Below, piece after piece: positions 1 to 60,533 of a stretch of DNA of 60,533 nucleotides (positions within the stretch are counted from its first letter, which is position 1; each line of letters opens with the position of its first letter). The DNA comes from an uncultured virus (IMG/VR IMGVR_UViG_3300023081_000006) (lineage: Duplodnaviria > Heunggongvirae > Uroviricota > Caudoviricetes): the IMG/VR virus record IMGVR_UViG_3300023081_000006; one strand, given 5' to 3'. The notes under the pieces were generated by a model. That model made no database searches, had not been told where the DNA came from, and saw only the letters and a program-made list of their open reading frames with translations. The translations under genes were made by a program, and so were the position numbers.

Positions 1-120
1 AGTTATTCTTGCCTCGGGCCAAAAGTCTAAAATAGATTCAGCTAGTTTTACTGCCGCTTTATAGTATCCTACTCTGTTTGTTGCAACTAAAACAAACCCT
101 TCGCCTTTACGCTTTGCCAT
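1..120 (-). CDS. Partial CDS (N-terminus only), possible GT-A glycosyltransferase
   Basis: Manual translation from ATG at 120: MAKRKGEGFVLVATNRVGYYKAAVKLAESILDFWPEARIT, running off the window edge; resembles the first beta-alpha of GT8-like folds; overlaps the stop of the upstream ORF. Confidence 0.45.
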   Translation of the reverse strand, partial: MAKRKGEGFVLVATNRVGYYKAAVKLAESILDFWPEARIT

Positions 121-757
121 TGTCCAATGCCTTCTGCATAATAATAGATGATATAATTAAAACCTCAGTAACGCTTTCTGCACTATGTAATCTTTGCTTT
201 AGTTTATCTCTAGATGCTTTTATTTCTGGAATTTCTAAGGCATCCATTTTTGCTTGTACAATGGGATCCTGCTTTCTTTCTTTATCTAATAACAAAGTTG
301 TGAAAGCGGAAACTTCCATTGGGGACTTAGCTCTTCGGATAAGTTTTTTGTACTCTGTGTCTTTAGAGTTTTTAATTTCTGCAATCTCAAAGGCTTCAAG
401 TTTAGCTCCAAATAATCCCTCTTGCTTTGCTCTTGCCGCTTCTGCTTCACGCCTTTCCATTGAGCGACGAACATTTTCGTTTCTTCTCTTTAAACCTTCA
501 TCTGTATTTTTATCTATCTGCTCAATAGTAAACTCTTCCATAATCCTTTGATAATCTGGATTACTGCCATCCTTATCCATTATAGATGCAAGATGACGTC
601 TTCCATCAGGATGAACTATTGTAACAATAATGTGCTTGGCATCCTTATTGGACCAATAAGGATATTCGAATTTGAGAGGATCTTTATTTGCTTTTTTAGG
701 ATCGACTAAATCTACTTTGACATCTTTGATATCAAATTTCTTTTTTCGTCTTGCCAT
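107..757 (-). CDS. Hypothetical protein with duplicated C-terminal motif
   Basis: 216-aa ORF with GGAG RBS; AKLEAFEIAEIKNSKD and AKMDALEIPEIKASRD internal repeats. Confidence 0.8.
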   Translation of the reverse strand: MARRKKKFDIKDVKVDLVDPKKANKDPLKFEYPYWSNKDAKHIIVTIVHPDGRRHLASIMDKDGSNPDYQRIMEEFTIEQIDKNTDEGLKRRNENVRRSMERREAEAARAKQEGLFGAKLEAFEIAEIKNSKDTEYKKLIRRAKSPMEVSAFTTLLLDKERKQDPIVQAKMDALEIPEIKASRDKLKQRLHSAESVTEVLIISSIIMQKALDNGKA

Positions 758-789
758 TTATTCACTCCATTATGTAGAATATAATTTAC

Positions 790-818
790 ATTATATGATA
801 TATATAATGTTTTGTCAA
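790..818 (-). promoter_or_regulatory. Sigma70-type promoter TTGACA-N17-TATAAT
   Basis: Perfect consensus on the minus strand: -35 at 813-818, -10 at 790-795. Confidence 0.85.
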
Positions 819-825
819 GTATTTT

Positions 826-2172
826 TTATGCTGTCCTTATCCAAAGCTTAATGCTAGATACTGTTTCAGTAGTTGCCTGAATCGTGTCACCTGCATAAGT
901 TCCACTATAGTAACCTGTATAAGTCCCAGTATAACTTCCTGAATAAGCAGATGTTCCAACGTAGTGGCCTGTATATGTTCCACTATAGTATCCTGTATAA
1001 GTTCCAGAATAAGTAGAAGTTCCTACGTAGTTGCCTGTGAAATATCCAGTGTAAGTGCCGGTGTAATAACCTGTATAAGTTTTAGGTCCTGTGTAATAAC
1101 CTGTATATGTTCCACTATAGTATCCTGTATATGTAGCATGTGCATATCCAGAGTAATAAAGAACATAGTTGCCTTGATAAGAACCAGAGTAAGATCCAGA
1201 ATACCCAGAAGTACCAACATAGTTACCTTGATAAGAACCGGAATAGTTGCCTGAGTAGTTTCCAGAATATGTTTTGGAACCAACATAACCACCAACATAG
1301 TTACCTGCATAAGAACCGGAATAGTTTCCGGAATATGTTTTCGCACCTACGTAAGCACCTACATAAGAACCAGAATAATTACCTGTGTATGCTCCTACGT
1401 AGTTTTCAGATGCAACCTCTTGTCTTGTATCATCAAACTGTGATCCCATCTGTACCCAAGTTCCACCAGACGTCGGCGCCGTTGCTTGAACTTTATATGT
1501 GCCTACGCCGGTATCAATAATTCTATTTCTAAAGTTAGGAACCATCTGCTCAATTTCTGCTGCTGTCATCTGTGTAATAGATGATCCATCTGTTTTAACA
1601 GAAGCTAAATCAGAGTTTGCAGATGATGTGGGTGCTGTTTTTTGCCAAAGATATGTGTTATTATTTCCGCCTTGTGCGGTATCTGTGATCGTATATCTAG
1701 AAGTCCAAGTACCACCTGTAGGGGCAGATGGTTGCAACACATACTGTCCAACAGTATAATCAGATTCAGAAACCATATCAGACAATGCTTTATCTAAAAT
1801 ATCTGTATCAATGGCAGAATCAGACATTTGTTTTACACCTGAATCATAACCCGCAGGTCTTGCAGTAATACTTTCTGAGGCCGCAGATGTAACCTGTTTA
1901 AAGGTATATGTGTTACTACTTGTAGCTCCTGCTGTAGGATGTGAGCCTATCGAATCTTGTCTAATAGTATTTGTAAAAGTACCTATAGATGTACCAGAAG
2001 CACCATCAACATTTAATTCTCCTGTTCCTGTGCCATCTGTATCTGTAGCAAATTTGTTTGTTAAAACGTAAGAAAGATACTGTTGTATCTCTCCATCTGT
2101 CATTTCCTGCAATCCTGTAAAATTGCTTGATGTGATCGGTGTTCCCGATGCTTTAATTCTTAACGGCCTCAT
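826..2172 (-). CDS. Putative virion/tail-fibre-like protein with Y-x-G-x repeats
   Basis: 448 aa, Thr/Ser/Gly-rich, three QM/EM-type internal repeats plus about 170 aa of YxGx repeats; last gene of the structural run. Confidence 0.65.
   Translation of the reverse strand: MRPLRIKASGTPITSSNFTGLQEMTDGEIQQYLSYVLTNKFATDTDGTGTGELNVDGASGTSIGTFTNTIRQDSIGSHPTAGATSSNTYTFKQVTSAASESITARPAGYDSGVKQMSDSAIDTDILDKALSDMVSESDYTVGQYVLQPSAPTGGTWTSRYTITDTAQGGNNNTYLWQKTAPTSSANSDLASVKTDGSSITQMTAAEIEQMVPNFRNRIIDTGVGTYKVQATAPTSGGTWVQMGSQFDDTRQEVASENYVGAYTGNYSGSYVGAYVGAKTYSGNYSGSYAGNYVGGYVGSKTYSGNYSGNYSGSYQGNYVGTSGYSGSYSGSYQGNYVLYYSGYAHATYTGYYSGTYTGYYTGPKTYTGYYTGTYTGYFTGNYVGTSTYSGTYTGYYSGTYTGHYVGTSAYSGSYTGTYTGYYSGTYAGDTIQATTETVSSIKLWIRTA
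889..1401 (-). repeat. Coding tetrapeptide repeat Y-[STVAQ]-G-x with 22-aa super-period
   Basis: Translation YSGNYSGSYAGNYVG.../YTGYYSGTYTGYYTG... Confidence 0.9.
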
Positions 2173-2182
2173 TCATTTTCCC

Positions 2183-2686
2183 CTAGTTTATTCTCGAACC
2201 TGAACTATCATAAACAATAATATCATCAATGGTTACCCATTCTGTACCAGATATGGCTACACATTGTAGCTTTGCTCCGGGTGATAAATCTTTTGCTACT
2301 CCAACGCCAGCGCTGTTTATTTCATCTGCGCTCTGAGGATAAACCTTAATATTGACGCTTGCTGAGGTATTATTAATTACAGTAACAACCTTACCTGTAA
2401 CGGCATCCGGGAGTATAACTCCCTGATTAGCAGTACCACCGGTAACTACATTAAAGCTGTCTGATAATGTAGTCGCATCATTTATATTTGACCCTGCTGC
2501 TGTAACTGCAGAAGCACTGAATGTTGTTTCGCCTGAAACGCTTAAATCGCCGGTAGCTACGACATTTCCGACATTGACATTGTCTCCGGATTCATATTTG
2601 TCGTTGTTAAGGTTGGTAAAGTTAGAATCTACCTCATTGTTCGTTAAAGGGCTACCCTTAACCGATCTTAATGTAATTGTTGCCAT
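2183..2686 (-). CDS. Putative virion structural protein
   Basis: N-terminal ITLRSVKGSPLTNNEVDSNFTNLN motif typical of T4-like fibre/baseplate-attachment proteins. Confidence 0.65.
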   Translation of the reverse strand: MATITLRSVKGSPLTNNEVDSNFTNLNNDKYESGDNVNVGNVVATGDLSVSGETTFSASAVTAAGSNINDATTLSDSFNVVTGGTANQGVILPDAVTGKVVTVINNTSASVNIKVYPQSADEINSAGVGVAKDLSPGAKLQCVAISGTEWVTIDDIIVYDSSGSRIN

Positions 2687-2697
2687 CTCTTTACCTT

Positions 2698-2937
2698 TTA
2701 GTTAATTTTAGAAATTATTCTTGATAACAAAGCTTTTATCTCTGCTATATCATCCTTTAAGTTATTTATATCACCTACACAGCGTTCCAAAGTTTGCATA
2801 TTCTGTTCAGCTATTCTTTTCTTTTCCTTATATGCCATCAATTTAGTTGTATTTGTAGACAATAAGGCTTTTGAATTAACGTCCCGAATATAATCTGCGT
2901 GCTCTGTTCTTAAGTGTGTAGTATTTATATTTGTCAT
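2698..2937 (-). CDS. Small coiled-coil hypothetical protein (start reassigned to ATG 2937)
   Basis: MTNINTTHLRTEHADYIRDVNSKALLSTN...DINNLKDDIAEIKALL; starts 4 nt after the stop of the large structural gene. Confidence 0.7.
   Translation of the reverse strand: MTNINTTHLRTEHADYIRDVNSKALLSTNTTKLMAYKEKKRIAEQNMQTLERCVGDINNLKDDIAEIKALLSRIISKIN
2922..2929 (-). promoter_or_regulatory. T4-type late promoter TATAAATA
   Basis: Exact motif upstream of the 2686 and 2172 structural ORFs. Confidence 0.55.
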
Positions 2938-2941
2938 AATT

Positions 2942-5900
2942 TTAAGCCTGTAATGCAATAGCTCTAAGTTCTTTAATAGTAGGAACTTTTGCTGGTTGTG
3001 AGGATATTGGCACAATCTTCACTGCAAACTCTTTATAAGAGGTGTAAGTAATAGTTGTTTGACTTGCCGTTGCTGTAGCATCTACCGAAGCACCTCCTCC
3101 AGAAATTGTTACTGTTACGGTACCGCCTGTATATCCTCTTCCAGGATTTACAATGTCTATGCCTGTTACTAAGCCAGTTGCCGTATTAACATTAGCAACC
3201 GCTGTTGCTCCATAGCCATTCCCTGAGTGTTCTATTGTTACAGAAGGTTGTGAAGTGTACCCAACACCTGGTGTTGAAAGTGTTATACTATCAATAACAT
3301 CTACATCATACTCAAACTTTAAGCTAGTTGGATTTAATCCGTAAGAATCACCCGGTGCTTTTTCAGGTATTGAATAAACATAATCCTGTTGAGCTCCTGT
3401 AACGTTACTATTCTCTCTAGCTAAATCGCCTTGGAGTTGTAAAGGTATCCAGTATGCATCTTCAAATAATTCACCACTATCCTGTCCGTTTAAGAACTTG
3501 CCATATACTTTTACATCTGTACCTGCTGGTAGAGAGTTGGATAGATACACATTTAGATCTTCTGCATCTTGTCCTTCATCCAATATAACCTTCCTAGTTA
3601 TATATCTTGAACGAGCATCTCCACCGCTTCTTTGATCTTCATTGGTATAAACATCATCAATATCATTTTTAAATATTAATTGATTTAACTGTAAGGTATC
3701 AACTAATGGAGATACATTAGGATTGTTTGTGCTTAAAACTAATTTTACAGCAACATCTCTAGCATCTGCATTGTCTCCTTCAGAAGTGTAAATATTAGAA
3801 ATAGATCTAACCATTCTTCTTTCTAAAAGTTCCTCTGTTCTTCCCAGCTCAAACGCTGTCCAATTGGAATCCTGTGTTCCTGCAGTATCTCTTAATTTGT
3901 AATATGCTTGTACAGATGTGCCAGGTGGCTCTACTATAGATTTGGAAAGAGCTAATGCATCAATATATCTACTGTCAATGCTTTCTATTTCATCATTGGT
4001 GATATCAGATGTTCCAAACCAAGGTCCGATCATAATCTTATCTCCTGGTTCAAATGCTACGTCATTAGCCGCTCCACCGATATAACCTGTAAAGGAATTA
4101 ATAGACCAAGTTTCCACCTCAAGATATTCTCTTAATGGATGAACTTGTATAATATCTCCATTAACCACGAATATATCTACGGTTGCATCTTGAGTAGCAC
4201 CACCACCAGTAACGGTTGCTGTTAAATTGTCCCACCAAGCCACCGTTTCTGTTCCAGCGCTAATAACATTGACACCTGTCATCTCTCCTGTAACAGTATC
4301 AACTACCGCCTCAAGAGTAACTCCTTTATTTGTACCATCAAAGACAGACTCTACAGTTATAGTAGGCGTGCTAGTATAACCGGCACCTGGACTTGTTACA
4401 GATGCCTTAACAGTATGTATCATATGGCGTGGTTGGATAGAATTATACTTGCTAGGGTCACTAAGTTTTATATAATCTCTTGTCGCATTTCTTATGTGCA
4501 GTTCTCTACCTGAACCAACTTCAAATGAACACTTGTTAATTGCAAACATCATATCTAAAGACTGTTGAGGAGTCCAAGAAACATTATTGGCAGATGTAAA
4601 CATAATACCATTATGAGGTTGTTTAGCAATTCTTGTCTCTGTTCCTACTTGGAATTCTCCTAATTCTGAAATCCATATTTCCCAACCTGGGTTGTTGTTA
4701 GCGGGGATTGGAACAAAACAGTATTCTGTCTCGTTCAAAAGATAAACGGGCTTATTAAATCTAAACATCGACGGTACAAACTGTACTGCACCCCCCTCAG
4801 ATTCTTCAGACGGTGTAATCTCCCAGTTGCTCATAGTGCAACTTCCCAATACCTTCTCGCCAGGAACACCATTGACAACTTCTCTTATTTGTAAAGTTAC
4901 TTCTGCCCATTCATATGCTGGATCTGGGACAGTTCTAAAATATAGTTGAACGTCCCGTAAGAATACGCCCCCAGATTCTCCGCTTACTCTAAATGTTTGT
5001 GCTAGAGGATCTTGATATCCCCAGCCCCAACCGCGTTCTCCACCACCAATCCATAGGTCGTCCCATATTCTAATCGATAGATCTGGAATAACAAAAGACC
5101 AAGGTGTTTGAGCAGGCGCCGGAGGAATAACTGGCGGCTCTGGTGTGGCAGCTGGAGGTTCTGGTGTTGCTACCGGAGGCTCTGGTGTTGCTGGAGGAGG
5201 ATCTGCAGGCCCTGCAGGTGGGGGAACAGGCTGTTGGGTTGTCTTATTGTGTGCAACCATTCCGTTCGCCACGTAATTGTGCGAGCCATCTGTTTCAAAG
5301 TTATATACTTTTACTGTCTGCAGTCCCATCCATTGAATACTTGTAACTTCTTTTTCTGAAACTGTGCCATCAAGTTCAATAGAAATAATTCTATCACCAA
5401 CTTCTAACTTACTAACTTCTAAATTGTATTGTTCGTATACACCTATTTCTTTTGTTATGTCTGGATTAATAGATTTCCATCCATCTGTTGTCATAAATGG
5501 GTGACCGGGTGTTACACCACCAACGCCGTTAATTTGAAATATATCCTGCGGCGCTTCTGTGATATGGTGAACCTTAACTACAGTATTTACTGTATAGTGC
5601 TTACCTGCTAACCCACTTATACCTGCGACTTTATCCCCCGCTTCAATCTCTTCAATAGGTTTGACGCCATTCTCTGCCATTAAAATTTCTGTTCCCGCAA
5701 TAAAACATAGTGTGTGCGTTCTTGGAGGAGGATCAATTCTAGTCCAATCCAAATCTGGATCAAAGGTTGCTGGTTCAAAAATAACAGTTGTTACCGGCCA
5801 AGGTACATAATTCGGAATAGGAATAGGATTAGGAATAATCTCAGGAGGAGGTAAAGGAACACCGCCACCCGCCACATATTCATATACTTTATCTGTTACT

Positions 5901-8900
5901 ACTCTATCATCTGTAACCGTATTTTTTGTAACATTTACAGTTCTTGTAGAAACGATTGTATTTTGTTTTGTCTGGGACATTCCAGAGCTTTGGAATGTTG
6001 CCTCACAAGACGTTGTCGTAAACCTATCTCTATTTAAACTATCGTCAGTAAACATCATAACCCTGACGCCTGTTTGGAAAACTCCTGCAGGTACCCTAAA
6101 GTATCCGTATAAAGAACCTACAGAATCCGTAACTAAAGAGCCACCTGGATTAGGATAAACCCAAGTTCTATCCGTACCCGGCAATGCCATTGTTGCGGGA
6201 TCTTCTGCAGCAAATGTAGCATATTGTCCTGTATCTACAGACTGGCCTGATAACCTAATCGGTGTTTGCGGTTTAGGAACTCCTCCTTCTTTTAATCTTG
6301 CAGTGGCTCCACAATATTGTGAAACATTAACACCATCAAAGAAAGGATAAACTCTTGTGTTTGGTTTCATATTTTTCAAGTGGAAGTGAATTACTCTAGG
6401 CCTCATATAGCCCAAGATTGATGTATCTACTACCATGTTTCCTAGAGAATAAGATTCTAAACCTCCTTCAGAAACATCTATTGTTGTTCCACTTCTTGTT
6501 TGATTTTGGCTAGTAGTGTATGTAATAAATGAATCGGAACCGCCCGTTGCATTGTCAACCTGTCTTGTAATAGTTTCTCGGTCGGTCTCAACCTTTGTCA
6601 TTGCTCCAACGTCCTCCCAGTCACCCCATTGAGTACCGAAAGCGTCTTCCATCTTTTTCCAAGCATCATAATTTCCACTAAACTCTACGGAAACTTCTGG
6701 TGCAGTATCTGTGTCTACCCAGTTATCTACTGAAGGAGACAAAGTACAGGTTCCTCTGTAATTAAACAGTAATTCAGAAACTAGGTTCTTAGGTTGGCTG
6801 GCAAACATATTAGCTGTCAATCTTGTTCCTTCATATGGAATTGTTGCCCAAAGTCCAGAATCTCCTGACTCCCAAGCCCAGGCTGTTTGTGCTGTGGTAT
6901 TTGTCCAATCCATGTCTGCGTCTAAAGATTCACTATAAAAATACGGACGCAAATGCTTCTTCTTAAAATCCATTGAGCAATGATAATCTGGATCTTCTAC
7001 GGCTCCTACAGAGTGTCCTGTGAAATTATCTACAAGTATGCCGTTTTTAAATCTATTTAATCCACTGTTAGCGTTTGTAATTTGTAAAGATTCTGCTGCC
7101 TTTTCTAGCAAAGTTAATGTAGTGTAATATTCTAGATTTTTAATTCTTTTCTCTAAAACACCAATATCTCTCATTGTAAAACGTCTATTGTCTGACTGTT
7201 TTACAACAATATCGTAATCGTATCTGTTTAATCTCTTAGCTGCCTTTGCCGACAAACATGGATATTGCGGCAAGTTAAAGGAAGCCAACTTCATGCTTGC
7301 TTCTGGGGTTTGTGGGAACTTGGGACTAGCAGAGTAAGCTGACTCAATTACTCTAAACTCGCCATGTTCATCTAAAACAATAATTGCGTTTCTGCCTAGA
7401 TAGTATTCTAAATCTGTTGTAAACTGTTCTGTTGGAATAGGATTAGTTAACCCTGTATTGGGTCTAAAAATTATTTCTACTTCCGAAGGATTTAAAGGCG
7501 CGCCCGCAAGTGTTGATGTTGGCGTAACAGTGCTTTGCATCATAGGCCTAAAATCAATACAGTCCCTAAGATCCATATTTCCAAAATACTTGGACTTATA
7601 CAGTGGTATTTCTTCAGTTTTAATTCCAGTAGCTCCTGTATCATCTACGGGATAAGAATTAATACAGAAGAAAGATGCTGTACTATAAGAATGTGAGAAG
7701 TAATCAAATGTTACTTGTAAATAAGGATATGTTGAAAGATTTACAGACGCTGTTTTCTTTTTAACTAACTTTGCATGTCCATAAAAACTGTCCTTTTGTC
7801 CGTTGTCCATTGTAAATTGATTTGTAACATCTATAGGACTGCTAAAGTTTGAGTTGGCAGATGCATATACAGATTTAATTTGAAAACCATCTGCAACCCC
7901 TAGACTCCAAGGTCCACCGATTCCTTTAGGGTGGGCTGCAACGTTAAATGTTACAATTTTATCTGACTGTAAAGACTTAGATGCAGGAGTTCCATCAATA
8001 TGTTGTAGATTTGCATATACTCGAACTTGGTTTGCTGATCCCGTTAAAACACCTAAATTAATTGTGATGTGCTTAGAGCTATTTAAAGTAAATGTTGCTC
8101 CAGATAAATCAATATGCTCACCTGCAGCATAAGTAATACCACCGAGGATTACCTGTTCTCTAGCAACTGCTAAGAAATTGTCTTCAATCACAGTTTGTGT
8201 GAAACTTGAATATGGGAATGTGTCGTTTGGCAAATTATATTGTGTGCTACTAGAGCTAATATCTAGTTCTACGTTACCAGAACTATCTGCAGTTACATCA
8301 AACTCTCTACTGTAGATAAAGGAGTAATCGTAACCACCGTTGTCTGTTGCCATGTTTTTAACAGCATTGTATGGAAGTTTCCATAACATTTTATTGAAAG
8401 AATTTTCTTTTAATACGGCGCTGTCAGGAGTACCATCTCCTGTTGTATCTTCTAAAATAAGATCTGCATAACCATCGGTTTGTGCGTGATCAAAATGCAA
8501 GCCTCTTACGGATGTAAAAGGGCCGTTGAGCATTTGAATATCATACAAATATATTCTATATTTTGCTGATGCTAAACCAGGTGTTCCTTCTTCTAAAGCT
8601 ATATGTCTTACTCTTGCTTTACCTACTACGCTTCCTGTGCTTGTTCCTGATGTAATAAACCCAGGTGCGGTGTCTAATAAATCTACTCTACCGCCACCAT
8701 CGACATCAAACAATCCATAAACTTCATTTGCCAAAACATAATTGCCATATGCTGTTCCAATAGAAGCACCTTCAACATATTTGTATTCTGTTGATTTATT
8801 AATCTCTATTCTTTTTGTTTGCTCTAGTCTTCTAGGATACCCAGCAACAACAGCTTCACCCGCATCAATATTTACTAGGAGTTTTGTTGCATCTCCTCCT

Positions 8901-9931
8901 TCTGCAGATGTAAAGAATCCAGAATTTTCTCCGTCATTCAAGTGTTCTTGTACTGTAACTTTTAATCCTCTTACAACATAATCACCAGATTCGTTGTATG
9001 TTCTTTTTGCTAACTCTTTACCTAAAGCGTTAAAAGGATCAGTTTTTGTTTGTACTACAGTAGGCGAACCAAATTGGTATTGCCCATACTGTACAAAGTT
9101 TTCAGGCTGTATGATGCCTGTGTCTGCACCCCTAACGTTAGTGGTGAAAGATGTTAAGCCTATAGTATATCTAAGTCTGTCTGCACCCGGTGCGTTTTCG
9201 TTATAAGATCCAGCTGCCGGATCTAACAGCGAGCTGTCTTCACCTGAGTTTATAATTTCTTCATATAAAGTAAATCCAACATTAATTAATTTATCTTCGT
9301 GAGAATATCTGTGAAGATAAGTTGATATTTGGTTGGACTGTACAAAGGCACCGTTTATATAAATTAACCCGGGAGAAAGTGTTATTTTTCTTGATTTTCC
9401 GTAATAACTGTTTTCACTTACACCCGTTGAACTTCCAACCACCACTGTTGAATTATTTAAACTAGAGGTATTAGAATAAATGTCTAATACTTCTCCTGGT
9501 TGAAATACTTGATAAGTTCCTGTAGTGTCGCCTGATGTGTATCGAATATAAAACGTTTTTGTGTCAGGTGCTTCCGCCTGTGTGCCTGTTGCAACTTCTA
9601 GGACTTTGGCTTGTATACCTGTTGTTCTTCCTACAACAATAGCATTGACATATCCAGCAAGAGTTTCATCTGCTAAATCTATACCATTAATATCTGTATC
9701 ATTAATTTTAATCCAATCAATATCCGCTAAATCTTCTTTACAACCAGAGACAATGGTACCTTCTCTTAAAACATAGGTTCCTAATTGAGAAACTTGGTTG
9801 CTCAATATACTTTGTAGCTGTGTTAGCTCTCTTGCCTGTACAGCAACACCTGGCTTAAAAAGAATCCTCTGAAACTTTTTACCTTCAGAGAAATCGTCGA
9901 AATATGGTGCTGAATTTAAATTAATTGCCAT
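2942..9931 (-). CDS. Large virion structural protein (DUF4815/VrlC-like) containing a Hint domain
   Basis: 2329 aa; N-terminal NLNSAPYFDDF...RILFKPGVAVQARELTQLQSIL, APGADR, RFTMRDIGVLEKRIKNLEYYT and DPLAQTF motifs typical of this marine T4-like family. Confidence 0.85.
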   Translation of the reverse strand: MAINLNSAPYFDDFSEGKKFQRILFKPGVAVQARELTQLQSILSNQVSQLGTYVLREGTIVSGCKEDLADIDWIKINDTDINGIDLADETLAGYVNAIVVGRTTGIQAKVLEVATGTQAEAPDTKTFYIRYTSGDTTGTYQVFQPGEVLDIYSNTSSLNNSTVVVGSSTGVSENSYYGKSRKITLSPGLIYINGAFVQSNQISTYLHRYSHEDKLINVGFTLYEEIINSGEDSSLLDPAAGSYNENAPGADRLRYTIGLTSFTTNVRGADTGIIQPENFVQYGQYQFGSPTVVQTKTDPFNALGKELAKRTYNESGDYVVRGLKVTVQEHLNDGENSGFFTSAEGGDATKLLVNIDAGEAVVAGYPRRLEQTKRIEINKSTEYKYVEGASIGTAYGNYVLANEVYGLFDVDGGGRVDLLDTAPGFITSGTSTGSVVGKARVRHIALEEGTPGLASAKYRIYLYDIQMLNGPFTSVRGLHFDHAQTDGYADLILEDTTGDGTPDSAVLKENSFNKMLWKLPYNAVKNMATDNGGYDYSFIYSREFDVTADSSGNVELDISSSSTQYNLPNDTFPYSSFTQTVIEDNFLAVAREQVILGGITYAAGEHIDLSGATFTLNSSKHITINLGVLTGSANQVRVYANLQHIDGTPASKSLQSDKIVTFNVAAHPKGIGGPWSLGVADGFQIKSVYASANSNFSSPIDVTNQFTMDNGQKDSFYGHAKLVKKKTASVNLSTYPYLQVTFDYFSHSYSTASFFCINSYPVDDTGATGIKTEEIPLYKSKYFGNMDLRDCIDFRPMMQSTVTPTSTLAGAPLNPSEVEIIFRPNTGLTNPIPTEQFTTDLEYYLGRNAIIVLDEHGEFRVIESAYSASPKFPQTPEASMKLASFNLPQYPCLSAKAAKRLNRYDYDIVVKQSDNRRFTMRDIGVLEKRIKNLEYYTTLTLLEKAAESLQITNANSGLNRFKNGILVDNFTGHSVGAVEDPDYHCSMDFKKKHLRPYFYSESLDADMDWTNTTAQTAWAWESGDSGLWATIPYEGTRLTANMFASQPKNLVSELLFNYRGTCTLSPSVDNWVDTDTAPEVSVEFSGNYDAWKKMEDAFGTQWGDWEDVGAMTKVETDRETITRQVDNATGGSDSFITYTTSQNQTRSGTTIDVSEGGLESYSLGNMVVDTSILGYMRPRVIHFHLKNMKPNTRVYPFFDGVNVSQYCGATARLKEGGVPKPQTPIRLSGQSVDTGQYATFAAEDPATMALPGTDRTWVYPNPGGSLVTDSVGSLYGYFRVPAGVFQTGVRVMMFTDDSLNRDRFTTTSCEATFQSSGMSQTKQNTIVSTRTVNVTKNTVTDDRVVTDKVYEYVAGGGVPLPPPEIIPNPIPIPNYVPWPVTTVIFEPATFDPDLDWTRIDPPPRTHTLCFIAGTEILMAENGVKPIEEIEAGDKVAGISGLAGKHYTVNTVVKVHHITEAPQDIFQINGVGGVTPGHPFMTTDGWKSINPDITKEIGVYEQYNLEVSKLEVGDRIISIELDGTVSEKEVTSIQWMGLQTVKVYNFETDGSHNYVANGMVAHNKTTQQPVPPPAGPADPPPATPEPPVATPEPPAATPEPPVIPPAPAQTPWSFVIPDLSIRIWDDLWIGGGERGWGWGYQDPLAQTFRVSGESGGVFLRDVQLYFRTVPDPAYEWAEVTLQIREVVNGVPGEKVLGSCTMSNWEITPSEESEGGAVQFVPSMFRFNKPVYLLNETEYCFVPIPANNNPGWEIWISELGEFQVGTETRIAKQPHNGIMFTSANNVSWTPQQSLDMMFAINKCSFEVGSGRELHIRNATRDYIKLSDPSKYNSIQPRHMIHTVKASVTSPGAGYTSTPTITVESVFDGTNKGVTLEAVVDTVTGEMTGVNVISAGTETVAWWDNLTATVTGGGATQDATVDIFVVNGDIIQVHPLREYLEVETWSINSFTGYIGGAANDVAFEPGDKIMIGPWFGTSDITNDEIESIDSRYIDALALSKSIVEPPGTSVQAYYKLRDTAGTQDSNWTAFELGRTEELLERRMVRSISNIYTSEGDNADARDVAVKLVLSTNNPNVSPLVDTLQLNQLIFKNDIDDVYTNEDQRSGGDARSRYITRKVILDEGQDAEDLNVYLSNSLPAGTDVKVYGKFLNGQDSGELFEDAYWIPLQLQGDLARENSNVTGAQQDYVYSIPEKAPGDSYGLNPTSLKFEYDVDVIDSITLSTPGVGYTSQPSVTIEHSGNGYGATAVANVNTATGLVTGIDIVNPGRGYTGGTVTVTISGGGASVDATATASQTTITYTSYKEFAVKIVPISSQPAKVPTIKELRAIALQA
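5246..5707 (-). other. Hint (intein-like/BIL) domain, 154 aa, no endonuclease
   Basis: Block A CFIAGTEILM, block B VTPGHPF, blocks F/G KVYNFETDGSHNYVANGMVAHN; +1 residue is Lys. Confidence 0.9.
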
Positions 9932-9940
9932 TTATCGTTC

Positions 9941-11536
9941 CTAAAATCTTATCAATGTTTTTATTGTTTCCACCTGATCTGATGATCTATTAATCGGCGG
10001 CCTATTTTCTAAATATATTACTTCACCGGTTTTAACATTAACCTCTGGAGTCGTAAGACTATTTATAACGAGATTTAGATCTCCTGTAGAATTATTCGTT
10101 AATGTTGATGTGTTTAATATAATTGGTACCATGGCTACTAAATACACGTCAAAAGTTCCATCACTTTTTTCTACTATTTGAGAAACTTGGAAAGTCCCGC
10201 CATCGCTGGTTACTATTTCATCATCAATATTATAATACTGATTGTCAGATACATTTACGACAAAACAAGGAGTTCCTGTTAGTTCTGTGAAAAGCGTTGC
10301 GCTGTCGTAACCGTATATATTCTTAATCAGTCCTACTTGTCTAAAGTCATTACCCTTGATTAAATCTGCGTTGGCATTATCAGAAAAAGATAATGTTAAT
10401 CCCAATGTCTTTGCAAAAAGTTCTTTGGGAGCATTTGATCCGTGTCCCCCTTTAGGAGAAATGATAGCATTACAAATAGCCCCTTGTCCTATACCAACGC
10501 TGTTTTGAATTGTAATGTTTGCCCAAGTATATCCGGTACCTGCATTCGTTACAATAACTTCAATTACAGAACCTGTAGCATCTGCAATTCTAACTGAGGC
10601 CTCTGCACCCGACCCATCTCCAGATATAACTACAGTGGCATCTCCTTCAGAATAATCTTGCCCTGTGGATACTATATCTATTCTATCAATTGTACCATCA
10701 ATAGCTGAGCCTTCAACTAAACTCTGTAATGTTGGTAATGGATCATCATCACCTAAACTTACCGTTGCTGTTGCACCATTACCTGAATCTGAATTTAAAG
10801 CAATAAATGCAAACGTATATCCTGTTCCAGGGGTATCAATTGTTATGCTGTCAACTGTATCTCCGGACAAAGTTGCTGTCGCTGTAGCACCTTCGCCGTC
10901 TCCAGATATAACTACAGTAGGAGCAGAAATATAACCACTGCCCCCGCTTGTAACGCTAATTGAATCTAATTCACCATTGACATCGAATGTGGGGTTACCT
11001 GTTAGTTTCCTAACAGGTATGTGCCCAGCATCTAAATATTTGGTTTGATCTGCTGCAGAAACTTGATACATAAATTTCCAAATATATCCATCTGATAACT
11101 GCTCAGGGCTTGTGCCTGTGCCTGTTGGTTTTATTGTGCTATAACTATTTCTATTATTGTCTAAGCACTTATAAACCTTATATTCATCTGTCAGGACATA
11201 AAAGTTTGCAGTAGATAAGGATGTGGCTCCCGAAAAAGCTGGATTGTTCGTATTATAATTATTATTATAGGAATCGTATATTGTTCCGTACGCCCAATCA
11301 ATTCTTCTAACTAAAAGACATGCATCTGCAGAAGTAACTCTTTGTAGAAACATTAAACGTTTTCTAAAGTCGTTAACATAATAATCAGAGTCTATAGGAG
11401 ACTCTGGATTATCTTCATCTTCCCAGCTATTAGTTTTACCAACTCCTACATAAAAGTAATCGTTAGTATTACGGATGTCTCGGTAATAGGATCGAGCTAA
11501 CTCAACCCTACCCATGTCCCTTAGTATTAGAGCCAC
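9941..11536 (-). CDS. gp8: Baseplate wedge subunit gp8
   Basis: RRIDW..G..YD.Y, NFYVLTDEYKVYKCLDN, DGYIWKFMY, GGHGSN, DFRQVGLIKN, GEVIYLENRPPI.R motifs. Confidence 0.9.
   Translation of the reverse strand: MALILRDMGRVELARSYYRDIRNTNDYFYVGVGKTNSWEDEDNPESPIDSDYYVNDFRKRLMFLQRVTSADACLLVRRIDWAYGTIYDSYNNNYNTNNPAFSGATSLSTANFYVLTDEYKVYKCLDNNRNSYSTIKPTGTGTSPEQLSDGYIWKFMYQVSAADQTKYLDAGHIPVRKLTGNPTFDVNGELDSISVTSGGSGYISAPTVVISGDGEGATATATLSGDTVDSITIDTPGTGYTFAFIALNSDSGNGATATVSLGDDDPLPTLQSLVEGSAIDGTIDRIDIVSTGQDYSEGDATVVISGDGSGAEASVRIADATGSVIEVIVTNAGTGYTWANITIQNSVGIGQGAICNAIISPKGGHGSNAPKELFAKTLGLTLSFSDNANADLIKGNDFRQVGLIKNIYGYDSATLFTELTGTPCFVVNVSDNQYYNIDDEIVTSDGGTFQVSQIVEKSDGTFDVYLVAMVPIILNTSTLTNNSTGDLNLVINSLTTPEVNVKTGEVIYLENRPPINRSSDQVETIKTLIRF
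10060..10067 (-). promoter_or_regulatory. T4-type late promoter TATAAATA
   Basis: Exact motif about 130 nt upstream of the large structural gene. Confidence 0.5.
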
Positions 11537-11548
11537 TAAATATTACCT

Positions 11549-12007
11549 TTAGCTAATTGTTACAGTCCAGGTTACAGTCATTGTATCATCTGCACCCTTA
11601 TTAACCACATTAAATGTAGTTCTGCAAAGCATAGTACCGCCTGTGCCTGCATTTAAAACGCCTGCCTCAGTTACAGCACCTGTGCCTGTGCCTGCGCCAA
11701 AAGTAGCAACAAACTCTATAGCATTATCAGTAACAGTATCGCTACTTAATGATACTCTAGCTAATTCACTTTGCAATGTAGAATCGCCATCAGCAGGAGT
11801 AGAAGCACCATTGTTGCCATCACCCTGACCAATAGCCATGTGAGACATTGCTGCATCTGCTGTGCTGTTCATTCTAGCTGTAATAAAATCTAAACCGTCT
11901 CCAACCACTAAGTTATTAACAGTAAAGTCCTCTTTTACAAAACCGTTTTTATCTGTGACTACTACATTTACTTTACCTGTAGCGCCAATCTTATTTTTAT
12001 AAAACAT
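11549..12007 (-). CDS. Putative baseplate/tail structural protein
   Basis: NLVV..G, MAIGQG, VTEAGV, F.VVNK..D.MTVTW motifs of small tail-associated proteins; located between gp7 and gp8. Confidence 0.7.
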   Translation of the reverse strand: MFYKNKIGATGKVNVVVTDKNGFVKEDFTVNNLVVGDGLDFITARMNSTADAAMSHMAIGQGDGNNGASTPADGDSTLQSELARVSLSSDTVTDNAIEFVATFGAGTGTGAVTEAGVLNAGTGGTMLCRTTFNVVNKGADDTMTVTWTVTIS

Positions 12008-12025
12008 TGTTAAATCTCCATATGT

Positions 12026-14611
12026 TTATGTAATTGTAGATGAAGTTCCTACATAATCCTCTTTAAAGAATCCTTGGGAATATGTTTCTAATACATAACT
12101 ACCCGATTCTGCTGTAGTTGCTTCGTCTGTTTTTGTTGTTTGAGTTCCTTTAGAAACTACCTCGGTAGGTTGTAAAGAATCTGCTAATTGCTTATATCTA
12201 TTTATAAAGCTTATTACGGTGCCTACGTAATCTTCTAGGAAATAATCTTCAGAGACATATCCCTGAATGTTAAGTTCGACACCTTCAAAAGTTAATACTT
12301 CTTCATCATAAGGGTTGATATTGTTATGCAACCCTATAGAGTCTAGAACTGTTATACTTTCACTGTGAGCTCCTTGTGTAAAGGAAATGCTAGGAATCTC
12401 AGAAGTAGAAATTAATTCTGACTTATTTAAACTGAGATCAAAGCTACTATCCTCAGACATATTTGCTGAGGTTGTAATAAACTTGCCTACCGATAAACTG
12501 TCTAGGTTTTCTGTAGCAAGATTATTTTCTGTAAAACTTCTAATATAAGTTATTACATCTGAGTAAGAATCTATAGCATTTAAGCTTTCTGATCTTTCTC
12601 TATTATATGTAACCACTAATTCTGTTACATCTGCAATGTTTGTAGAATCAGTTTTTCTCAATATGAGATCAAATATCCTATCATTATCAGTTAAAGTAAC
12701 AGAATCTTCTTTTGCTAATTGAGCATTAAATCTAAAGAATTCGCTAGTATTAACTACGTCTATTGGAATATTCTTAGTAAAGTCTAGTTCCACAAGTGCT
12801 GTTGCTGCATCTATAACATCTACAGTAATATATTTACTTAGGTTATATCCATCTGTAACCACAGAAAGATTTGTAGAAAAATCTATCTCATGCTTTAAAA
12901 GAAGATCTCCGAAAACTTCCATACCCGCTGGGTGTACAAGTTTTCTTATATCATTGTTCCATTTAGATTGAGGAATGCCGGATTTTACAACATAAGAATA
13001 TTTTTGGTATCTATAGTTATCTTGCAACTTGTTAGCATCAGACAGTTTTCCTCTATCGTCTAAATATTTTCCTGGATAAGAAAATAAATGTCCTGTCCTG
13101 ATGGTTACATCAATTTGTTGTCCTGCTTTTGAAATAATAGGTATAATAGTAGACGTTGAGAAGAACCCTCCTCCAGAGTTTACAATAGACCACCTGGTGG
13201 GTACATTGTTACTATCAACTTCTTCTACTTTAATATAACTCTTATTATTACCTCCGATTATTACATAATTATCTTGGAAGTAATCTAAAGCATATCCTCT
13301 TCCATCATCACCCGTTTCGTTAACAACAAAGATATCACCTACACTAAATCCCATATTGGAACTATAAGTTCCCGTTGTTTCAACACTAACGAGTGTTCTA
13401 TCTAGATACCCCTCTACATCTGTATAATGGGCACCTCTTAATAAAATTTGTGTTTCAGTACCTTCTGTAACTATATCTATAAAAGGATTAGTATAATTCT
13501 CTCCACCTTCCAATATAGTAACGCTGGTAATGACACCGTCTGTTACATTTGCTCTTAGTACAGCCCCTTCGCCAACACCCGTGTCAAAAACTCGTAATGT
13601 TGGAGCCTGTATATATTCTTCTCCTCCTCCTAAGACAGTAACGCTATCAATAACGCCGTTGTTCGTTGAAAGTGTAAAACTACCACCACTGCCCGGCCCA
13701 GGAATAGATGTTATTTTAGTGTCAAACTCTACGTTTAACTCATATATTGGAGGAAATGTATATGCTATTTTTGATACATTTTTTACAGTTGCAGGAATTG
13801 TTTCTAAAGTTGTAATACTACCTATGGTTCTACCATAAGTTATGTCTATTAGTTTTCCTTGAACATCTAATAGATCTTTTCCTTCTGCTGCTCTGGCAAC
13901 AACCGCTTGCTCTTCTACCCATCTTCCGTCTGAAGGTACAAGAATGAATTTTTGGGGATAGTATACCTCTACTTCTTCGTTATACAAAAGTCTAAAAAAC
14001 ATTTCTATGGATCTTCTAGATCCTTTTGTTTCATATAAATCTTTTATTCTTTTGTAAATTTTTTTTCTATCTACAGCTAAAGATTCAGGAACATCTATAG
14101 CTAATTGTCTTCCCCAAAGTTTTAGGATTTGATCCTCATGTTCTCCTTCCGGAACATCTGGTGCAGAATCAATATCTAAAAATTTTGGTTGGTATAATGC
14201 AGAATTAGGTTTTAAATTCAACTCCATCCATTCAAAATATTTGTTGATGAATGCTAAAAACTTAGGATAATCTGTTTGAATAAATTCTGGAAGTTGTCTA
14301 GTAACTAATAAAGAAGGTTTTGATTCATACTCTGAACCAGTGCCAGCAGCAAAAGATAATGATGCTGCTAAATCTGCTCCAAAGCCACCCCCGCCCAATA
14401 CAGTTATTGTCGGTGCTGTAAAATAGCCTGTTCCAATATTTGTAATTGTAACAGTTTGTATTGAACCATTATATATGGTACACGTCGCAGTTGCACCAGA
14501 ACCCCCGCCGCCACTAATTGTTAAAGTGGGTATTGAAGTATAGTTGTTTCCGCCATCTAAAATAGTTATCTTAGAAACATACCTATAATAGCTAGGAATA
14601 TAATTCGACAT
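12026..14611 (-). CDS. gp7: Baseplate wedge initiator gp7-like
   Basis: QLPEFIQTDYPKF, LYETKGSRRSIEMFFRLLY, LQDNYRYQKYSYVVKS, LVHPAGM motifs; downstream of gp6. Confidence 0.8.
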   Translation of the reverse strand: MSNYIPSYYRYVSKITILDGGNNYTSIPTLTISGGGGSGATATCTIYNGSIQTVTITNIGTGYFTAPTITVLGGGGFGADLAASLSFAAGTGSEYESKPSLLVTRQLPEFIQTDYPKFLAFINKYFEWMELNLKPNSALYQPKFLDIDSAPDVPEGEHEDQILKLWGRQLAIDVPESLAVDRKKIYKRIKDLYETKGSRRSIEMFFRLLYNEEVEVYYPQKFILVPSDGRWVEEQAVVARAAEGKDLLDVQGKLIDITYGRTIGSITTLETIPATVKNVSKIAYTFPPIYELNVEFDTKITSIPGPGSGGSFTLSTNNGVIDSVTVLGGGEEYIQAPTLRVFDTGVGEGAVLRANVTDGVITSVTILEGGENYTNPFIDIVTEGTETQILLRGAHYTDVEGYLDRTLVSVETTGTYSSNMGFSVGDIFVVNETGDDGRGYALDYFQDNYVIIGGNNKSYIKVEEVDSNNVPTRWSIVNSGGGFFSTSTIIPIISKAGQQIDVTIRTGHLFSYPGKYLDDRGKLSDANKLQDNYRYQKYSYVVKSGIPQSKWNNDIRKLVHPAGMEVFGDLLLKHEIDFSTNLSVVTDGYNLSKYITVDVIDAATALVELDFTKNIPIDVVNTSEFFRFNAQLAKEDSVTLTDNDRIFDLILRKTDSTNIADVTELVVTYNRERSESLNAIDSYSDVITYIRSFTENNLATENLDSLSVGKFITTSANMSEDSSFDLSLNKSELISTSEIPSISFTQGAHSESITVLDSIGLHNNINPYDEEVLTFEGVELNIQGYVSEDYFLEDYVGTVISFINRYKQLADSLQPTEVVSKGTQTTKTDEATTAESGSYVLETYSQGFFKEDYVGTSSTIT

Positions 14612-14614
14612 TTA

Positions 14615-16519
14615 TTACTCGTCTACTCTTGCAATCGTTTCTATTTTTATGCCTTCTCTTAATCCAGAAATTACATTGTATACACTATCATCTTTTGCTA
14701 ATATTGTGTTTTTTGCTGGCAAAGGAACAACCGCAGATTGTGATTCTGGGTTTGTTCTAGTTAAGATATCGGTTGTTATGTCCTTAATAGTATCATGCGG
14801 TTCAACTGTTACATGTAATTTTGTAGCGTTACCATATAGAGATATAACATTAAAGTCTGGTAAAGAAAGTTTTCCTAAATCATAATCAATGGTTCCAACT
14901 TCTGCTATTCGTCTATTATCTTCAGTTACTAAAAATAATCTCCCAGATCCGTTATAATTAGGAGCAACAACATTTCTATTAGGTTCATCTTCCAACCTAA
15001 CTTTATAGATAACATTGCCAACATTCTTATCAAACCAATTAGTTGTAAGAGTTCTGGGGGTCAATTTATTATTGAAACTAATTTTAGTTGTTCCTATAGC
15101 ATTAACTTCTGTTAAACTAAATCTTTTCTGTAAAGTAAAATTGATTGTAACAGACTTCATTGCCTCTGAACTTCCATATACAATTTTGTGTAAATCTGAA
15201 AAATACAAATGTCTATTCAAATAATTTAAATTATTTTTAAAGTAGTTATCAATATTTACTTGAGCTCCTTGAATAATCTGTCCAGATGTTAATGTTGTCT
15301 TTTTAACATCGTAAGCTAATTTAGCTTTAACACCAACATATAGATATTCTGGATCAACAAATTCTGGTTGTATAGCAATAGGTGTTCTTGGTTCTATGAT
15401 TTCCGTAACAATTTGATCTTTATCGCCTTGTGTAATAATAGATCCTTGATATGGATTTAAGGAAATAAAAACCTTCCCATATATGGGCGGATCGTTGTCC
15501 TCGCCTCCCCAGACAGAAACAGATTGTATGTTTTGATTTTTTGCTTTAATTAAGGAAACATAATCTTGAGCAGTTACGGCTCTTTCTTTTGTAGAGTTGT
15601 ATCTAGGTGCATTTCTTTTTATACTAGAAACCGTTTCTCTAACTGCACCACCGTAAGATGGAGTTGTTGTTAAAGTAATAAGTCTTTCGTTATTTCCTGT
15701 TATAGTTGTTCTGCAAGTAAACTGCTCTGAATTATTAGCAGGAGCACCATTTGTGTTCAAGTAATCTATTAGAACAATGTTGCCAGGATTTAATTTTTGC
15801 CCAACAACACCGTCTCCGAACAAAATTCTATATAAGCCATCAGAACCTTCTTCTAAGAACCAAGCTCGATCTGTTGCCTTTACATCTGCAAATTTATCCT
15901 TATATTGAAAAGATTTTACAGCAAAATCTGTTCCAGAATTTTGAACCCTAACTCTTAAAGTTGTCGTATCGACACCTTGATTGGGTATAATAAAAGGTCC
16001 AGATACAGTATTGGCATCTACAGAAAAATTGTTATTAACTCTAAAACCCTCTTTTATCTCAATACCTGAGAAATAAAAGGCATCCCCTTGTCCAAAGTTT
16101 TGAAGGATTGTTGTTTTATCAGTCTGCGGGTAAAAGGAATATGTAACTCCATCAATAGTAGATGTGAACTGTGTATTTCTAGTTAAAGTTAGAACTGTGT
16201 TTTCAAAAGTGGGATCAGGAAAAACAATTAACACCACTTCCGCCCTAGAAGCTCTTTTAGATGTTGGTGTGTAGCCAAGAGACTTTGCTATAGAAACTAC
16301 AGAAGATCTCTTAACAGCGCTATCTAAAAAGGATTCGTTTGCCAACATGTGAGCTAAGACAGCGTTGTAATGGGTGTTGTATGCCAAAGTGTCCAGCAAA
16401 ACGCTCATAGCAGAACCTTCAAAATTGTAATCTGAAAATTCCTCTTGAGATTGAAGATACTGTTTGAGATTTTGTTTTATATTATCAAAATCTAATTCTG
16501 TTACCTTTAGCTGAGACAT
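14615..16519 (-). CDS. gp6: Baseplate wedge subunit gp6
   Basis: LDFDNIKQNL, DYNFEGS, LAYNTHYN, ESFLDSA, FGDGVVG, RAVTAQDY, WGGEDN.PP.YGKVFIS. Confidence 0.95.
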   Translation of the reverse strand: MSQLKVTELDFDNIKQNLKQYLQSQEEFSDYNFEGSAMSVLLDTLAYNTHYNAVLAHMLANESFLDSAVKRSSVVSIAKSLGYTPTSKRASRAEVVLIVFPDPTFENTVLTLTRNTQFTSTIDGVTYSFYPQTDKTTILQNFGQGDAFYFSGIEIKEGFRVNNNFSVDANTVSGPFIIPNQGVDTTTLRVRVQNSGTDFAVKSFQYKDKFADVKATDRAWFLEEGSDGLYRILFGDGVVGQKLNPGNIVLIDYLNTNGAPANNSEQFTCRTTITGNNERLITLTTTPSYGGAVRETVSSIKRNAPRYNSTKERAVTAQDYVSLIKAKNQNIQSVSVWGGEDNDPPIYGKVFISLNPYQGSIITQGDKDQIVTEIIEPRTPIAIQPEFVDPEYLYVGVKAKLAYDVKKTTLTSGQIIQGAQVNIDNYFKNNLNYLNRHLYFSDLHKIVYGSSEAMKSVTINFTLQKRFSLTEVNAIGTTKISFNNKLTPRTLTTNWFDKNVGNVIYKVRLEDEPNRNVVAPNYNGSGRLFLVTEDNRRIAEVGTIDYDLGKLSLPDFNVISLYGNATKLHVTVEPHDTIKDITTDILTRTNPESQSAVVPLPAKNTILAKDDSVYNVISGLREGIKIETIARVDE

Positions 16520-16537
16520 TTGTTTTCCTCGATGTTA

Positions 16538-16924
16538 TTATGCTACTGTCCAATCTTCATTGGCATCAACTGTTGAAACAGTAAGTGTAATCCCATGCTC
16601 TGTGTTATGTGCCTTTCTAGCTGTAAACAGCTCATGTTCTGGATCAGAAAAAATTACAGGATCTGCATCAGTGTGTCTTATATGAACTTCTTTTTCTACA
16701 CCCCAATCCTCTGCTGTACTAATTACAAGTTCAGCGCCTAATCCTTCAACCTCTTCTGTAGTAGGCCAAGAAGGATCAATGTTCAATGTATCATTGATAA
16801 CATGAGGATGAAGACCGGTAGTTCTAGGACCTTCAGAGTAATCCTGTTGGGACTCTAGAACATCCTCAAACCACTGAGCTTCTGAAGGCTTTTCTTCTCT
16901 AATTATAGTTAATTTTTTAGCCAT
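16538..16924 (-). CDS. Hypothetical protein
   Basis: 128-aa acidic ORF, TAATG-coupled to gp25. Confidence 0.7.
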   Translation of the reverse strand: MAKKLTIIREEKPSEAQWFEDVLESQQDYSEGPRTTGLHPHVINDTLNIDPSWPTTEEVEGLGAELVISTAEDWGVEKEVHIRHTDADPVIFSDPEHELFTARKAHNTEHGITLTVSTVDANEDWTVA

Positions 16925-17328
16925 TATCGTATTCTCCGTAAAAAAGCTCCTAGTTGCTGTGGCCCTTCGACTCCTACAACATAGAAGTTTATGGTTAGAC
17001 TATAACCATTGTTATCGTAATCAGGGTCAGAAATAACTTTTATTACTTTAACCCTGGGTTCGTAATTTTTCAACAGTTGAGTTACAGACTGCGATATTGC
17101 AGCTGATACTGTTGGGTTTATTGTTTCAAACAAAAGTCCTTGAAGACCTGTTCCCAAATTTGGTTGAAATGGTCTTTCAAAATAGTTTGTTTGCAACAAA
17201 ATTTTTATTGACTGCTTAACAGAATTCACGTCTATCTTTTTTGCAATGTCTCCTGTTGCAGGATTTTTTGCAAAAGATAAATCTAAATCTTTGTAAACTT
17301 TTTCAAGTTTTAAATTCTGGGCTGCCAT
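16924..17328 (-). CDS. gp25: Baseplate wedge subunit gp25
   Basis: YKDLDLSF..NP.TGD, SVKQSI, ERPFQP, YEPRV. Confidence 0.92.
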   Translation of the reverse strand: MAAQNLKLEKVYKDLDLSFAKNPATGDIAKKIDVNSVKQSIKILLQTNYFERPFQPNLGTGLQGLLFETINPTVSAAISQSVTQLLKNYEPRVKVIKVISDPDYDNNGYSLTINFYVVGVEGPQQLGAFLRRIR

Positions 17329-17333
17329 ATTCG

Positions 17334-17341
17334 TATTTATA
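17334..17341 (-). promoter_or_regulatory. T4-type late promoter TATAAATA
   Basis: Exact motif 5 nt upstream of the gp25 ATG. Confidence 0.8.
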
Positions 17342-17346
17342 AAGGT

Positions 17347-19431
17347 TTAACCCTTTGGTCCTCCATAAAGTTTAGGTGCTTGGAAGTTTGTGAAAGAAGC
17401 AACTGTTTCTTTTTTCTTAGCTGAAACATCTATAATAAGTGTTGGTTTTGGCAACTCTGGAAGTTCATATCCTTTAATTAAATCGACGGCATCAAATTCA
17501 GGAATAGTTATTGGAGTAGCCTTAACTGATACAGACCCATCGTAGCTTTCAGAGACATTGGGTAACATTTTACATAAACTATCTAAATCTGTAGCACCTG
17601 TCCTCAATAACGTCTGCATTAATGTTATAACATCATAAAAAGTTTCTATTGGGTTGCCATCATTGTCTATAAGACCCCCCAAACCATCAATAATACCTTC
17701 CCACTTTGTTGCAAGAGTTTTCAGTTTTAAGGCAGCATTTATCGCGGCTTCACCTCCAGCTGCCACAACAGCAGCAAGCTCTAATCCTTCCTTAACTCCG
17801 TCTTCAAATGTTTTAGCTGCTCCTTTAAAGGATTCGGGTATCATACTTTCTAAAGAACCCTTAACTTTATTTACCTCATTAGATACAATACTATTGATGC
17901 TGTCTAAAAGATCACCAATGCCATCAGTTGCTGTTGCTAATAAAGCATCTGTTGATGCTTCAACGGCTGCAAGTTTATCAGCCAAATCTCTTAATCCATC
18001 TCCTGGACCACAATCTGAGGCACCACTTAACGGTTGTATCTGAAACGGGCCGCCTGAAAATGACGGAGCTGGGCCCGGTGGGGGACCCGATGTTGGAGGG
18101 GGACCCGATGTTGGAGGCGGTGCTGATGCTGTTCTTTCTGTTACATTGAAAGTGTCTCTTGCTACTGCTGTTTCAGAAGAATAAGAATCTCCATTATCAT
18201 CTGTATATACAAGATAAAGGGTTATTGTGTTAGTATAAGTTCCTAACCCGAAACCTCCTTGCTCAGCATCAAAGTTTTTAGCATATAATTGATAGTTACC
18301 GCCTACCTTTGCAAAACCACTATTGAGGGTTATAAGTTTAGACTTGCCTCCTTGTTTCTCTAGTCTCCAGATATATTCTAATTTGTAACGATCGTCTGTT
18401 GCAGGATCGTGTCCCAAAAACCCATTGTCTGGTAGATTTAGATTTACTGCAATGCCCATAGTTGAATGGGAATATGTGCCGTCAGGATTAATTACTTTTT
18501 CAGGTTCTCTATAAATATTTGTGGCTAATATCGGAGTTGCAGGTACTTTGCTTTCATTTCCTTGTGGAGGAGTTACATTTTCTCTAACAATTCTAAACCT
18601 AGCACCGTAAGCATTATCCCAACCACCATTAACTCCTAAAGCAGGATCATAATATTCTTCGATTGGAATATCTGTTCCAGTTTCAACAATATAGTAGTTG
18701 AATGCTACCTGTTCTGGAGAAGTAGCCACCACACCGTCTGAATAGACATAAGTTATAAGATCAGAACCCCGAGTAGGAAAATGTAAAGTGTTTATACCCT
18801 CACTAGGTTCATCACTTTGTTTTAGGAAAAACTCTCCTATCTTTTCTATTGTATCGCTGTTAGGATTGTAATCTTTTGTTAGAGGAATTCTAATAACATT
18901 ATTATTAAAATTTCCTCCCTCTTCTTCTGTTGGGTAACCTCTATCACCACGAGCATATGGTGGGTCTCTGTCAATAAAATAATTTTTTCTTAAGGCATTA
19001 CCACCAATTGTATCAAAGTGAGGAAAAGACCAACTACCTGTTTTACCTAGTGATGCCTCGTCAATGTTAAACGTATGTTTCTGTTGAGCTCCTCTTATTG
19101 CAGGGTCTTTATCTGTTAAAGTTATAACTAATTCATAGGTTTTCCCGTTAGCACTACCTGGAGGTAACAACATTGGAACTTTTTCAAAGGTCTCCAATGT
19201 AAATTTATCAACACCGTCTCTACCAGGCGAAATAGCAAGGTAGTCTAAATTATCACTATCAAAATCAATACCTTGATCGCTGTACCCTGCTGCTATATAT
19301 GGCGAGTCGTCAGCAAATGCAATTGAATTGTCTTTATGTGTACTTCTTGTTTTTATTGAAACGGCTTCTGAGGCAGTAAGTCCCACACCCCCGGTGTCTG
19401 TAAAATATCTACCAAATATTTCTAATGCCAT
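17347..19431 (-). CDS. Hypothetical two-domain protein with Pro-rich linker, downstream of PAAR
   Basis: 694 aa; PPPTSG repeat separates a beta-rich N-part from a helical C-part. Confidence 0.7.
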   Translation of the reverse strand: MALEIFGRYFTDTGGVGLTASEAVSIKTRSTHKDNSIAFADDSPYIAAGYSDQGIDFDSDNLDYLAISPGRDGVDKFTLETFEKVPMLLPPGSANGKTYELVITLTDKDPAIRGAQQKHTFNIDEASLGKTGSWSFPHFDTIGGNALRKNYFIDRDPPYARGDRGYPTEEEGGNFNNNVIRIPLTKDYNPNSDTIEKIGEFFLKQSDEPSEGINTLHFPTRGSDLITYVYSDGVVATSPEQVAFNYYIVETGTDIPIEEYYDPALGVNGGWDNAYGARFRIVRENVTPPQGNESKVPATPILATNIYREPEKVINPDGTYSHSTMGIAVNLNLPDNGFLGHDPATDDRYKLEYIWRLEKQGGKSKLITLNSGFAKVGGNYQLYAKNFDAEQGGFGLGTYTNTITLYLVYTDDNGDSYSSETAVARDTFNVTERTASAPPPTSGPPPTSGPPPGPAPSFSGGPFQIQPLSGASDCGPGDGLRDLADKLAAVEASTDALLATATDGIGDLLDSINSIVSNEVNKVKGSLESMIPESFKGAAKTFEDGVKEGLELAAVVAAGGEAAINAALKLKTLATKWEGIIDGLGGLIDNDGNPIETFYDVITLMQTLLRTGATDLDSLCKMLPNVSESYDGSVSVKATPITIPEFDAVDLIKGYELPELPKPTLIIDVSAKKKETVASFTNFQAPKLYGGPKG

Positions 19432-19432
19432 A

Positions 19433-19735
19433 TTAGCCTCCTATATACACCTTACTACAACCAGTATCTACAGTAGCTCCGCAGTCCACACTATCACCTA
19501 TTCTTGCTGCAGCTTTATTCTCAATAAAAACATTTGATGAACCTGAAGATATTTTAGGTGCTCCTGATGTATTATGTGTGGTGCTGCCTTTGCTGTGTGC
19601 CGTTGTTGCGTCACCTACTCTAGCTGCAAGTTTACTCTCTATATAGGTTTTACTTGCGCCTTCTGTGATATCAAATGGTGAGGGTGACCACCCTTCGTGT
19701 ACACATTTATCTTCCTTTCTACTAGCTATAGGCAT
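19433..19735 (-). CDS. gp5.4: PAAR-repeat spike tip protein (gp5.4-like)
   Basis: LAARVGD and AAARIGDSVDCG motifs with His/Cys ligands; follows gp5. Confidence 0.9.
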   Translation of the reverse strand: MPIASRKEDKCVHEGWSPSPFDITEGASKTYIESKLAARVGDATTAHSKGSTTHNTSGAPKISSGSSNVFIENKAAARIGDSVDCGATVDTGCSKVYIGG

Positions 19736-21402
19736 TAGTTAATATCCACCCTACTTGATCCATCAATGTCAACATTAGCACCTTTAAGTTTCCATGTATT
19801 CGTAACAGTTGAATCTATGCTCTTTGCAGTTTCTTTAATGTCTGTAGCCACCTTAACAATTTGATTTGCTTTTGTTTCTAATGTCATTGTTTGTTTTGAT
19901 TTTATTGTAGACGTTTTACCTGCTCCCATACTGTACAACCCAGCAACACCCAAATTATAATCACCACCTACAAGAGTTGTATAATTGCTCCCTACAGTTA
20001 CCTTCATATCTGATAAATGCTTTTCACTAACTTTTCCTGAAACAGTTGTCCTTTTATCTTGTCCTACAGAATGTGTTTGATTGCCTACGATTGTTTCTGT
20101 GTCGTCTCCTGTTACACGACAACCACGTTGACCGTTTATCTGTGTGTTTTGGCTAGACAATACCTCTAACAAATCATTTCCGCCAACTTTTGTTACGCGG
20201 TTGCCTTTAATAGAATTAAATTGATTACCATCTACTTCTGTATACATATCACCTTGAACATACAATGAGGCATCTCCTGCAACATGTATATCACAGCTTC
20301 CACGTATCTCAACACGCTTGTCTTTTAATGTTATATCATAACCGTCACCAACAACCTTTGTTATCTTAGTACCGTCAGCCTGTATTTCTTCAAATGTTCC
20401 GGAGTTGTGGTAGTTACTTATTCTTCCATTGCCAGGAGTATCATCTACTTCAAAACAATGTCCTGTTTCTGTTTCCCAAACCTTATTAAAAGGATACATG
20501 GAAGTTTTGCCGTCTTGAATTAAATCACTTTCCGGTTTTGTGCCTATAGGAACATAACCTTCCCACTCTGTAGTAACTTCATTATTTTCTACGTATCCTA
20601 ACCCATCTTCACTTGGACCCATGTCACTAAATCTATGAGCAGGTTCTTGCCAAGTTCCTCTATCGTATCTTGTATTAGGCAATTTCTCAAATATGGAAGA
20701 TACATTAGGAGCTGTTGCTCTAGGTATATCAATTAACCTTGTATCTCTTTTATTAATATTTACAAAGTGATGTTCTGCATCGGCACCTCTTGCCAATCTA
20801 GAACTATCGGGTTCTTTTAAGTAGTTAAATCCTGTGCCCTTTCCATCTCTAGGAAATATTCCTCTAGGATCAACAAACCCTTGATAATCCAGAGCAATAC
20901 CTGTAGTAGATGACAAATCCTCTATCTGCTTTTTTAATAAATCCCTTTTTTCTTCTAAAGCATCCCGTTGTAAGTCGTTTATATCTTCTGCCAGAGCTGT
21001 TTCTACTGATGCTAATTGTCTTTGTAATTCTGCTAGAGCCTCTTGTCTATATTCCTTCCATTTCTCATTAGATTCCTCATCTAATAGTGTTGGGCCTACC
21101 TGTGGCAAACTTGTAAACGAACCAAATATAATTGGCTGCTGTCCATCTTCTCCATCAGCAAAGAAACCAATTACTGAAGATCCTTCTACCAAAGCGCTTG
21201 ACTGCCCTACGCCTGAGATACTAGCAGATGTTACAGGCATAACAGGAACTGCCCATGGCAATTCATTTGTTGGTAGTATTGCTTTATTACCCGTATGGTA
21301 ACCTAATATTCTTACTCTATATCTTCCTAAAAATTCTGGATCAGCTCTATCCTCAACAATTCCTATCCACCAAAAGAACTTTGGCACTGACATATTACTC
21401 AT
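19735..21402 (-). CDS. gp5: Baseplate hub spike gp5 (no lysozyme domain)
   Basis: WWIGIVEDRADP..LGR.RVR..GYH OB-fold, LPWA, YPFNKV.ETETGH..EVDDTPG, C-terminal beta-helix repeats. Confidence 0.92.
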   Translation of the reverse strand: MSNMSVPKFFWWIGIVEDRADPEFLGRYRVRILGYHTGNKAILPTNELPWAVPVMPVTSASISGVGQSSALVEGSSVIGFFADGEDGQQPIIFGSFTSLPQVGPTLLDEESNEKWKEYRQEALAELQRQLASVETALAEDINDLQRDALEEKRDLLKKQIEDLSSTTGIALDYQGFVDPRGIFPRDGKGTGFNYLKEPDSSRLARGADAEHHFVNINKRDTRLIDIPRATAPNVSSIFEKLPNTRYDRGTWQEPAHRFSDMGPSEDGLGYVENNEVTTEWEGYVPIGTKPESDLIQDGKTSMYPFNKVWETETGHCFEVDDTPGNGRISNYHNSGTFEEIQADGTKITKVVGDGYDITLKDKRVEIRGSCDIHVAGDASLYVQGDMYTEVDGNQFNSIKGNRVTKVGGNDLLEVLSSQNTQINGQRGCRVTGDDTETIVGNQTHSVGQDKRTTVSGKVSEKHLSDMKVTVGSNYTTLVGGDYNLGVAGLYSMGAGKTSTIKSKQTMTLETKANQIVKVATDIKETAKSIDSTVTNTWKLKGANVDIDGSSRVDIN

Positions 21403-21403
21403 A

Positions 21404-22795
21404 TTATATCTCCTCTCCCAACGATTTACCTACGCCGTTTTTAACAATCTCTAAAGTCATTGAATGTTTTGTAACATCAAACTTATGATGTATGGCTGTG
21501 ATTAAATAAGGACCTGACAATATAGGATCAAAAGCATTATCAGGATCCACATCAAACTCCTCTTCTTTTGCTTTGGGTGTTGGGAATAACAAATTAATAA
21601 CCCTTCCAACTTCTATATCTGTTCTTCCAGGAACATCCATTCTAAATTTAAATTGATTAAACGAATTTGAATAAGATGTTCTAAAAGAAACGTTTCCTAT
21701 ATAATCTTCTTGTAAACTATAGTCGTCAAATAAATGAGAATTTAATGAAACAAAAGAAACATTAGAGTAAGGTGTTCTATCAACATAAGCGGGAATAGCT
21801 ATACCTGCATCTGTTCTAATCATCTTTTTCATTTGCTCTCTAAAATCAAAATTACTTTCAAATTGTTCTCTTGTTGTAAAATTGTAAGCCCTAACACCAT
21901 TCGCATAAAATCCAGAATCCTGTCCTTCCAATATGTCCATTGTTTTAGGAATCGTAATATCTTCAATTTTTGTGAATTCTGGAGGAAGGCTAACAGAATT
22001 GTAAACATAACTTCCTTGTCGTCTTACGAGATTAATACCCACGGGCTCATATACATATTCATCAAATAGCCCTTGTTTTAATTGCATAGCAATCAACCAT
22101 TCTAAAGTACAAAAATAAAAAAACTTATTCGACTCAAAAAATTGAAAGTCTGTAGAATTTAGTGTTGCTCCTTTAGCATATTTAGAAATAAAGTTTATAT
22201 TTCTAAAGGGAGTCCAAAAATTTGAAACATATCTAACATTAGAAATATGATCTGTATCACCAATAACAAGTCCCGTGGTGCCTACTTCTCTAGGCTCAAA
22301 AACGTTATCAGATACTTCTGTATTTTCTATTAATCTTGGAGTTTGTAAATACTCTGTATATATTTTGTCTACGATGTCAGAAGTTACACCTTTAAATGAT
22401 TTAGAAATTGGAGAACATTGATCTACCAATCCCTCTCTAGACATAAAACAAAGTCTATAGTCTTGTTGTCTATCAGTAGCTAATACCCTATCTTCAATCG
22501 CATATAATTGAAAAGTTTTTTGTATTATTTGTGTTGGATTGTCTTCAAACGTGGGTGTTCTAAGTTTTAATGTAAGCAACTCGTTACCTAATATTGGAAA
22601 CTCAGTTATAACATTCAAACCGTCAGATATGATAACATTACCAAACATAACAGGAGAAAATACATCTTCAAATAGATTTATTTCTGCAGTGAAGTTTTTT
22701 AGATTTAAACTATCGCCAGAAATCAAATTAGTTAGAAATATTTCTTCTAATCTATAATCACCGGCCTTTAGTATTCTTTCTTCATCTATTGACAT
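21404..22795 (-). CDS. Baseplate hub protein (gp27/gpD-like)
   Basis: VPGRTDIEVGRVINL and SGPYLITAIHHKF motifs; between gp53 and gp5. Confidence 0.7.
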   Translation of the reverse strand: MSIDEERILKAGDYRLEEIFLTNLISGDSLNLKNFTAEINLFEDVFSPVMFGNVIISDGLNVITEFPILGNELLTLKLRTPTFEDNPTQIIQKTFQLYAIEDRVLATDRQQDYRLCFMSREGLVDQCSPISKSFKGVTSDIVDKIYTEYLQTPRLIENTEVSDNVFEPREVGTTGLVIGDTDHISNVRYVSNFWTPFRNINFISKYAKGATLNSTDFQFFESNKFFYFCTLEWLIAMQLKQGLFDEYVYEPVGINLVRRQGSYVYNSVSLPPEFTKIEDITIPKTMDILEGQDSGFYANGVRAYNFTTREQFESNFDFREQMKKMIRTDAGIAIPAYVDRTPYSNVSFVSLNSHLFDDYSLQEDYIGNVSFRTSYSNSFNQFKFRMDVPGRTDIEVGRVINLLFPTPKAKEEEFDVDPDNAFDPILSGPYLITAIHHKFDVTKHSMTLEIVKNGVGKSLGEEI

Positions 22796-22801
22796 AATAT
22801 T

Positions 22802-23311
22802 TTACTTTTGAATTAATGACTTATATTGTGATACAAATTCTCTTAGATAATCTTTCTTTAATAAAAATATTTGTCTCTTTTTGTCATTTAGTTCTTCTTC
22901 ATATTGATAGTTTGTTACATCTAAAATTTCACCGGTTGCATATTGTCCTGGATCGTAATCAACAATAATTTCTTCTTCACCTCGAAGTTTGTAATGGTGT
23001 ACATCTGTTGCGTTTCCTGTACCGTATTTGCTCTCACAAAATTCAAACAAATCATTGCTATGTATGGGCCATTCTTCTGTGACATTTACAATATCATTAT
23101 ACAATAATATTACCCAGTGATATTTACTAGAGCCGTAATAATTGTGTGCAATATGCTCAGGCTTCTCTCCGTCTTGTACAAAATAAGCAAAGGAAAAGGC
23201 TCTATTCTTTTTGCCTAAAGGAAAGACTCCCACTCTTCTGTGTATATCTGTTACATAAAAATTTTCATCACCAAATGGATAAACAATTTTTGGAACGGAT
23301 TTAAAATACAT
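22802..23311 (-). CDS. gp53: Baseplate wedge subunit gp53
   Basis: MYF...P, DGEKPEHIAHNYYG...HWVILL.N, YEEELND.KR.I. Confidence 0.92.
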   Translation of the reverse strand: MYFKSVPKIVYPFGDENFYVTDIHRRVGVFPLGKKNRAFSFAYFVQDGEKPEHIAHNYYGSSKYHWVILLYNDIVNVTEEWPIHSNDLFEFCESKYGTGNATDVHHYKLRGEEEIIVDYDPGQYATGEILDVTNYQYEEELNDKKRQIFLLKKDYLREFVSQYKSLIQK

Positions 23312-24423
23312 TATAATCCTCCTTGTTTGATTCTATCTGCGGTTAGTGTTTCTAGTTCTGTGAAGGATAAATTCATTTGAATATCATTAGGAGCACCTTG
23401 TGTTCCTTGTATTGTATTAAATGTTCCGTCAGGTGAACCATATGTTACTTGCATATCTGTTAAAACACATGAGGATATTTTAGAAACATATTGGTTTTCC
23501 TCATTCATATAACGATATTCAATGTTAAACTCAGAAGGATAAATTAAAAAGAACCCATTACTTCCTTTGTCTGGGTGCATGTGGTATTTAAACAATTTAA
23601 TAATATTCATAACATTATTAAACTCTGAAGGATTCTTTGGCATAAATCTATATTCAAACCCAAATTTTCTAAATCCCATAGACTTAAATAATTGTTCTTT
23701 GTATGGGTTAGATACTTTCTTTGAGGTTGCCTCTATTGCAGCACCGATATTTTCTTGCCCCAAACCTAGTTCTTTAGGAACATTAGCTGCCGCACCAATA
23801 ACACCCCTAGCTAAGTATTCTGCTCCACCTAGAATATCAGATAAACTAGCTCTACCACTTGCTAATAAACCCACTGCTGCACCTAAACTTTCTTCGTTCC
23901 AGTTTGCCGTATATTTTGCTGAAGGTGCAGATTGAACATGTAATTGTATAACCGATAAAAGACGTAAAGTTGTGCTTGTGTTTACAAGTGATCCTGTTAC
24001 AGCACCCGCTGCAAAAGCTGTGCCTGCAGCTAATAAAGGAACAGCCAAGGCGGAAGCATTGTCGCCTGTTAATTTACTTCCTGCTGCAACAGTTGCACCT
24101 AATGCAGCTACGGCTGCTGCCCCACCTAAAACGGTGTCTGCTTGTTCTGATTTTGCTCTGTTTTCTGCAGAGTATTGATCCTCTAAATCTGACTGTGCAG
24201 CTCTCCAATCTGCTGCTGTTCCGGCACCATTGGCATCAAATGCTGCGGATCCGGCTGCTGACGTAGATCTAGCATTAATATAAAATATAACACTATGCGG
24301 TTGTCTTGTAGTGTTAAGTTCACTAGGATAGCTGTAGACATCTAAACTTGTAGAAGGTTCAAAGACTTGATTGTCAGAGTTTATTACTAACTCCTCTGAA
24401 TTGTCGTTGAAGATAATTGCCAT
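23311..24423 (-). CDS. gp48: Baseplate tail-tube cap gp48
   Basis: NPYKEQLFKSMGFRKF.F.Y.F.PKN..E, FKYHMHP, YPSEF, CVLTD..V.Y, LSFTELE. Confidence 0.88.
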   Translation of the reverse strand: MAIIFNDNSEELVINSDNQVFEPSTSLDVYSYPSELNTTRQPHSVIFYINARSTSAAGSAAFDANGAGTAADWRAAQSDLEDQYSAENRAKSEQADTVLGGAAAVAALGATVAAGSKLTGDNASALAVPLLAAGTAFAAGAVTGSLVNTSTTLRLLSVIQLHVQSAPSAKYTANWNEESLGAAVGLLASGRASLSDILGGAEYLARGVIGAAANVPKELGLGQENIGAAIEATSKKVSNPYKEQLFKSMGFRKFGFEYRFMPKNPSEFNNVMNIIKLFKYHMHPDKGSNGFFLIYPSEFNIEYRYMNEENQYVSKISSCVLTDMQVTYGSPDGTFNTIQGTQGAPNDIQMNLSFTELETLTADRIKQGGL

Positions 24424-24461
24424 ATAAATAGTCCCAGTTATTAGCGTTTAACTTATTTATA
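24423..24461. promoter_or_regulatory. Pair of opposed T4 late promoters
   Basis: TATAAATA on + at 24423-24430 and on - at 24454-24461, between divergent operons. Confidence 0.8.
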
Positions 24462-24474
24462 AGGATTATTTGAC

Positions 24475-26079
24475 ATGAAAAGAATTGACCGTGAAATAAT
24501 TATTCGGTCTATAGACTACGATGGATATGACTATGATCAGCTATGCTCTTTAGTAGATAGATGGAAATATATCCTAGTTTCAAAAGGATTACAGCGAGGA
24601 GATAAGATTGCAATCTCCATTGTGCTTGTCAATCCGAATCAAATTGCACTTACAGTAGCAGCCGGAGAACTAGGTCTGCAATTATTTATTATTGATTACC
24701 CAATCGCCTACGAAACATTAAGCAAAACAAAACTAGGTTTATTTGGGCCGGTTGATCTGTCTATAGAGTGTGATCACCTAGCTAGCAAACCACTACATAA
24801 AATAATGATAGCCAATTATTCTAAACAGGTTATTCCAGAAAGCACAATAGAGAATAGTTTTAATACTTGTCACGAATTTTGGGGACAGGAAGATGATCCA
24901 TTTCTAATTGCATCTACAAGTGGCACAACAAAAGAATCTACACCCATAGTTTTCACACAAAAACAAATATATGATCTGTCTAAAAGAAATATAAAAATAT
25001 TTAAATTTTTTAAAGACACACGAGTAGGGCATACAAAAAATATGCACCACGCTAGTAGCATAATAACAGATCTTATTCCATCTCTAATGGCATCAGATTT
25101 TCATAGATCTTGTTTGTTCTCTATGCTAGATGACGAATCTCTAGAGAGAGATGTTGTTCCCATTATTAGAAAATATAAACTTGAAAGAATATTAATGTAT
25201 AATACATATACTCTTCAACAATTCTTACAAGCATTGGGTAAAGGTAACGACTGGACTATTTTGGTAAACATGAGCGGATTTACGGTACCTGAAAACTTTA
25301 TTAAGATATGTAAAGAGTATAATGTAGAGTTCCTATCTCATTATGGATCAATAGACACAGCAATTCCTTTGCTTGTAAACCATGTAACAGAAGATACAAA
25401 ACACATTCCAAACAGTCTAGGCATTTTACCAGATGATTTTAATAAAGTAACAAAAGTAGAAGAAGGGTATCTTATAAAATCACCGGTGTGGGAAGATGAG
25501 AGATTAATGCAGGATAAACTAGAGGAAAAGAATGGAGTTTGGATACACCATGGTAGATTACAAGAAGACGTATTATTAAATAAAGTATCTGCACAATTAG
25601 GCTCTGTAGACTTTACCATTGTTGTTGATAATGATAAACGCTATTTGGCATTGTGGGATGATGTAGATTGTCCTGAGTATTTAACACTATTATTTGATCA
25701 AATAAAGAAACTTCATAAACCAATGTTTATGCCTGAAACAAAAGTTAATATGGATCAACTAAGAGGGTTTTTTCAGTCCTGTAAAATAGACAATAGAGAG
25801 ATATTTAATATATGTATTAAGCACAATCCACTAGTGCCTGGAAAAATATCAAAAGAAATACAAGAGTACATGCACGAGTTATTAAATAAAGGTTATAGGA
25901 ATTATGATATAGATAGATATCATAAACTTCATGATGACTATAGCAAAATTTTTATTATATCACATAATAAGGATGTTTTAATAGACTTTATAGAAAATGA
26001 AAAAGATTTTTATAATGTTTATTTTCAATTGAAAAAAGAAAATTACAACCCTAAGGTTCTATATAATCATGCCCTATAG
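24475..26079 (+). CDS. Divergent adenylate-forming (ANL/AMP-binding) enzyme-like protein
   Basis: GLQRGDKIAI, STSGTT P-loop, SHYGSID (YGxTE-like), D...NG...HGR hinge; extra C-terminal region of about 100 aa. Confidence 0.65.
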   Translation: MKRIDREIIIRSIDYDGYDYDQLCSLVDRWKYILVSKGLQRGDKIAISIVLVNPNQIALTVAAGELGLQLFIIDYPIAYETLSKTKLGLFGPVDLSIECDHLASKPLHKIMIANYSKQVIPESTIENSFNTCHEFWGQEDDPFLIASTSGTTKESTPIVFTQKQIYDLSKRNIKIFKFFKDTRVGHTKNMHHASSIITDLIPSLMASDFHRSCLFSMLDDESLERDVVPIIRKYKLERILMYNTYTLQQFLQALGKGNDWTILVNMSGFTVPENFIKICKEYNVEFLSHYGSIDTAIPLLVNHVTEDTKHIPNSLGILPDDFNKVTKVEEGYLIKSPVWEDERLMQDKLEEKNGVWIHHGRLQEDVLLNKVSAQLGSVDFTIVVDNDKRYLALWDDVDCPEYLTLLFDQIKKLHKPMFMPETKVNMDQLRGFFQSCKIDNREIFNICIKHNPLVPGKISKEIQEYMHELLNKGYRNYDIDRYHKLHDDYSKIFIISHNKDVLIDFIENEKDFYNVYFQLKKENYNPKVLYNHAL

Positions 26080-26509
26080 TAAAAGAGTATATACAGGATT
26101 ATTTAGACCTAAAAACCCTTCCAAATATAAAGGGGATTGTACTAATATAATATATCGATCTAGTTATGAATTAAAGTTTATGAATTGGTGTGATCTTAAT
26201 AATGAAATATTAGAGTGGGGATCTGAGGAAATATCCATACCATATAGATCACCTTTAGACAAAAAAATTCATAGATATTTCCCAGACTTTTATATAAAAA
26301 TAGGTGATAAGAGATATCTTGTTGAAATAAAACCCTATAGGTTTACCCAAGAGCCCATTGTTCCTAAAAGAAAAACACAAAGATTTATTAATGAAGTTAT
26401 GCAGTGGGGTGTAAATACAGCCAAATGGAAATGTGCAGAAGAATTTTGTTTAGACAGAGGCTGGGAATTTATGCTTATTACTGAAAAAGAACTCGGGCTT
26501 TCATTATAA
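26069..26509 (+). CDS. gp4: Head completion nuclease gp4
   Basis: F.PKNP.KYKGD, YRSSYE, WGSEEI.IPY, RYFPDF, EIKP, AKW..A, ITEKEL. Confidence 0.92.
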   Translation: MPYSKRVYTGLFRPKNPSKYKGDCTNIIYRSSYELKFMNWCDLNNEILEWGSEEISIPYRSPLDKKIHRYFPDFYIKIGDKRYLVEIKPYRFTQEPIVPKRKTQRFINEVMQWGVNTAKWKCAEEFCLDRGWEFMLITEKELGLSL

Positions 26510-26512
26510 ATA
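26505..26512 (+). promoter_or_regulatory. T4-type late promoter TATAAATA
   Basis: Exact motif 5 nt upstream of the gp2 ATG. Confidence 0.8.
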
Positions 26513-26517
26513 CTCGT

Positions 26518-27072
26518 ATGGCGAAACCATTCGAGAACATACGAACGTCTGCAGGAGAGCAAGAACGTTCCTTTAATTGGTATATGTCAGCCGTAAGAAG
26601 GCTGGCAGGAAATATCACAAACGCCTCATCAACGATGAAAAGTGATATTGGTGAGTTAAAGGGATCTCTATCTGTAGGAAGTCTTTACATGTTTTTATAT
26701 GATCCTAAAACAAAACAGGATCTTCCTTATTATGATCAGTTTCCATTATGTATACCTTTTGAAAATGCTCAAGGTGGTTGGTATGGATTAAACTTACACT
26801 ACCTTCCTCCAATGTTAAGAGCTCAACTATTTGGAAAACTTTTAGACTTTCAATCTGAGGATAAGCTAGATTTGTCCTGGAATATGTTACAAAATGTCAG
26901 CAGGTTTCCGGGCGTGAAACCGACTGTAAAAAGGTATCTAGTTTCTCAAGTGAAATCTAGGTTTCTTAAAGTTAATCCTGAGCACTGGAAGGCATCTATA
27001 TTTTTGCCAGTACAAAATTTCCAAGGTGCATCAGCAAACAAAGTCTGGAGAGACAGTAGGGAAATGCTATAA
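26518..27072 (+). CDS. gp2: DNA end protector gp2
   Basis: YDPKTK..LPYYDQFPL, GLNLHYLPP, KRYL, LPVQNF, VWRDSR. Confidence 0.93.
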   Translation: MAKPFENIRTSAGEQERSFNWYMSAVRRLAGNITNASSTMKSDIGELKGSLSVGSLYMFLYDPKTKQDLPYYDQFPLCIPFENAQGGWYGLNLHYLPPMLRAQLFGKLLDFQSEDKLDLSWNMLQNVSRFPGVKPTVKRYLVSQVKSRFLKVNPEHWKASIFLPVQNFQGASANKVWRDSREML

Positions 27073-27605
27073 TGGCAATGTTTAAATATCAAGATTTTTT
27101 AGCTAATGTAAGAGGGCAATTTCTTCCTCGAAGCGATAGGTTCGAAGTTATGGTTACGTTTCCTAGCGTATTAAACCTACCTGAGGAAGTTAAAAGACAA
27201 ACAACACTATTCTGTGAAGAGGCTCAAATACCAGGACTTTCAGGAGTCAACGTTCCTTTAAGAATAGGTAACTGGACAGAATACAGAAATACTAACGTAG
27301 AATTTTTAGGTGCAGAAAGTGTTTTTACATTTGTCTGCGATCAAGGTTGGAAGATTAGAGAAGCCTTTGAAAGCTGGGTATATGCCACAGCAGATCCGGT
27401 TTCAAAGGAAACAGGCTGGCAGGAGTCAGTACAAGGATCATTTGAAGTTTTTTCATTAGACGTAAAGGATGAAGTTATTGCATCCTGGAGATTTTATGAG
27501 TCAGTACCAAAATTGGTTAACTTGGTTCCTGTATCATCGGGTAACCCCTCAGTAATTAGGCTGTCAGTTTCAGTGGCATCTAATTATTGGGAAAGAACAA
27601 AATAG
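27072..27605 (+). CDS. gp54: Tail-tube initiator gp54 (gp19-fold)
   Basis: RSDRFEV, CEEAQIPG, FESW, YE..PK motifs; between gp2 and gp26. Confidence 0.7.
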   Translation: MAMFKYQDFLANVRGQFLPRSDRFEVMVTFPSVLNLPEEVKRQTTLFCEEAQIPGLSGVNVPLRIGNWTEYRNTNVEFLGAESVFTFVCDQGWKIREAFESWVYATADPVSKETGWQESVQGSFEVFSLDVKDEVIASWRFYESVPKLVNLVPVSSGNPSVIRLSVSVASNYWERTK

Positions 27606-27614
27606 GAGTAAATT

Positions 27615-28307
27615 ATGGCTTTACCGGTAATAGACACACCGACATTTGAATTGGAAATTCCTTCTTCTAAGAAAACCCTTACATTTAGGCCTTTCTTAGT
27701 AAAAGAGGAAAAACTTCTAACGCTTGCAAGTGAGACAAACGAAATGCCTGAGATGGTAAACGCTTGTCAACAAATTGTATCTAATTGTAGCTTTGGAAAA
27801 TTAGATGCAAAAGAACTTGCAATGTATGACTTACAATGGCTGTTCTTACAGTTAAGAGCAAAGTCAGTTAGTGATAAACAAGCTTTCACATTAATTTGTG
27901 GACATTGTAAATCTAACTTGCCATGGGAAGTTGACTTAAATGATTTTAAAATTGTGGGCTTGGATGAAGCAACAAATAATAAAATTGAAATAAGTGAAAC
28001 AATGGGTCTTGTATTAAAGCACCCCTCATCTACAATTATGGCTAAGGCAGATAGTTTGGACGATGCTGATCTTATTACAGAGTCAATTGATTACATATAC
28101 AATGAAGAAGAAGTTTTTAGTCCAAAAGAACAAACAAAAGAAGAGTTGAAGGATTTTATTGAAAGTATGCCTATAACATCTATTTTACAAATTAAAGAGT
28201 TTTTTGAGAAAACACCTATTGTAGAAAATGTTATTGAGTTTACTTGCCCAAAGTGTGAGGGCAAAAATGTTGTTTCCGTTAATGGGTACGAACATTTTTT
28301 CGATTAA
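27615..28307 (+). CDS. gp26: Baseplate hub assembly protein gp26
   Basis: MALP.I..P.FEL.IPS, FRPFLVKEEK, LRAKSV, two CxxC motifs, C-terminal FF. Confidence 0.9.
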   Translation: MALPVIDTPTFELEIPSSKKTLTFRPFLVKEEKLLTLASETNEMPEMVNACQQIVSNCSFGKLDAKELAMYDLQWLFLQLRAKSVSDKQAFTLICGHCKSNLPWEVDLNDFKIVGLDEATNNKIEISETMGLVLKHPSSTIMAKADSLDDADLITESIDYIYNEEEVFSPKEQTKEELKDFIESMPITSILQIKEFFEKTPIVENVIEFTCPKCEGKNVVSVNGYEHFFD

Positions 28308-28480
28308 CTCTTTCTCAGGATTCGTTAGAGAATTATTATAAAACGAATTTTTTATTGATGCAAGAACATCATTATAGTTTAACAGAGTTAGAAAATATGA
28401 TGCCCTGGGAAAGAGAAGTTTATATTGCTATGTTAATAACTCATTTAAAAAAGAAGGCTGATAAAAAGCAACAAGGTTAA
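28283..28480 (+). CDS. gp51: gp51-like hub assembly protein (not in ORF track), in the -1 frame of gp26
   Basis: Manual translation LSQDSLENYYKTNFLLMQEHHYSLTELENMMPWEREVYIAML...; frame open from 28283, first ATG only at 28358. Confidence 0.8.
   Translation, partial: WVRTFFRLTLSQDSLENYYKTNFLLMQEHHYSLTELENMMPWEREVYIAMLITHLKKKADKKQQG
28295..28301 (+). promoter_or_regulatory. Candidate -1 ribosomal frameshift heptamer T TTT TTC
   Basis: X XXY YYZ pattern in the gp26 frame; the -1 frame continues into gp51. Confidence 0.6.
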
Positions 28481-28484
28481 ATAA

Positions 28485-30929
28485 ATGGCTAGCAATTACG
28501 AAAAAGAAAAAGCGAAACTAGATAAACTTCTAGCAGATTCTGTTGGATTGTCTGGAGACAAAGCTAAAGAACATAGGGAATTAATTCGTAAGCAACAGGA
28601 CGTTGTTCGCAGAGAAATGCGTCAAATGGCAGGACAAGAAGATCCTACCAGAAACGTTACTATGGGTGCTAGAGATGAATATACTTTAAGGGATTCCTCA
28701 GCATTAACGTTACAGTCCGATAGAAGAAATAGAGCAGAAGAGGTTGTTTCTGATCAGTCAGAAAAAAGAGTTAGAGAAGACGTTGTCAATAGAATGGACA
28801 AAGTCAAAATAGGTGGTAAGTCTACTGTAAGAAAAGAAACAGACAAACAGGGTAGAATAAAGTACAGAGATGAAATAAGAGGCACATACGCTAAAGAAGA
28901 AGCGTATGAGGATAGCGAAAACCGTATAGAAATGCTAGGTAACGCTATTAGAGCAGGCAGTAACATAGGTGCTCAAGGTGAAACTACAAACGCATTACAA
29001 TTTGGTACTGCTAAAGCCTCAGCAACAATGTCTAAAAACATTGGACAAAATGCAGGAGCTCTTCAAGAAATATTTGAAAAAGAAGGTGACGAAACACAAG
29101 CAGAACTTAAAAAACTTGTAGAGTTAATGGCTAAGGCACAAAACTTAACAGGTAAAGATGCAGAAAAAGCCAAAAACGAAATAAGCAAACAAACAGAAAG
29201 ATTAAAGATTACTGCTGGAGATAGTGGAGATAAAATAAGTGAACTCCTCGGTTTAGATAATGTTAAAAAAGATTTAAGAGGCGGTAGTCGTTTTAAAGAA
29301 GCTCTTAACATCGATCAAGATGCTACAGGTCTCAAAGCAGTAAAACAAGCATTCAGCCCTACACGTTTATTTGGTGATCCTAACACAGGAGGTTTATCTG
29401 GCGGTGGTGGGCTTATAAGCAGAACCCTAGGCAATGCTTTGGGTACGGGCGACAATGCTGCAGATGCTTTTGCAGCCAAACAAGCCAGACTGGAAATTGC
29501 TCAGGAAAGACAAGCTGAGGGACTAACTACAGCAGTTGGTGAAGAGGGACTTCAACTAACAGGCGAGTCTACACCTCAGTTAATAAAAGAAAACAAACAG
29601 AAGGACTCTGAGAAGCTCTCAGAAAGTAGTTCTTCTACAACAAACAATAACGAAAGTAGCACTAATACTGTATTTAAATCCGGTGTAGACAAAGAGCCTT
29701 GGGCTGAAAAGAACAATGAAGTTTTAGAAGATATTCTCGACACATTAAAGAGGATTGAAGCTAATGGCGGCATGGGCGGCGGTGGAGATGATTCTCTTCT
29801 TGATACCGCAGGTGATATGATGATGACCCGCGATGGCAAAAATAAACGAAAAAATAGAAAAGGTAAAAAACCTGGCAAGAGTAGATTTAAGTTACCTCGT
29901 ATGGGCGGTGCGATGAAGTTAGGTGGTGCTTTGGTAGCCGGCGGTATGGCGTTATATGAAGGTTATCAAGGATACACAGCCGCAGACCAATTAGTAGAAT
30001 CGGGTGCCACCAATGAAGAAACCGGTCAAAAGTTTACACAAAGAGATGAAAAGGCAGGCAAAACTGAAGCAGTAACAAAGGCTGCTGGTGGTTTTGGGGG
30101 AGCACTGGGTGGAGCAGCTGCCGGAGCTGCCATTGGTTCTGTTGTTCCTGTTGTTGGTACAGCTATAGGAGGTTTAATAGGTGGTGCTCTGGGTTATTTC
30201 GCAGGCGGAGCTGCAGGTGAGGCAGTAGGAGATGCTGTAACAACAACATCTGGAGAAGCAGCACTAGATGCAGCTAAAGAGAGCGGACTATATAACAAAA
30301 ACTGGATTGGAAATAGTGAAGTAAATCTAGAATTACTAAAAGAAGCAAACGACCCCGCACAATTAAACGCCATCTTAGCAGACAACGATATAAGCGATGA
30401 ACAAAAAGCTGCCGTAATAGATCAGTTAGGAAAAATCGAAAGTGGACAAATCGAAAAAGCAGATATGTCTTACTTGGAGGGAGACACTAACAACACAACA
30501 ACAACAACATCAAACGAAGATAATACTGAGGTTAAAGTGGGCGGAGTTGTTGTAGAGAGAAACGGCGAAGCTGTACCATTATCACAAGAAGATTACAATA
30601 TGGCAAATGCTAGTATACAAGCAAATGTGGCAATGGGCAATAAACCACAATATGACCTTTCTAAGAATCCTATTATAGGACAAGACGCAACCGCTACGCA
30701 GATAGAACAAGCAAGTGCAGAAAAAGGACAACCTGTACCTACAGGCACGGCGTTAGAAAATATGAATGATGCTGCAGGCGTGGGTGATTCTGCTCCAGTA
30801 ATTGTAAACAACAATTCAACACAATCTACTCCTCAAGAGCCCCCAATCCAAATTCTAACAAATCCGCCTTCGCCAAGGCCAAATACAACATCCATAGAAA
30901 GATATCAAGACAGAAGATATCGAGGATAG
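28485..30929 (+). CDS. Probable tape measure / gp29-like hub protein
   Basis: 814 aa, helical, glycine-zipper GAAIGSVVPVVGTAIGGLIGG, C-terminal PVIVNNN motif; follows gp26/gp51. Confidence 0.65.
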   Translation: MASNYEKEKAKLDKLLADSVGLSGDKAKEHRELIRKQQDVVRREMRQMAGQEDPTRNVTMGARDEYTLRDSSALTLQSDRRNRAEEVVSDQSEKRVREDVVNRMDKVKIGGKSTVRKETDKQGRIKYRDEIRGTYAKEEAYEDSENRIEMLGNAIRAGSNIGAQGETTNALQFGTAKASATMSKNIGQNAGALQEIFEKEGDETQAELKKLVELMAKAQNLTGKDAEKAKNEISKQTERLKITAGDSGDKISELLGLDNVKKDLRGGSRFKEALNIDQDATGLKAVKQAFSPTRLFGDPNTGGLSGGGGLISRTLGNALGTGDNAADAFAAKQARLEIAQERQAEGLTTAVGEEGLQLTGESTPQLIKENKQKDSEKLSESSSSTTNNNESSTNTVFKSGVDKEPWAEKNNEVLEDILDTLKRIEANGGMGGGGDDSLLDTAGDMMMTRDGKNKRKNRKGKKPGKSRFKLPRMGGAMKLGGALVAGGMALYEGYQGYTAADQLVESGATNEETGQKFTQRDEKAGKTEAVTKAAGGFGGALGGAAAGAAIGSVVPVVGTAIGGLIGGALGYFAGGAAGEAVGDAVTTTSGEAALDAAKESGLYNKNWIGNSEVNLELLKEANDPAQLNAILADNDISDEQKAAVIDQLGKIESGQIEKADMSYLEGDTNNTTTTTSNEDNTEVKVGGVVVERNGEAVPLSQEDYNMANASIQANVAMGNKPQYDLSKNPIIGQDATATQIEQASAEKGQPVPTGTALENMNDAAGVGDSAPVIVNNNSTQSTPQEPPIQILTNPPSPRPNTTSIERYQDRRYRG

Positions 30930-30941
30930 TAGTGATACTCA

Positions 30942-31310
30942 TCACACTCTTGAAAGTATCTTTTCAATTTCAGCAAGTCCAATCTCCAACCAGTTTGTGT
31001 CTTCTGGCATTAGTATAATTTGACCATCAAATTCTTCTTGCTCTTTAATTCTATTATACACTCCACCATTCGCCATTGTCAAGCGATAAGTGTCTTTGTG
31101 ACAGCGATAGCAACTGCCACTGTATCCATAGAATTCGTAATAGTCACCGTCTTGTTTAACTTCGGTAATACCTGAATTAATACGCCAACTATCACCATCG
31201 AGGTATCCTCCACTCCAGCCGGCGAGAACCTTGTAGATAGGGAATGCACCTTTGCCTGGCTTAATTTTTAGGACTACCCAATTATCAGGAATATATTCAC
31301 TCATACTCAT
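30942..31310 (-). CDS. Conserved hypothetical phage protein
   Basis: PDNWVVLKI, YKVLAGWSGGYLDGDSWRINSGI, GYSGSCYRC. Confidence 0.75.
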   Translation of the reverse strand: MSMSEYIPDNWVVLKIKPGKGAFPIYKVLAGWSGGYLDGDSWRINSGITEVKQDGDYYEFYGYSGSCYRCHKDTYRLTMANGGVYNRIKEQEEFDGQIILMPEDTNWLEIGLAEIEKILSRV

Positions 31311-31509
31311 ATCCTAAATGTTCACCTGGAGCAAAATGATACCCCATTGCTTTCATAAAAGTTTCTAACACTCCAACCATATCATCACGACTCAAATCTT
31401 TTTCCATTACATCAATCGTTATTCGTGTATTGACTGAACTTTCATATTCGTATGGATTGCATATCAGTGTAATATACGGTTTATCTGTTGCTAATTTTAC
31501 ATCAACCAT
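31297..31509 (-). CDS. Hypothetical protein
   Basis: 70-aa ORF with AAGGT RBS. Confidence 0.65.
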   Translation of the reverse strand: MVDVKLATDKPYITLICNPYEYESSVNTRITIDVMEKDLSRDDMVGVLETFMKAMGYHFAPGEHLGYEYE

Positions 31510-31528
31510 TATTTACCTTTACTCTATT

Positions 31529-31604
31529 TGGTAGGACTGAGTGGAGTTGAACCACTGACCTTCCGCTTATAAGACGGATGCTCTAACCATTGAGCTACAG
31601 TCCC
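31529..31604 (-). tRNA. tRNA-Ile(UAU)
   Basis: GGGACTGTAGCTCAATGGTTAGAGCA-TCCGT-CT-TAT-AA-GCGGA-AGGTCAGTGGTTCAACTCCACTCAGTCCTACCA; full cloverleaf with encoded CCA. Confidence 0.92.
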
Positions 31605-31609
31605 ATATT

Positions 31610-31696
31610 TGGTGCCTCGGGCCGGACTCGAACCGGCACACCCAAACGGGCGAGAGATTTTAAGTCTCTTGTGTCTACCAATTTCACCACCGAGGC
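31610..31696 (-). tRNA. tRNA-Leu(UAA)
   Basis: GCCTCGG...AGAGA-CT-TAA-AA-TCTCT, long variable arm, GTTCGAGTC, CCA. Confidence 0.95.
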
Positions 31697-31697
31697 G

Positions 31698-31774
31698 TGG
31701 CGCGCCCTGGAGGATTCGAACCTCCGACCTACGGTTTAGAAGACCGTTGCTCTAATCCACTGAGCTAAGAGCGC
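31698..31774 (-). tRNA. tRNA-Arg(UCU)
   Basis: GCGCTCT...ACGGT-CT-TCT-AA-ACCGT...GGTTCGAATCC...CCA. Confidence 0.95.
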
Positions 31775-31780
31775 ATTAAA

Positions 31781-32341
31781 CTATAATTTGTATTCTGCTA
31801 CTAGATTATCAATGTAGCTATTAAAGGTTCTTTTGTCCTTGTGTTGATTTATCCATGTTGGATTATGCCGTTTGTTGTTGAAATAATCCTCATACCATAT
31901 TGGTTCTATATTGTTCTTTTCTAAAAACAATGTGTATATTTTACACGTTACTGCCATCTTTGTCAAGTCTTCTAATTTAAAATTGGTTAACTCACCGTTG
32001 CCAATTCTTAGCCAATAATCTAGTATACTTGATAAAATGTTCCTTTTGTTTTTTCGCAAAAGATAATAATCGCCATATGGCATTAATTGTAGAAAGTTAT
32101 GATTACTTAGAATTATGTAATCCTTAGAATTTGTAATATATTCAACCATTTCATGTGAGCGTAGTGCTTGATAATGGCTGGGTCCTACTTCATGATGTGT
32201 AAATTTTATTTTTGCCCAAATAGAATATAGCTCTTCTAAATTCATTATGTCCAAATCGCCAACAAAACGTTTTCCGGTCTCTTCGGCCTTGTCCATACAA
32301 AATTTAGTTCCACCACATCGTGGCATAGATATTACAATCAT
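31781..32341 (-). CDS. Sulfotransferase-like P-loop protein
   Basis: N-terminal SMPRCGGT (PAPS 5'-loop-like), R.N.....S and I.YED motifs. Confidence 0.55.
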   Translation of the reverse strand: MIVISMPRCGGTKFCMDKAEETGKRFVGDLDIMNLEELYSIWAKIKFTHHEVGPSHYQALRSHEMVEYITNSKDYIILSNHNFLQLMPYGDYYLLRKNKRNILSSILDYWLRIGNGELTNFKLEDLTKMAVTCKIYTLFLEKNNIEPIWYEDYFNNKRHNPTWINQHKDKRTFNSYIDNLVAEYKL

Positions 32342-32370
32342 AAAATAAGGGGGGAACTAGTCCCCCCCTA
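32342..32370 (-). terminator. Rho-independent terminator after gp32
   Basis: GGGGGGGA-CTAG-TTCCCCCC followed by TTATTTT. Confidence 0.8.
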
Positions 32371-32375
32371 ACTCC

Positions 32376-33284
32376 TTAGTCTTCTGCTAATTTAGAAAAG
32401 TAGGAAAGTGTATCATCTTCATCTGTATCATCAGAAACAGCTGATACTTTTTGAGCTGAGACAACCTTCTCCATGAAGTGATCATCTTCAGCATCGTCTG
32501 TAAACTTAGACACTTGTTCTGCTGTACCGACTGTAGCGCCTGCTCCTAGAACCATGTTAAGTTTTTTCTTTAACTCATCATAAGACTTAAAGTTTTTAGG
32601 ATCAACAATCTCTTGTAAAGAATGCTGTTTGTTCCAAATTGCTTCAATAGCCTCATCTGAATCAGCGATCGCTGTAGGTGCATCAAACTCAGACTTGTCA
32701 TAGTTTCTGTAACCTTCAACCTGACGAATCTTAAGTTTAAAGTTAGCGCCTTCCCAAAAATCAAATGGGTTCATAGGTGCTTCGTCTTCAAACTGCGGTT
32801 GCATAACATCTTTAATTTTGTCAAAGATCTTTTTACCGAATTTAAAGAGAAATACCTTGCCATTGTTTTCAGGATTGCCTGAATCTTGAACAACAAGAAT
32901 ATTGGCATAGTAAGCTAGTCTACGCTTTTGCTTACGTGCAACTTCCTTGTTTGCCTCTACACCACTGTTCCACAATTCACTGTTCAATTCAGAAACAGGA
33001 TCATTCTGGTTCAATGTAGTGAGAGAGTTCTCGATGTACCACTTTCCTGTAGGTCCTTGGAATCCATGATTCCATAAACGTACCCACGGAAACTCTTCAC
33101 CCTGGGAGGGAGGAAGGAACCTAATAACAGCATAGCCGTTTCCTGCTTTGTCTACTGTTGGTTTCCATTCCCTGTCATCACCAGAATTGCTCTGGCTAGG
33201 GTTTGCGATTTTTTCGACCTCGTTCATTAACTTGTCGAAACCGCCACGTGATTTACGTAGCTCAGATAGTGAATTAAAAGCCAT
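32376..33284 (-). CDS. gp32: Single-stranded DNA-binding protein gp32
   Basis: DKAGNGYAVIRFLP, GKWYIENSLTTL, GKKIFDKI, FDFWEGANFKLKIR, NYDKSEF, acidic tail. Confidence 0.97.
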   Translation of the reverse strand: MAFNSLSELRKSRGGFDKLMNEVEKIANPSQSNSGDDREWKPTVDKAGNGYAVIRFLPPSQGEEFPWVRLWNHGFQGPTGKWYIENSLTTLNQNDPVSELNSELWNSGVEANKEVARKQKRRLAYYANILVVQDSGNPENNGKVFLFKFGKKIFDKIKDVMQPQFEDEAPMNPFDFWEGANFKLKIRQVEGYRNYDKSEFDAPTAIADSDEAIEAIWNKQHSLQEIVDPKNFKSYDELKKKLNMVLGAGATVGTAEQVSKFTDDAEDDHFMEKVVSAQKVSAVSDDTDEDDTLSYFSKLAED

Positions 33285-33322
33285 ATATTTTCTCCTTGTA
33301 TAACGTTGTATAGCGTTGTATT

Positions 33323-33520
33323 TTAATTGTATTTATGCTTATGTTCTTCATAGTAAAGTTCATCAGCAAACTCATCATATAGTTCATCGGTTAAATCATC
33401 AACCGACTCTATATTATTTATAAGACCACGGTACTTATCAAATTTAGATTTTACCGTTTTTCCTACTTTTTTAATACGCCTCTCTTCTTCAGTTTGGCGT
33501 CGTGATTTGGACATTCCCAT
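33323..33520 (-). CDS. Hypothetical protein
   Basis: 65 aa, basic N-part and acidic C-part; between gp59 and gp32. Confidence 0.6.
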   Translation of the reverse strand: MGMSKSRRQTEEERRIKKVGKTVKSKFDKYRGLINNIESVDDLTDELYDEFADELYYEEHKHKYN

Positions 33521-34097
33521 ACACCTGTTTCAATCTATGCTTATGTGTTTCAAAAACACGTTCTTTATCAAATTTAACAAAGGGCCTATATTTAGAAACG
33601 AGTAAGCATATATCTTGTAAAACAAAGTCATCCTTATATTGAGATATAAATGGTAAAAGTTTTTCAAGAACTACTAGCGTCTCTAATTCGATTTCACCAC
33701 CCATGAACATCTTTAAAATAAGCGGGTGCCCATCATCATATATTGCAGAATTTATATTGTCTTTTTCCATGCGGAATAGGACTTTATCTAAGTCTGCAGA
33801 AACATTATATAACAATCTTTCCTGTTTTGTCAACCATCTTTTGTACCGTTCTGAGGACTCTGCATCAAACATTCCTCCCCAACGGTCACCACTAACAAAG
33901 TTAGCAACAAGAAGATCTATAATTTCACTTCTTTTGTAATCCCGTGCTAGTTTTCTAATTGACGTTAAGTCCTTTCTTTTTAAGAAAGTTTCTTTTTTGC
34001 CTCTTACAGCACCTTTATGTTTTTGTATATCATAGCCTTCAGTTGTAAAGTGAAGTTTTAGAGCTAGATATAACTTGTAAACATCGAAGGGATCCAT
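33489..34097 (-). CDS. gp59: Helicase loader gp59
   Basis: FDVYKLYLALKLHFT...YD, F..RKD, VANFV, I.LETLV, KY.PF. Confidence 0.9.
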   Translation of the reverse strand: MDPFDVYKLYLALKLHFTTEGYDIQKHKGAVRGKKETFLKRKDLTSIRKLARDYKRSEIIDLLVANFVSGDRWGGMFDAESSERYKRWLTKQERLLYNVSADLDKVLFRMEKDNINSAIYDDGHPLILKMFMGGEIELETLVVLEKLLPFISQYKDDFVLQDICLLVSKYRPFVKFDKERVFETHKHRLKQVYGNVQITTPN

Positions 34098-34098
34098 T

Positions 34099-34395
34099 TT
34101 AAATAGGTAGTTGATTTTCCTTTTCCTTTAGCATGTTAAGGCTTTGAGCTTCTGCTTTAACCTTTTCTTTTAACGAACTGCTAAGAAGTTTATTTACACT
34201 TTCAACTTCAATCTCATTACGTTCACAATAGTCAAGTATCACATCCATACAAGTAAGTCCTGTTTGGTATGATTTCTTTTCAATGAATTGTGAAAATTCT
34301 GTAGATGTTTTGAATTCCTTTGTAATAAGAAAAACATCTGATATTCTTGTTTCTTTCAAATCTTCTTTTTTATTGTTCACGATTAGCGTGATCAA
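34099..34395 (-). CDS. gp33: Late transcription coactivator gp33
   Basis: FS..IE, MD.ILDYCERNEIEVESV.KLLS.SLKEK...EA..LN.L. Confidence 0.9.
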   Translation of the reverse strand: MITLIVNNKKEDLKETRISDVFLITKEFKTSTEFSQFIEKKSYQTGLTCMDVILDYCERNEIEVESVNKLLSSSLKEKVKAEAQSLNMLKEKENQLPI

Positions 34396-35248
34396 TTGGG
34401 TTCTCCTTGATCCAATGTCTTATATAGGCATGTACATCTGTTGGGCATTCTATATAAGGGGTTTCACAAAAAGTTCTTTGAGCCTCGCCAGGTCTATCAA
34501 AAGCATTTATAACAGTACAAGGAAAACATTCTGCAATAGAATTGATAGTAACAGGATACCCCTTGCCTAGATGTACTTCCTGAAGATCTCTCTCGTCTAC
34601 TAACAATTGCATGAGACCTTGAACAACATCAAAGACATGTGTAAAGTCTCTTTCTTTTTTTCCTGTACCATATACCGTTAATGGATTTCCTGCTAAGTAA
34701 TCCATTTTAAACTTTCTTACGACTGTGCTATATTCACCGTAGTCTGCTTCTCTAGGTCCATATACATTGTAAAAGAATAGCTTTGTATAAACTAAACCGT
34801 ATGTTTCCTTATACAATTCTAATAAATCCTCACAAACAGACTTGCTCCAAGTATATGGATTTTTAGATTCCTTATACTTTGTGCTAGATGAAGTCGCAAA
34901 GAACAACCTACAATTCATAACCCTAGCCCAATCAGATACGACTGCTGTTGTTACAACATTATTAGCAATTGTTTCTGTTGGATAGTCTAACGAACGTCTA
35001 ACCCTCGGACTATTTGCCATATGAAATATAGCAGTTGGTGGTTGTACATTAGACACATAAGGATTGAATTTAACTACATCGCAGAAGTGATATTTAACAT
35101 TAGGATGATTTATAACCGTCCTTCCGCTTCTTTGATCGTCAATAACTGTAACAACAAAGCCTTCATAAAGAAGTCTTTCCACTAAATGGGATCCTATAAA
35201 TCCACACCCGCCGGTTACAATGACGTTGGGTACTTCTGAGTAGTTCAT
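34370..35248 (-). CDS. NAD-dependent nucleotide-sugar epimerase/dehydratase
   Basis: VTGGCGFIGSHL, YTWSK (YxxxK), FYNVYGP, RDFTHV. Confidence 0.9.
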   Translation of the reverse strand: MNYSEVPNVIVTGGCGFIGSHLVERLLYEGFVVTVIDDQRSGRTVINHPNVKYHFCDVVKFNPYVSNVQPPTAIFHMANSPRVRRSLDYPTETIANNVVTTAVVSDWARVMNCRLFFATSSSTKYKESKNPYTWSKSVCEDLLELYKETYGLVYTKLFFYNVYGPREADYGEYSTVVRKFKMDYLAGNPLTVYGTGKKERDFTHVFDVVQGLMQLLVDERDLQEVHLGKGYPVTINSIAECFPCTVINAFDRPGEAQRTFCETPYIECPTDVHAYIRHWIKENPIDHANREQ

Positions 35249-35254
35249 GTTGAT

Positions 35255-35283
35255 ATTATAATACCTATTGGAGTATTAGTCAA
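35255..35283 (-). promoter_or_regulatory. Sigma70-type promoter TTGACT-N17-TATAAT (leaderless transcript likely)
   Basis: -10 ends 6 nt before the epimerase ATG; no SD. Confidence 0.75.
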
Positions 35284-35782
35284 ACGTTTTATAAAAAATA
35301 TGGTTGCCTACCTTTCCCGTTGTCTGCATATAATTAGCCCACCTAGGATTAGAATAATCGGCGTGGTAATGAGTTGCTTCATGTGCTATTGGTTCTTGTA
35401 ATTTGCCATGAATTAAGAGTTCAGCCAACATAAAGCAATGCTCCCATGTTTTCATATCAAGTATTTTTTCTGGCTTGCCGTCGCAATACCAACTAAATTG
35501 GCATCTATTCCTAGCTGGAACGGGATTCCCTGTTTTCCAACTTGGTTTATATTCTGCCTGGTAAACGACACCACAAACTGTATTAGGATAGTTACTAGAT
35601 CTAACTCTATTCATTGTAACCTGTCCTACTGCAATCTTTCCTCTTAGGGATTGATTTCTTGCCTCAAAATAAATGTTTCTTGCCAAACATTCTATTTCAT
35701 TATAGTTTACACTTGTAACCTGTGCCGAACTAGAACATGGCGCTGCTACTATTAGAATTAAAAATGATAAAAAATACTTCAT
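35276..35782 (-). CDS. SleB-like cell wall hydrolase (Hydrolase_2)
   Basis: CLARNIYFEAR, V.MNRV, PNTVCGVVYQ, CQFSWYCDG, ATHYHADY..P.W, HIFY; N-terminal signal peptide. Confidence 0.92.
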   Translation of the reverse strand: MKYFLSFLILIVAAPCSSSAQVTSVNYNEIECLARNIYFEARNQSLRGKIAVGQVTMNRVRSSNYPNTVCGVVYQAEYKPSWKTGNPVPARNRCQFSWYCDGKPEKILDMKTWEHCFMLAELLIHGKLQEPIAHEATHYHADYSNPRWANYMQTTGKVGNHIFYKTFD

Positions 35783-35803
35783 TTTTTTCTCCTTTCTAGA
35801 AAG

Positions 35804-35831
35804 AGGCCCGTTATGGTGGAGCCTATACCAT
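35804..35831 (-). other. H-type RNA pseudoknot, paralogous to the tmRNA post-tag pseudoknot
   Basis: ATGGT-AT-AGGCTC-C-ACCAT-AAC-GGGCCT: stem 1 ATGGT/ACCAT, stem 2 AGGCTC/GGGCCT. Confidence 0.6.
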
Positions 35832-35837
35832 TACTAC

Positions 35838-36056
35838 TTACTTAGACGAAACAAATCTATTAATATCATTTGCCATAACTTCAATTTCTTTGAAGCTAGG
35901 AAAAGCAGGCATAGATGGAAAATCTGGACTAAGCCCCGAATCTACATCTGCATGATATTTGGATATTAGATTATCTCGTTCCATGTGATACTGTTCAGTT
36001 AGCAAAGATTTTGCTTCAGTAAACATAGAAAATCTAAGTTCGAATGGATTTGACAT
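35838..36056 (-). CDS. Small conserved-type phage protein (start reassigned to ATG 36056)
   Basis: MSNPFELRFSMFTEAK...FPSFKEIEVMANDINRFVSSK; strong CAGGAGG SD preceded by a CA-rich tract. Confidence 0.8.
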   Translation of the reverse strand: MSNPFELRFSMFTEAKSLLTEQYHMERDNLISKYHADVDSGLSPDFPSMPAFPSFKEIEVMANDINRFVSSK

Positions 36057-36089
36057 AATAACCTCCTGTGTGTATGTGTGTGTCAAATT

Positions 36090-36403
36090 GGGCCCGTTTG
36101 ATAACAAGGTGGAACCCTTACCCCGTCTAGCTTAAGCAGCCAGAGAAAATACCTCATCGTTGGCATTTATTGTGTTTCATTACGGTTACGGTCGCTTGCA
36201 CACCGATCCTCCACTTTCCTACTGAGCACTTGTCGAACCTGTTCACCCCCATCAGATATGCACTTACCACAATTTGTTCCAATTAAGTGATACTTTTCTG
36301 TATCACCCTCTCTTACATTGTTACAAATACACAAATACATATCTGGTGGAGGTGGTGGGAATCGCACCCACGTCCAAATACCTTTTCAGTCCGTTTCATC
36401 AGA
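36090..36403 (-). ncRNA. ssrA: Circularly permuted two-piece tmRNA: acceptor piece ~36403-36344, intervening segment 36343-36251, coding piece from 36250
   Basis: GGAC-GTGGG-TGCGATT-CCCAC-CACCTCC-ACCA precedes GGGGGTG-AACAGGTTCGAC; acceptor stem with G3.U70; ATAAAT-GCC resume context; tag ANDEVFSLAA* at 36164-36132; pseudoknot after the tag; outer ends approximate. Confidence 0.92.
36167..36340 (-). CDS. Candidate minimal Bfd-like [2Fe-2S] protein overlapping the tmRNA
   Basis: MYLCICNNV...IGTNCGKCI matches the Bfd pattern MYxCxCNx...GxxCGKC; no SD, so translation is unproven. Confidence 0.5.
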   Translation of the reverse strand: MYLCICNNVREGDTEKYHLIGTNCGKCISDGGEQVRQVLSRKVEDRCASDRNRNETQ

Positions 36404-37066
36404 TTAGTTATTTATAACTTCAGTCTCATAACTGTCTCTAGCGTTGAGCAATTTTTCTACATAGTTATCACGTTTTTCAACATGCACTATTGGCTCTTCG
36501 CCTTCAACAGCCATAAGAATGACTGATTGAGAAACAGGTATTCCTGTTCTTTCCTCAAACATTATAGCATAGGCAGAGCATTGAATAAAATAATTTTCGC
36601 ACTGACTTCTGCTTTTTGGTTTCATTGACGTTTTAAAGTCAATTACAGATAGTTTACCATTATATTCTGCAATACAGTCAACCTGTCCTGCAAGACGTAA
36701 ATGATCACTATACATTTTTGCCTCGATTGCTCTGATATTATCAATATCATCTAACAAAGGGCGAAACTTACGAAACATTTCCTTATCAATATAATTGAGG
36801 TTTGTATCCTCAGTCAATTCATTATTAAGAATGTCTTCGCAAAGTTTGTGAATCTTTGTACCACGAGTTGTGGCACGTCTACTAATTTTATCTGCTTCTT
36901 TTTCGCCTATTCTTTTACGCCAAGCTTGAATGTATGGCTTAGACTTATGAGATAAAATAGTTGTAACAGATGGATATTGAGTCCCGGACGGAGTAACATA
37001 TCTCCGCCCGTTCTCAGTATTAACCTGTTTAAGTTGTGGTATCTCTACCAAATTATGTGTAAACAA
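36404..37066 (-). CDS. PD-(D/E)XK Cas4-like exonuclease
   Basis: YPSVTTIL, RGT.IH, AG.VDCIAEY.GKLSVIDFKTS, YFIQ..AYA.M.EE.TG. Confidence 0.88.
   Translation of the reverse strand: MFTHNLVEIPQLKQVNTENGRRYVTPSGTQYPSVTTILSHKSKPYIQAWRKRIGEKEADKISRRATTRGTKIHKLCEDILNNELTEDTNLNYIDKEMFRKFRPLLDDIDNIRAIEAKMYSDHLRLAGQVDCIAEYNGKLSVIDFKTSMKPKSRSQCENYFIQCSAYAIMFEERTGIPVSQSVILMAVEGEEPIVHVEKRDNYVEKLLNARDSYETEVINN
36409..36416 (-). promoter_or_regulatory. T4-type late promoter driving the tmRNA
   Basis: TATAAATA immediately upstream of the acceptor piece. Confidence 0.75.
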
Positions 37067-37453
37067 TTAAATAAAACTCCCGTCTCTTGGAGTTCCTGCC
37101 ATAACACCTGAACAGTAACCAGGTCCGTATTGTAGCCTACTGTTCATTTCATAACCTTCGAACAAGTTACCTCTAGCTTTGTTAAGAGCTGGACCTGCCC
37201 AACTCTGAGCTAAAAGTACATCGCCTTCTTTGAACTTCTCATGGGCTAAGTTAATAAAACCCCAAACAGATCTGGAACCACCTCGGTCCTCTCTGATGAT
37301 TTTAATAAACTTTCTACCAGCCTTGTAAGTACAATTAAAGCCAGTTAAGGTAGGATATGATTCGTTATGTTGTGCTACGATATCATCACAAAGTTTCTGT
37401 ACAGCTAATTCTAGTTTGTTTTCCATTTTTAAGTCCTCACTTTTATTTTTCAT
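37067..37453 (-). CDS. Conserved hypothetical early protein
   Basis: GRKFIKI, SVWGFI, GDVLLAQSW..PALNKARGN motif; true start may be MENKL after a GAGG SD. Confidence 0.75.
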   Translation of the reverse strand: MKNKSEDLKMENKLELAVQKLCDDIVAQHNESYPTLTGFNCTYKAGRKFIKIIREDRGGSRSVWGFINLAHEKFKEGDVLLAQSWAGPALNKARGNLFEGYEMNSRLQYGPGYCSGVMAGTPRDGSFI

Positions 37454-37459
37454 ACTACT

Positions 37460-37520
37460 ATTATAGCACTAAATCTATCATTTGTCAAGCATTTTTTTGA
37501 CTTTTTTTGACTTTTTTTTC
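37460..37520 (-). promoter_or_regulatory. Strong sigma70-type early promoter with extended -10 and A-tract UP element
   Basis: TTGACA (37483-88)-N17-TATAAT (37460-65), TG at extended -10, phased AAAAAAAGTC repeats upstream. Confidence 0.88.
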
Positions 37521-37537
37521 GTTATATAATCAATAAC

Positions 37538-38653
37538 TTAGGACTTACCGTAGTCTCCCTCGCCAAATATACTGTTCATGAGGGTCTTTTTCTGCTCATT
37601 TACACCGCACAAATTCCAACAAATAGCACATTTTTTCTCTTGCCAAGAGTCTTCAAACCACTGGAAAGGTTTGCTTTCTAGGATCTCTTTGAGGGGTCTT
37701 TTGTGTAAAGACAGCTCATGCTTGTCCATGTAATGTTTGATTTGAACTTTTAGGATCTGTGAGGACTTAAATCCTATTCTTGTAAAAGCTCCTATGTGGC
37801 AACATGGGTGTACATCTCCCCAGGCACTGATTCGTATTTCCTGATTTCCACTTCTTGCAGAAAAACATTTAATCTCTCCTGGCTCATCCTTATATCTAGT
37901 TTCATATTGTTCCTTCATATTCTCGTAATTCAGATCTTCTGCCATACCTATGAATACAATAGGACGTTCAGTAAAGGTTACTGATGTTGGAGCGGGCTCT
38001 ACTTCATAAAGTGTATTACCTTCCTTATCCTTAGCAATTAAATTTCCTTCTCCGCCCATGCCATTAGCATTTTTGGCATAGAACTTTGTAAAGCCAAGTT
38101 CGTCAGCTAATTTTTTAGCTTCTTCTACTTGATGTACATTGTATCCAAAGATTAAAAAATCCCATAAAGCACTAGCGCCGGTATCTAAATAAGCCTTAAC
38201 ATTTTCCATCACCTTATCCCACTTTACCTTTCTTCGATATAAGTGATTGGTGTCTTCTAATCCGTCTATGGAAAATGTAACAGTACGTCTAGAATCTTTT
38301 TTCATTACATTGCCAAGTTTTGTCCAAAAATCAGTATTTTTCATTCCACCGTTGGTACATAAATTTACAACCATTGTTGGATTGGCTTCAAAGATATATT
38401 CTAGTATTTCTATAATTTCTGGGTTTGTCATAGGGTCTCCGTAATCCCCAGAAAATGTTATGTGATTGATCTTTGAAAGAAATTCTATAGATAGCCAATT
38501 TTTAAAGTCTTCTGCTTTAATATAGGTTAGTGTTATATTAGGATTTAAATTTGGAGAACCTCGATCCTCAAATCTAGCACAAAAAAGACATTCGGCATTA
38601 CAGAGACTAGATGCTTCAATGTTCAAAGACGTTATTTTATCATATTCCCACAT
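37538..38653 (-). CDS. Radical SAM protein with SPASM/twitch-like C-terminus
   Basis: CNAECLFC, GDYGDP, TNGG, FSIDG, C-terminal GDVHPCC and CAICWNLC. Confidence 0.9.
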   Translation of the reverse strand: MWEYDKITSLNIEASSLCNAECLFCARFEDRGSPNLNPNITLTYIKAEDFKNWLSIEFLSKINHITFSGDYGDPMTNPEIIEILEYIFEANPTMVVNLCTNGGMKNTDFWTKLGNVMKKDSRRTVTFSIDGLEDTNHLYRRKVKWDKVMENVKAYLDTGASALWDFLIFGYNVHQVEEAKKLADELGFTKFYAKNANGMGGEGNLIAKDKEGNTLYEVEPAPTSVTFTERPIVFIGMAEDLNYENMKEQYETRYKDEPGEIKCFSARSGNQEIRISAWGDVHPCCHIGAFTRIGFKSSQILKVQIKHYMDKHELSLHKRPLKEILESKPFQWFEDSWQEKKCAICWNLCGVNEQKKTLMNSIFGEGDYGKS

Positions 38654-39261
38654 TATACTTCCATTATACTTTTGGTTTCGTTGATGACCTTGCCGTTGAA
38701 TTCTTCATCCAATTCAAATAAAACTTTAGCAACATGTTTGGCATAATTCTCATGTAAAGTAACACGATGTGGCTCGTAACCAACATGTATGCCTTCCGAA
38801 TGTTTCGCAAAAGAAAACATAAGGTGCATTATAGTAGATTTATAGCTAGCATACCCTGCCATTTCACTACCACCAAACGATTCCCTATTTTTTATTCTTG
38901 TAAAGGGAGAGGTCACCCAAATAGTTTTATCAGATTTTATTTCACGTGATATACGATACGGCAAGTAGCAGTTTATTGACAGTCCTGTTGTCCATTCTTG
39001 TTCTAAAGCAATAAAGGCATCGAAGGCTCCTTGATTAGGTCCTCCCCAACAGTTTTGATTATAATAAACTAAATCGTATTCACTATCAAGCTCTTGTAAC
39101 AATTCCTCAATACAAATATCCTGCCAATTGACTTTAATTATCTTAGCTTGTATATCTGGATCAGAACTTGTAACAATGTGCAGTTCATTGTAATATTCTT
39201 TTAGGGCGTGGGCTAAGTACAATCCAGACTTAGACCCACACCCAAGAAGCAATGCTTTCAT
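38653..39261 (-). CDS. Atypical short-chain dehydrogenase-like Rossmann protein
   Basis: ALLLGCGSKSG and YASYK (YxxxK) motifs. Confidence 0.55.
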   Translation of the reverse strand: MKALLLGCGSKSGLYLAHALKEYYNELHIVTSSDPDIQAKIIKVNWQDICIEELLQELDSEYDLVYYNQNCWGGPNQGAFDAFIALEQEWTTGLSINCYLPYRISREIKSDKTIWVTSPFTRIKNRESFGGSEMAGYASYKSTIMHLMFSFAKHSEGIHVGYEPHRVTLHENYAKHVAKVLFELDEEFNGKVINETKSIMEV

Positions 39262-39284
39262 ATTTTACCCATCCTAAAAAAATA

Positions 39285-39313
39285 ATTATATACTCTTTTT
39301 ATTTATATGTCAA
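39285..39313 (-). promoter_or_regulatory. Sigma70 promoter with a late promoter nested in its spacer
   Basis: TTGACA 39308-13, TATAAT 39285-90 (N17); TATAAATA at 39300-39307. Confidence 0.75.
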
Positions 39314-40062
39314 GTCTCATGAGCATCTTCGTATGCCATTCTTGCTTCAATATATTCTCTAACCATATCAGATCTCACAATGTCCTCAGGTGTAAATTCT
39401 AATAGATTAAAGGACGGCATATTCTCTGCAATTTGAATAAACTTCTTTAGTCCAGACATATCGTTTCTTTTGTATAAGTCTGTCTGCCTAAAATCACCGC
39501 AAAAGATAATCTTAGAATTGTGTCCTAGCCTAGTCATTATAGAGTTGATTTCCATGTCATTCATATTCTGACATTCGTCAACAATAATAATGGCATTGTC
39601 TAATGTAATACCTCTAACAAAAGATGTACACATAAACTCTAAATGCTTTTGCTCTAACAATCTTTGATAAGGTTTTTCTTTTTGAGGAAAAAAGTCCTTA
39701 CACATTTGTTGATATGGCAATGTGTATACTTCTGTTTTTTCCTCTTGATCACCAGGTAAGTGCCCAATCTCTCTAGAAGGTACTGCGGATCTAACAATGA
39801 CTACTTTATTGTTAGATGTACCTTTCATCAAGACTTGTTCTAATGCTCGGTACAAGGCAATAAATGTTTTACCTGTTCCTGCGCAGCCGTGTAATAAAAA
39901 AGCGTCTTGATGTTTGTATAATGAGAAAAATTGTCCTTGCGTTTCAGTCATTGCATCGAATGTTGCCATGTCATCAATTTTCATCTTACAATGATTGTTG
40001 ACAGGGGGTTCTCTTCTTATATCATTATTAGGAACGACTGAAAGTGGTTTTCTTTTCGGCAT
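39310..40062 (-). CDS. phoH: PhoH-family ATPase
   Basis: GCAGTGKT, RSAVPSREIGHLPG...EK, RGIT, IVDECQN, TRLG, GDFRQTD, DIVRS. Confidence 0.95.
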   Translation of the reverse strand: MPKRKPLSVVPNNDIRREPPVNNHCKMKIDDMATFDAMTETQGQFFSLYKHQDAFLLHGCAGTGKTFIALYRALEQVLMKGTSNNKVVIVRSAVPSREIGHLPGDQEEKTEVYTLPYQQMCKDFFPQKEKPYQRLLEQKHLEFMCTSFVRGITLDNAIIIVDECQNMNDMEINSIMTRLGHNSKIIFCGDFRQTDLYKRNDMSGLKKFIQIAENMPSFNLLEFTPEDIVRSDMVREYIEARMAYEDAHET

Positions 40063-40084
40063 CTGGATCTCCGTCTAGGTTATG

Positions 40085-40119
40085 AAAGAAAGGCGACAAA
40101 GCACTAGACTATGTCGCCT
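40085..40119 (-). terminator. Terminator-like hairpin in the phoH leader
   Basis: AGGCGACA...TGTCGCCT followed by TTCTTTC. Confidence 0.5.
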
Positions 40120-40162
40120 CAGTTTACGTTGTTGTTATAAGAGTTGTTTATAACTCTTTCCT

Positions 40163-40477
40163 TTACTCTGAAGAATTGCCTAATTTCTTCTTAAGTTTAT
40201 TAGTTACTTCTCTCACTTTCGCAGACTTGGCATCCTTTTTACCCCAAGTATTAGCTAGGTCGCTGGTTGGGTTAGCTTCGGCTACCTTTGATAAAACATC
40301 CTTAAAACCCGATGGTGGCTTTGTACGATCTCCTGTTGCTTGTACGAGACCGGGGGCCTTTAATATAATAGACTCCATATTAGGATTGTCTACTAAAAAT
40401 TGTTCTTTGTCTTTCCAGCTCATCCAATGTTCTTCGACTTCGCCGGTTTCGTTATTAATAAAATTATATATTGGCAT
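40163..40477 (-). CDS. FmdB-like small conserved T4-like protein
   Basis: MPIYNF.N.ETGE, FL.DNP, GFKDVLSK. Confidence 0.7.
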   Translation of the reverse strand: MPIYNFINNETGEVEEHWMSWKDKEQFLVDNPNMESIILKAPGLVQATGDRTKPPSGFKDVLSKVAEANPTSDLANTWGKKDAKSAKVREVTNKLKKKLGNSSE

Positions 40478-40797
40478 TAACCTGTCTTCTCGTCATATAT
40501 TTCTTCAATATTTTCTAAAATTGTTTTTAAAAGTTCTAAGGCTGTATGAGATAACAATCTTGTATGCCTTAATTTTTGTAAGCACTGTTTTATATAGTTA
40601 GGTTCAACACCCTTCAGTGTTTGTCTTGTGTACCTAAGTTCTCTAAATCCAAACATGTTGAGAGCAAGTAAAGCTAAGTCTATTTGTTCCTCAGTATAGA
40701 AAGACATCCGATACCCGATAATCTTTTTCGGAATCTCTTTTGCCCGTACCGGTTTAAACTTTAATACTTGTCCCATAAAATTATTTATTTCTTTCAA
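40477..40797 (-). CDS. Hypothetical protein
   Basis: ORF; probable start at MGQVLKFKP. Confidence 0.65.
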   Translation of the reverse strand: MKEINNFMGQVLKFKPVRAKEIPKKIIGYRMSFYTEEQIDLALLALNMFGFRELRYTRQTLKGVEPNYIKQCLQKLRHTRLLSHTALELLKTILENIEEIYDEKTG

Positions 40798-40836
40798 AAA
40801 TTGTAAAATGCTTATAAATATATTTGAAAAATAATT

Positions 40837-42273
40837 TTAAAAAACTTTTACTTTGTAATGTTTCTCAAATTCTATAGCATCAGCTTTAGTGTTTACAATA
40901 GGTTGTCCTTTGATATTCAAACTTGTATTCAACAACATAGGACATCTTGTTTTAGTTTTCCACTTTGTTAATAACTTATAAAGCCCTGGATTCTCATCCT
41001 TTGTAACTGTTTGAACTCTGCTAGTTCCGTCTTGATGAACAATAGCAGGATACTTTTTAGGTCTCTTTGCAGTTACAATATATTGCATATATGGAGACTT
41101 AAATCCTTCCTCAACATTAAATTCTTTGTGAACATCTTCAAGTCTAATAACAGGAGCAAAGGGTCTATACTCTTGTCTGTTTTTAATCTTGTTTACTTTA
41201 TCTTTCATTTCCATGCCTCTAGGATCAGCGAGCAGAGAGCGATTGCCCAAAGCACGAGGCCCAAATTCAGCACGGCCGTTTGCCACCCCGCAGATCCCAG
41301 TGGTAACCAATTCTTCCAAAACTTCACTTACAGGATATTCCCCCTCAATGTTGTAACCTAGATAAGGACCTTGCCAATTTATTTTTTCTCCTTTGTTTGC
41401 TAGTATAGCACCCAAAGATGAACCAGCATCACCTGGGTTAGGCATAATCCAACTTTCATCAAAATATTGTGATATCAATCTGTTGGCCAAACAATTTAAA
41501 GCACACCCTCCCATTACAACAATGTTTTTCTCGCCTGTTATTTTCTTTGTTTCTTTTAATAACGCTGTAAATTTAAATTCATAAAATTTTTGTACAGAAG
41601 CGGCAATGTCAAAATATTCTTGTTCTGTATATAACTCAGCACGCCAAGGCCTAATGCCCCTATGAAAATTTAATCCAGAATTCCAAAGATATTCAACGTC
41701 TTTATAATACTTATTAGGGTCTCCGTAAGCAGCCATACCCATTAAAATATATTCGTCTTCGTTTGCCTTTAGCCCTACCCTATCAGTAAATGCAGAATAC
41801 ATCAATCCCAATGACTTTGGGTAATACCAACGTTTTTTACATTTCATTTTATTGCCGTTGGCTTGCCATATAGAAGTGGTTGTAAATTCTCCTATAGCAT
41901 CTATTACTAATATTGCTGCTTTATCAAATTTAGAAGTATAGTAGCCTGCCGCTGCGTGGGATTTGTGATGATCACCCCATTCAATTTTTGTTTTTGTAAT
42001 GCCATATTGTTTCATGTAAACTGCAGGATTTAACCATCTGTTTTTCTGTCCAGCATAAACTTTTCTTAAAAACTTCCAACTAGGATCTTCGTACCAATGT
42101 ATTTTATCAGGATACCCAAACTTTAGTGCATCCTTTACAATAACATTATTTAAATCTTTATCGTTTTTAACTCTACTGTATCTTTCCGAATGAGATGCAA
42201 ATACGATCTCATCGTCCTTAACTACTGTAAGAGAACCGTCATGCGTGCCTGCTGCTACGCCCCATTCTATCAT
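40837..42273 (-). CDS. Carbamoyltransferase (NodU/CmcH/TobZ family)
   Basis: HDGS, SERYSRVKND, HHKSHAA, DAIGE, MGMAAYG, GGCALNC, PGDAG, EFGPRALGNRS, RPFAP, H.DGTSRVQTV, LNTSLN; start moved to the ATGA overlap at 42273. Confidence 0.95.
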   Translation of the reverse strand: MIEWGVAAGTHDGSLTVVKDDEIVFASHSERYSRVKNDKDLNNVIVKDALKFGYPDKIHWYEDPSWKFLRKVYAGQKNRWLNPAVYMKQYGITKTKIEWGDHHKSHAAAGYYTSKFDKAAILVIDAIGEFTTTSIWQANGNKMKCKKRWYYPKSLGLMYSAFTDRVGLKANEDEYILMGMAAYGDPNKYYKDVEYLWNSGLNFHRGIRPWRAELYTEQEYFDIAASVQKFYEFKFTALLKETKKITGEKNIVVMGGCALNCLANRLISQYFDESWIMPNPGDAGSSLGAILANKGEKINWQGPYLGYNIEGEYPVSEVLEELVTTGICGVANGRAEFGPRALGNRSLLADPRGMEMKDKVNKIKNRQEYRPFAPVIRLEDVHKEFNVEEGFKSPYMQYIVTAKRPKKYPAIVHQDGTSRVQTVTKDENPGLYKLLTKWKTKTRCPMLLNTSLNIKGQPIVNTKADAIEFEKHYKVKVF

Positions 42274-43775
42274 TGATATTTTCTCCATAAATCAGTGAAC
42301 TCTGGAAACACCTCTAAAAAATCTGTGTCTCTTCTTTGATCATGCTGTGTAAAAAATCTAACTAAGTTTTTTCTAGCAACAACAGCATCTTCTTGAGAAA
42401 TATTATTTTCTCTCATCCACTCTAAGTTTCTTTTAACCTTTGCAATTTCAAAATCATAAAATCCTGCAAAGTTATCCACATTAGAATTTTCCTCCATAAA
42501 CTTAATAGCTTCTTCTAAATATATCTCAAACTCTTGTGGTAGAGTATTAATACATTGCCAAGAAGGGTTTCTCAATAGAGGAACATCAAACCATATTCTT
42601 TGTCTGGGGTGTATTTCATAATCTGGATGTGTATTGTATTGATCATAGATAGGAATATATTTAACTCCCTGGTTTTCTCGACTATATGCCGTTCTTAATT
42701 CTAAAATATACTCCAAAAATTCTTTAAAGCTAGTTAAACTGAGGCTATTAAAAGTATTAATAAAGGTTAAAGTTGTATTGCATGTCTCTGACATTACTCT
42801 TTCAACGTTGTCCTGTAATAGATTATAATCCATACCATTTCTAATATACTCTGCTTGTTTGCCGGCTCCATCTAAACTAACAAACACTGCAAAGTTTTTA
42901 ACAGCCATGTTCACATACCAATTATTACCTGAACCTGGGTTCCAACGTTCACTTTTCCAAATTTGTATCTCTTCTAGCTTTCTAAGTTTTTCAATAAACT
43001 TGTCCATCAATTTATCTTTAGGAGGACACATGTTGCTTGTAACACTAACTTCTAACCAAGCATTAGGATTTTCATAAATGTAATCTAATACCTTAAAAGT
43101 ATTGGAGTCCATTAATGGTTCTCCCCCGGTCATTCTAAAAACTTCTAGTGTCTTATAAAGCTCGGGCCACCATTTCCAAAAAGCCTGAATATATGGATTG
43201 TCATCCTGTGCCTCTTTAATAGGCATTAAATCTATTAAGTGAGAAGTGTCATTATGTTTTGTTGGCTGTCCTTTATCATCTAAAACATGATAAGGCCCGT
43301 GTTGTTTTATTTCTTTTTCCCACGTATTGGATAAATGTGGAGAACAATACGAACATTTAAAGTTACATGCTTGATTAAAATTAACCTCAACATAACGAGG
43401 ATTGATGTCATCAACATTCAATGCTTGTATAATATCCTTCCTAGCATTTTGTGCCCAATACTCACCACTTCTATAGATTCTATCGCTTCTTCCGCCAACG
43501 TCCTCAATCTTCCAACAATATGAACAACCCTCAGGACGCTTTCCTTCAAGCATCATCTTACGTTCTTCTTTTTTCTGTTTTGTGTTGTGAAGTGCTGACG
43601 GATTGTCTTGTATTTCTTTAACGTCTATTGCGTGTGTAGGTGGGTGATAGCAGCTATGTGTTCTGCCATTTGTTAAATGCAAGGAAACTTGTGCCCATTT
43701 AGCATAGCACATAGTTTTAGAAATGTTTCGCAGTTGTCTCTCAGCTACATCTGCAGAGACATCATAATCACTCAT
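42270..43775 (-). CDS. Radical SAM protein with N-terminal twitch-like domain
   Basis: CYAKW...SCYH...CSYCW, CNFKCSYC, GGEPL. Confidence 0.9.
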   Translation of the reverse strand: MSDYDVSADVAERQLRNISKTMCYAKWAQVSLHLTNGRTHSCYHPPTHAIDVKEIQDNPSALHNTKQKKEERKMMLEGKRPEGCSYCWKIEDVGGRSDRIYRSGEYWAQNARKDIIQALNVDDINPRYVEVNFNQACNFKCSYCSPHLSNTWEKEIKQHGPYHVLDDKGQPTKHNDTSHLIDLMPIKEAQDDNPYIQAFWKWWPELYKTLEVFRMTGGEPLMDSNTFKVLDYIYENPNAWLEVSVTSNMCPPKDKLMDKFIEKLRKLEEIQIWKSERWNPGSGNNWYVNMAVKNFAVFVSLDGAGKQAEYIRNGMDYNLLQDNVERVMSETCNTTLTFINTFNSLSLTSFKEFLEYILELRTAYSRENQGVKYIPIYDQYNTHPDYEIHPRQRIWFDVPLLRNPSWQCINTLPQEFEIYLEEAIKFMEENSNVDNFAGFYDFEIAKVKRNLEWMRENNISQEDAVVARKNLVRFFTQHDQRRDTDFLEVFPEFTDLWRKYQ

Positions 43776-43778
43776 AAT

Positions 43779-43946
43779 TTACTCGTATATAAAAGGATCT
43801 CTTTTTCTTAATTCTTCAATTCGCTTTCTAATTGCTTCTTGTTCAGCATCAAGAGTTTCACCCTCTTCACCAACTCCAGGATTGCCGTCAGAATTTAATT
43901 CTGTCATATCCTTTTGTTTGTCTTTATAGTTGTTTTCTTTATTCAT
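43779..43946 (-). CDS. 55-aa small protein ending RKRDPFIYE (not in ORF track)
   Basis: Manual translation MNKENNYKDKQKDMTELNSDGNPGVGEEGETLDAEQEAIRKRIEELRKRDPFIYE; AAGGAG SD. Confidence 0.75.
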   Translation of the reverse strand: MNKENNYKDKQKDMTELNSDGNPGVGEEGETLDAEQEAIRKRIEELRKRDPFIYE

Positions 43947-43973
43947 TATAACTCCTTTTTATTCATTTGTCAA
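43945..43973 (-). promoter_or_regulatory. Sigma70-type promoter TTGACA-N17-TATAAT
   Basis: Perfect consensus overlapping the SD and start of the 55-aa ORF. Confidence 0.6.
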
Positions 43974-43977
43974 GAAA

Positions 43978-44766
43978 TTAGCGTACTGTTACGCTATGAA
44001 CATACTGATATTTATATACTGCCAATAAGTCTGGTTTGTGATTTAGTTTTCCCAATCCTAAGTGTCCTATAGCCAAACGTTTATCATCTATATCATAAGG
44101 CAATTTATCTTGTATTTGCTTACAATAATTTTTGACTTTATTTGTTAATGCCTCCCTTCTCCAAGGCTTTCCATCTCTTCCCAACCAACAAACCAATGTG
44201 TTCTTAAGTAGACTTGTGGGTTTGATATGTTCCTTAGGCACATCTAAATCTTGATCATAATATATTTCTAATAAATGTTTTCCTATATGAGGATAGTTCA
44301 TATAAAGATGATCTTTCATGTATATTGGATTGAACATTTTATAATCTTCATCTTGTAAAGGTTCGCCGTCATCATTTTTTGCAGCTAACAAAAACCAAGG
44401 ATCTTTAACCTTACCTCTTTCAAAATCTTCTAAATGGTGTAAGTAATAATTAAAAGAACTTAACTGTTCCCTTAATTCTCCTTGAGCTGTTTTCATCATA
44501 TCCGGAAAATTAACATGTAATGTATTTAGATCATCTGCATCTTTAAAAACCTCAGGACAAAGTTCTTTTATTTTATCAACACAAGAATACATATTACTTT
44601 CTATTTGTTCTTTTGTTTCACCTAAATTATGGAATTGTTCTCTACTTACAAACTCCTGATCAAATGTCTTAAATCTTTGCCATATTCTTTCTGCCACACG
44701 ATTATCAAACATATTATAAGATAATGTGTACTCTGCATTTTTTCCTAGATGTACATCTAATATCAT
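43978..44766 (-). CDS. Hypothetical protein (start reassigned to ATGA overlap)
   Basis: LNTLHVNF, NYYLHHLE, YMNYPHIGK motifs; possible metal-binding helical protein. Confidence 0.7.
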   Translation of the reverse strand: MILDVHLGKNAEYTLSYNMFDNRVAERIWQRFKTFDQEFVSREQFHNLGETKEQIESNMYSCVDKIKELCPEVFKDADDLNTLHVNFPDMMKTAQGELREQLSSFNYYLHHLEDFERGKVKDPWFLLAAKNDDGEPLQDEDYKMFNPIYMKDHLYMNYPHIGKHLLEIYYDQDLDVPKEHIKPTSLLKNTLVCWLGRDGKPWRREALTNKVKNYCKQIQDKLPYDIDDKRLAIGHLGLGKLNHKPDLLAVYKYQYVHSVTVR

Positions 44767-45683
44767 AACAAAGGTGATAACTTCATAGCCAAAGCTTTGG
44801 CTGTATGTTCCATAGTTTTTGTTCCAGGATGTTGGCAATCTCTAGCCTTTGCCCATTTATCATGTTCTTCAGATAACCAAGGAACAAAAGTTGATCTTGT
44901 AGCGTGGGCTGATTCCTGAAACCAACTCCATTGAAACTCAGGTATATCACCACACATAACTTTAGCAAATTTTCCCCATTGATTAGCCTTTCCAATCTCA
45001 TTGTATGGATCTAAAAATAAAGTTAAGTATTGTTCTGTTCTATTAATACCGTTTGAAGAAACATTGCTCCTAGCTGGGTATTCTGCTATATCCCAAGGTC
45101 CAACGTTATAGTGCATTCCTTTCTGATAATAGATTGCTCTATCTGTTGTTGTCCAGCCAATACAAATTGCTTTTGGTTTTTTAAAGTAGGTTAATAAGTT
45201 TGCTAAGATCAAACAAATTAGTTCGTTAGAACCACCAGGTACACCTAAGTTAATTACAGGGTGCCCTAGCTCCTTGGATAGAAACTTGTCAAGTGTTTCA
45301 CTATCATCTATCCCAACACCATATACACAAGAACATCCTAGTAATACTATGGAGTTCCCCCAATCTACATCTTTCCAGTCAGGGGCTCTAAAACCGCTTG
45401 AATTTAAAATATAATTAACTTTTTCTTCTCTATACTTCCAGTCTTCAGGTGCATCTTTTAATCTTGTTTCAAAATCCTCTTCAGTATCACCAACACACCA
45501 TTCAAAAGAATCTCTTGTTATTGACTGATTGAATGTTAGGGGAAAATCTTTTTCCAATAATATAGATCCCGGAAAAGGACGTTTAATATAATAACTTTTA
45601 TTATCTCCAACTTCTCCCCTCTTTTTATTGGGGATAATATCTAATAAATCATTAAAACTATGTGGGTTATATTCTTTGTTCAT
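44763..45683 (-). CDS. SGNH-like protein
   Basis: NSSGFR, LGCSCVYGVG, INLGVPGGSN, ARDCQHPG. Confidence 0.7.
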   Translation of the reverse strand: MNKEYNPHSFNDLLDIIPNKKRGEVGDNKSYYIKRPFPGSILLEKDFPLTFNQSITRDSFEWCVGDTEEDFETRLKDAPEDWKYREEKVNYILNSSGFRAPDWKDVDWGNSIVLLGCSCVYGVGIDDSETLDKFLSKELGHPVINLGVPGGSNELICLILANLLTYFKKPKAICIGWTTTDRAIYYQKGMHYNVGPWDIAEYPARSNVSSNGINRTEQYLTLFLDPYNEIGKANQWGKFAKVMCGDIPEFQWSWFQESAHATRSTFVPWLSEEHDKWAKARDCQHPGTKTMEHTAKALAMKLSPLL

Positions 45684-46638
45684 TTCTTAATTTCTCATAA
45701 ATTGCTTTTGCGAATACGCGGTGTCCTTCTACGCCAGGATGCGAGCAGGGTGTTATATATCCTTTAGGCGAACCTTTACCGTTTAGTCCCCAATAACCTA
45801 ATAAAGGTAAGCCCTCAGTTGCTTCAACATATTCTATAAATGTGTGATGTCCCCCAGGTCTAAAGTGTGCTTCCCAAGGGAACATATCAACCATTTCTTG
45901 TTCAATATACCATTTTGATAACCAAACACCTCTATCGTATGCTCTATCATATGCAGGAGTCATTATAAAATGATGTTTTTTAATATTCTTCATCCAAGAC
46001 ATAAGGTAATGTATATTATATATTTGTTCTTGGATAACCATTCTTGGACTGTAAAGATACTCCGCATAACTATCCCACAGTGGTTTTCTAGGATCTTCTT
46101 CAGGTTGAGCATCCTTATGGGGCCACATTGTAGTATGGGTAAAGTGTCCTGTATCTGGCAAGTCTTTTCTAGCAAAATCAAATCGATCCATTCCTGCAGG
46201 AGTGTATATGACAATAACCTCATCTATAAGATCTAATCTAAGATCAGGATAGTGCCAAAGATTATTAATACTTGCTCTATTACCATTACCCCTCATACCA
46301 AAATTGATGTGAGTCCATCCATCCAAAAATTCTCTACATAAAATTCCACTGTAGTTGTTTTGTCTTTCTATTGGAGCCATGTTAATAAAGACATTGTCTT
46401 TAGAAGGACCATATGGACAAAGTTCTGCCCCATACTTATCTGCGATTTCCTTTTTGTGCTCATAAGGCATATCGTTCCAGGAAACCATAGTAAAGTCTTG
46501 TTGAGGTGGTGCATAGTTTTGATATATTTCAAAGGGCACGGCGCCTTGTCCCTCTGCAAAGGAGCAACCAAAACAAATAACAGCTCGTCTTGTTTTTTTA
46601 AGACTTTCGTTAATTGCGGGAATCTCTTCTTTAAACAT
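45667..46638 (-). CDS. SGNH-like protein
   Basis: FGCSFAEG, NFGMRGNGN, HPGVEGH. Confidence 0.7.
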   Translation of the reverse strand: MFKEEIPAINESLKKTRRAVICFGCSFAEGQGAVPFEIYQNYAPPQQDFTMVSWNDMPYEHKKEIADKYGAELCPYGPSKDNVFINMAPIERQNNYSGILCREFLDGWTHINFGMRGNGNRASINNLWHYPDLRLDLIDEVIVIYTPAGMDRFDFARKDLPDTGHFTHTTMWPHKDAQPEEDPRKPLWDSYAEYLYSPRMVIQEQIYNIHYLMSWMKNIKKHHFIMTPAYDRAYDRGVWLSKWYIEQEMVDMFPWEAHFRPGGHHTFIEYVEATEGLPLLGYWGLNGKGSPKGYITPCSHPGVEGHRVFAKAIYEKLRNEQRI

Positions 46639-47995
46639 TAAAATATTCCTTATAATATTGTATTAAAGTTTCCATAGATTTAGGAACATAATCCTCAGAA
46701 TTTTTTCTTAAAACCTCTCTATTATGTTCTAATATAGGCGTCAAAGATCTAAACCATGACATTTTGTCTTCAATGGCATCTATGCGTTTTATCTCTTTTA
46801 TAATAGCTTCCATTCTAGCCCATGTAGAAAGTTTGTCGTAACTTTCATCAATAAAACCTTCAAATGTTTTATAGCCAAAGTCTTTTAAATAATGTAGCGA
46901 GTTTTTATTTCCTAATATAATAAAAGGATGAAACTCTGCAATAGACTTAAATGTTTTTTCACTTAAAAAGCATGTATTGTCATGATCAGAAAAAGATGCC
47001 TCACTAACAACACTAACAAAGGTGTCTTTTATTGTTTGATCATTAAATCTTGTAATATAATACCCATCATCTTTTTCGTTATTTGGAGTATTATAAGCCA
47101 ACAACGGCAGATCCTTATTTAATAATTCAGATTCATCATGCGGAATAAACCTATCTTCCATATGTGTAAAATTAGGATCCCAGGAGTTCATACTACAAAC
47201 TCCTTTGTCAAGTAAGTTGGCGTCTCTTAAATATTTGTAAAACCAAATTCTATGTGCCCTTGTTCTTTTTTGTAGTGCATTAAATGTTTTTAATTTTTCT
47301 AAATTATTTCTTTTATATTCCAACTGATCCAATAACGTTGGTAAAGGACGCCCTTGATGTCTCAATCTATTTACAGCACCCACATGTATCATATTTTCAA
47401 AGTGAGTATGTGGAATGACTTTTAATCTTTCTTTAATACCTAAAGAGTTTGCCCAAATTTGATATTGTTCATCAGCTAAACAATTTCCTGTTACATAGAT
47501 AATTGCTCGTGGGGAAACATTATTCGCCTCACAATCATTATGAAACCAACTCCAAAGCCATTCTGTTTGATATCCCTCATGGCTTTGATCCAATAACAAC
47601 AAAGCCTTTCCTTCCCTCAAATCTTTAAGGTATTTTTTATTTAAAAGGGACAGTGGTGTTTTTCTATTTGGAAAGTTTTCGTTCTTTGCTAGTCCTTTGT
47701 TGTCTTCTCCACACCAATCTATAGGACTATGATTTACTGCTGTTGAAATAATATAATTTGTATCGTTATCATTTTCGTTTTGATAGTGATACACTTCCCA
47801 TTTCTTTTGCTCCCACTTCTCACCCATATTACGTTTAACACCTTCTCTCTCACCGGATAGATTGTGATTGCGGTGCATCATAAGAGTTGTTGTAATTGGA
47901 CACGGTGTAAAGCGATTTAATCCTGATGTATTTTTATCAGGATAATCTATAAAGTTTTCAAAGTCTGGTTCTATTTTCTCAAATGCAAACTTCAT
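46631..47995 (-). CDS. Hypothetical protein, GT10-like C-terminus
   Basis: VSVVSE, FLSEKTFK, HPFII.G, GYKTF...IDESYD; start moved to TAATG overlap at 47995. Confidence 0.6.
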   Translation of the reverse strand: MKFAFEKIEPDFENFIDYPDKNTSGLNRFTPCPITTTLMMHRNHNLSGEREGVKRNMGEKWEQKKWEVYHYQNENDNDTNYIISTAVNHSPIDWCGEDNKGLAKNENFPNRKTPLSLLNKKYLKDLREGKALLLLDQSHEGYQTEWLWSWFHNDCEANNVSPRAIIYVTGNCLADEQYQIWANSLGIKERLKVIPHTHFENMIHVGAVNRLRHQGRPLPTLLDQLEYKRNNLEKLKTFNALQKRTRAHRIWFYKYLRDANLLDKGVCSMNSWDPNFTHMEDRFIPHDESELLNKDLPLLAYNTPNNEKDDGYYITRFNDQTIKDTFVSVVSEASFSDHDNTCFLSEKTFKSIAEFHPFIILGNKNSLHYLKDFGYKTFEGFIDESYDKLSTWARMEAIIKEIKRIDAIEDKMSWFRSLTPILEHNREVLRKNSEDYVPKSMETLIQYYKEYFNV

Positions 47996-48999
47996 TACAT
48001 TAATCCATCTTTCCAAGTTTTGGGAGTTTTTTCATTTATAATCTCTACAGGCAAATTATAATTAAAGGGTTTTGGTCCTCGTAATTTTATATATTCTACA
48101 GTAGATTTAATCATCATAAGTAAATCAGAATTGGGGGTGTAGTTTAAAAGTTTTTTTGCCTTTTCTGCAGAACAAGTTGCGTGTTTAACTTCTTGTGGTC
48201 TGCCTTCCATATATATTGGAGCCTCATTACACCTAGTAATTGAGGAAATCATTTCTGCTAATGTATTAATTGTTACTTCGCCTGAGTCAGGCCCAATATT
48301 AATTACCTCACCATTAATATCTTTTCTATAAATCATTTGTTCTAAACAGTCAACACAATCATCTACGTAGGAAAAGCATCTTGTTTGTTCCCCGTCTCCG
48401 TAAATAATAGCAGGCTTGCCCATTAGGTTTCTATTAATCATTATGCTCATAACATTTCTAAAAGGATCGTCATATCTTTGTCTGGGTCCTACAATATTAT
48501 GCGGGACAGCTATAACATAATCCATTCCATGAACTTTAGATAATATTCTTAGGGTATCTTCGGCAGCTACTTTAGCAATAGCATAAGGATCAACAGGCTG
48601 AGGCGTCATGTCCTCTGTAAAGGGTGCTTCTTGATCGCCATATCTTGCCATTGAACTACAAAAAATAAATTTCTTAACTCCCCTTGCTATGGCAGCACTC
48701 ATTGTTGTAACACTGGCATCATAAATGTTTTTAGTAATAAATGAAGGTGAAAAAACAGACAGTCCTTCGTGTGCAGTGGCGGCTGTATGTATTACAACAT
48801 CAACTCCCTCAAGAATTCTATACATTCCTTCATAATCACAACAATCAACCTTATAACGACTTACTCCTTCAGGTATATTATCAACATACCCGCCTAACAA
48901 GTTATCGTTTCCAATAATTGTGTGATTTGTATTCTTTACAAGTCTTTCGCCTAAATGACTTCCTAAAAAACCCGCGATGCCTGTAATTAAAATTTTCAT
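47995..48999 (-). CDS. NAD-dependent epimerase/dehydratase
   Basis: ITGIAGFLGSHL, SSMARYG, YAIAK, HNIVGPRQ, GDGEQTRCFSYV. Confidence 0.92.
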   Translation of the reverse strand: MKILITGIAGFLGSHLGERLVKNTNHTIIGNDNLLGGYVDNIPEGVSRYKVDCCDYEGMYRILEGVDVVIHTAATAHEGLSVFSPSFITKNIYDASVTTMSAAIARGVKKFIFCSSMARYGDQEAPFTEDMTPQPVDPYAIAKVAAEDTLRILSKVHGMDYVIAVPHNIVGPRQRYDDPFRNVMSIMINRNLMGKPAIIYGDGEQTRCFSYVDDCVDCLEQMIYRKDINGEVINIGPDSGEVTINTLAEMISSITRCNEAPIYMEGRPQEVKHATCSAEKAKKLLNYTPNSDLLMMIKSTVEYIKLRGPKPFNYNLPVEIINEKTPKTWKDGLM

Positions 49000-49754
49000 A
49001 ATTGATGTTCCTGAGCAAGAGCTCTTGCAAATAGTGTATGTCCTAAACGAGTGGGATGACCTCTTTCGTGAAAATATTTTTCTAAATTTTGATGTTGAAC
49101 TTTTTTGTTAATAAGATCAAAGGTGGTAATTTCCTCTTCAAGTAACAAAAGCTCTTTCACACACCAGTCAAACATATTAGAATGACCACCAACAGTAATT
49201 ATATCTGTCCATTGAATTGATGTATATAGGTGATTATCAAAATAAAGAAATTTTTCCTGTTTATACTCGTTTGTAAAAGAGGGAAAAATCTTATAATTCA
49301 ATATCCCGTTCGCATGACAAAATTGTTTAAGTAATTTATAAGACAGTAAAAAGTTTGTATTCTCAGATCTTTGAGAACTTATCTTAGCCCAGATTTTACA
49401 TAGTTCTTGATGTTCTTCTCCGTGAACATTGGGGGGTTCTGAATTAGGAAAAATGGTTAAAAATTCATTAAAAGTTTTTTTCGGTTTAGGAACCCATTTA
49501 GGATTTAAATAGTCTACCCTGGATAAAGCTGTTGGCATCCAAATTAAATACTTTTCTTGATAATCACTCAATCCTAAGTCGTACATGAATAAATTCAAAA
49601 CAGAACCAAGATTACCAACTCCCTCTGTACCTAGGTTAATATAATCTGCATTACAAATGTTAGCATATTGAGCTAGAAAAGATGCTTCTTCACCCCCGGC
49701 TTCTGCACCCTGTATAAAAGAATCACCTATTCCTATAATAAGTCTATCCGACAT
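48996..49754 (-). CDS. SGNH-like protein
   Basis: GDSFIQG, NLGTEGVGN, GHPTRLGH. Confidence 0.7.
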   Translation of the reverse strand: MSDRLIIGIGDSFIQGAEAGGEEASFLAQYANICNADYINLGTEGVGNLGSVLNLFMYDLGLSDYQEKYLIWMPTALSRVDYLNPKWVPKPKKTFNEFLTIFPNSEPPNVHGEEHQELCKIWAKISSQRSENTNFLLSYKLLKQFCHANGILNYKIFPSFTNEYKQEKFLYFDNHLYTSIQWTDIITVGGHSNMFDWCVKELLLLEEEITTFDLINKKVQHQNLEKYFHERGHPTRLGHTLFARALAQEHQL

Positions 49755-51234
49755 TGACTACCTCTATTCTAGTATTGTTTTCTTCTTCCGCTAAGTGTTT
49801 ACATAGATTCCAAAATGATTCCATATCTGGAAATGTTTCTAAAAAGTTTGTATCCCTTCTTCTATCTATTTCTGTAAACCATTTATAAAAATCTATTCTT
49901 CCTTGTTTTACTTTTTCATCATCATACTGAACTTCGGCAAAATAATCTCTAACACGTCTAAATCTTTCATATTCTATATCACTAAATTTTTTAGTGTCCG
50001 AGTCGTCTCTATTATCATCAATAAACTTTAAGATGTTGTCAAAGTGAGGCAAATATTCTTCTTTAGGAAGAATGTGCATATCATATTGTAAAGGCTCTTT
50101 TAAATAAGGAGTATCAAACCTTATTTTTCGATCTTGTGGATTTCTAGGATCCAATACAGGAATTACATCATCATAAAGTTCACGCCAATCTAAAATCTTT
50201 TGTAAATACTCTGTAAAAGAAGTTACTGACAAGATATTGAATGTACACATGTGCGTAATATGGGACTTAACTCCTCTAACATAAATGTCCTGATTCTTTT
50301 CCCACTTATTTACATCTAATCCTGTTCGCAAATACTCAGCACGTTTACCCCAAGTATCCATGCTTGTAAACATCTTAAACTTTCTAATTTTTTTACTGTC
50401 TAAAAGATCATTTATAATAGGCACTAGTTTTTCCACGTGCCTATGTGTCATACCGAGATTGCTATTAACATTAATTTCTAAATCAGGCTTAGGATTTTCT
50501 TTTAGATCATTAAATAACCGCCACGTGGATTTGTGTAACAGTGGCTCTCCGCCAGTAATACGCAAGATGTTTAATGTCTTGGACATCTCGGGCCACCATT
50601 CCCACCAAGCCTTAATAAAGGGATTATTGTCTTCATCTTTCAATGATGATAACAAAGAGCTCTGTTCAATGTAGTCTATATCTAAGGCATGGTTTTTAAC
50701 CATGTTGTATGGACCAAACTTTTTAATTTCATTATAGAAGCTTGTGCTTACAGCAGGATGGCAGTAACCACATTTAAAGTTACATTCATTGTGAAATGCA
50801 ACTTCTATATATTCTGGATTAACATTGTAATCCCACGGCATGCTTTTAATTTCTTCTATACGCTCAGGTGTAAAGATACTAGCATTACGAATTTTTCTAT
50901 CGCTAATGTGTTGCTGTTCCCAAGGTGTTTCATCAGTATCTAAACTTTCAACGTTCCAACAATACTTACACCCATCTGGTTTTTCACCAACAAGCATCTC
51001 TGCTCTTTCTTTTTTCTTTGTGCTTGTATTATGCAGAGCTGCTGGGTTTACTTTGATTTCTTCTACAGAAATATCATGGGGTCGTGGGTGATAACAGCTA
51101 TGCGTTTGCCCAGAGTACATGTATATTGAGGTGTGATGCCATTTAGCCAAACAGAAGGTTGGACTAATTTGTTCTTCTAGTTGTTTTGTAGTCTGACGAA
51201 TTTGTTCTACATCAGACTCGTATTTCGTACCCAT
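49744..51234 (-). CDS. Radical SAM protein with N-terminal twitch-like domain (paralog of 42270-43775)
   Basis: CLAKW...SCYH...CKYCW, CNFKCGYC, GGEPL. Confidence 0.9.
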   Translation of the reverse strand: MGTKYESDVEQIRQTTKQLEEQISPTFCLAKWHHTSIYMYSGQTHSCYHPRPHDISVEEIKVNPAALHNTSTKKKERAEMLVGEKPDGCKYCWNVESLDTDETPWEQQHISDRKIRNASIFTPERIEEIKSMPWDYNVNPEYIEVAFHNECNFKCGYCHPAVSTSFYNEIKKFGPYNMVKNHALDIDYIEQSSLLSSLKDEDNNPFIKAWWEWWPEMSKTLNILRITGGEPLLHKSTWRLFNDLKENPKPDLEINVNSNLGMTHRHVEKLVPIINDLLDSKKIRKFKMFTSMDTWGKRAEYLRTGLDVNKWEKNQDIYVRGVKSHITHMCTFNILSVTSFTEYLQKILDWRELYDDVIPVLDPRNPQDRKIRFDTPYLKEPLQYDMHILPKEEYLPHFDNILKFIDDNRDDSDTKKFSDIEYERFRRVRDYFAEVQYDDEKVKQGRIDFYKWFTEIDRRRDTNFLETFPDMESFWNLCKHLAEEENNTRIEVVNVG

Positions 51235-51832
51235 CTTTAATGCCTATAATCATGTATCTAGAGAAGTTTCCACAATCCAATTCACCAGAATACAATATGT
51301 TTTCATGCCCGCATTGTCCTTCAAACTCTTGTAAAGACGATGCTGTTCTGATGTGTTCACCTATTTCCAAATTGTTGCTTTGTACGACAAACCATGTACC
51401 CATAGGAACATTATCCCACCATCTGTAATACGACATTTGGTTAATGTGTTCACAAGAAGTATTTATTACTAGCTCAGGAGTGTCATTATAAACATACTTC
51501 ATCATATCACATGTAACAGCATTAATTTTATCTTCTTTGGTTGTTATTCGCCTTACAACCTCTTCGCAATCTGGATCAATGTCTACAGTTGTAATATCGC
51601 CCAGAATTTGAAAGTTATCTTTTAGGAGAGTAGCTAGAACGCCGTACCATCCTCCGAATATATGAACGTTGTTGAATTTTCTGCAGTCGGAATACAGTCT
51701 TAGTTTTTCAATTAACCAACTTTTACTATCTAGTTGACTAGAATAAAAACAATCTGAAAATCTTTGGCTTAGATGATTTTGATATCTTACATAGTCCATA
51801 TACAAGGACAGTCTCTCTTTTGTTATCTTCAT
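51212..51832 (-). CDS. Class I SAM-dependent methyltransferase-like protein
   Basis: SK.WL, FGGWYG, VDIDP, INTSCEH, VQSN. Confidence 0.75.
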   Translation of the reverse strand: MKITKERLSLYMDYVRYQNHLSQRFSDCFYSSQLDSKSWLIEKLRLYSDCRKFNNVHIFGGWYGVLATLLKDNFQILGDITTVDIDPDCEEVVRRITTKEDKINAVTCDMMKYVYNDTPELVINTSCEHINQMSYYRWWDNVPMGTWFVVQSNNLEIGEHIRTASSLQEFEGQCGHENILYSGELDCGNFSRYMIIGIKDGYEIRV

Positions 51833-52134
51833 AAGAAAAAGGATCTCAATAATGAGCCAAACAGCATAATACCGATAACACCGTTTAGCAGGACAAGTGC
51901 TCTATCTTTCCACATAAAGCCAACAACAAACCATCCCATTGCACCTGCCCAGCTTAAAAAGACGTCCCAAATATGTAATTCTGGAACACCCGAGCTTCTA
52001 AATGCAACGGCAAAAAGAACAGAAATGCTGGATAACCATTTAATATACCAGTCAATTGTTCCTTTGGGTGTTTGGCTTTTTTGTATTCGTTTGCTTTTTT
52101 CTAATTCTTGTTTAGAAAAATCATTAGGTGCCAT
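51829..52134 (-). CDS. Small membrane protein (3 TM)
   Basis: DWYIKW, GW..VG..WKDRAL..LN. Confidence 0.75.
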   Translation of the reverse strand: MAPNDFSKQELEKSKRIQKSQTPKGTIDWYIKWLSSISVLFAVAFRSSGVPELHIWDVFLSWAGAMGWFVVGFMWKDRALVLLNGVIGIMLFGSLLRSFFL

Positions 52135-52137
52135 TAA

Positions 52138-52344
52138 TTATTCCACCTTTGTAATAGGCGTAATTGTGGAAGTGTCGTTATAATCTCCGTTATCCATATA
52201 ATCTCGTCTATGGATTTCACGAACTAAGAACCCGTTCCTAACTTTAATAACGGTCATCTCTCTCATCAATACACCTTCCTGCAAGTCCTCACCGATTGAG
52301 TCTGCGAAAGGCCCCTCAGCAAATGGTACATTTCTTACAGTCAT
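52138..52344 (-). CDS. Hypothetical protein (start reassigned)
   Basis: AAGGAG SD before MTVRNVPF. Confidence 0.65.
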   Translation of the reverse strand: MTVRNVPFAEGPFADSIGEDLQEGVLMREMTVIKVRNGFLVREIHRRDYMDNGDYNDTSTITPITKVE

Positions 52345-52366
52345 TTTTTTCTCCTTTTTAAAAAAT

Positions 52367-52720
52367 TTATCTACGCATTCTTGCAATATCTTTTGCATGT
52401 TGATCATCTATAATTGGGACGGCATTGGATTTGTGCATTGTGGCAATACCCTTAATAAGAGTACCTGTATAACGCATAGGTTCTTTTTTAGAGCCAACGC
52501 CGCCATTTTTGTTAAATGTTCCATCCGCGACTTGCTTCTCCATAAGTGAAGGATACTTTTCGCGATGGTCCTCGTCCCGAACATATTTGTTCGTTGGCAC
52601 ATACTCTTTGAATTCTGATTTTTTGCGGCGGGGGGTAGATACGGCTTGGGACTTTTTCTTTCTTCTTTTTCGTCCGGACATGTCGTAACGTAGAGAGTTT
52701 TGTAAGTTCAAGTAAGCCAT
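52367..52720 (-). CDS. Conserved hypothetical T4-like protein
   Basis: YTGTLIKGIATMHKSNAVP...AKDIARMRR motif. Confidence 0.8.
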   Translation of the reverse strand: MAYLNLQNSLRYDMSGRKRRKKKSQAVSTPRRKKSEFKEYVPTNKYVRDEDHREKYPSLMEKQVADGTFNKNGGVGSKKEPMRYTGTLIKGIATMHKSNAVPIIDDQHAKDIARMRR

Positions 52721-52803
52721 AATATACCTTCCTTCTCTCTCATAGAGATTTATAAGAGTTTTTACTAAAAAATAATATCAATTTTACCGTATATGCCAAT
52801 TAA

Positions 52804-52846
52804 TATTTATAAATACAATTATATAAAATTTTTACATACATGTCAA
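52804..52846. promoter_or_regulatory. Palindromic bidirectional late promoter plus leftward sigma70 promoter
   Basis: TATTTATAAATA at 52804-52815; minus-strand TTGACA (52841-46)-N17-TATAAT (52818-23). Confidence 0.75.
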
Positions 52847-52893
52847 GGAAATTGGAGGTGAAAACACAAAAAAAATAACTCTAGGAGACCAAA

Positions 52894-53883
52894 ATGCGTA
52901 ACTTTATAATTATGTTCGCCGCTGTTTTGTTGGCCTTCCCTGTTTTTGCACAAGATGCAGATTCTAGTAGTAGTGAGACTACCACCAATGTTAATACCAC
53001 CAATACTACTAACACAACCAGCACATCAACGAACACCAACACCAACGTCAACACGAATAATAATAACACGACTGTAAATAGTACGTCAACTAACACGAAT
53101 ACCAATACGAACACAAATAATACCACTATTAACAGTACGTCTAATAACACAAATACTAATACGAACACAAATAATACCACTATTAATAGCACATCGAATA
53201 ATACCAATACGAATAATAACAACAATAATACCAATATTAATAGTAACAATGTGAATACCAATAATAACAATACAGTAAGCAACAACACCAACACTAACAT
53301 TAATAATAGCACTTCCAATAGTACGTCTAATAACACAAATACGAACTATAGCGAGTCTGATAGTAATGTTACAACAAACAACACCAACAACAATAGAAAC
53401 GAGAATATAAATCGTAACGAGAGCACATCAACACAAAAGATTGAGCAGGAAATTAAATCTCCACCTCCATCTGCAATCGCTCCTAGTATAGGATCTTCTT
53501 ATTCTCAAGACCTATGTACAACAGGTGTTTCTGGAGCAATACAAACTCAAATTCTAGGTTTGTCTGCAGGAAAGTCTGTAAGAGATATGAACTGCGAAAG
53601 AATTAAATTGTCCAAAACTTTATATGATATGGGAATGCGTGTCGCTGCTGTATCTACAATGTGTCAGGACGAAAGAGTTTGGAAAGCCATGATGATGGCA
53701 GGCACTCCTTGTCCTTTCGAAGGTAAAATCGGCGATGAGGCATTAGAAGCGTGGGTAGAAAATCCTCAGCTAATTCCTGATAACGCATTAGACGAAGTTA
53801 AAATGAAAGACGAGGAAGAAGATGATAAAACAGGCTGGTACGCTGCTGGCGGGGCTGCTGCTTTACTTTTGCTCCTCTTATAG
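52894..53883 (+). CDS. Secreted Asn/Thr-rich protein with Cys-containing domain and hydrophobic C-tail
   Basis: Signal peptide (AFPVFA-Q), about 150 aa of N/T low complexity, 4 Cys (DLC, NCER, MCQD, TPCP), C-terminal AAGGAAALLLLLL. Confidence 0.8.
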   Translation: MRNFIIMFAAVLLAFPVFAQDADSSSSETTTNVNTTNTTNTTSTSTNTNTNVNTNNNNTTVNSTSTNTNTNTNTNNTTINSTSNNTNTNTNTNNTTINSTSNNTNTNNNNNNTNINSNNVNTNNNNTVSNNTNTNINNSTSNSTSNNTNTNYSESDSNVTTNNTNNNRNENINRNESTSTQKIEQEIKSPPPSAIAPSIGSSYSQDLCTTGVSGAIQTQILGLSAGKSVRDMNCERIKLSKTLYDMGMRVAAVSTMCQDERVWKAMMMAGTPCPFEGKIGDEALEAWVENPQLIPDNALDEVKMKDEEEDDKTGWYAAGGAAALLLLLL

Positions 53884-56212
53884 TTTAGCAGAAGAAACAC
53901 AGGTAATGAACGGTGTTGATGATGGCACCGTTCATATCAATTTAGGGCACACTTTTCCATACTACGGGGGTATCTTTACTGATGCCTGGATGTCTAGTAA
54001 TGGTTTTATTTTACTATACGACCCTGTATCACAATTCGGTAATCCTAGCACTAACAACAACGGATGCTGTAGCGGGTTCAATCCTTCTGGTTATAACTAT
54101 GCTGGAAACAGTTTCAGTTACATGCTTGCTCCTCTGTGGACAGACTTGAGACATAACACTAGCATACTAGATTCAGGTTACTTTTATGAGACAGGGACAG
54201 ACGGCACCGCATTTCTTTGGAAGAACATAACAGAATACGGCACTAACAATCTAAACACATTTGGTGTTCAACTATGGCCCGATGGTTCTTTTGATTTTCA
54301 TTATGCAGATGTTAATGTCACTCAACATAGTGTATGGATTGGATATACAGGTGACACGACAAGTTTAAATGGAAACGTCTACGATGAAGTAACCGAATTG
54401 TTTTATGGACAAGGTAGTTTGTCAATGGATGATGTGGCTTCTTTTGCATCTGAAACGTATGAAATAGAAGGTAACACATATTACGCATGGTATGGGCAAG
54501 ATGGTGGTTATGAAAGTAATGCTGGTCCTGACTGCTCTAATCCTTTAAATGATCCTTCTTGTGAAGGTTATGACGAAGCATATTTTAATCAACAATGTGA
54601 ACAAAATCCATTATATGATCAAGGCTGTTCAGGGTATGAAGAGGCATATTATAACCAACAATGTTCAGAGGATCCTTTATACGATCAAGGCTGTTCAGGG
54701 TATGAAGAGGCATATTATAACCAACAATGTAATAACGACCCCTTATATGATAGTGGATGTCCAGGATATGAAGAGGCATACTACGATCAACAATGCTCAT
54801 ATGATCCGTTATACGATTCAGGGTGTCCAGGATACGCTGAGGCATACTACGACCAACAATGCTCATATGATCCATTATATGACAGTGGCTGTCCAGGTTA
54901 TGAGGAAGCATATTATTCACAGCAGTGCAGTTTAGATCCATTATATGACAGTGGCTGTCCTGGTTATGAAGAGGCATATTTTGATCAACAATGTAGCTTA
55001 GATGCATTGTATGATGAACAATGTCCAGGTTATACGGAAGCTTATTTTGATCAACAATGTGAATTAGATGCTCTGTATGATCAAACATGTCCTGGTTATG
55101 AAGAAGCAAATGCAATACAAAATGCAACAGGACAAGATTTTGTGTTTGGTGATGAAATTAGTGATTTTTATGACATGGGTGTTGAAGAATTTGATGCCAC
55201 AACAACAGATATGGGTGTAACCGATGAATCTATAGGGTTTGTTGATGAAACAATGTCAGATAGCGGTGAAGTTTTTATAGAAGAGGCAATTATAAATGAA
55301 TCTTTGCCTGAAGAAGAGCAATTTTTGGAGGAAACACTCGTAGAAGAGGTTTTTGAAGAGCCAATAGATGAGGAAACGTTGGTTGAGGAGGAAATTTTTG
55401 AAGAAATTACTCCTATGGAAGAGGAAGTAAGTAATTTAGAAGAAGAATTACTCATCGAAGAAGAAATTGTTGAGGAAATTGTTGAGGAAGAGGAAGAATT
55501 TGTTGAAGAGTTTGAAAAAGAAGAAGAGCCTGCAGCTAAATCTGAAAAAATATCAAGAAATACGCTAGAATTAGTTCTTGACATAGTACAAACAGTCACC
55601 ATAATCCAAAATGCTCCAGAAAGTGCTCAAAGTGAGGAGTTATCGCAAGAATTAGAAGCAAAAATAGACGCTTTAGAGCAAGATCTAGCACAAAATCAAC
55701 AGTCGTCGGTACAAGATAATGGTGAAACACCGCAGGAGAGTATAGAATCATTTTCATCTAGCTCAATGGAAATGGAATTTGAACAAAACTTTAATGATGC
55801 TATTGCAACAGGGCAAAACATAGGTGAATTTTTAAGTGGAACACAGCCAAACTTTCAAGCGTTTGATGTAAAACCACCCAGCTCAGAAGAGCAGGAAACA
55901 ATGGCAAAGGCTGAGTCAGTATTATCCGAGATATCACAACAAGACTTGGAAGATGCTCTACAAAGTTTTGCAGAAGAGATTGAAGAGTCCGGGGGTTTTG
56001 AAGGAGACCAGCGGATAACATTATTATTGATGTCATATGTCAAAGGTTTTGATATGTACACCGAGGCACAATTAAGAGATCAACTTAATTGGTATCGTGT
56101 TAAAAAGATATATGAAGGAAAGAACATAAGGGATTCCAGAAGTAGATCGCTAAGGCTAATGTATGGTGGTCAAAAACTTCATGAGGATCTGGTTAATTTA
56201 CAATACGAGTAA
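53822..56212 (+). CDS. Secreted protein: NIDO-like domain, nine 22-aa Cys repeats, Glu-rich stalk
   Basis: Signal peptide; FPYYG...SSNGFI...LAPLWTDL...NTFGVQL; repeats CxxDPLYDxGCPGYEEAYYxQQ. Confidence 0.8.
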   Translation: MIKQAGTLLAGLLLYFCSSYSLAEETQVMNGVDDGTVHINLGHTFPYYGGIFTDAWMSSNGFILLYDPVSQFGNPSTNNNGCCSGFNPSGYNYAGNSFSYMLAPLWTDLRHNTSILDSGYFYETGTDGTAFLWKNITEYGTNNLNTFGVQLWPDGSFDFHYADVNVTQHSVWIGYTGDTTSLNGNVYDEVTELFYGQGSLSMDDVASFASETYEIEGNTYYAWYGQDGGYESNAGPDCSNPLNDPSCEGYDEAYFNQQCEQNPLYDQGCSGYEEAYYNQQCSEDPLYDQGCSGYEEAYYNQQCNNDPLYDSGCPGYEEAYYDQQCSYDPLYDSGCPGYAEAYYDQQCSYDPLYDSGCPGYEEAYYSQQCSLDPLYDSGCPGYEEAYFDQQCSLDALYDEQCPGYTEAYFDQQCELDALYDQTCPGYEEANAIQNATGQDFVFGDEISDFYDMGVEEFDATTTDMGVTDESIGFVDETMSDSGEVFIEEAIINESLPEEEQFLEETLVEEVFEEPIDEETLVEEEIFEEITPMEEEVSNLEEELLIEEEIVEEIVEEEEEFVEEFEKEEEPAAKSEKISRNTLELVLDIVQTVTIIQNAPESAQSEELSQELEAKIDALEQDLAQNQQSSVQDNGETPQESIESFSSSSMEMEFEQNFNDAIATGQNIGEFLSGTQPNFQAFDVKPPSSEEQETMAKAESVLSEISQQDLEDALQSFAEEIEESGGFEGDQRITLLLMSYVKGFDMYTEAQLRDQLNWYRVKKIYEGKNIRDSRSRSLRLMYGGQKLHEDLVNLQYE
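54533..55110 (+). repeat. About nine tandem 66-nt coding repeats
   Basis: QQCxxDPLYDxGCxGYxEAY units, two Cys each. Confidence 0.9.
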
Positions 56213-56223
56213 AGGAGAAAATA

Positions 56224-56673
56224 ATGGCAGAAATAGAAATAGGAGAAATGAAAATAACCGGGGGAAAACTTCTGGTTATACTTCCTCTTCTAGGTACTTT
56301 ATTCGGGGCTCTTTGGGCAGGGTTTGAACTGTATCAAAGATTATTGACAGCTGAGGAAGCTATTGTTAATTATGTTTCCCCGGACTTCTCACATTATGAT
56401 GAAAATCTAGCAGTATTGCAGACACAGTTAGAAAATATCGAGGCAGATATAGATGAAATTATGGACGATATTAATTCTGTGGAAAAGCTAGCTAGAGATA
56501 CAGATGATAACGTAGCTGAAACTCAAAGGGAACTAAGAGATGACGTTTACGCTTTAGAAGAGCGAGTCAACGATTCCTTGAGAGAAACAGACAGGAGTGT
56601 ACGTGAACTAAGAGAAGACTTAGAAGAAAGAATTGAAAAGATTTTAGACAATCCTCTCAACAACGAGGACTAG
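56224..56673 (+). CDS. Membrane-anchored coiled-coil protein
   Basis: N-terminal TM (LLVILPLLGTLFGALWAGF), heptad-rich body, C-terminal LDNPL. Confidence 0.75.
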   Translation: MAEIEIGEMKITGGKLLVILPLLGTLFGALWAGFELYQRLLTAEEAIVNYVSPDFSHYDENLAVLQTQLENIEADIDEIMDDINSVEKLARDTDDNVAETQRELRDDVYALEERVNDSLRETDRSVRELREDLEERIEKILDNPLNNED

Positions 56674-56684
56674 AGCATGTGTAC

Positions 56685-56710
56685 AACGGGGAGCATTAGC
56701 TTCCCGTTTA
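56685..56710. terminator. Hairpin between convergent genes
   Basis: AACGGGGAGC-ATTA-GCTTCCCGTT. Confidence 0.6.
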
Positions 56711-57358
56711 ACACTTCAAAGTCTTTCTCCCTGGCGATCTATAGTCTTCGTATAATGCTGTTTTAATTGTATGACAACAAACACAAAGTGTTTGTAAATT
56801 TTCCTGATTGTTGTTGGAGGGATCTCCATCAATATGATCCACATGTAACAATCCGTTCCATGCAGGATCCACATTAGTATTTTGTTCAAATATTTTAGGA
56901 TGAGATTGAGGATTGATAATTGTAGTCGTACACTTAAACCCTAACCTACCGTCAATGTTTTCACAAAATGTTTTTCTATACTTCAGATATTTATGACTTG
57001 CTTTAGATCTGTCGCCGTGAGATAAGAAACCGGCATCTTCTGCTAATTTATTTTTGTATTCTTTTGTATTACTAAACCCTTGCCTGTCTGCTCTGTCTTT
57101 CTTACAACATTCAGAACACCACATCAACCAATAATAACCTTGCCTTTCTCCGCCCTGTACAGATGGCTTATTATGACAGCCTCTGGTTTGACACACTTTA
57201 GGTCTATCCTTGTGTTCACTAGCTGCCTTAGAAGTATCAAAAACAGGCAACCCGTGCTTATTAACCCTTCTAACAGACTTGGTTCTTTTGTAGTTACTAG
57301 CGTTGTCTAGTATATACTGTGGTACCTTTTGCTTAGATGCGCTAACTTTCATAGTCAT
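56708..57358 (-). CDS. HNH endonuclease
   Basis: LHVDHIDGDPSNN..ENLQTLCVCCHTIKT; N-terminal Cys clusters. Confidence 0.85.
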   Translation of the reverse strand: MTMKVSASKQKVPQYILDNASNYKRTKSVRRVNKHGLPVFDTSKAASEHKDRPKVCQTRGCHNKPSVQGGERQGYYWLMWCSECCKKDRADRQGFSNTKEYKNKLAEDAGFLSHGDRSKASHKYLKYRKTFCENIDGRLGFKCTTTIINPQSHPKIFEQNTNVDPAWNGLLHVDHIDGDPSNNNQENLQTLCVCCHTIKTALYEDYRSPGRKTLKC

Positions 57359-57378
57359 TTCCTCATTTTGTATATAAA

Positions 57379-57407
57379 ATTATACGACAAAACGGTACAA
57401 AAGTCAA
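57379..57407 (-). promoter_or_regulatory. Sigma70-type promoter TTGACT-N17-TATAAT
   Basis: -35 at 57402-57407, -10 at 57379-57384, upstream of the HNH gene. Confidence 0.75.
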
Positions 57408-57943
57408 GCATTTCTTTGTTTTTTAAGTTCCTGATATAACTGATAATCTTTTTCGTAATACTTGATTATTTGTTTTTCAAGCCTATCATCCATCTTTGAA
57501 AGAACCCAATCCTTCACTTGACGTCTCATCCACGTAGAATCCATACTGTTTATCCTTTCCGATTTAGGGAAAAGGCTGGGAATGTCTTCAAACAAATAAA
57601 ATTGATTTACTGTAAAGTTTTCAAAAAACCTATGTTGCGGTGCTGTGTGAGCATCATACTCTATCTTGTTGTATAGATCATCGTAAGTTGGCTGATTTGC
57701 AATTACAAAGTACCCTCCCGTTTTTCTTGATAGATATTCGGACATGCCGGACACCCACCTATCCACGGGGTCTCTTATAACGACAGTAAGTGGGTAATTG
57801 AAAATTGTTTCATTGTATAAAAGACCGTCATGCTTTGACAGTTCTCTTAATAGTGATGAAGCATTTTTAGGTATAGTCAACCAAGCAGAGCCTGATATGA
57901 GACAGCAAGATCCCAATTGGTGTTCGTGTATAAGAGTTGCCAT
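57404..57943 (-). CDS. Sulfotransferase family 2-like protein
   Basis: IPKNASS, RDPVDRWVSG, HTAPQ, YY..DY.L. Confidence 0.75.
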   Translation of the reverse strand: MATLIHEHQLGSCCLISGSAWLTIPKNASSLLRELSKHDGLLYNETIFNYPLTVVIRDPVDRWVSGMSEYLSRKTGGYFVIANQPTYDDLYNKIEYDAHTAPQHRFFENFTVNQFYLFEDIPSLFPKSERINSMDSTWMRRQVKDWVLSKMDDRLEKQIIKYYEKDYQLYQELKKQRNA

Positions 57944-57991
57944 CAGTCGAAATCAAAACGCAGTTGAGCTTCCTCAACAACAGAAAATGGT

Positions 57992-58252
57992 TTAAGATCT
58001 CTGCTTTTGTTTTCTTCGATAGTAATTGTTTCGATGTTTCCCAGGGTTACGGACGTTATTATTTCCGGGTACACTTTTCGCCTCCCCTACAAGCTCTTCT
58101 AAAATACCAAAAAGTTCTGACGCAATAAAAAGTCCTGCAAACATTTTTACCATAACATCTGGTACTGCTAGTAGTAAAAAACCTGCGAGTATTCTTAAAA
58201 ACGACTTAATTAATGATATGTGAAAATGTGTTAATTGATCTTCTGTTCTCAA
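57992..58252 (-). CDS. Small membrane protein
   Basis: HFHISLIKSFLRI...E.FGILEELV; two hydrophobic segments. Confidence 0.65.
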   Translation of the reverse strand: MRTEDQLTHFHISLIKSFLRILAGFLLLAVPDVMVKMFAGLFIASELFGILEELVGEAKSVPGNNNVRNPGKHRNNYYRRKQKQRS

Positions 58253-59613
58253 AATAAATCCTCCAATGATGTAGTTTCTTCAACCATAGGGTTGAATTCA
58301 CTTCCTTGTTTAGTTATATATGTATCTTCCAATAATTGTGTTAAAGTTATTTGACTTTGTTTCTTATAAACAGTATGAACATCATCTATTGCAATACTTT
58401 GTCTTTTTAATATGTTCAAATAATAGTGTAACAATCCAAAACTCTGTTCACTTTCATCTACTGCTTTTGTAAGAGCATTTTCCACATTACTTTGTCCTGC
58501 ATAGGAATCTGTTTCTACAAATTCTTTCCAGGATTTTATAGTATATTGATCTATGCTATATAGGGTTCTGAGTCGCCCCTCATACATTAGATCATCTGTG
58601 TTATATGCACTTTTTAATTCCTCAACATAGTCGTTGCCTAGTGGAACTACAAGTCCTGCAAAGTTGTTCCACCAATCATACTTTTCCAAGCAAAAGGTTG
58701 GGCAAGAGTGTAAACTCTCAAAAGCACTAAAGCCAAATGACTCCAACTGTGCTGGGTGAAATGCTATTTTAGCACTTCGTATAAAGTCTACCTTCTCCTG
58801 CCCAATTATGCTTGCCCGTATTTCATACTTGGTAAAGTTATGCTCTTTAAAGTATGCCTCAAACTTTTCCTTACCTTTAGCATTTGTAAGTACCTTAGCT
58901 GGGACGTCCATTTCTATTACGGCGTCACAAAATACTTTGGGGTTCTTGCGTGGTTCCCAACGTCCTGTGAACAACACCCCTTCCTTTTCAACGTCGACAT
59001 TGAACAAAAGCTGTAGTTCTGGAACCCGCATAGGCAAAGCTACGGATTTGAGGTTAAAGTTTTCCTGAATGTGCTTGGTGTTTAGTGAAGTTTGTGTTCC
59101 GATTGTTAAACCGGGTAATTGTAGGAGATTCTGCATATAATATACGCATGCCTCACTAAACACCTTATTAGCACCTTTTTCTAAAAAGATAAAGTTTTCT
59201 GAATGAGTGTAAAAGACTACAGGTACAAAGCGCTGTAAGCCTAAGTTGTAAATTGTGGATACAGCATCAGGGCTGTTAATTAACACCATATCATATATGT
59301 TACGTTCTAAGGCATCTAACATATTGGCCCTAACGTTTAACATACGTTCAAAGTTCATTGTGTCTTCAAACACGAATGTCTTGTTGTGGTTGGTGTATTG
59401 CTGTGTTCCTTGACTGTAAAAAAGGTTGACGTTATCTTGTTCTTGTAAGTAATCTACTAAGCTACTTTTAGCAGGAGCCTTATCCAATATAATATGAACA
59501 GCCCATTCTAGTTCTTTTGCCATATCGACAAAAGATTTACAGAACTGTCCTATGCCACCGTGAGGAATACAATGTTGTGCTGTTATAACAAAGGCTATTT
59601 TTCTTTTGAACAT
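58249..59613 (-). CDS. GT-B (GT4-like) glycosyltransferase
   Basis: PHGGIG, LFTGRWEPRKN, ESFGFSAFES. Confidence 0.8.
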   Translation of the reverse strand: MFKRKIAFVITAQHCIPHGGIGQFCKSFVDMAKELEWAVHIILDKAPAKSSLVDYLQEQDNVNLFYSQGTQQYTNHNKTFVFEDTMNFERMLNVRANMLDALERNIYDMVLINSPDAVSTIYNLGLQRFVPVVFYTHSENFIFLEKGANKVFSEACVYYMQNLLQLPGLTIGTQTSLNTKHIQENFNLKSVALPMRVPELQLLFNVDVEKEGVLFTGRWEPRKNPKVFCDAVIEMDVPAKVLTNAKGKEKFEAYFKEHNFTKYEIRASIIGQEKVDFIRSAKIAFHPAQLESFGFSAFESLHSCPTFCLEKYDWWNNFAGLVVPLGNDYVEELKSAYNTDDLMYEGRLRTLYSIDQYTIKSWKEFVETDSYAGQSNVENALTKAVDESEQSFGLLHYYLNILKRQSIAIDDVHTVYKKQSQITLTQLLEDTYITKQGSEFNPMVEETTSLEDLF

Positions 59614-60329
59614 GCTATATAATCGTCTCCATTAATACGTTTTACTTCATAGTTTAACATATCTAACCATTCTGTCAAGCCTGTCCAATACCAATCCCAC
59701 ATTTCAAACAGTATAACAGGTTTATCTCGCTTTATTATTTGTATGGCACCTTCTAATACTTTCTTTTCCATACCTTCTACATCAAGTTTAATTACGGAGA
59801 CATTCTCTATTTCATCAATATATTGATCCAATCTCTTTGACTTGTATATTAATGTATCACGAGCACCCATTTCCATAGGTGTTCTTTTTGTGTACCCTTG
59901 CTTTTCCAGTATTCTTTGCCTAAGTTCCGTATCAAAACACATGGCACCTGAATTGTATTCAGCATCATCACCACTGTATTTTACCTTGGGAGCGTGTAAT
60001 ATGATGTTAGGTTTATTGGATAATACTTGATTGTATGCTTTGAAGTTGTTGAGCTCATTAAGTTCGGCGTTTGCAATTAGCTCTTTAAATACTTCAAGCT
60101 GTGGCTCAAATGCTATAAACTGGGTATCGGGAAACTGAACGGCCAAAGGAATAACAAAGGATCCAAAATTAGATCCAATGTCCAACACCGTTGACTTAGG
60201 CGTAATATACTTTTTAGCAGACTTCTTTACTTTCGGTTCAAAGTCACCTGTTTTGTCAATAAAGCCAAATATTAAATCTCTACGCGGCAGTACATGCCAC
60301 TTAATACCTTTTCTCTTAATTGTTTCCAT
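59595..60329 (-). CDS. FkbM-family methyltransferase (start reassigned to ATG 60329)
   Basis: LDIGSNFG, AFEP, IKLDVEGME..VLEGA, P.I.FE. Confidence 0.88.
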   Translation of the reverse strand: METIKRKGIKWHVLPRRDLIFGFIDKTGDFEPKVKKSAKKYITPKSTVLDIGSNFGSFVIPLAVQFPDTQFIAFEPQLEVFKELIANAELNELNNFKAYNQVLSNKPNIILHAPKVKYSGDDAEYNSGAMCFDTELRQRILEKQGYTKRTPMEMGARDTLIYKSKRLDQYIDEIENVSVIKLDVEGMEKKVLEGAIQIIKRDKPVILFEMWDWYWTGLTEWLDMLNYEVKRINGDDYIACSKEK

Positions 60330-60345
60330 AATAAATTCAACGCAG

Positions 60346-60533
60346 TTATCGCGAAGCGCTTGGCTCGTCCGTAGTAATAGTAACCGTTCCACTCAAAAGA
60401 TCTTTTAGTCCACCCACCTTTTCGTCCGTAGTAATAGTAACCGTTCCACCCATCGTTAAATCAGCATCAGCAGAGTCGGTTACATTAAAGTTATAATTAG
60501 CATCAGAGGCCCAATCCATGGGGAGTTCATATT
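60346..60533 (-). CDS. Partial CDS (C-terminus), hypothetical
   Basis: Open frame ...YELPMDWASDANYNFNVTDSADADLTMGGTVTITTDEKVGGLKDLLSGTVTITTDEPSASR*. Confidence 0.55.
   Translation of the reverse strand, partial: YELPMDWASDANYNFNVTDSADADLTMGGTVTITTDEKVGGLKDLLSGTVTITTDEPSASR
60365..60449. repeat. 28-bp exact direct repeat (2 copies, 29 bp apart)
   Basis: TCGTCCGTAGTAATAGTAACCGTTCCAC at 60365-60392 and 60422-60449. Confidence 0.9.

Follow-up and report, generated by a model that had tools for sequence, protein, structure and literature searches.

What is a small protein gene doing directly behind the tag of a phage tmRNA, and why is it followed by what appears to be a second copy of the pseudoknot that precedes it? 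The question arises in a stretch of 60,533 nucleotides from an uncultured member of the Caudoviricetes (hereafter the window), the source genome of which is a phage record of 122.5 kb. Read from its gene content and its late-promoter motifs, the phage can be classed as T4-like. On the minus strand, the locus comprises, in this order, an exonuclease gene, a TATAAATA motif, a permuted tmRNA gene, an ORF for 72 aa and a cell-wall hydrolase gene. The original prediction allowed two answers: either the protein gene sits inside the pseudoknot chain of the tmRNA, whose coding piece would also be an mRNA, or the pseudoknot is reused as a signal at the 3' end. The reading that we favor, with somewhat better than even confidence, is that the ORF forms an optional cassette behind the tmRNA, in which a first knot (knot A) and a CA tract would drive translation and a second knot (knot B) would protect the 3' end of the mRNA.

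The tmRNA gene and its last pseudoknot

All the features of the window described here lie on the minus strand. The tmRNA gene has the permuted two-piece order (acceptor piece, intervening sequence, coding piece), as indicated by the full model of Rfam RF04321 (110 bits against a gathering threshold of 47) and by a concordant permuted call from ARAGORN. Just 5' of it lies the T4-type TATAAATA motif (36409..36416), of a late promoter type named in parts of PMC3014915, which would serve as its promoter and whose position is kept in a relative, L280. The acceptor piece (36344..36405; Rfam tmRNA_permuted and ARAGORN) has a CCA end and the G3-U70 identity pair of alanine, GGGGGUG pairing with CACCUCC ahead of the terminal ACCA. 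It is followed by the intervening sequence (36251..36343, from the Rfam alignment) and by the coding piece, which extends from G1 to the end of PK2 (36090..36250, from Rfam; the 3' end is putative). The tag frame, ANDEVFSLAA and a stop (36132..36164; ARAGORN and Rfam), has the resume motif and the hydrophobic end of tmRNA tags.

Knot A (36090..36124) starts 7 nt past the tag stop and is both the PK2 of the tmRNA and the 5' pseudoknot of the ORF leader. Two-piece tmRNAs typically have a PK1 and a PK2, one on each side of the tag, as described in parts of PMC3985003. When aligned to the Rfam family beta_tmRNA (RF01850; 80.5 bits, just under the gathering threshold of 84), knot A falls on the 3' helix. 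Its core occurs in at least 120 viral loci and stands directly after the tag stop in 92 of the 120 matches listed, and 96.5% of the cells are paired across 13 distinct copies. Since it aligns to the last helix of beta_tmRNA and follows the tag stop in most of the loci listed, knot A can be identified as the ordinary last pseudoknot (PK2) of this phage tmRNA type. The same PK2 pattern has six matches in the prokaryote genome collection, none of them accompanied by an ARAGORN tmRNA call. A tmRNA-type PK2 also lies 5' of the ORF in L484, a locus with only 305 nt of flank, behind an apparent decayed tag frame and with no Rfam tmRNA match.

The tmRNA belongs to a known class. Like other permuted two-piece tmRNAs (RF04321, and RF01850 for the beta form), which have been reported from Melnitz and about 50 aquatic phages in parts of PMC9004378, it combines the permuted order, the CCA, the G3-U70 pair, the LAA end of the tag and a pseudoknot after the tag. 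It differs from them beyond PK2: the hairpin that comes next in the Rfam beta model is missing, and PK2 is followed instead by a CA-rich leader, a gene and a copy of PK2. No terminator-like site was found between knot A and the ORF. SmpB was not found in the phage record, which, at 75% completeness, is not evidence of absence.

Among the matches listed, 64 clusters have a tmRNA of the window's knot type; the next element is the ORF in 9 of them, the hydrolase gene in 8 and something else in 47. L280 has a near-identical tmRNA whose PK2 is joined straight to the hydrolase leader, with no ORF. In the hydrolase tree, which is unrooted and from which gain and loss of the cassette cannot be read, three clades with strong support each place filled and empty loci as sisters. 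Since relatives without the cassette join PK2 directly to the hydrolase gene, the ORF is best described, as far as sequence comparison goes, as an optional mRNA cassette, likely co-transcribed with the tmRNA, and not as a fixed part of it. Recombination through the repeated knots or through flanking homology would add or remove it. The proposal of a gene inside the tmRNA knot chain thereby loses its necessity, the knot being the usual PK2, near-identical tmRNAs existing without the ORF and the ORF coming after only 9 of the 64 listed tmRNA clusters of this knot type, but such a chain could still occur as an unprocessed or long form. An association of the ORF product with the tmRNA, also suggested in the original prediction, gained no support.

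Leader and product of the ORF family

The predicted content of the space between the two knots is all present. A CA-rich tract (36068..36083), likely a translation enhancer given its counts in family leaders, is followed by a Shine-Dalgarno sequence, AGGAGG (36062..36067, read from the sequence), and by the 72-aa ORF (35838..36056), which belongs to a large unnamed phage family. The pooled loci of this family took in the best 80 of 419 relatives and, from a second set of at least 596, again the best 80. From 181 matches, 7 were dropped for short flanks or lack of a start and the remaining 174 gave 76 clusters at 85% identity, a sample of mutually related clusters that leans to close relatives and to one subfamily. 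All 76 clusters have at least two CACA in the leader, versus 1 of 127 control leaders. An upstream pseudoknot with a score of at least 24 is found in 37 of the 76, versus 3.9% of shuffles and 16 of 96 other native leaders (17%). These strong knots all end 26-44 nt 5' of the AUG (37/37) and have 26 different stem-2 arms. The 39 other clusters lack a strong upstream knot, and some of them have tRNAs, CA-loop hairpins or nothing clear.

When the element directly 5' of the ORF is classified by rule, it is a tmRNA in 22 of the 76 clusters, 30 have only a knot there, 5 a tRNA and 19 something else; in 15 further clusters, a permuted tmRNA lies at most 1.5 kb upstream with other genes between. The suspected linkage of the ORF to ssrA is found in other phages as well: at least 37 of the 76 clusters have a permuted tmRNA no more than 1.5 kb 5' of the ORF. 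In three loci where genes separate the tmRNA from the ORF (L421, L475 and L482), a different knot precedes the CA tract. The remaining loci are cyanophage-like, and most of them lie amid tRNA genes or before a wcaG RNA. One stand-alone leader knot, among 20 loci, passes the Rfam cut-off of TYMV_upPK, and further Rfam scans of such knots gave none at gathering level. The 5' knot and the CA tract can be regarded as a trait of the ORF family itself, which also holds where no tmRNA is adjacent.

Other structures were observed around these leaders. A hairpin with CA repeats in its loop replaces the knot before the CA tract in six loci (L451, L458, L460, L424, L461 and L415), beside a late-promoter-like motif. 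In L005, the non-tmRNA leader knot is preceded, at a distance of about 45 nt, by another pseudoknot-like element (2890-2960) that is related to it; a similar one is seen in L043, where it is further away, and in L046, L049 and L075, and the related region of L045 has no Rfam match at gathering level.

The protein family is widespread and diverged. The 72-aa ORF has 37 relatives at 50% clustering, and 2,790 of 3,079 candidates match its family in a profile search. Members show 25-60% identity, and dN/dS is 0.06-0.27 in 10 ORF pairs. The closest Atlas clusters are 99-100% viral and unnamed, the BFVD matches are uncharacterised phage proteins, and no family match was found in Pfam, PHROGs or PDB sequences. 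Among isolated phages, Synechococcus phages B3 and B23 and phage C48C1 have the gene, PA5oct and Paride match the family at weak E-values only, and the CA leader is present in 4 of the 4 isolated-phage loci retrieved. In the structure model (pLDDT 95), a proline-rich linker connects a long helix to a short one, and comparison of the model with solved structures gave weak matches (best Foldseek E 3.6; best Z 5.7, with rmsd 5.5 and 68 aligned). Net charge ranges from -7 to +1 in all 76 family representatives and is -4 in the protein of the window. Our guess is that the protein would most likely be an abundant late helical oligomer or adaptor, and not an enzyme or a basic RNA binder.

Several candidate features of the ORF were set aside. 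A fusion of the ORF to the C-terminal part of YchF (P0039) occurs on a single contig of 856 nt and is a probable chimera, and a MukB label on one of 10 clusters looked up was disregarded. An 89-aa extension through knot A, started by TTG, was rejected, as the spacer is closed or out of frame in most relatives. Readthrough of the tag stop into the ORF was attributed to chance: the window is open and in phase, yet the ORF is in phase in 5 of 22 tmRNA-adjacent clusters and the frame is open in 2.

The second knot and the 3' side of the ORF

Knot B (35804..35831) starts 6 nt past the ORF stop. The next gene 3' of the ORF encodes a SleB-like cell-wall hydrolase (35276..35782; PF07486, E 8.6e-24). 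Both knots have a stem 1 of 5 bp, a 2-nt loop, a stem 2 of 6 bp and a 1-nt loop, and they differ in loop 3, which has 10 nt in knot A and 3 nt in knot B. From one knot to the other, each stem differs by a single two-sided change (G-U to U-A; G-C to A-U) and, in addition, by a single one-sided change. The first claim of the original prediction, two like H-type knots with two-sided changes in both stems, is thus confirmed. The topology by itself was rejected as evidence, being at chance level (21 sites in the window versus a mean of 21.4 in 20 Markov shuffles), and therefore the case rests on sequence likeness and on relatives. These two sites are the only ones in the 122.5-kb genome to match both 15-nt cores with at most 3 mismatches each. 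A dispersed-repeat origin of the knots was rejected, since neither the genome nor the loci with the non-tmRNA type contain any additional copy. No curated Rfam family matches at knot B, and z-scores of single-strand folding, which cannot model pseudoknots, lie between -0.4 and +1.

The second knot is conserved in relatives. Across 11 distinct copies, 91.7% of its cells are paired, versus 21-61% in slid controls. Two-sided changes affect 4 of its 11 pairs, and its covariation score, which kinship can inflate and which rests on 5 cells, with one pair broken in 6 of the 11 copies, was reached by 1 of 500 shuffles. The tmRNA loop is lost in 9 of the 11 copies and the pairing is kept. Knot B can be described as a loop-shortened, pairing-conserved copy of knot A, devoid of the tmRNA-specific loop, and is a likely protector of the 3' end.

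In L210 and L261, two pseudoknots that belong to different tmRNA types stand in tandem just past the tag stop without an intervening ORF, and the second one in L210 has a short loop as in knot B. In the window, the Shine-Dalgarno sequence of the hydrolase gene is overlapped, directly past knot B (35803-35787), by a weak stem and by a palindrome of 12 bp, which may damp translation of that gene.

By inspection, the same knot is present at both ends of the ORF in 17 of the 76 clusters and belongs to three sequence types: nine clusters have the type of the window, one has another tmRNA type (L036), and seven have no tmRNA found in the locus. Within its loci, the non-tmRNA type of knot occurs only at the ORF ends, with two copies in 8 loci and the upstream copy alone in 3. 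The two copies are identical in L036 and L046. A strong 3' hairpin is found in 2 of the 17 knot-bracketed clusters versus 41 of the 59 others, a contrast whose independence is overstated by the kinship of the clusters, and in which the low hairpin score of the bracketed loci possibly comes in part from the knot occupying that region. A knot copy and a strong hairpin seem to be largely mutually exclusive 3' of the ORF, where knot B would stand in for the hairpin. Members of the family usually have some structure on either side of the ORF. Of the two answers allowed at the outset, reuse of the knot as a 3'-end signal is the better supported, given this replacement of a hairpin in relatives and, as a weak hint, the contig stops of two RNA runs described below. 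The hydrolase gene comes next after the ORF in 35 of the 67 clusters with enough flank. In L055, L063, L078 and L082 (around 3189-3290), a wcaG RNA lies immediately 3' of the ORF; it may be a 3' structure of the ORF as well as the leader of the next gene.

The RNA data are assembled contigs from one habitat and year, perhaps one campaign, and cannot show ends, strand or level; stretches of the hydrolase gene that they leave uncovered are no evidence of absence. Among the salt-marsh RNA runs listed, 15 of 21 share half or more of the words of the window stretch. In each of two runs (X14 and X15), one contig passes through the tmRNA, the ORF and knot B and stops with no loose end, at 35795 and 35789 respectively, that is 9-15 nt beyond knot B, which is a weak hint of a 3'-end signal. 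A contig of X1 spans the whole stretch, past knot B, and a 152-nt piece in X16 bridges the tag, knot A and the ORF start. In these four runs, contigs of other phages match at 36050-36125 with knot A or the CA leader only, which implies that relatives with the same elements occur in the same samples.

Competing explanations and known systems

In the scenario of an optional cassette, the late promoter would give a single transcript with both the tmRNA and the ORF, and tRNA-type processing would release the two tmRNA pieces. A 30S subunit or protein S1 would load onto the knot and the single-stranded CA tract, by analogy with ACA enhancers and tisB. Trimming in the 3'-5' direction, or weak termination, would halt just past knot B, leaving a stable ORF message and the hydrolase gene less read. 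ACA motifs are described as enhancers of translation in parts of PMC3879156, and the 5' pseudoknot and single strand of tisB as binding S1 and 30S in parts of PMC7708055. The leader of the ORF shares with these systems a pseudoknot and a single-stranded region 5' of the start, as well as ACA repeats beside the Shine-Dalgarno sequence. Unlike tisB as portrayed there, its ribosome site looks open and is near the knot; it has no known antisense partner and does not lead into a gene for a membrane toxin.

Several other scenarios may explain the locus. One possibility is that the tmRNA coding piece stays uncut after knot A, in which case one RNA ending at knot B would be both tagging template and mRNA. 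This is unlikely, and it is compatible with much of the cassette scenario. It could draw on the missing terminator-like site and post-PK2 hairpin, on the RNA contigs across tag, knot A and ORF in four runs, and on the position of knot B, which an exonuclease would reach first. Yet a two-gene contig does not show a single transcript, sister phages do without the ORF, which follows only 9 of the 64 listed tmRNA clusters of this knot type, and other genes intervene between tmRNA and ORF in 15 clusters. Similarly unlikely is a persistent coding piece, extending to knot B, that would be rescue template and mRNA and whose protein, as one of a family of thousands that would travel with phage tmRNA and tRNA clusters, would act on host translation or tagging. 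Alternatively, knot B could be a mere recombination scar, a functionless target duplication left by the entry of the cassette. The knots are indeed direct repeats around a cassette that is present or absent, and in L036 and L046 the two copies are identical. Nevertheless, most copies of knot B have lost the tmRNA loop and kept the pairing, with two-sided changes, and knot B substitutes for a 3' hairpin, which makes a functionless scar improbable. No more probable than such a scar is a role of knot B as part of the following gene, in which it would adjust translation of the hydrolase. The distance from the beginning of knot B to the hydrolase start, 45-57 nt, is like that of PK2 in the empty alleles, and the weak stem beyond knot B may cover the hydrolase Shine-Dalgarno sequence, but a knot copy also follows the ORF in loci where the hydrolase gene was not found next to it (L031, L036, L204 and the non-tmRNA type, some with short flanks). 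A known system, the genomic islands that enter ssrA by integration and duplicate its end (parts of PMC11915505), likewise has a cassette between direct repeats of a tmRNA segment. In the locus, PK2 and not the tRNA-like end is repeated, the insert of about 290 nt contains a single 72-aa ORF and no integrase, and the same gene is also bracketed by unrelated knots in phages without a tmRNA nearby.

Self-repression in the manner of T4 gene 32 is a further, rather doubtful candidate: the protein would bind the 5' knot and spread from there through the CA repeats to cover the ribosome site, with knot B as a second site. In its arrangement, the leader in this T4-like phage resembles the gene 32 operator as outlined in parts of PMC535899 and PMC3014915: an H-type pseudoknot at the 5' side is followed by a repeat tract free of structure and by the ribosome site. 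The leader motif is invariant despite the 25-60% identity of the proteins, and some relatives have CA repeats in hairpin loops. However, a host factor such as S1 would explain the invariant motif equally well, and the charge of the representatives (-7 to +1, and -4 here) argues mildly against RNA binding by the protein, as does, more weakly, its lack of likeness to any solved RNA-binding fold. The locus also departs from gene 32, in the form outlined there, in having CA and not UUAAA repeats and a second knot after the gene, and its predicted product is a small, acidic protein with two helices in the 72-aa model and not an SSB. The leader is thus similar and the protein different.

In a literature search that covered mostly open-access papers, neither the ORF family nor the knot bracket was found described. 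Parts of a 2010 review (PMC3014915) present the gene 32 knot as possibly the sole viral pseudoknot in translational autoregulation, and therefore a second and far more widespread knot-plus-repeat leader would be directly testable. A very common, unannotated gene family of aquatic T4-like phages would gain a conserved RNA signature, in which an invariant CA tract comes after a 5' pseudoknot and a structure stands at the 3' side, and the PK2 of a tmRNA would have been duplicated to serve a second time, as an mRNA element. For the end of the phage tmRNA and for the role of the protein, a natural control is offered by sister phages, some of which have the cassette and some of which lack it.

Two minor observations concern other parts of the phage. 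A tRNA-Ile(UAU) gene (31529-31604, minus strand), beside those of tRNA-Leu(UAA) and tRNA-Arg(UCU), could read AUA without lysidine modification. The gp32-like gene, identified from its translation, is located at 33284-32376, away from the ORF locus; its own leader (33284-33323, minus strand) has no evident pseudoknot and is also A/C-rich, with a repeated AUACAAC motif.

Follow-up and report, generated by a model that had tools for sequence, protein, structure and literature searches.

The locus

The window (the whole stretch of DNA analysed, 60,533 nucleotides) makes up the second half of a linear virus record of 122.5 kb, which is about 75% complete and belongs to a T4-like phage that encodes gp23, gp20, gp43, gp44/62, UvsX/W/Y, gp32, gp33 and gp59. 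The nearest isolate by gp32 is Melnitz (58.6%), and blastn with the locus against isolate phages returned nothing longer than pieces of 35 to 37 bases. The features, given in the direction of reading, are as follows.

36404..37066, minus strand: PD-(D/E)XK exonuclease gene, upstream of the tmRNA (context)
36409..36416, minus strand: TATAAATA, T4-type late promoter motif, overlapping the end of the exonuclease gene
36344..36403, minus strand: acceptor piece of the two-piece tmRNA (ARAGORN, Rfam and parsing; 5' end inferred)
36251..36343, minus strand: intervening sequence (spacer) of 93 nt between CCA and G1, with a closing stem of about 10 bp
36167..36340, minus strand: mini-Bfd ORF, 57 aa, codons 1-30 being the spacer (36340-36251); a conserved ORF overlooked when the sequence was first read
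36087..36250, minus strand: coding piece of the tmRNA from G1 (36250, predicted RNase P site; Rfam and parsing; 3' boundary approximate)
36132..36164, minus strand: tag frame ANDEVFSLAA* (ARAGORN)
34099..34395, minus strand: gp33 late-transcription co-activator, downstream of the tmRNA (PF16805, E 4e-20)

A sequence-only reading had proposed that this phage encodes a two-piece tmRNA and had named ARAGORN and Rfam searches with Infernal as the check. Both match: ARAGORN reports a permuted tmRNA (tmRNA*) on the minus strand with the tag ANDEVFSLAA*, and the Rfam model tmRNA_permuted (RF04321) aligns to 36405-36132 with 110 bits (cut-off 47, E 1.4e-20), which bears the proposal out. The best clan match of the window is alpha_tmRNA (RF01849), at 70.2 bits against a cut-off of 50. 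The 3' acceptor segment with its CCA lies upstream of the 5' segment, and the acceptor piece was parsed into an inter-piece strand (36389-36376), a T-arm (36371-36355, loop UGCGAUU), the acceptor 3' strand (36354-36348), a discriminator A (36347) and an encoded CCA (36346-36344). The 7-bp acceptor stem consists of G1-C72, G2-C71, G3·U70, G4-C69, G5-C68, U6-A67 and G7-C66, the inter-piece helix pairs 36231-36222 with 36389-36376, and the tag frame ends in an LAA-type hydrophobic degron and a stop. The precursor is predicted to fold into the tmRNA architecture with z = -3.0, none of 100 shuffles being equally stable. All the minus-strand features that the sequence-only reading had listed are present, and its G3·U70 pair, CCA, T-arm, inter-piece pairing and tag each find their place in the parsed structure; its remark that the window holds no smpB extends to the whole record (about 75% complete), where no SmpB was found. 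Bacterial permuted tmRNAs (RF04321; RF01849 for alpha, RF01850 for beta) share the order of acceptor piece, spacer and coding piece, the G3·U70 pair, the CCA and a tag ending in LAA.

The locus was also sought among RNA runs. At least half of its words are contained in 15 of the 23 runs listed, all of them salt-marsh metatranscriptomes of 2018 and perhaps of one campaign. Eight of the 23 were compared; one 4.6-kb contig covers the whole stretch of the locus without differences, and other contigs bridge the spacer junctions, though ends, strand and level are beyond what contigs can show, and DNA was possibly present. Short deep contigs that cover the T-arm and end at 36346-36349 (X18, X19, X20) were considered as evidence of the CCA end and set aside, graph branching among many tmRNAs being an equally good explanation.

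Two further observations concern the surroundings of the tmRNA gene. An ORF of 72 aa with a strong Shine-Dalgarno (SD) sequence directly follows it (35838-36056, minus strand) and has no Pfam or PHROG match. Three tRNA genes lie at 31529-31774 (minus strand), with the anticodons TAT (Ile), TAA (Leu) and TCT (Arg); the UAU anticodon is rare in bacteria.

A late promoter motif at conserved spacing

T4 late promoters lie a few bases before the transcript start and depend on a machinery of gp55, gp33 and gp45. By its consensus, TATAAATA is a putative T4-type late promoter. The octamer occurs 31 times in the 122.5-kb AT-rich record against 25.6 expected, that is, with no excess over chance. In 23 of 72 distinct related genes it stands 65-69 nt before the CCA end, and it was never found at other distances within the 110 nt examined; these 72 permuted genes were parsed out of 152 loci, the loci of two loose scans being excluded except L287. 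Late transcription is plausible because this spacing is conserved. As to the machinery, gp33 is clear in the record, gp45 is weak (E 5e-5), and neither Pfam nor PHROGs named a gp55. The T4 late promoter claimed in the sequence-only reading is thus plausible by its conserved spacing and by gp33 downstream, while the octamer alone is at chance level.

A 28-codon ORF in the acceptor piece (approximately 36313-36399, minus strand) begins some 4 nt downstream of the predicted late start; it uses another frame and overlaps the mini-Bfd AUG. It was rejected as a general mechanism, being kept in the window's lineage and absent or different elsewhere.

Two-piece tmRNAs in phages and the question of the host

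The sequence-only reading had started from the premise that known phage tmRNAs are one-piece, a picture that a list of ten phage ssrA genes from 2014 (PMC4131195) fits. Two-piece forms are, however, in print: those of the Methylophilales (OM43) phage Melnitz and of related aquatic myophages were published in 2022 (Buchholz et al., PMC9004378), and the same paper gives 133 phage tmRNA structures, 53 of them two-piece and 50 of these aquatic. The tmRNA of the window is a further case of this published form. Its T-arm pattern was found in at least 120 viral loci, with about 140 estimated.

As in the window, the permuted ssrA of Melnitz lies between a PD-(D/E)XK nuclease region and gp33-gp59-gp32, nuclease and tmRNA being two small genes apart in Melnitz, and TATAAATA is spaced at 69 nt, compared with 65 nt in the window. 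Three features set Melnitz apart from the window: its T-loop is of the alpha type, its tag is a different one, and a glutamine riboswitch follows downstream. No glutamine riboswitch was found in the window at Rfam's cut-off. An early promoter was postulated for the Melnitz tmRNA (PMC9004378), whereas a late promoter is plausible here. The Melnitz spacer measures 142 nt and holds a different ORF of 54 codons, whereas that of the window measures 93 nt and holds mini-Bfd.

The host had been suggested to be an alphaproteobacterium, and the UGCGAUU T-loop to be reminiscent of alphaproteobacterial ones. The comparison supports neither suggestion. The T-loop is GGCRGUA in 26 of 26 parsed alphaproteobacterial tmRNAs and UGCGAUU in none (26 of 32 loci were parsable, a sample biased to high-scoring genes). 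For the close relatives L048 and L080 it is the beta model that fits best, at 94.9 and 98.4 bits (cut-off 84), although for the window it is the alpha model. Melnitz infects OM43 yet carries an alpha-like tmRNA, so that tmRNA type does not name the host.

An ORF in the spacer is selected as a protein

The AUG of mini-Bfd lies 3 nt after the CCA, and exactly 30 codons fill the spacer from there to G1. They encode the cysteine pattern CxC-x17-CxxC. The frame, uninterrupted by a stop in the spacer, continues across the coding piece to end 2 nt short of the resume codon; the tail past codon 30 is unconserved.

Copies nested in this way in tmRNA spacers were compared codon by codon, with pN/pS as counting estimates, not codon-model fits. 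Across 12 distinct nested copies, pN/pS was 0.19 in the mini-Bfd frame; among the other five frames it was 1.1-1.6 in four and 0.29 in the remaining one, a reverse frame with the same third positions. None of the 12 copies has a stop in the mini-Bfd frame and all 12 have stops in both other sense frames, while variable columns at codon positions 1, 2 and 3 number 13, 7 and 27 of 30. The value in 16 free-standing copies was equal (0.19). Along a minimum spanning tree, a 10-copy clade of nested copies only (support 93/95) has 60 changes that are synonymous and 40 that are not (pN/pS 0.15); for the five copies of the window's lineage the counts are 14 and 8 (pN/pS 0.13, binomial P 3e-6). The signal persists when the stem codons are left out (pN/pS 0.15-0.19). 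The spacer ORF is under purifying selection as a protein.

All 11 nested genes keep the frame open for 23-41 codons beyond G1, as compared with at least 20 codons in 6 of 59 other tmRNAs, with two truncated rows removed. The count is not one of independent cases, because the 11 nested genes represent only three to four lineages, and the other frames are often open too (5/11 and 3/11). The open frame is suggestive of read-through; a Fisher P for it was set aside, the rows being related.

The closing stem and the start of translation

A closing stem of about 10 bp is predicted to pair the AUG region with the 3' end of the spacer. In the nested copies 95.8% of 120 cells are paired; one pair has changes on both sides, and 19 of 500 shuffles were as high on that measure. 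The spacer loop of the nested copies yielded no consensus structure. The AUG has a pairing probability of 0.63-1.0 in 13 nested copies, compared with 0-0.6 in 57 others, and by these predictions the closing stem is specific to nested copies. From the aligned copies, codons and closing stem are selected together in one spacer.

Predictions have the AUG paired in all three forms, namely the precursor, RNA cut after the CCA and the excised spacer, so that initiation would be hampered. An SD-like motif was found in none of the 13 nested copies. Among the 57 non-nested copies only 16 have one, the start abuts a stop codon in 36 (a rough count, with the upstream frame unchecked) and in 8 an octamer resembling the late promoter precedes the start by 5-8 nt; SD-free starts are therefore normal in the family.

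Mini-Bfd is a shortened relative of Bfd

When a profile of 59 family members was compared with the PDB, Bfd chains of P. aeruginosa came first (E 4-9e-5), and only Bfd chains passed E 0.001. C4, C6, G21, C24 and C27 are invariant (the four cysteines in 59 of 59), and M1, Y2, I5 and G25 are at least 90% conserved. Bfd (PF04324; PDB 4E6K, 6E6Q-S) shares with mini-Bfd the pattern CxC...G-x-x-C-G-K-C, M1, Y2 and a hydrophobic residue 5. It has 31 residues between the cysteine pairs, 14 of which are missing from mini-Bfd in the profile alignment, whereas mini-Bfd has 17 and a tail dictated by the tmRNA sequence. By this comparison mini-Bfd is homologous to Bfd; we assign it as Bfd-derived, not as Bfd, because of the spacing of 17 residues and a Pfam score below cut-off. 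The window's peptide reaches 14.4 bits against the Pfam Bfd model (PF04324, cut-off 26) and 17.2 bits against a zinc-ribbon model (cut-off 27), and weak Pfam matches in the family are to zinc-ribbon models in 12 of 59 members and to Fer2_BFD in 9 of 59. One of the 59 has a PHROG match. AlphaFold modelling of the 57-aa product with the 59-row alignment gave a mean pLDDT of 53.5 and a pTM of 0.21, too low to inform on the fold. One of 301 alphaproteobacterial genomes was matched, by a full-length Bfd with an N-terminus almost identical to mini-Bfd.

We lean towards mini-Bfd being a [2Fe-2S] or other metal-binding module. Bfd anchors on bacterioferritin via M1, Y2 and L5 (PMC11303784), and these positions (M1, Y2 and a hydrophobic residue 5) are kept in mini-Bfd. 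We propose only tentatively that mini-Bfd docks on host bacterioferritin and so releases stored iron for the Fe-S enzymes of the phage. The record encodes four radical-SAM-type proteins, an A-type Fe-S carrier and a 2OG-Fe(II) oxygenase, which supply a motive for iron access and nothing beyond.

The record holds other genes of note. A large block (37538-60329 of the window, and G000 L443-L446) contains radical-SAM-type, carbamoyltransferase, epimerase, methyltransferase and sulfotransferase genes. Elsewhere in the record there are genes for GTP cyclohydrolase I, PTPS, a ClpP-like protease, peptide deformylase, a peroxiredoxin and the A-type Fe-S carrier.

Distribution of mini-Bfd and contents of other spacers

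Peptide searches recovered 59 metagenome loci, 69 viral loci and 40 protein representatives, a few of the last being unrelated long proteins. The 128 family loci, which include redundant contigs, comprise 26 nested copies (13 distinct cores), 12 directly upstream of a permuted tmRNA (6 distinct cores) and 90 free-standing (51). A mini-Bfd spacer was found in 10 of the 121 rows of the first tmRNA survey, and the ORF is dispensable for the tmRNA, since most related tmRNAs have no spacer ORF. The nested copies go with several different tags, have their AUG 3-7 nt after the CCA and keep G1 in frame; that of L467 has a longer core of 31 residues in the same register. Eight further proteins, judged by protein sequence alone, continue into an apparent tmRNA 5' segment. 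tblastn of the 30-aa core against isolate phages gave no match. Loose scans for a CCA followed by Bfd codons, which covered 28 of 64 parts of the viral collection and 8 of 64 parts of the genome collection, found one nested copy among the 120 viral loci listed and none among the 120 bacterial loci listed, a weak indication of absence from bacteria.

A single origin of the nested copies was not rejected in a monophyly test on the 93-column gene tree (p-AU 0.24), and the best tree needs three changes. Nested mini-Bfd of one clade occurs in two separate tmRNA clades, which points to exchange between conserved flanks. Unrelated ORFs occupy the spacer in L035, L052 and Melnitz. The spacer thus appears, from these comparisons, to behave as a slot whose cargo can be exchanged, carried by a strong late transcript. 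Alphaproteobacterial spacers differ, being 5-55 nt long with an ORF of 20 codons in 0 of 26 (a sample biased to high-scoring genes). The 2025 paper on a tmRNA database (PMC11915505) names a tRNA gene and a repeat inside permuted spacers.

Several of these spacers deserve description. That of Melnitz (approximately L201:3579-3720, MZ577097.1), 142 nt long, contains an ORF of 54 codons; this ORF has an SD-like motif, continues past G1, is unannotated in the record and faintly resembles the 29-codon spacer ORF of L035. The latter (L035:706-826, minus strand) has its own SD and stop and is followed by a glutamine riboswitch, while L052:77-252 (minus strand) holds a 54-codon ORF with a stop three codons after G1. 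In L003, L008, L012, L004, L024 and L077 the spacers are structured, non-coding and 61-84 nt long, with a recurring three-way junction and varying hairpins; no Rfam match was found for them among the scanned loci, and they are candidates for small RNAs released on processing.

Other arrangements of the family were also seen. In L180-L186, L487-L490 and L493 a mini-Bfd with its own stop lies directly upstream of the acceptor piece of a permuted tmRNA or overlaps it, and in L186 genes that by eye resemble heme oxygenase and bilin reductase follow the tmRNA. In L122/L459:1230 onward the core shares its frame with the beginning of a UvsW-like helicase (527 aa), and in L463 and L480 with that of 161-aa proteins. 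L149:1-260 is a nested copy whose tmRNA 5' strand starts with U instead of G and whose acceptor 3' strand is off consensus; its acceptor stem is possibly unusual or decaying.

A precursor that may serve as tmRNA and as messenger

The reading that we consider probable is that of an intact two-piece tmRNA gene with a protein-selected mini-Bfd in its spacer, the transcript being both rescue RNA and messenger. The late transcript would be cut by host enzymes to give an alanine-accepting ribosome-rescue RNA. For permuted tmRNAs, maturation by RNase P at G1 and by a 3' nuclease at the CCA has been proposed (PMC3985003), and by analogy we hold with high confidence that the phage RNA would be cut by RNase P at G1, trimmed at its 3' end to the CCA and would use host AlaRS and host SmpB in tagging with ANDEVFSLAA. 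Molecules uncut at G1 would be translated into mini-Bfd, a predicted iron-sulfur cluster binder, and translation of the spacer ORF in place is, in our judgement, quite likely. The buried AUG is the main difficulty for it. Because there is no SD sequence, the likeliest start would be near-leaderless initiation on RNA cut after the CCA, with a leader of 3 nt; termination would occur in the coding piece, and the ribosome would have to open the closing stem.

Other readings were weighed against this one. If a mini-bfd gene had fallen into the spacer as a relic, to be kept now only as an untranslated RNA hairpin, the predicted burial of the AUG, the absent SD and a closing stem formed by the first and last codons would all be expected; yet the excess of synonymous changes in codons 4-25, outside the stem, in both the nested-only clade and the window's lineage, the loop without consensus structure and the 12 copies without stops or frameshifts make such a relic very improbable. 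Another reading is a protein that is made and is not a bacterioferritin partner, and to this we give somewhat less than an even chance: it could be a zinc or iron thiol peptide, a decoy for the host's Bfd site, or a donor of electrons or clusters to Fe-S enzymes of the phage. The scores below the Pfam Bfd cut-off, with zinc-ribbon the commoner weak match (12/59 vs 9/59), the deletion of 14 residues between the cysteine pairs, the in-frame fusion of some relatives to a helicase or to other proteins and the several Fe-S proteins of the record agree with such a role, whereas the conservation of at least 90% of the anchor residues M1, Y2 and hydrophobic residue 5, and a PDB search in which Bfd chains alone fell below E 0.001, argue for the partner. 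As to the tmRNA itself, the sequence-only reading had it counter tRNA- or mRNA-cleaving defences in an alphaproteobacterial host, which we regard as rather improbable. The tmRNA is intact and has a likely late promoter, the alpha model is the window's best clan match and three phage tRNA genes lie nearby; but the T-loop is not of the alpha type (0/26), the beta model is the better fit for close relatives, Melnitz illustrates that the host cannot be read from the tmRNA type, and a general relief of ribosome stalling during degradation of host RNA explains the tmRNA equally well.

A further possibility joins the two functions in a feedback circuit, which is conceivable because the excised spacer would be a non-stop message. 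The cut at G1 would turn the spacer into such a message, mini-Bfd made from cut RNA would be tagged and destroyed through the tmRNA, and ribosomes on uncut RNA would open the stems and delay maturation; mini-Bfd would become more abundant only if tmRNA maturation or activity fell behind, as with arfA of E. coli. None of the 12 copies has a stop inside the spacer, G1 is in frame in every parsed nested gene and the frame is open to roughly the resume codon; one and the same stem closes the spacer and buries the AUG, the spacer ORFs of Melnitz and L052 likewise have no internal stop, the family lies directly upstream of tmRNA genes in 12 loci, and arfA itself is a precedent (PMC10107115). A conserved UGAU at the spacer end, however, supplies a stop that is one base off the frame, 90 of the 128 family loci lack a neighbouring tmRNA, the spacer ORF of L035 has its own SD and stop, and the common register could be explained by one or a few insertions, so that we consider the circuit unlikely.

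Known systems resemble parts of what is proposed for mini-Bfd. Bacterial 23S rRNA contains ORF-bearing intervening sequences (S23p), closed by a stem and excised from the precursor of a structural RNA; they involve another RNA and another nuclease, whereas mini-Bfd is a core of 30 codons without its own stop. In arfA of E. coli, a nuclease cut inside the ORF gives a stop-less message that is repressed by tmRNA (PMC10107115). In the phage, it is the tmRNA precursor that would contain the message, and maturation of the tmRNA that would make the cut, a circuit that we infer.

Meaning of the spacer ORF

By titles and abstract openings, no publication on ORFs in tmRNA spacers or on a phage mini-Bfd was found, and Table S1 of the Melnitz paper and database files may bear on this. 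Annotation of a tmRNA masks the genes in its spacer, and the Melnitz record lists none. The locus also brings to light very small phage proteins derived from Bfd, a family overlooked by Pfam and PHROGs, and the 30-residue core would be easy to synthesise and test.

In the favoured reading, the precursor of a stable RNA would double as a messenger and be under two selections at once, in a segment usually treated as waste, and mini-Bfd could be a phage route to host iron stores. The missing stop codon predicts a testable coupling of tmRNA maturation to protein output. The fullest form of the idea, to which we give a low probability, is that aquatic T4-like phages have made the tmRNA spacer into a messenger for undescribed minimal ferredoxins (with a core of 27-32 residues) and into a self-regulating switch. 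If this is true, the tmRNA would destroy its own passenger and couple the access of the phage to host iron stores with the state of ribosome rescue.

Follow-up and report, generated by a model that had tools for sequence, protein, structure and literature searches.

The spacer between the halves of a two-piece tmRNA is regarded as RNA to be thrown away, and no annotation pipeline looks for genes within it. Can such a segment hold a functional protein-coding gene and, if so, what might its product do? The question arises from a permuted tmRNA of an uncultured phage, in which the first-pass annotation, made from the 60,533-nt stretch of DNA analysed here (hereafter the window), had noticed an ORF with a four-cysteine motif reminiscent of the bacterioferritin-associated ferredoxin Bfd. 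The explanation we arrive at, and as a whole hold to be probable, is that this ORF is a real spacer gene for a miniature Bfd relative (mini-Bfd), which would serve Fe-S cluster supply, would be translated from the unprocessed tmRNA precursor and would occupy a spacer acting as a slot for small genes.

The source genome (162,417 bp, rated complete by CheckV) is that of a T4-like marine or estuarine myophage, and its closest cultured relatives around the tmRNA locus are the Pelagibacter phages Mosig and HTVC008M. The tmRNA gene (Table 1) scores above the gathering thresholds of both the permuted (RF04321) and the alphaproteobacterial (RF01849) covariance models and has the architecture of a permuted, two-piece tmRNA, with the CCA-bearing 3′ strand of the acceptor upstream of the G1 strand and a tag frame that has a resume codon and a stop. 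Among the closest of the homologous loci with an ORF in the spacer, hereafter embedded variants, the tag is kept as ANDEVF[S/A]LAA. No glutamine riboswitch reached the Rfam gathering score in the window tmRNA. Eleven T4-type late-promoter-like octamers lie on the (-) strand of the 60.5-kb window, and we infer that one of them, TATAAATA at 36416-36409, is perhaps the promoter of the tmRNA precursor. The window also encodes two radical-SAM-like proteins with weaker matches, in addition to the radical SAM enzyme in Table 1. As to expression, 15 of the 24 listed metatranscriptome runs contain at least half of the sampled words of the stretch, and four metatranscriptome contigs of 1.5–4.6 kb span it; DNA carry-over is possible, and the contigs are uninformative on transcription, ends and processing.

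Table 1. Positions of the tmRNA, the spacer ORF and neighbouring features in the window (position 1 is the first letter of the window).
Feature	Position	Strand	Basis or remark
Permuted (two-piece) tmRNA gene, widest call	36041..36436	(-)	ARAGORN, tag ANDEVFSLAA
tmRNA, Rfam RF04321 (tmRNA_permuted)	36132-36405	(-)	110 bits, gathering 47
tmRNA, Rfam RF01849 (alpha_tmRNA)	36087-36455	(-)	70.2 bits, gathering 50
Acceptor piece: T-arm and 3′ acceptor strand	36344..36375	(-)	Rfam alignment, sequence; CCA at 36346-36344
Spacer (intervening segment), 93 nt, CCA end to G1	36251..36343	(-)	Sequence, Rfam; fold -27 kcal/mol, z -4.86
5′ part of tmRNA coding piece	36132..36250	(-)	ARAGORN, Rfam; from G1 at 36250
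Tag reading frame ANDEVFSLAA and stop	36164-36132	(-)	ARAGORN; resume codon GCC at 36164
Mini-Bfd ORF, 57 codons and TAA, crossing the G1 processing site	36167..36340	(-)	ATG at 36340, TAA at 36169-36167
Conserved 30-codon domain with Cys4, Cys6, Cys24 and Cys27	36251..36340	(-)	14 embedded variants, family alignment, Bfd profile match
5′ arm of the 13-bp closing stem, includes the AUG	36331..36343	(-)	RNA fold
3′ arm of the closing stem, codons Lys26-Cys27-Ile28-Ser29	36255..36267	(-)	RNA fold; stem retained in relatives
Apical 8-bp hairpin within the ORF, codons 12-19	36286..36307	(-)	RNA fold; related hairpins in most variants
Late-promoter-like octamer TATAAATA, T4-type, just upstream of the tmRNA	36409..36416	(-)	Sequence match
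PD-(D/E)XK / Cas4-like exonuclease gene, upstream	36404..37066	(-)	Synteny with Mosig and HTVC008M
Gene for a radical SAM / SPASM enzyme, 1.2 kb upstream in the same orientation	37538..38653	(-)	Annotation; likely Fe-S cluster consumer

The geometry first described for this locus is present in the sequence in every particular, i.e. a 93-nt spacer that begins GAT ATG, an ORF of 57 aa, an AUG embedded in a stem and no Shine-Dalgarno (SD) sequence. In the RNA, the spacer opens with GAU AUG, placing the start codon 3 nt past the CCA; codons 1–30 fill the spacer exactly, and the stop codon TAA begins 5 nt ahead of the resume codon. The spacer RNA is predicted to fold into a long rod, its z-score taken against 200 shuffles. 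An SD is absent because the ATG is preceded by the acceptor strand, CCUCCACCA, and then GAU. An AUG buried in the 13-bp stem of a very stable hairpin is a real difficulty for translation, and the ORF might therefore be untranslated, its conservation reflecting an RNA structure for pre-tmRNA processing and its peptide likeness being the relic of an inserted gene; the stability of the RNA, its partly conserved fold (z −4.86), the sequestered AUG and the missing SD would all suit this reading. As to the last point, SD-like tetramers are in any case absent at 21 of 54 gene starts in the window (strong at 24 of 54) by a crude count, so that a missing SD, seen at about four in ten starts, is not unusual for this phage. 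Translational coupling to the upstream gene was considered and rejected, as the end of the exonuclease gene is 63 nt away from the ATG and another in-frame TGA intervenes.

Whether the frame is under selection was addressed with a degenerate DNA pattern encoding Met-Tyr-x-Cys-x-Cys-Asn, any gap of 36–66 nt, and Cys-Gly-Lys-Cys. The pattern matched 86 loci in IMG/VR and, although any gap in this range was allowed, only gaps of 48, 54 or 60 nt occurred, so all 86 loci are in frame. Bacterial and archaeal genomes (one per species for 185,579 species; 596 billion bases) returned three matches, all out of frame and representing ordinary longer Bfd-like genes, and zero matches to a spacer-specific version of the pattern. 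Scanning metagenome contigs with the latter yielded 16 further loci. In total, 14 distinct embedded sequence variants were obtained, whose host tmRNAs differ in their T-arm and encode at least eight different tag peptides. All 14 have an open frame from the AUG across G1 and four intact cysteines, the AUG lying 3 nt from the CCA in 11 variants and 7 nt from it in three. As the pattern demands Met, Tyr, Asn, Cys, Gly and Lys codons, broken copies lacking a cysteine or the start would be missed; the only sample free of such bias was drawn by T-arm sequence alone, blind to the ORF, and contained 93-nt spacers at 8 of 119 loci (four variants), with all eight ORFs intact.

Substitutions among the variants follow the code. 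A Nei-Gojobori comparison of 78 pairs from 13 variants gave a mean pS of 0.65 and pN of 0.13, with a median dN/dS of 0.095 (50 pairs); for codons 8–23, which the search pattern left free, the values were 0.68, 0.22 and 0.18 (47 pairs), respectively. Variable columns at codon positions one, two and three number 13, 9 and 26. Synonymous sites are near saturation, and the few replacements between lineages include several like-for-like exchanges (Arg/Lys, Asp/Glu). Arginine is encoded by AGA in one lineage and by CGC in another. Between lineages L217 and L221, a compensatory change in the closing stem (G-C to A-U) is simultaneously a synonymous change of a cysteine codon. The spacer copy is, moreover, the sole family member in the complete 162,417-bp genome. 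On this substitution evidence, the spacer ORF is a genuine conserved protein-coding gene rather than a chance frame, and RNA structure alone cannot, as far as sequence comparison tells, yield both the substitution pattern and the stem conservation. That the ORF goes untranslated we thus consider extremely unlikely: changes concentrated at third codon positions, the AGA/CGC pair, the retention of the frame and all four cysteines across differing T-arms and tags, and the lack of a second copy in the genome all speak against it. The comparison of homologous spacers that the first-pass annotation had envisaged came out on the side of a gene, with all 14 variants intact at a dN/dS of ~0.1. Since these spacers keep stem, frame and cysteines alike, they do not show the retained stem with lost frame or cysteines that would have told against its proposal.

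Conservation does not extend over the whole ORF. The tail encoded by mature tmRNA sequence varies between lineages, leaving residues 1–30 as the conserved unit. Likewise, the position of the stop codon shifts: it may precede the resume codon by 20, 11 or 5 nt or follow it by 5–34 nt, and in none of the 12 variants with an assigned tag does the mini-Bfd frame equal that of the tag. The initial remark that the ORF stops just before the resume codon is hence accurate for the window, at 5 nt, but does not describe a conserved property.

What kind of protein would this gene encode? Taken singly, the window peptide scores under every curated cut-off. It scores 10.7 bits (E 0.7) against Fer2_BFD (PF04324) at its full 57 aa and 14.4 bits (E 0.049) as the 30-aa domain, with a Pfam cut-off of 26; the Bfd equivalog is its only NCBIfam match (17 bits, E 0.005, cut-off 75), and its best PDB match is Bfd at E 0.067. 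A zinc-ribbon model fares about as well as Fer2_BFD (15–17 bits, cut-off 27). The ligand-cysteine arrangement C-x-C ... C-x-x-C is present (Cys4, 6, 24 and 27). Full-length Bfd, however, has a helix-turn-helix with ~31 residues between the cysteine pairs, and the window peptide has 17. Because both its score and its cysteine spacing fall short, we do not class the window peptide as a Pfam Fer2_BFD member.

The family gives a clearer answer. A profile of 51 family sequences, run against 177,635 sequences of solved (PDB) structures, retrieved four Pseudomonas aeruginosa Bfd sequences (E 6.9e-5 to 9e-5), the next match following at E 0.086. Profile positions 1–33 align to Bfd residues 1–43 with one 10-residue gap, required even by members with the wider spacing, and the deletion relative to the Bfd fold comes to 10–14 residues: 17 residues separate the cysteine pairs in the window peptide, 21 in a sister class and 31 in P. 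aeruginosa Bfd. The four cysteines (Cys4, Cys6, Cys24 and Cys27 in the window peptide) align to Cys4, 6, 38 and 41 of P. aeruginosa Bfd, although the search pattern itself accounts for part of their invariance across the family set. Fer2_BFD was listed at E ≤ 1 for 22 of 27 family members scanned (of 52), two of the 27 reaching 26 bits and one aligning across nearly the entire model. The nearest protein-atlas clusters also carry Fer2_BFD, which serves as a lead only. An AlphaFold (AF2) model of a mini-Bfd had a mediocre pLDDT of 72.5, and a Foldseek search with it against the PDB gave no match, the 34-residue model being too short to inform. At the level of the family profile, not of the single peptide, the predicted product is a miniature Bfd relative, descended from the Fer2_BFD kind and probably working in the same way. 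The original Bfd assignment is therefore borne out for the family, through its match to solved Bfd structures, and fails for the lone peptide, which stays below the Pfam and NCBIfam cut-offs.

From the cysteine arrangement and this relationship, we infer that the peptide binds a [2Fe-2S] cluster. The cluster stays putative, as no characterised Bfd has its cysteine pairs nearly so close together and a zinc site is possible. Indeed, the four cysteines might bind zinc in a structural knuckle, or another metal, in a role unrelated to Fe-S chemistry, as the shortness of the domain and the comparable zinc-ribbon score of the window peptide would allow. We regard this as quite improbable, given that zinc-ribbon matches appear in only three of the 27 members scanned as against 22 for Fer2_BFD, that the profile matches Bfd over its whole length and that relatives adjoin IscU genes (see below).

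Collapsing the 86 IMG/VR loci left 52 distinct proteins, of 34–73 aa except for two longer ones, with the domain always N-terminal. They form two classes: the stretch between Asn7 and the third cysteine measures 16 residues in one and 20 in the other (18 in one protein). A profile search of 1.84 billion representatives found 241 clusters (50% identity) at E ≤ 0.001, including 33 with E ≤ 1e-10; nearly all of the best 150 of the 241 measure 35–110 residues, and the clusters examined at the weak end of the search resemble canonical Bfd. Among 50,697 cultured-phage records, tblastn with the window peptide and two family members detected no member of the family. This collection gave canonical Bfd genes only, in two Salmonella genome records and one short unannotated Escherichia phage record. 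In these scans, the mini-Bfd family was thus seen solely in uncultured viral and metagenome DNA.

Gene neighbourhoods offer a hint at function. In 25 of the 86 loci, the mini-Bfd gene is preceded on its own strand by an IscU-type NifU_N gene (169–180 bits), which in five of these directly abuts the mini-Bfd start. The phage NifU_N proteins contain an LPPVK stretch, which we take to be an IscU hallmark. NifU itself consists of an IscU-like domain followed by a central Fer2_BFD domain; by analogy, a phage iscU and mini-Bfd pair would resemble these two domains as separate genes. A predicted complex of a phage IscU with its neighbouring mini-Bfd scored 0.01. No NifU-like gene was found in the 162,417-bp genome of the phage studied here, and for the window peptide an IscU partnership is therefore proposed by analogy with its relatives. 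Neither the 65 flanking ORFs of 20 representative loci nor the 58 ORFs of the window include a ferritin or bacterioferritin. Taken together, the neighbourhoods point to Fe-S cluster supply through IscU more than to bacterioferritin.

This bears on the most literal reading of the Bfd likeness, in which the mini-ferredoxin would act independently of IscU by docking onto host bacterioferritin and passing electrons to it, freeing stored iron for the phage. Such a true Bfd function would fit Bfd chains being the only significant relatives of solved structure, the Bfd equivalog being the sole NCBIfam match and canonical Bfd appearing at the weak end of the profile search. It appears unlikely to us, however, because the recurrent neighbour is an IscU-type NifU_N gene and never, among the 65 neighbouring ORFs of the 20 representative loci, a ferritin or bacterioferritin, and because 10–14 residues of the Bfd fold are deleted. 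Most likely, to judge from sequence and gene context, the protein would act as a [2Fe-2S] helper for Fe-S enzymes during infection. It would partner an IscU-type scaffold, which is phage-encoded in relatives and would be the host's own here, and Fe-S clusters could so be made or repaired for phage enzymes, among them the radical SAM proteins whose genes lie close by.

The association with tmRNA recurs. Linkage was found in 18 of the 86 loci, comprising 12 genes embedded in the spacer and six immediately upstream of the tmRNA. In the four lineages of the upstream form examined, the last 38–74 nt of the ORF overlap the tmRNA model and the CCA end falls 41–62 nt past the stop; a sigma-70-type promoter-like sequence precedes the ORF in two of them (L128 and L134). 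A conserved structured leader upstream of some family members had no match in an Rfam search. In a weakly resolved tree of 32 columns, the embedded copies group in the 16-residue clade with IscU-linked copies and the upstream copies in the 20-residue clade. As the embedded and upstream forms fall in different major clades, the union with ssrA would have occurred, or persisted, in each of the two, and the embedded form may have had one origin or several.

How could a gene come to lie within a tmRNA spacer? Loci that share a T-arm pair it with dozens of different spacers, ranging from 4 to 176 nt. A set of 236 loci yielded 111 distinct spacers, of which 19 are longer than 80 nt. Besides the four mini-Bfd variants among these 19, at least seven carry unrelated ORFs of 28–57 codons occupying most of their length; an SD precedes some of these ORFs, some stop inside the spacer and one continues into the tmRNA. 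The premise of the first-pass annotation that spacers of permuted tmRNAs are normally non-coding is thus contradicted by several other phage spacers in these samples. Short spacers are plain hairpins, whose arm sequences equal the stems flanking the mini-Bfd gene in L197, L217 and L221, and the gene accordingly occupies the loop of an ancestral spacer hairpin. The arms of this closing hairpin, a feature of most phage spacers, are made up of the opening and final codons of the gene.

The ORF crossing G1 in all 14 variants leaves room for regulatory ideas. In one such scheme, translation and maturation would compete for the same RNA, and cleavage at G1 would create a non-stop message that the released tmRNA itself tags, coupling peptide, tmRNA and perhaps iron or Fe-S status. 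In line with this, none of the 14 variants has an in-spacer stop, whereas other cargo ORFs do stop within the spacer, the AUG lies inside the closing stem only 3 nt (11 variants) or 7 nt (three variants) from the CCA, and the linkage of mini-Bfd to tmRNA recurs in two architectures. Yet the same geometry results when the end of a gene supplies the 3′ arm of a stem obliged to adjoin G1, which makes regulation unnecessary as an explanation, and neither the stop position nor the frame relative to the tag is conserved. We therefore judge this scheme decidedly unlikely. A broader version, to which we likewise give a slim chance, casts the pre-tmRNA as a bifunctional RNA with exclusive fates, a selected circuit tying the rescue RNA to the Fe-S or iron state of the cell or to translational load. 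Here, a ribosome on the mini-ferredoxin frame would have to traverse G1 and melt the acceptor helix, cutting by RNase P would strip the stop codon and make that ribosome a client of the tmRNA just released, and the recurrent union of a [2Fe-2S]-type gene with ssrA, as leader ORF or spacer ORF in different clades, would itself be the product of selection.

Under the preferred reading of a spacer gene for Fe-S supply, a simpler course of events would suffice. The precursor may be transcribed from the late-promoter-like octamer, and the peptide would be made from pre-tmRNA that has not yet been processed, since cutting at G1 would cost the ORF its stop codon; translation to the stop and maturation would for this reason be mutually exclusive for any one molecule. 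The tail read from the tmRNA would be tolerated ballast, and the spacer would be a general slot for small genes within a strongly transcribed unit. One transcript seems to act both as messenger and as precursor of a stable RNA, and the arrangement offers a simple natural system in which a single transcript is divided between translation and stable-RNA maturation. It may also have practical consequences: spacer genes of this sort would be systematically missed, as pipelines skip spacers and the only copy in this phage sits in one. For Fe-S biochemists and protein designers, a mini-Bfd of ~30 residues may rank among the smallest natural [2Fe-2S] scaffolds.

Several features tie the locus to known systems. 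The permuted tmRNAs of Alphaproteobacteria and of marine myophages (Mosig, HTVC008M and the OM43 phage Melnitz) have the same order of acceptor piece with CCA, spacer and coding piece with tag, and share with the tmRNA here an alanine resume codon as well as LAA at the end of the tag. In Mosig and HTVC008M, the gene occupies the same site, after the PD-(D/E)XK exonuclease gene; their spacers, however, are hairpins of 44 and 49 nt without a mini-Bfd ORF, whereas here the hairpin loop holds a gene of 30 codons. Portions of PMC9004378 describe phage permuted tmRNAs and a glutamine riboswitch with the tmRNA in Melnitz and Mosig, and portions of PMC11915505, on a 2025 tmRNA database, a tRNA-Ala gene inside one tmRNA spacer as well as group I introns of tmRNA that contain homing-endonuclease genes; within these portions, neither paper mentions a protein gene in a tmRNA spacer. 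A search of the openly accessible literature found no description of such a gene, and nothing was found on BFD-like proteins in marine viruses. As for iron-sulphur genes, marine T4-like viruses carry a set of auxiliary ones, comprising iscU, A-type carriers and many radical SAM genes, according to parts of PMC5332604; this concerns the same kind of phage and the same theme, and IscU-type genes adjoin free-standing mini-Bfd members here. The word ferredoxin is absent from the main text of that paper, which likewise makes no mention of a mini-Bfd gene or its tmRNA linkage, and the pairing of mini-Bfd with phage IscU would add a missing part to this gene set.

Bfd itself (PDB 4E6K, 6E6Q-S) consists of small stand-alone proteins and shares with the mini-Bfd family an N-terminal Met-Tyr-x-Cys-x-Cys followed by Gly-x-x-Cys-Gly-Lys-Cys; unlike Bfd, the family neighbours IscU-type genes or tmRNA rather than bfr, and most of its members fall below the Pfam cut-off. 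As to location, the precedent closest in kind is the S23p ORF in the 23S rRNA intervening sequence of Coxiella (PMC4990558), whose product, to judge from the opening of the abstract, may not be synthesised. This ORF and the homing-endonuclease genes of tmRNA introns are, in so far as these sources describe them, likewise coding frames in segments removed when a stable RNA matures. Those cases, on the same partial sources, are selfish elements or their genes, whereas mini-Bfd is of metabolic type, under purifying selection, present in single copy and crosses a processing site. Both a gene within an excised stable-RNA segment and Bfd are thus kinds already known, with a miniature Bfd relative being the cargo here.

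Small ORFs were not confined to tmRNA spacers with an embedded mini-Bfd. The long spacers of other phage permuted tmRNAs (loci L026/L104, L275, L110, L042, L258, L099 and L050) were likewise filled by ORFs of 28–57 codons, all unrelated to mini-Bfd and some associated with clear SD sequences. The encoded peptides include one of 55 residues that is very basic and has a Cys pair; two others are related and have a 'SKHRLHT' stretch in common, and two are membrane-like.

Certain frames read across element boundaries. The L052 spacer contains the start of a 65-codon frame that traverses the 5′ part of the tmRNA and continues in frame through the tag peptide to the tag stop; this continuity may be due to chance. 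The mini-Bfd frame of locus L195 (1–1581, minus strand) lacks a stop and reads on into a DNA helicase gene for a total of 527 codons; the two are either fused or overlap in the same frame. Judging from protein sequences alone, three representatives matched by the family profile (P0076, P0017 and P0066) point to more mini-Bfd/tmRNA arrangements: one in which the start codon apparently shares nucleotides with the CCA, and another whose mini-Bfd frame would run on into a T-arm.

In the window, the tmRNA is closely preceded by a T4-type late-promoter-like sequence. The sister lineage (L146/L159/L167) has this sequence at the corresponding place, and there a sigma-70-like promoter (TTGACA-17-TATTAT) also lies upstream of the tmRNA. 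Also upstream of the window tmRNA, on the same strand, is a radical SAM cluster whose genes stand among sugar-modifying enzymes, with epimerase, carbamoyltransferase and methyltransferase genes as neighbours. On the downstream side, seven tRNA genes directly follow the tmRNA with embedded mini-Bfd at locus L179 (2101–3013), and extremely lysine-rich tiny ORFs (~20–45 codons) recur downstream of mini-Bfd/tmRNA in several lineages (L139, L186 and L125).

Features near the tmRNA and mini-Bfd
Feature	Location	Strand	Remark
Radical SAM genes, one clear and two weak	window 37541–38653, 42273–43775, 49747–51234	−	
TATAAATA, T4-type late-promoter-like	window 36409–36416	−	just upstream of tmRNA
Two-hairpin leader	~130 nt upstream of mini-Bfd start		~130 nt distance for L125, L138, L151, L153, L193; leader also in L139, L186

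Finally, several lineages have a conserved two-hairpin leader directly 5′ of the mini-Bfd gene, with the pairing GGGGGUG...CGCCCCC closing one of the hairpins. As it matches no Rfam family, the leader may constitute an undescribed regulatory RNA.
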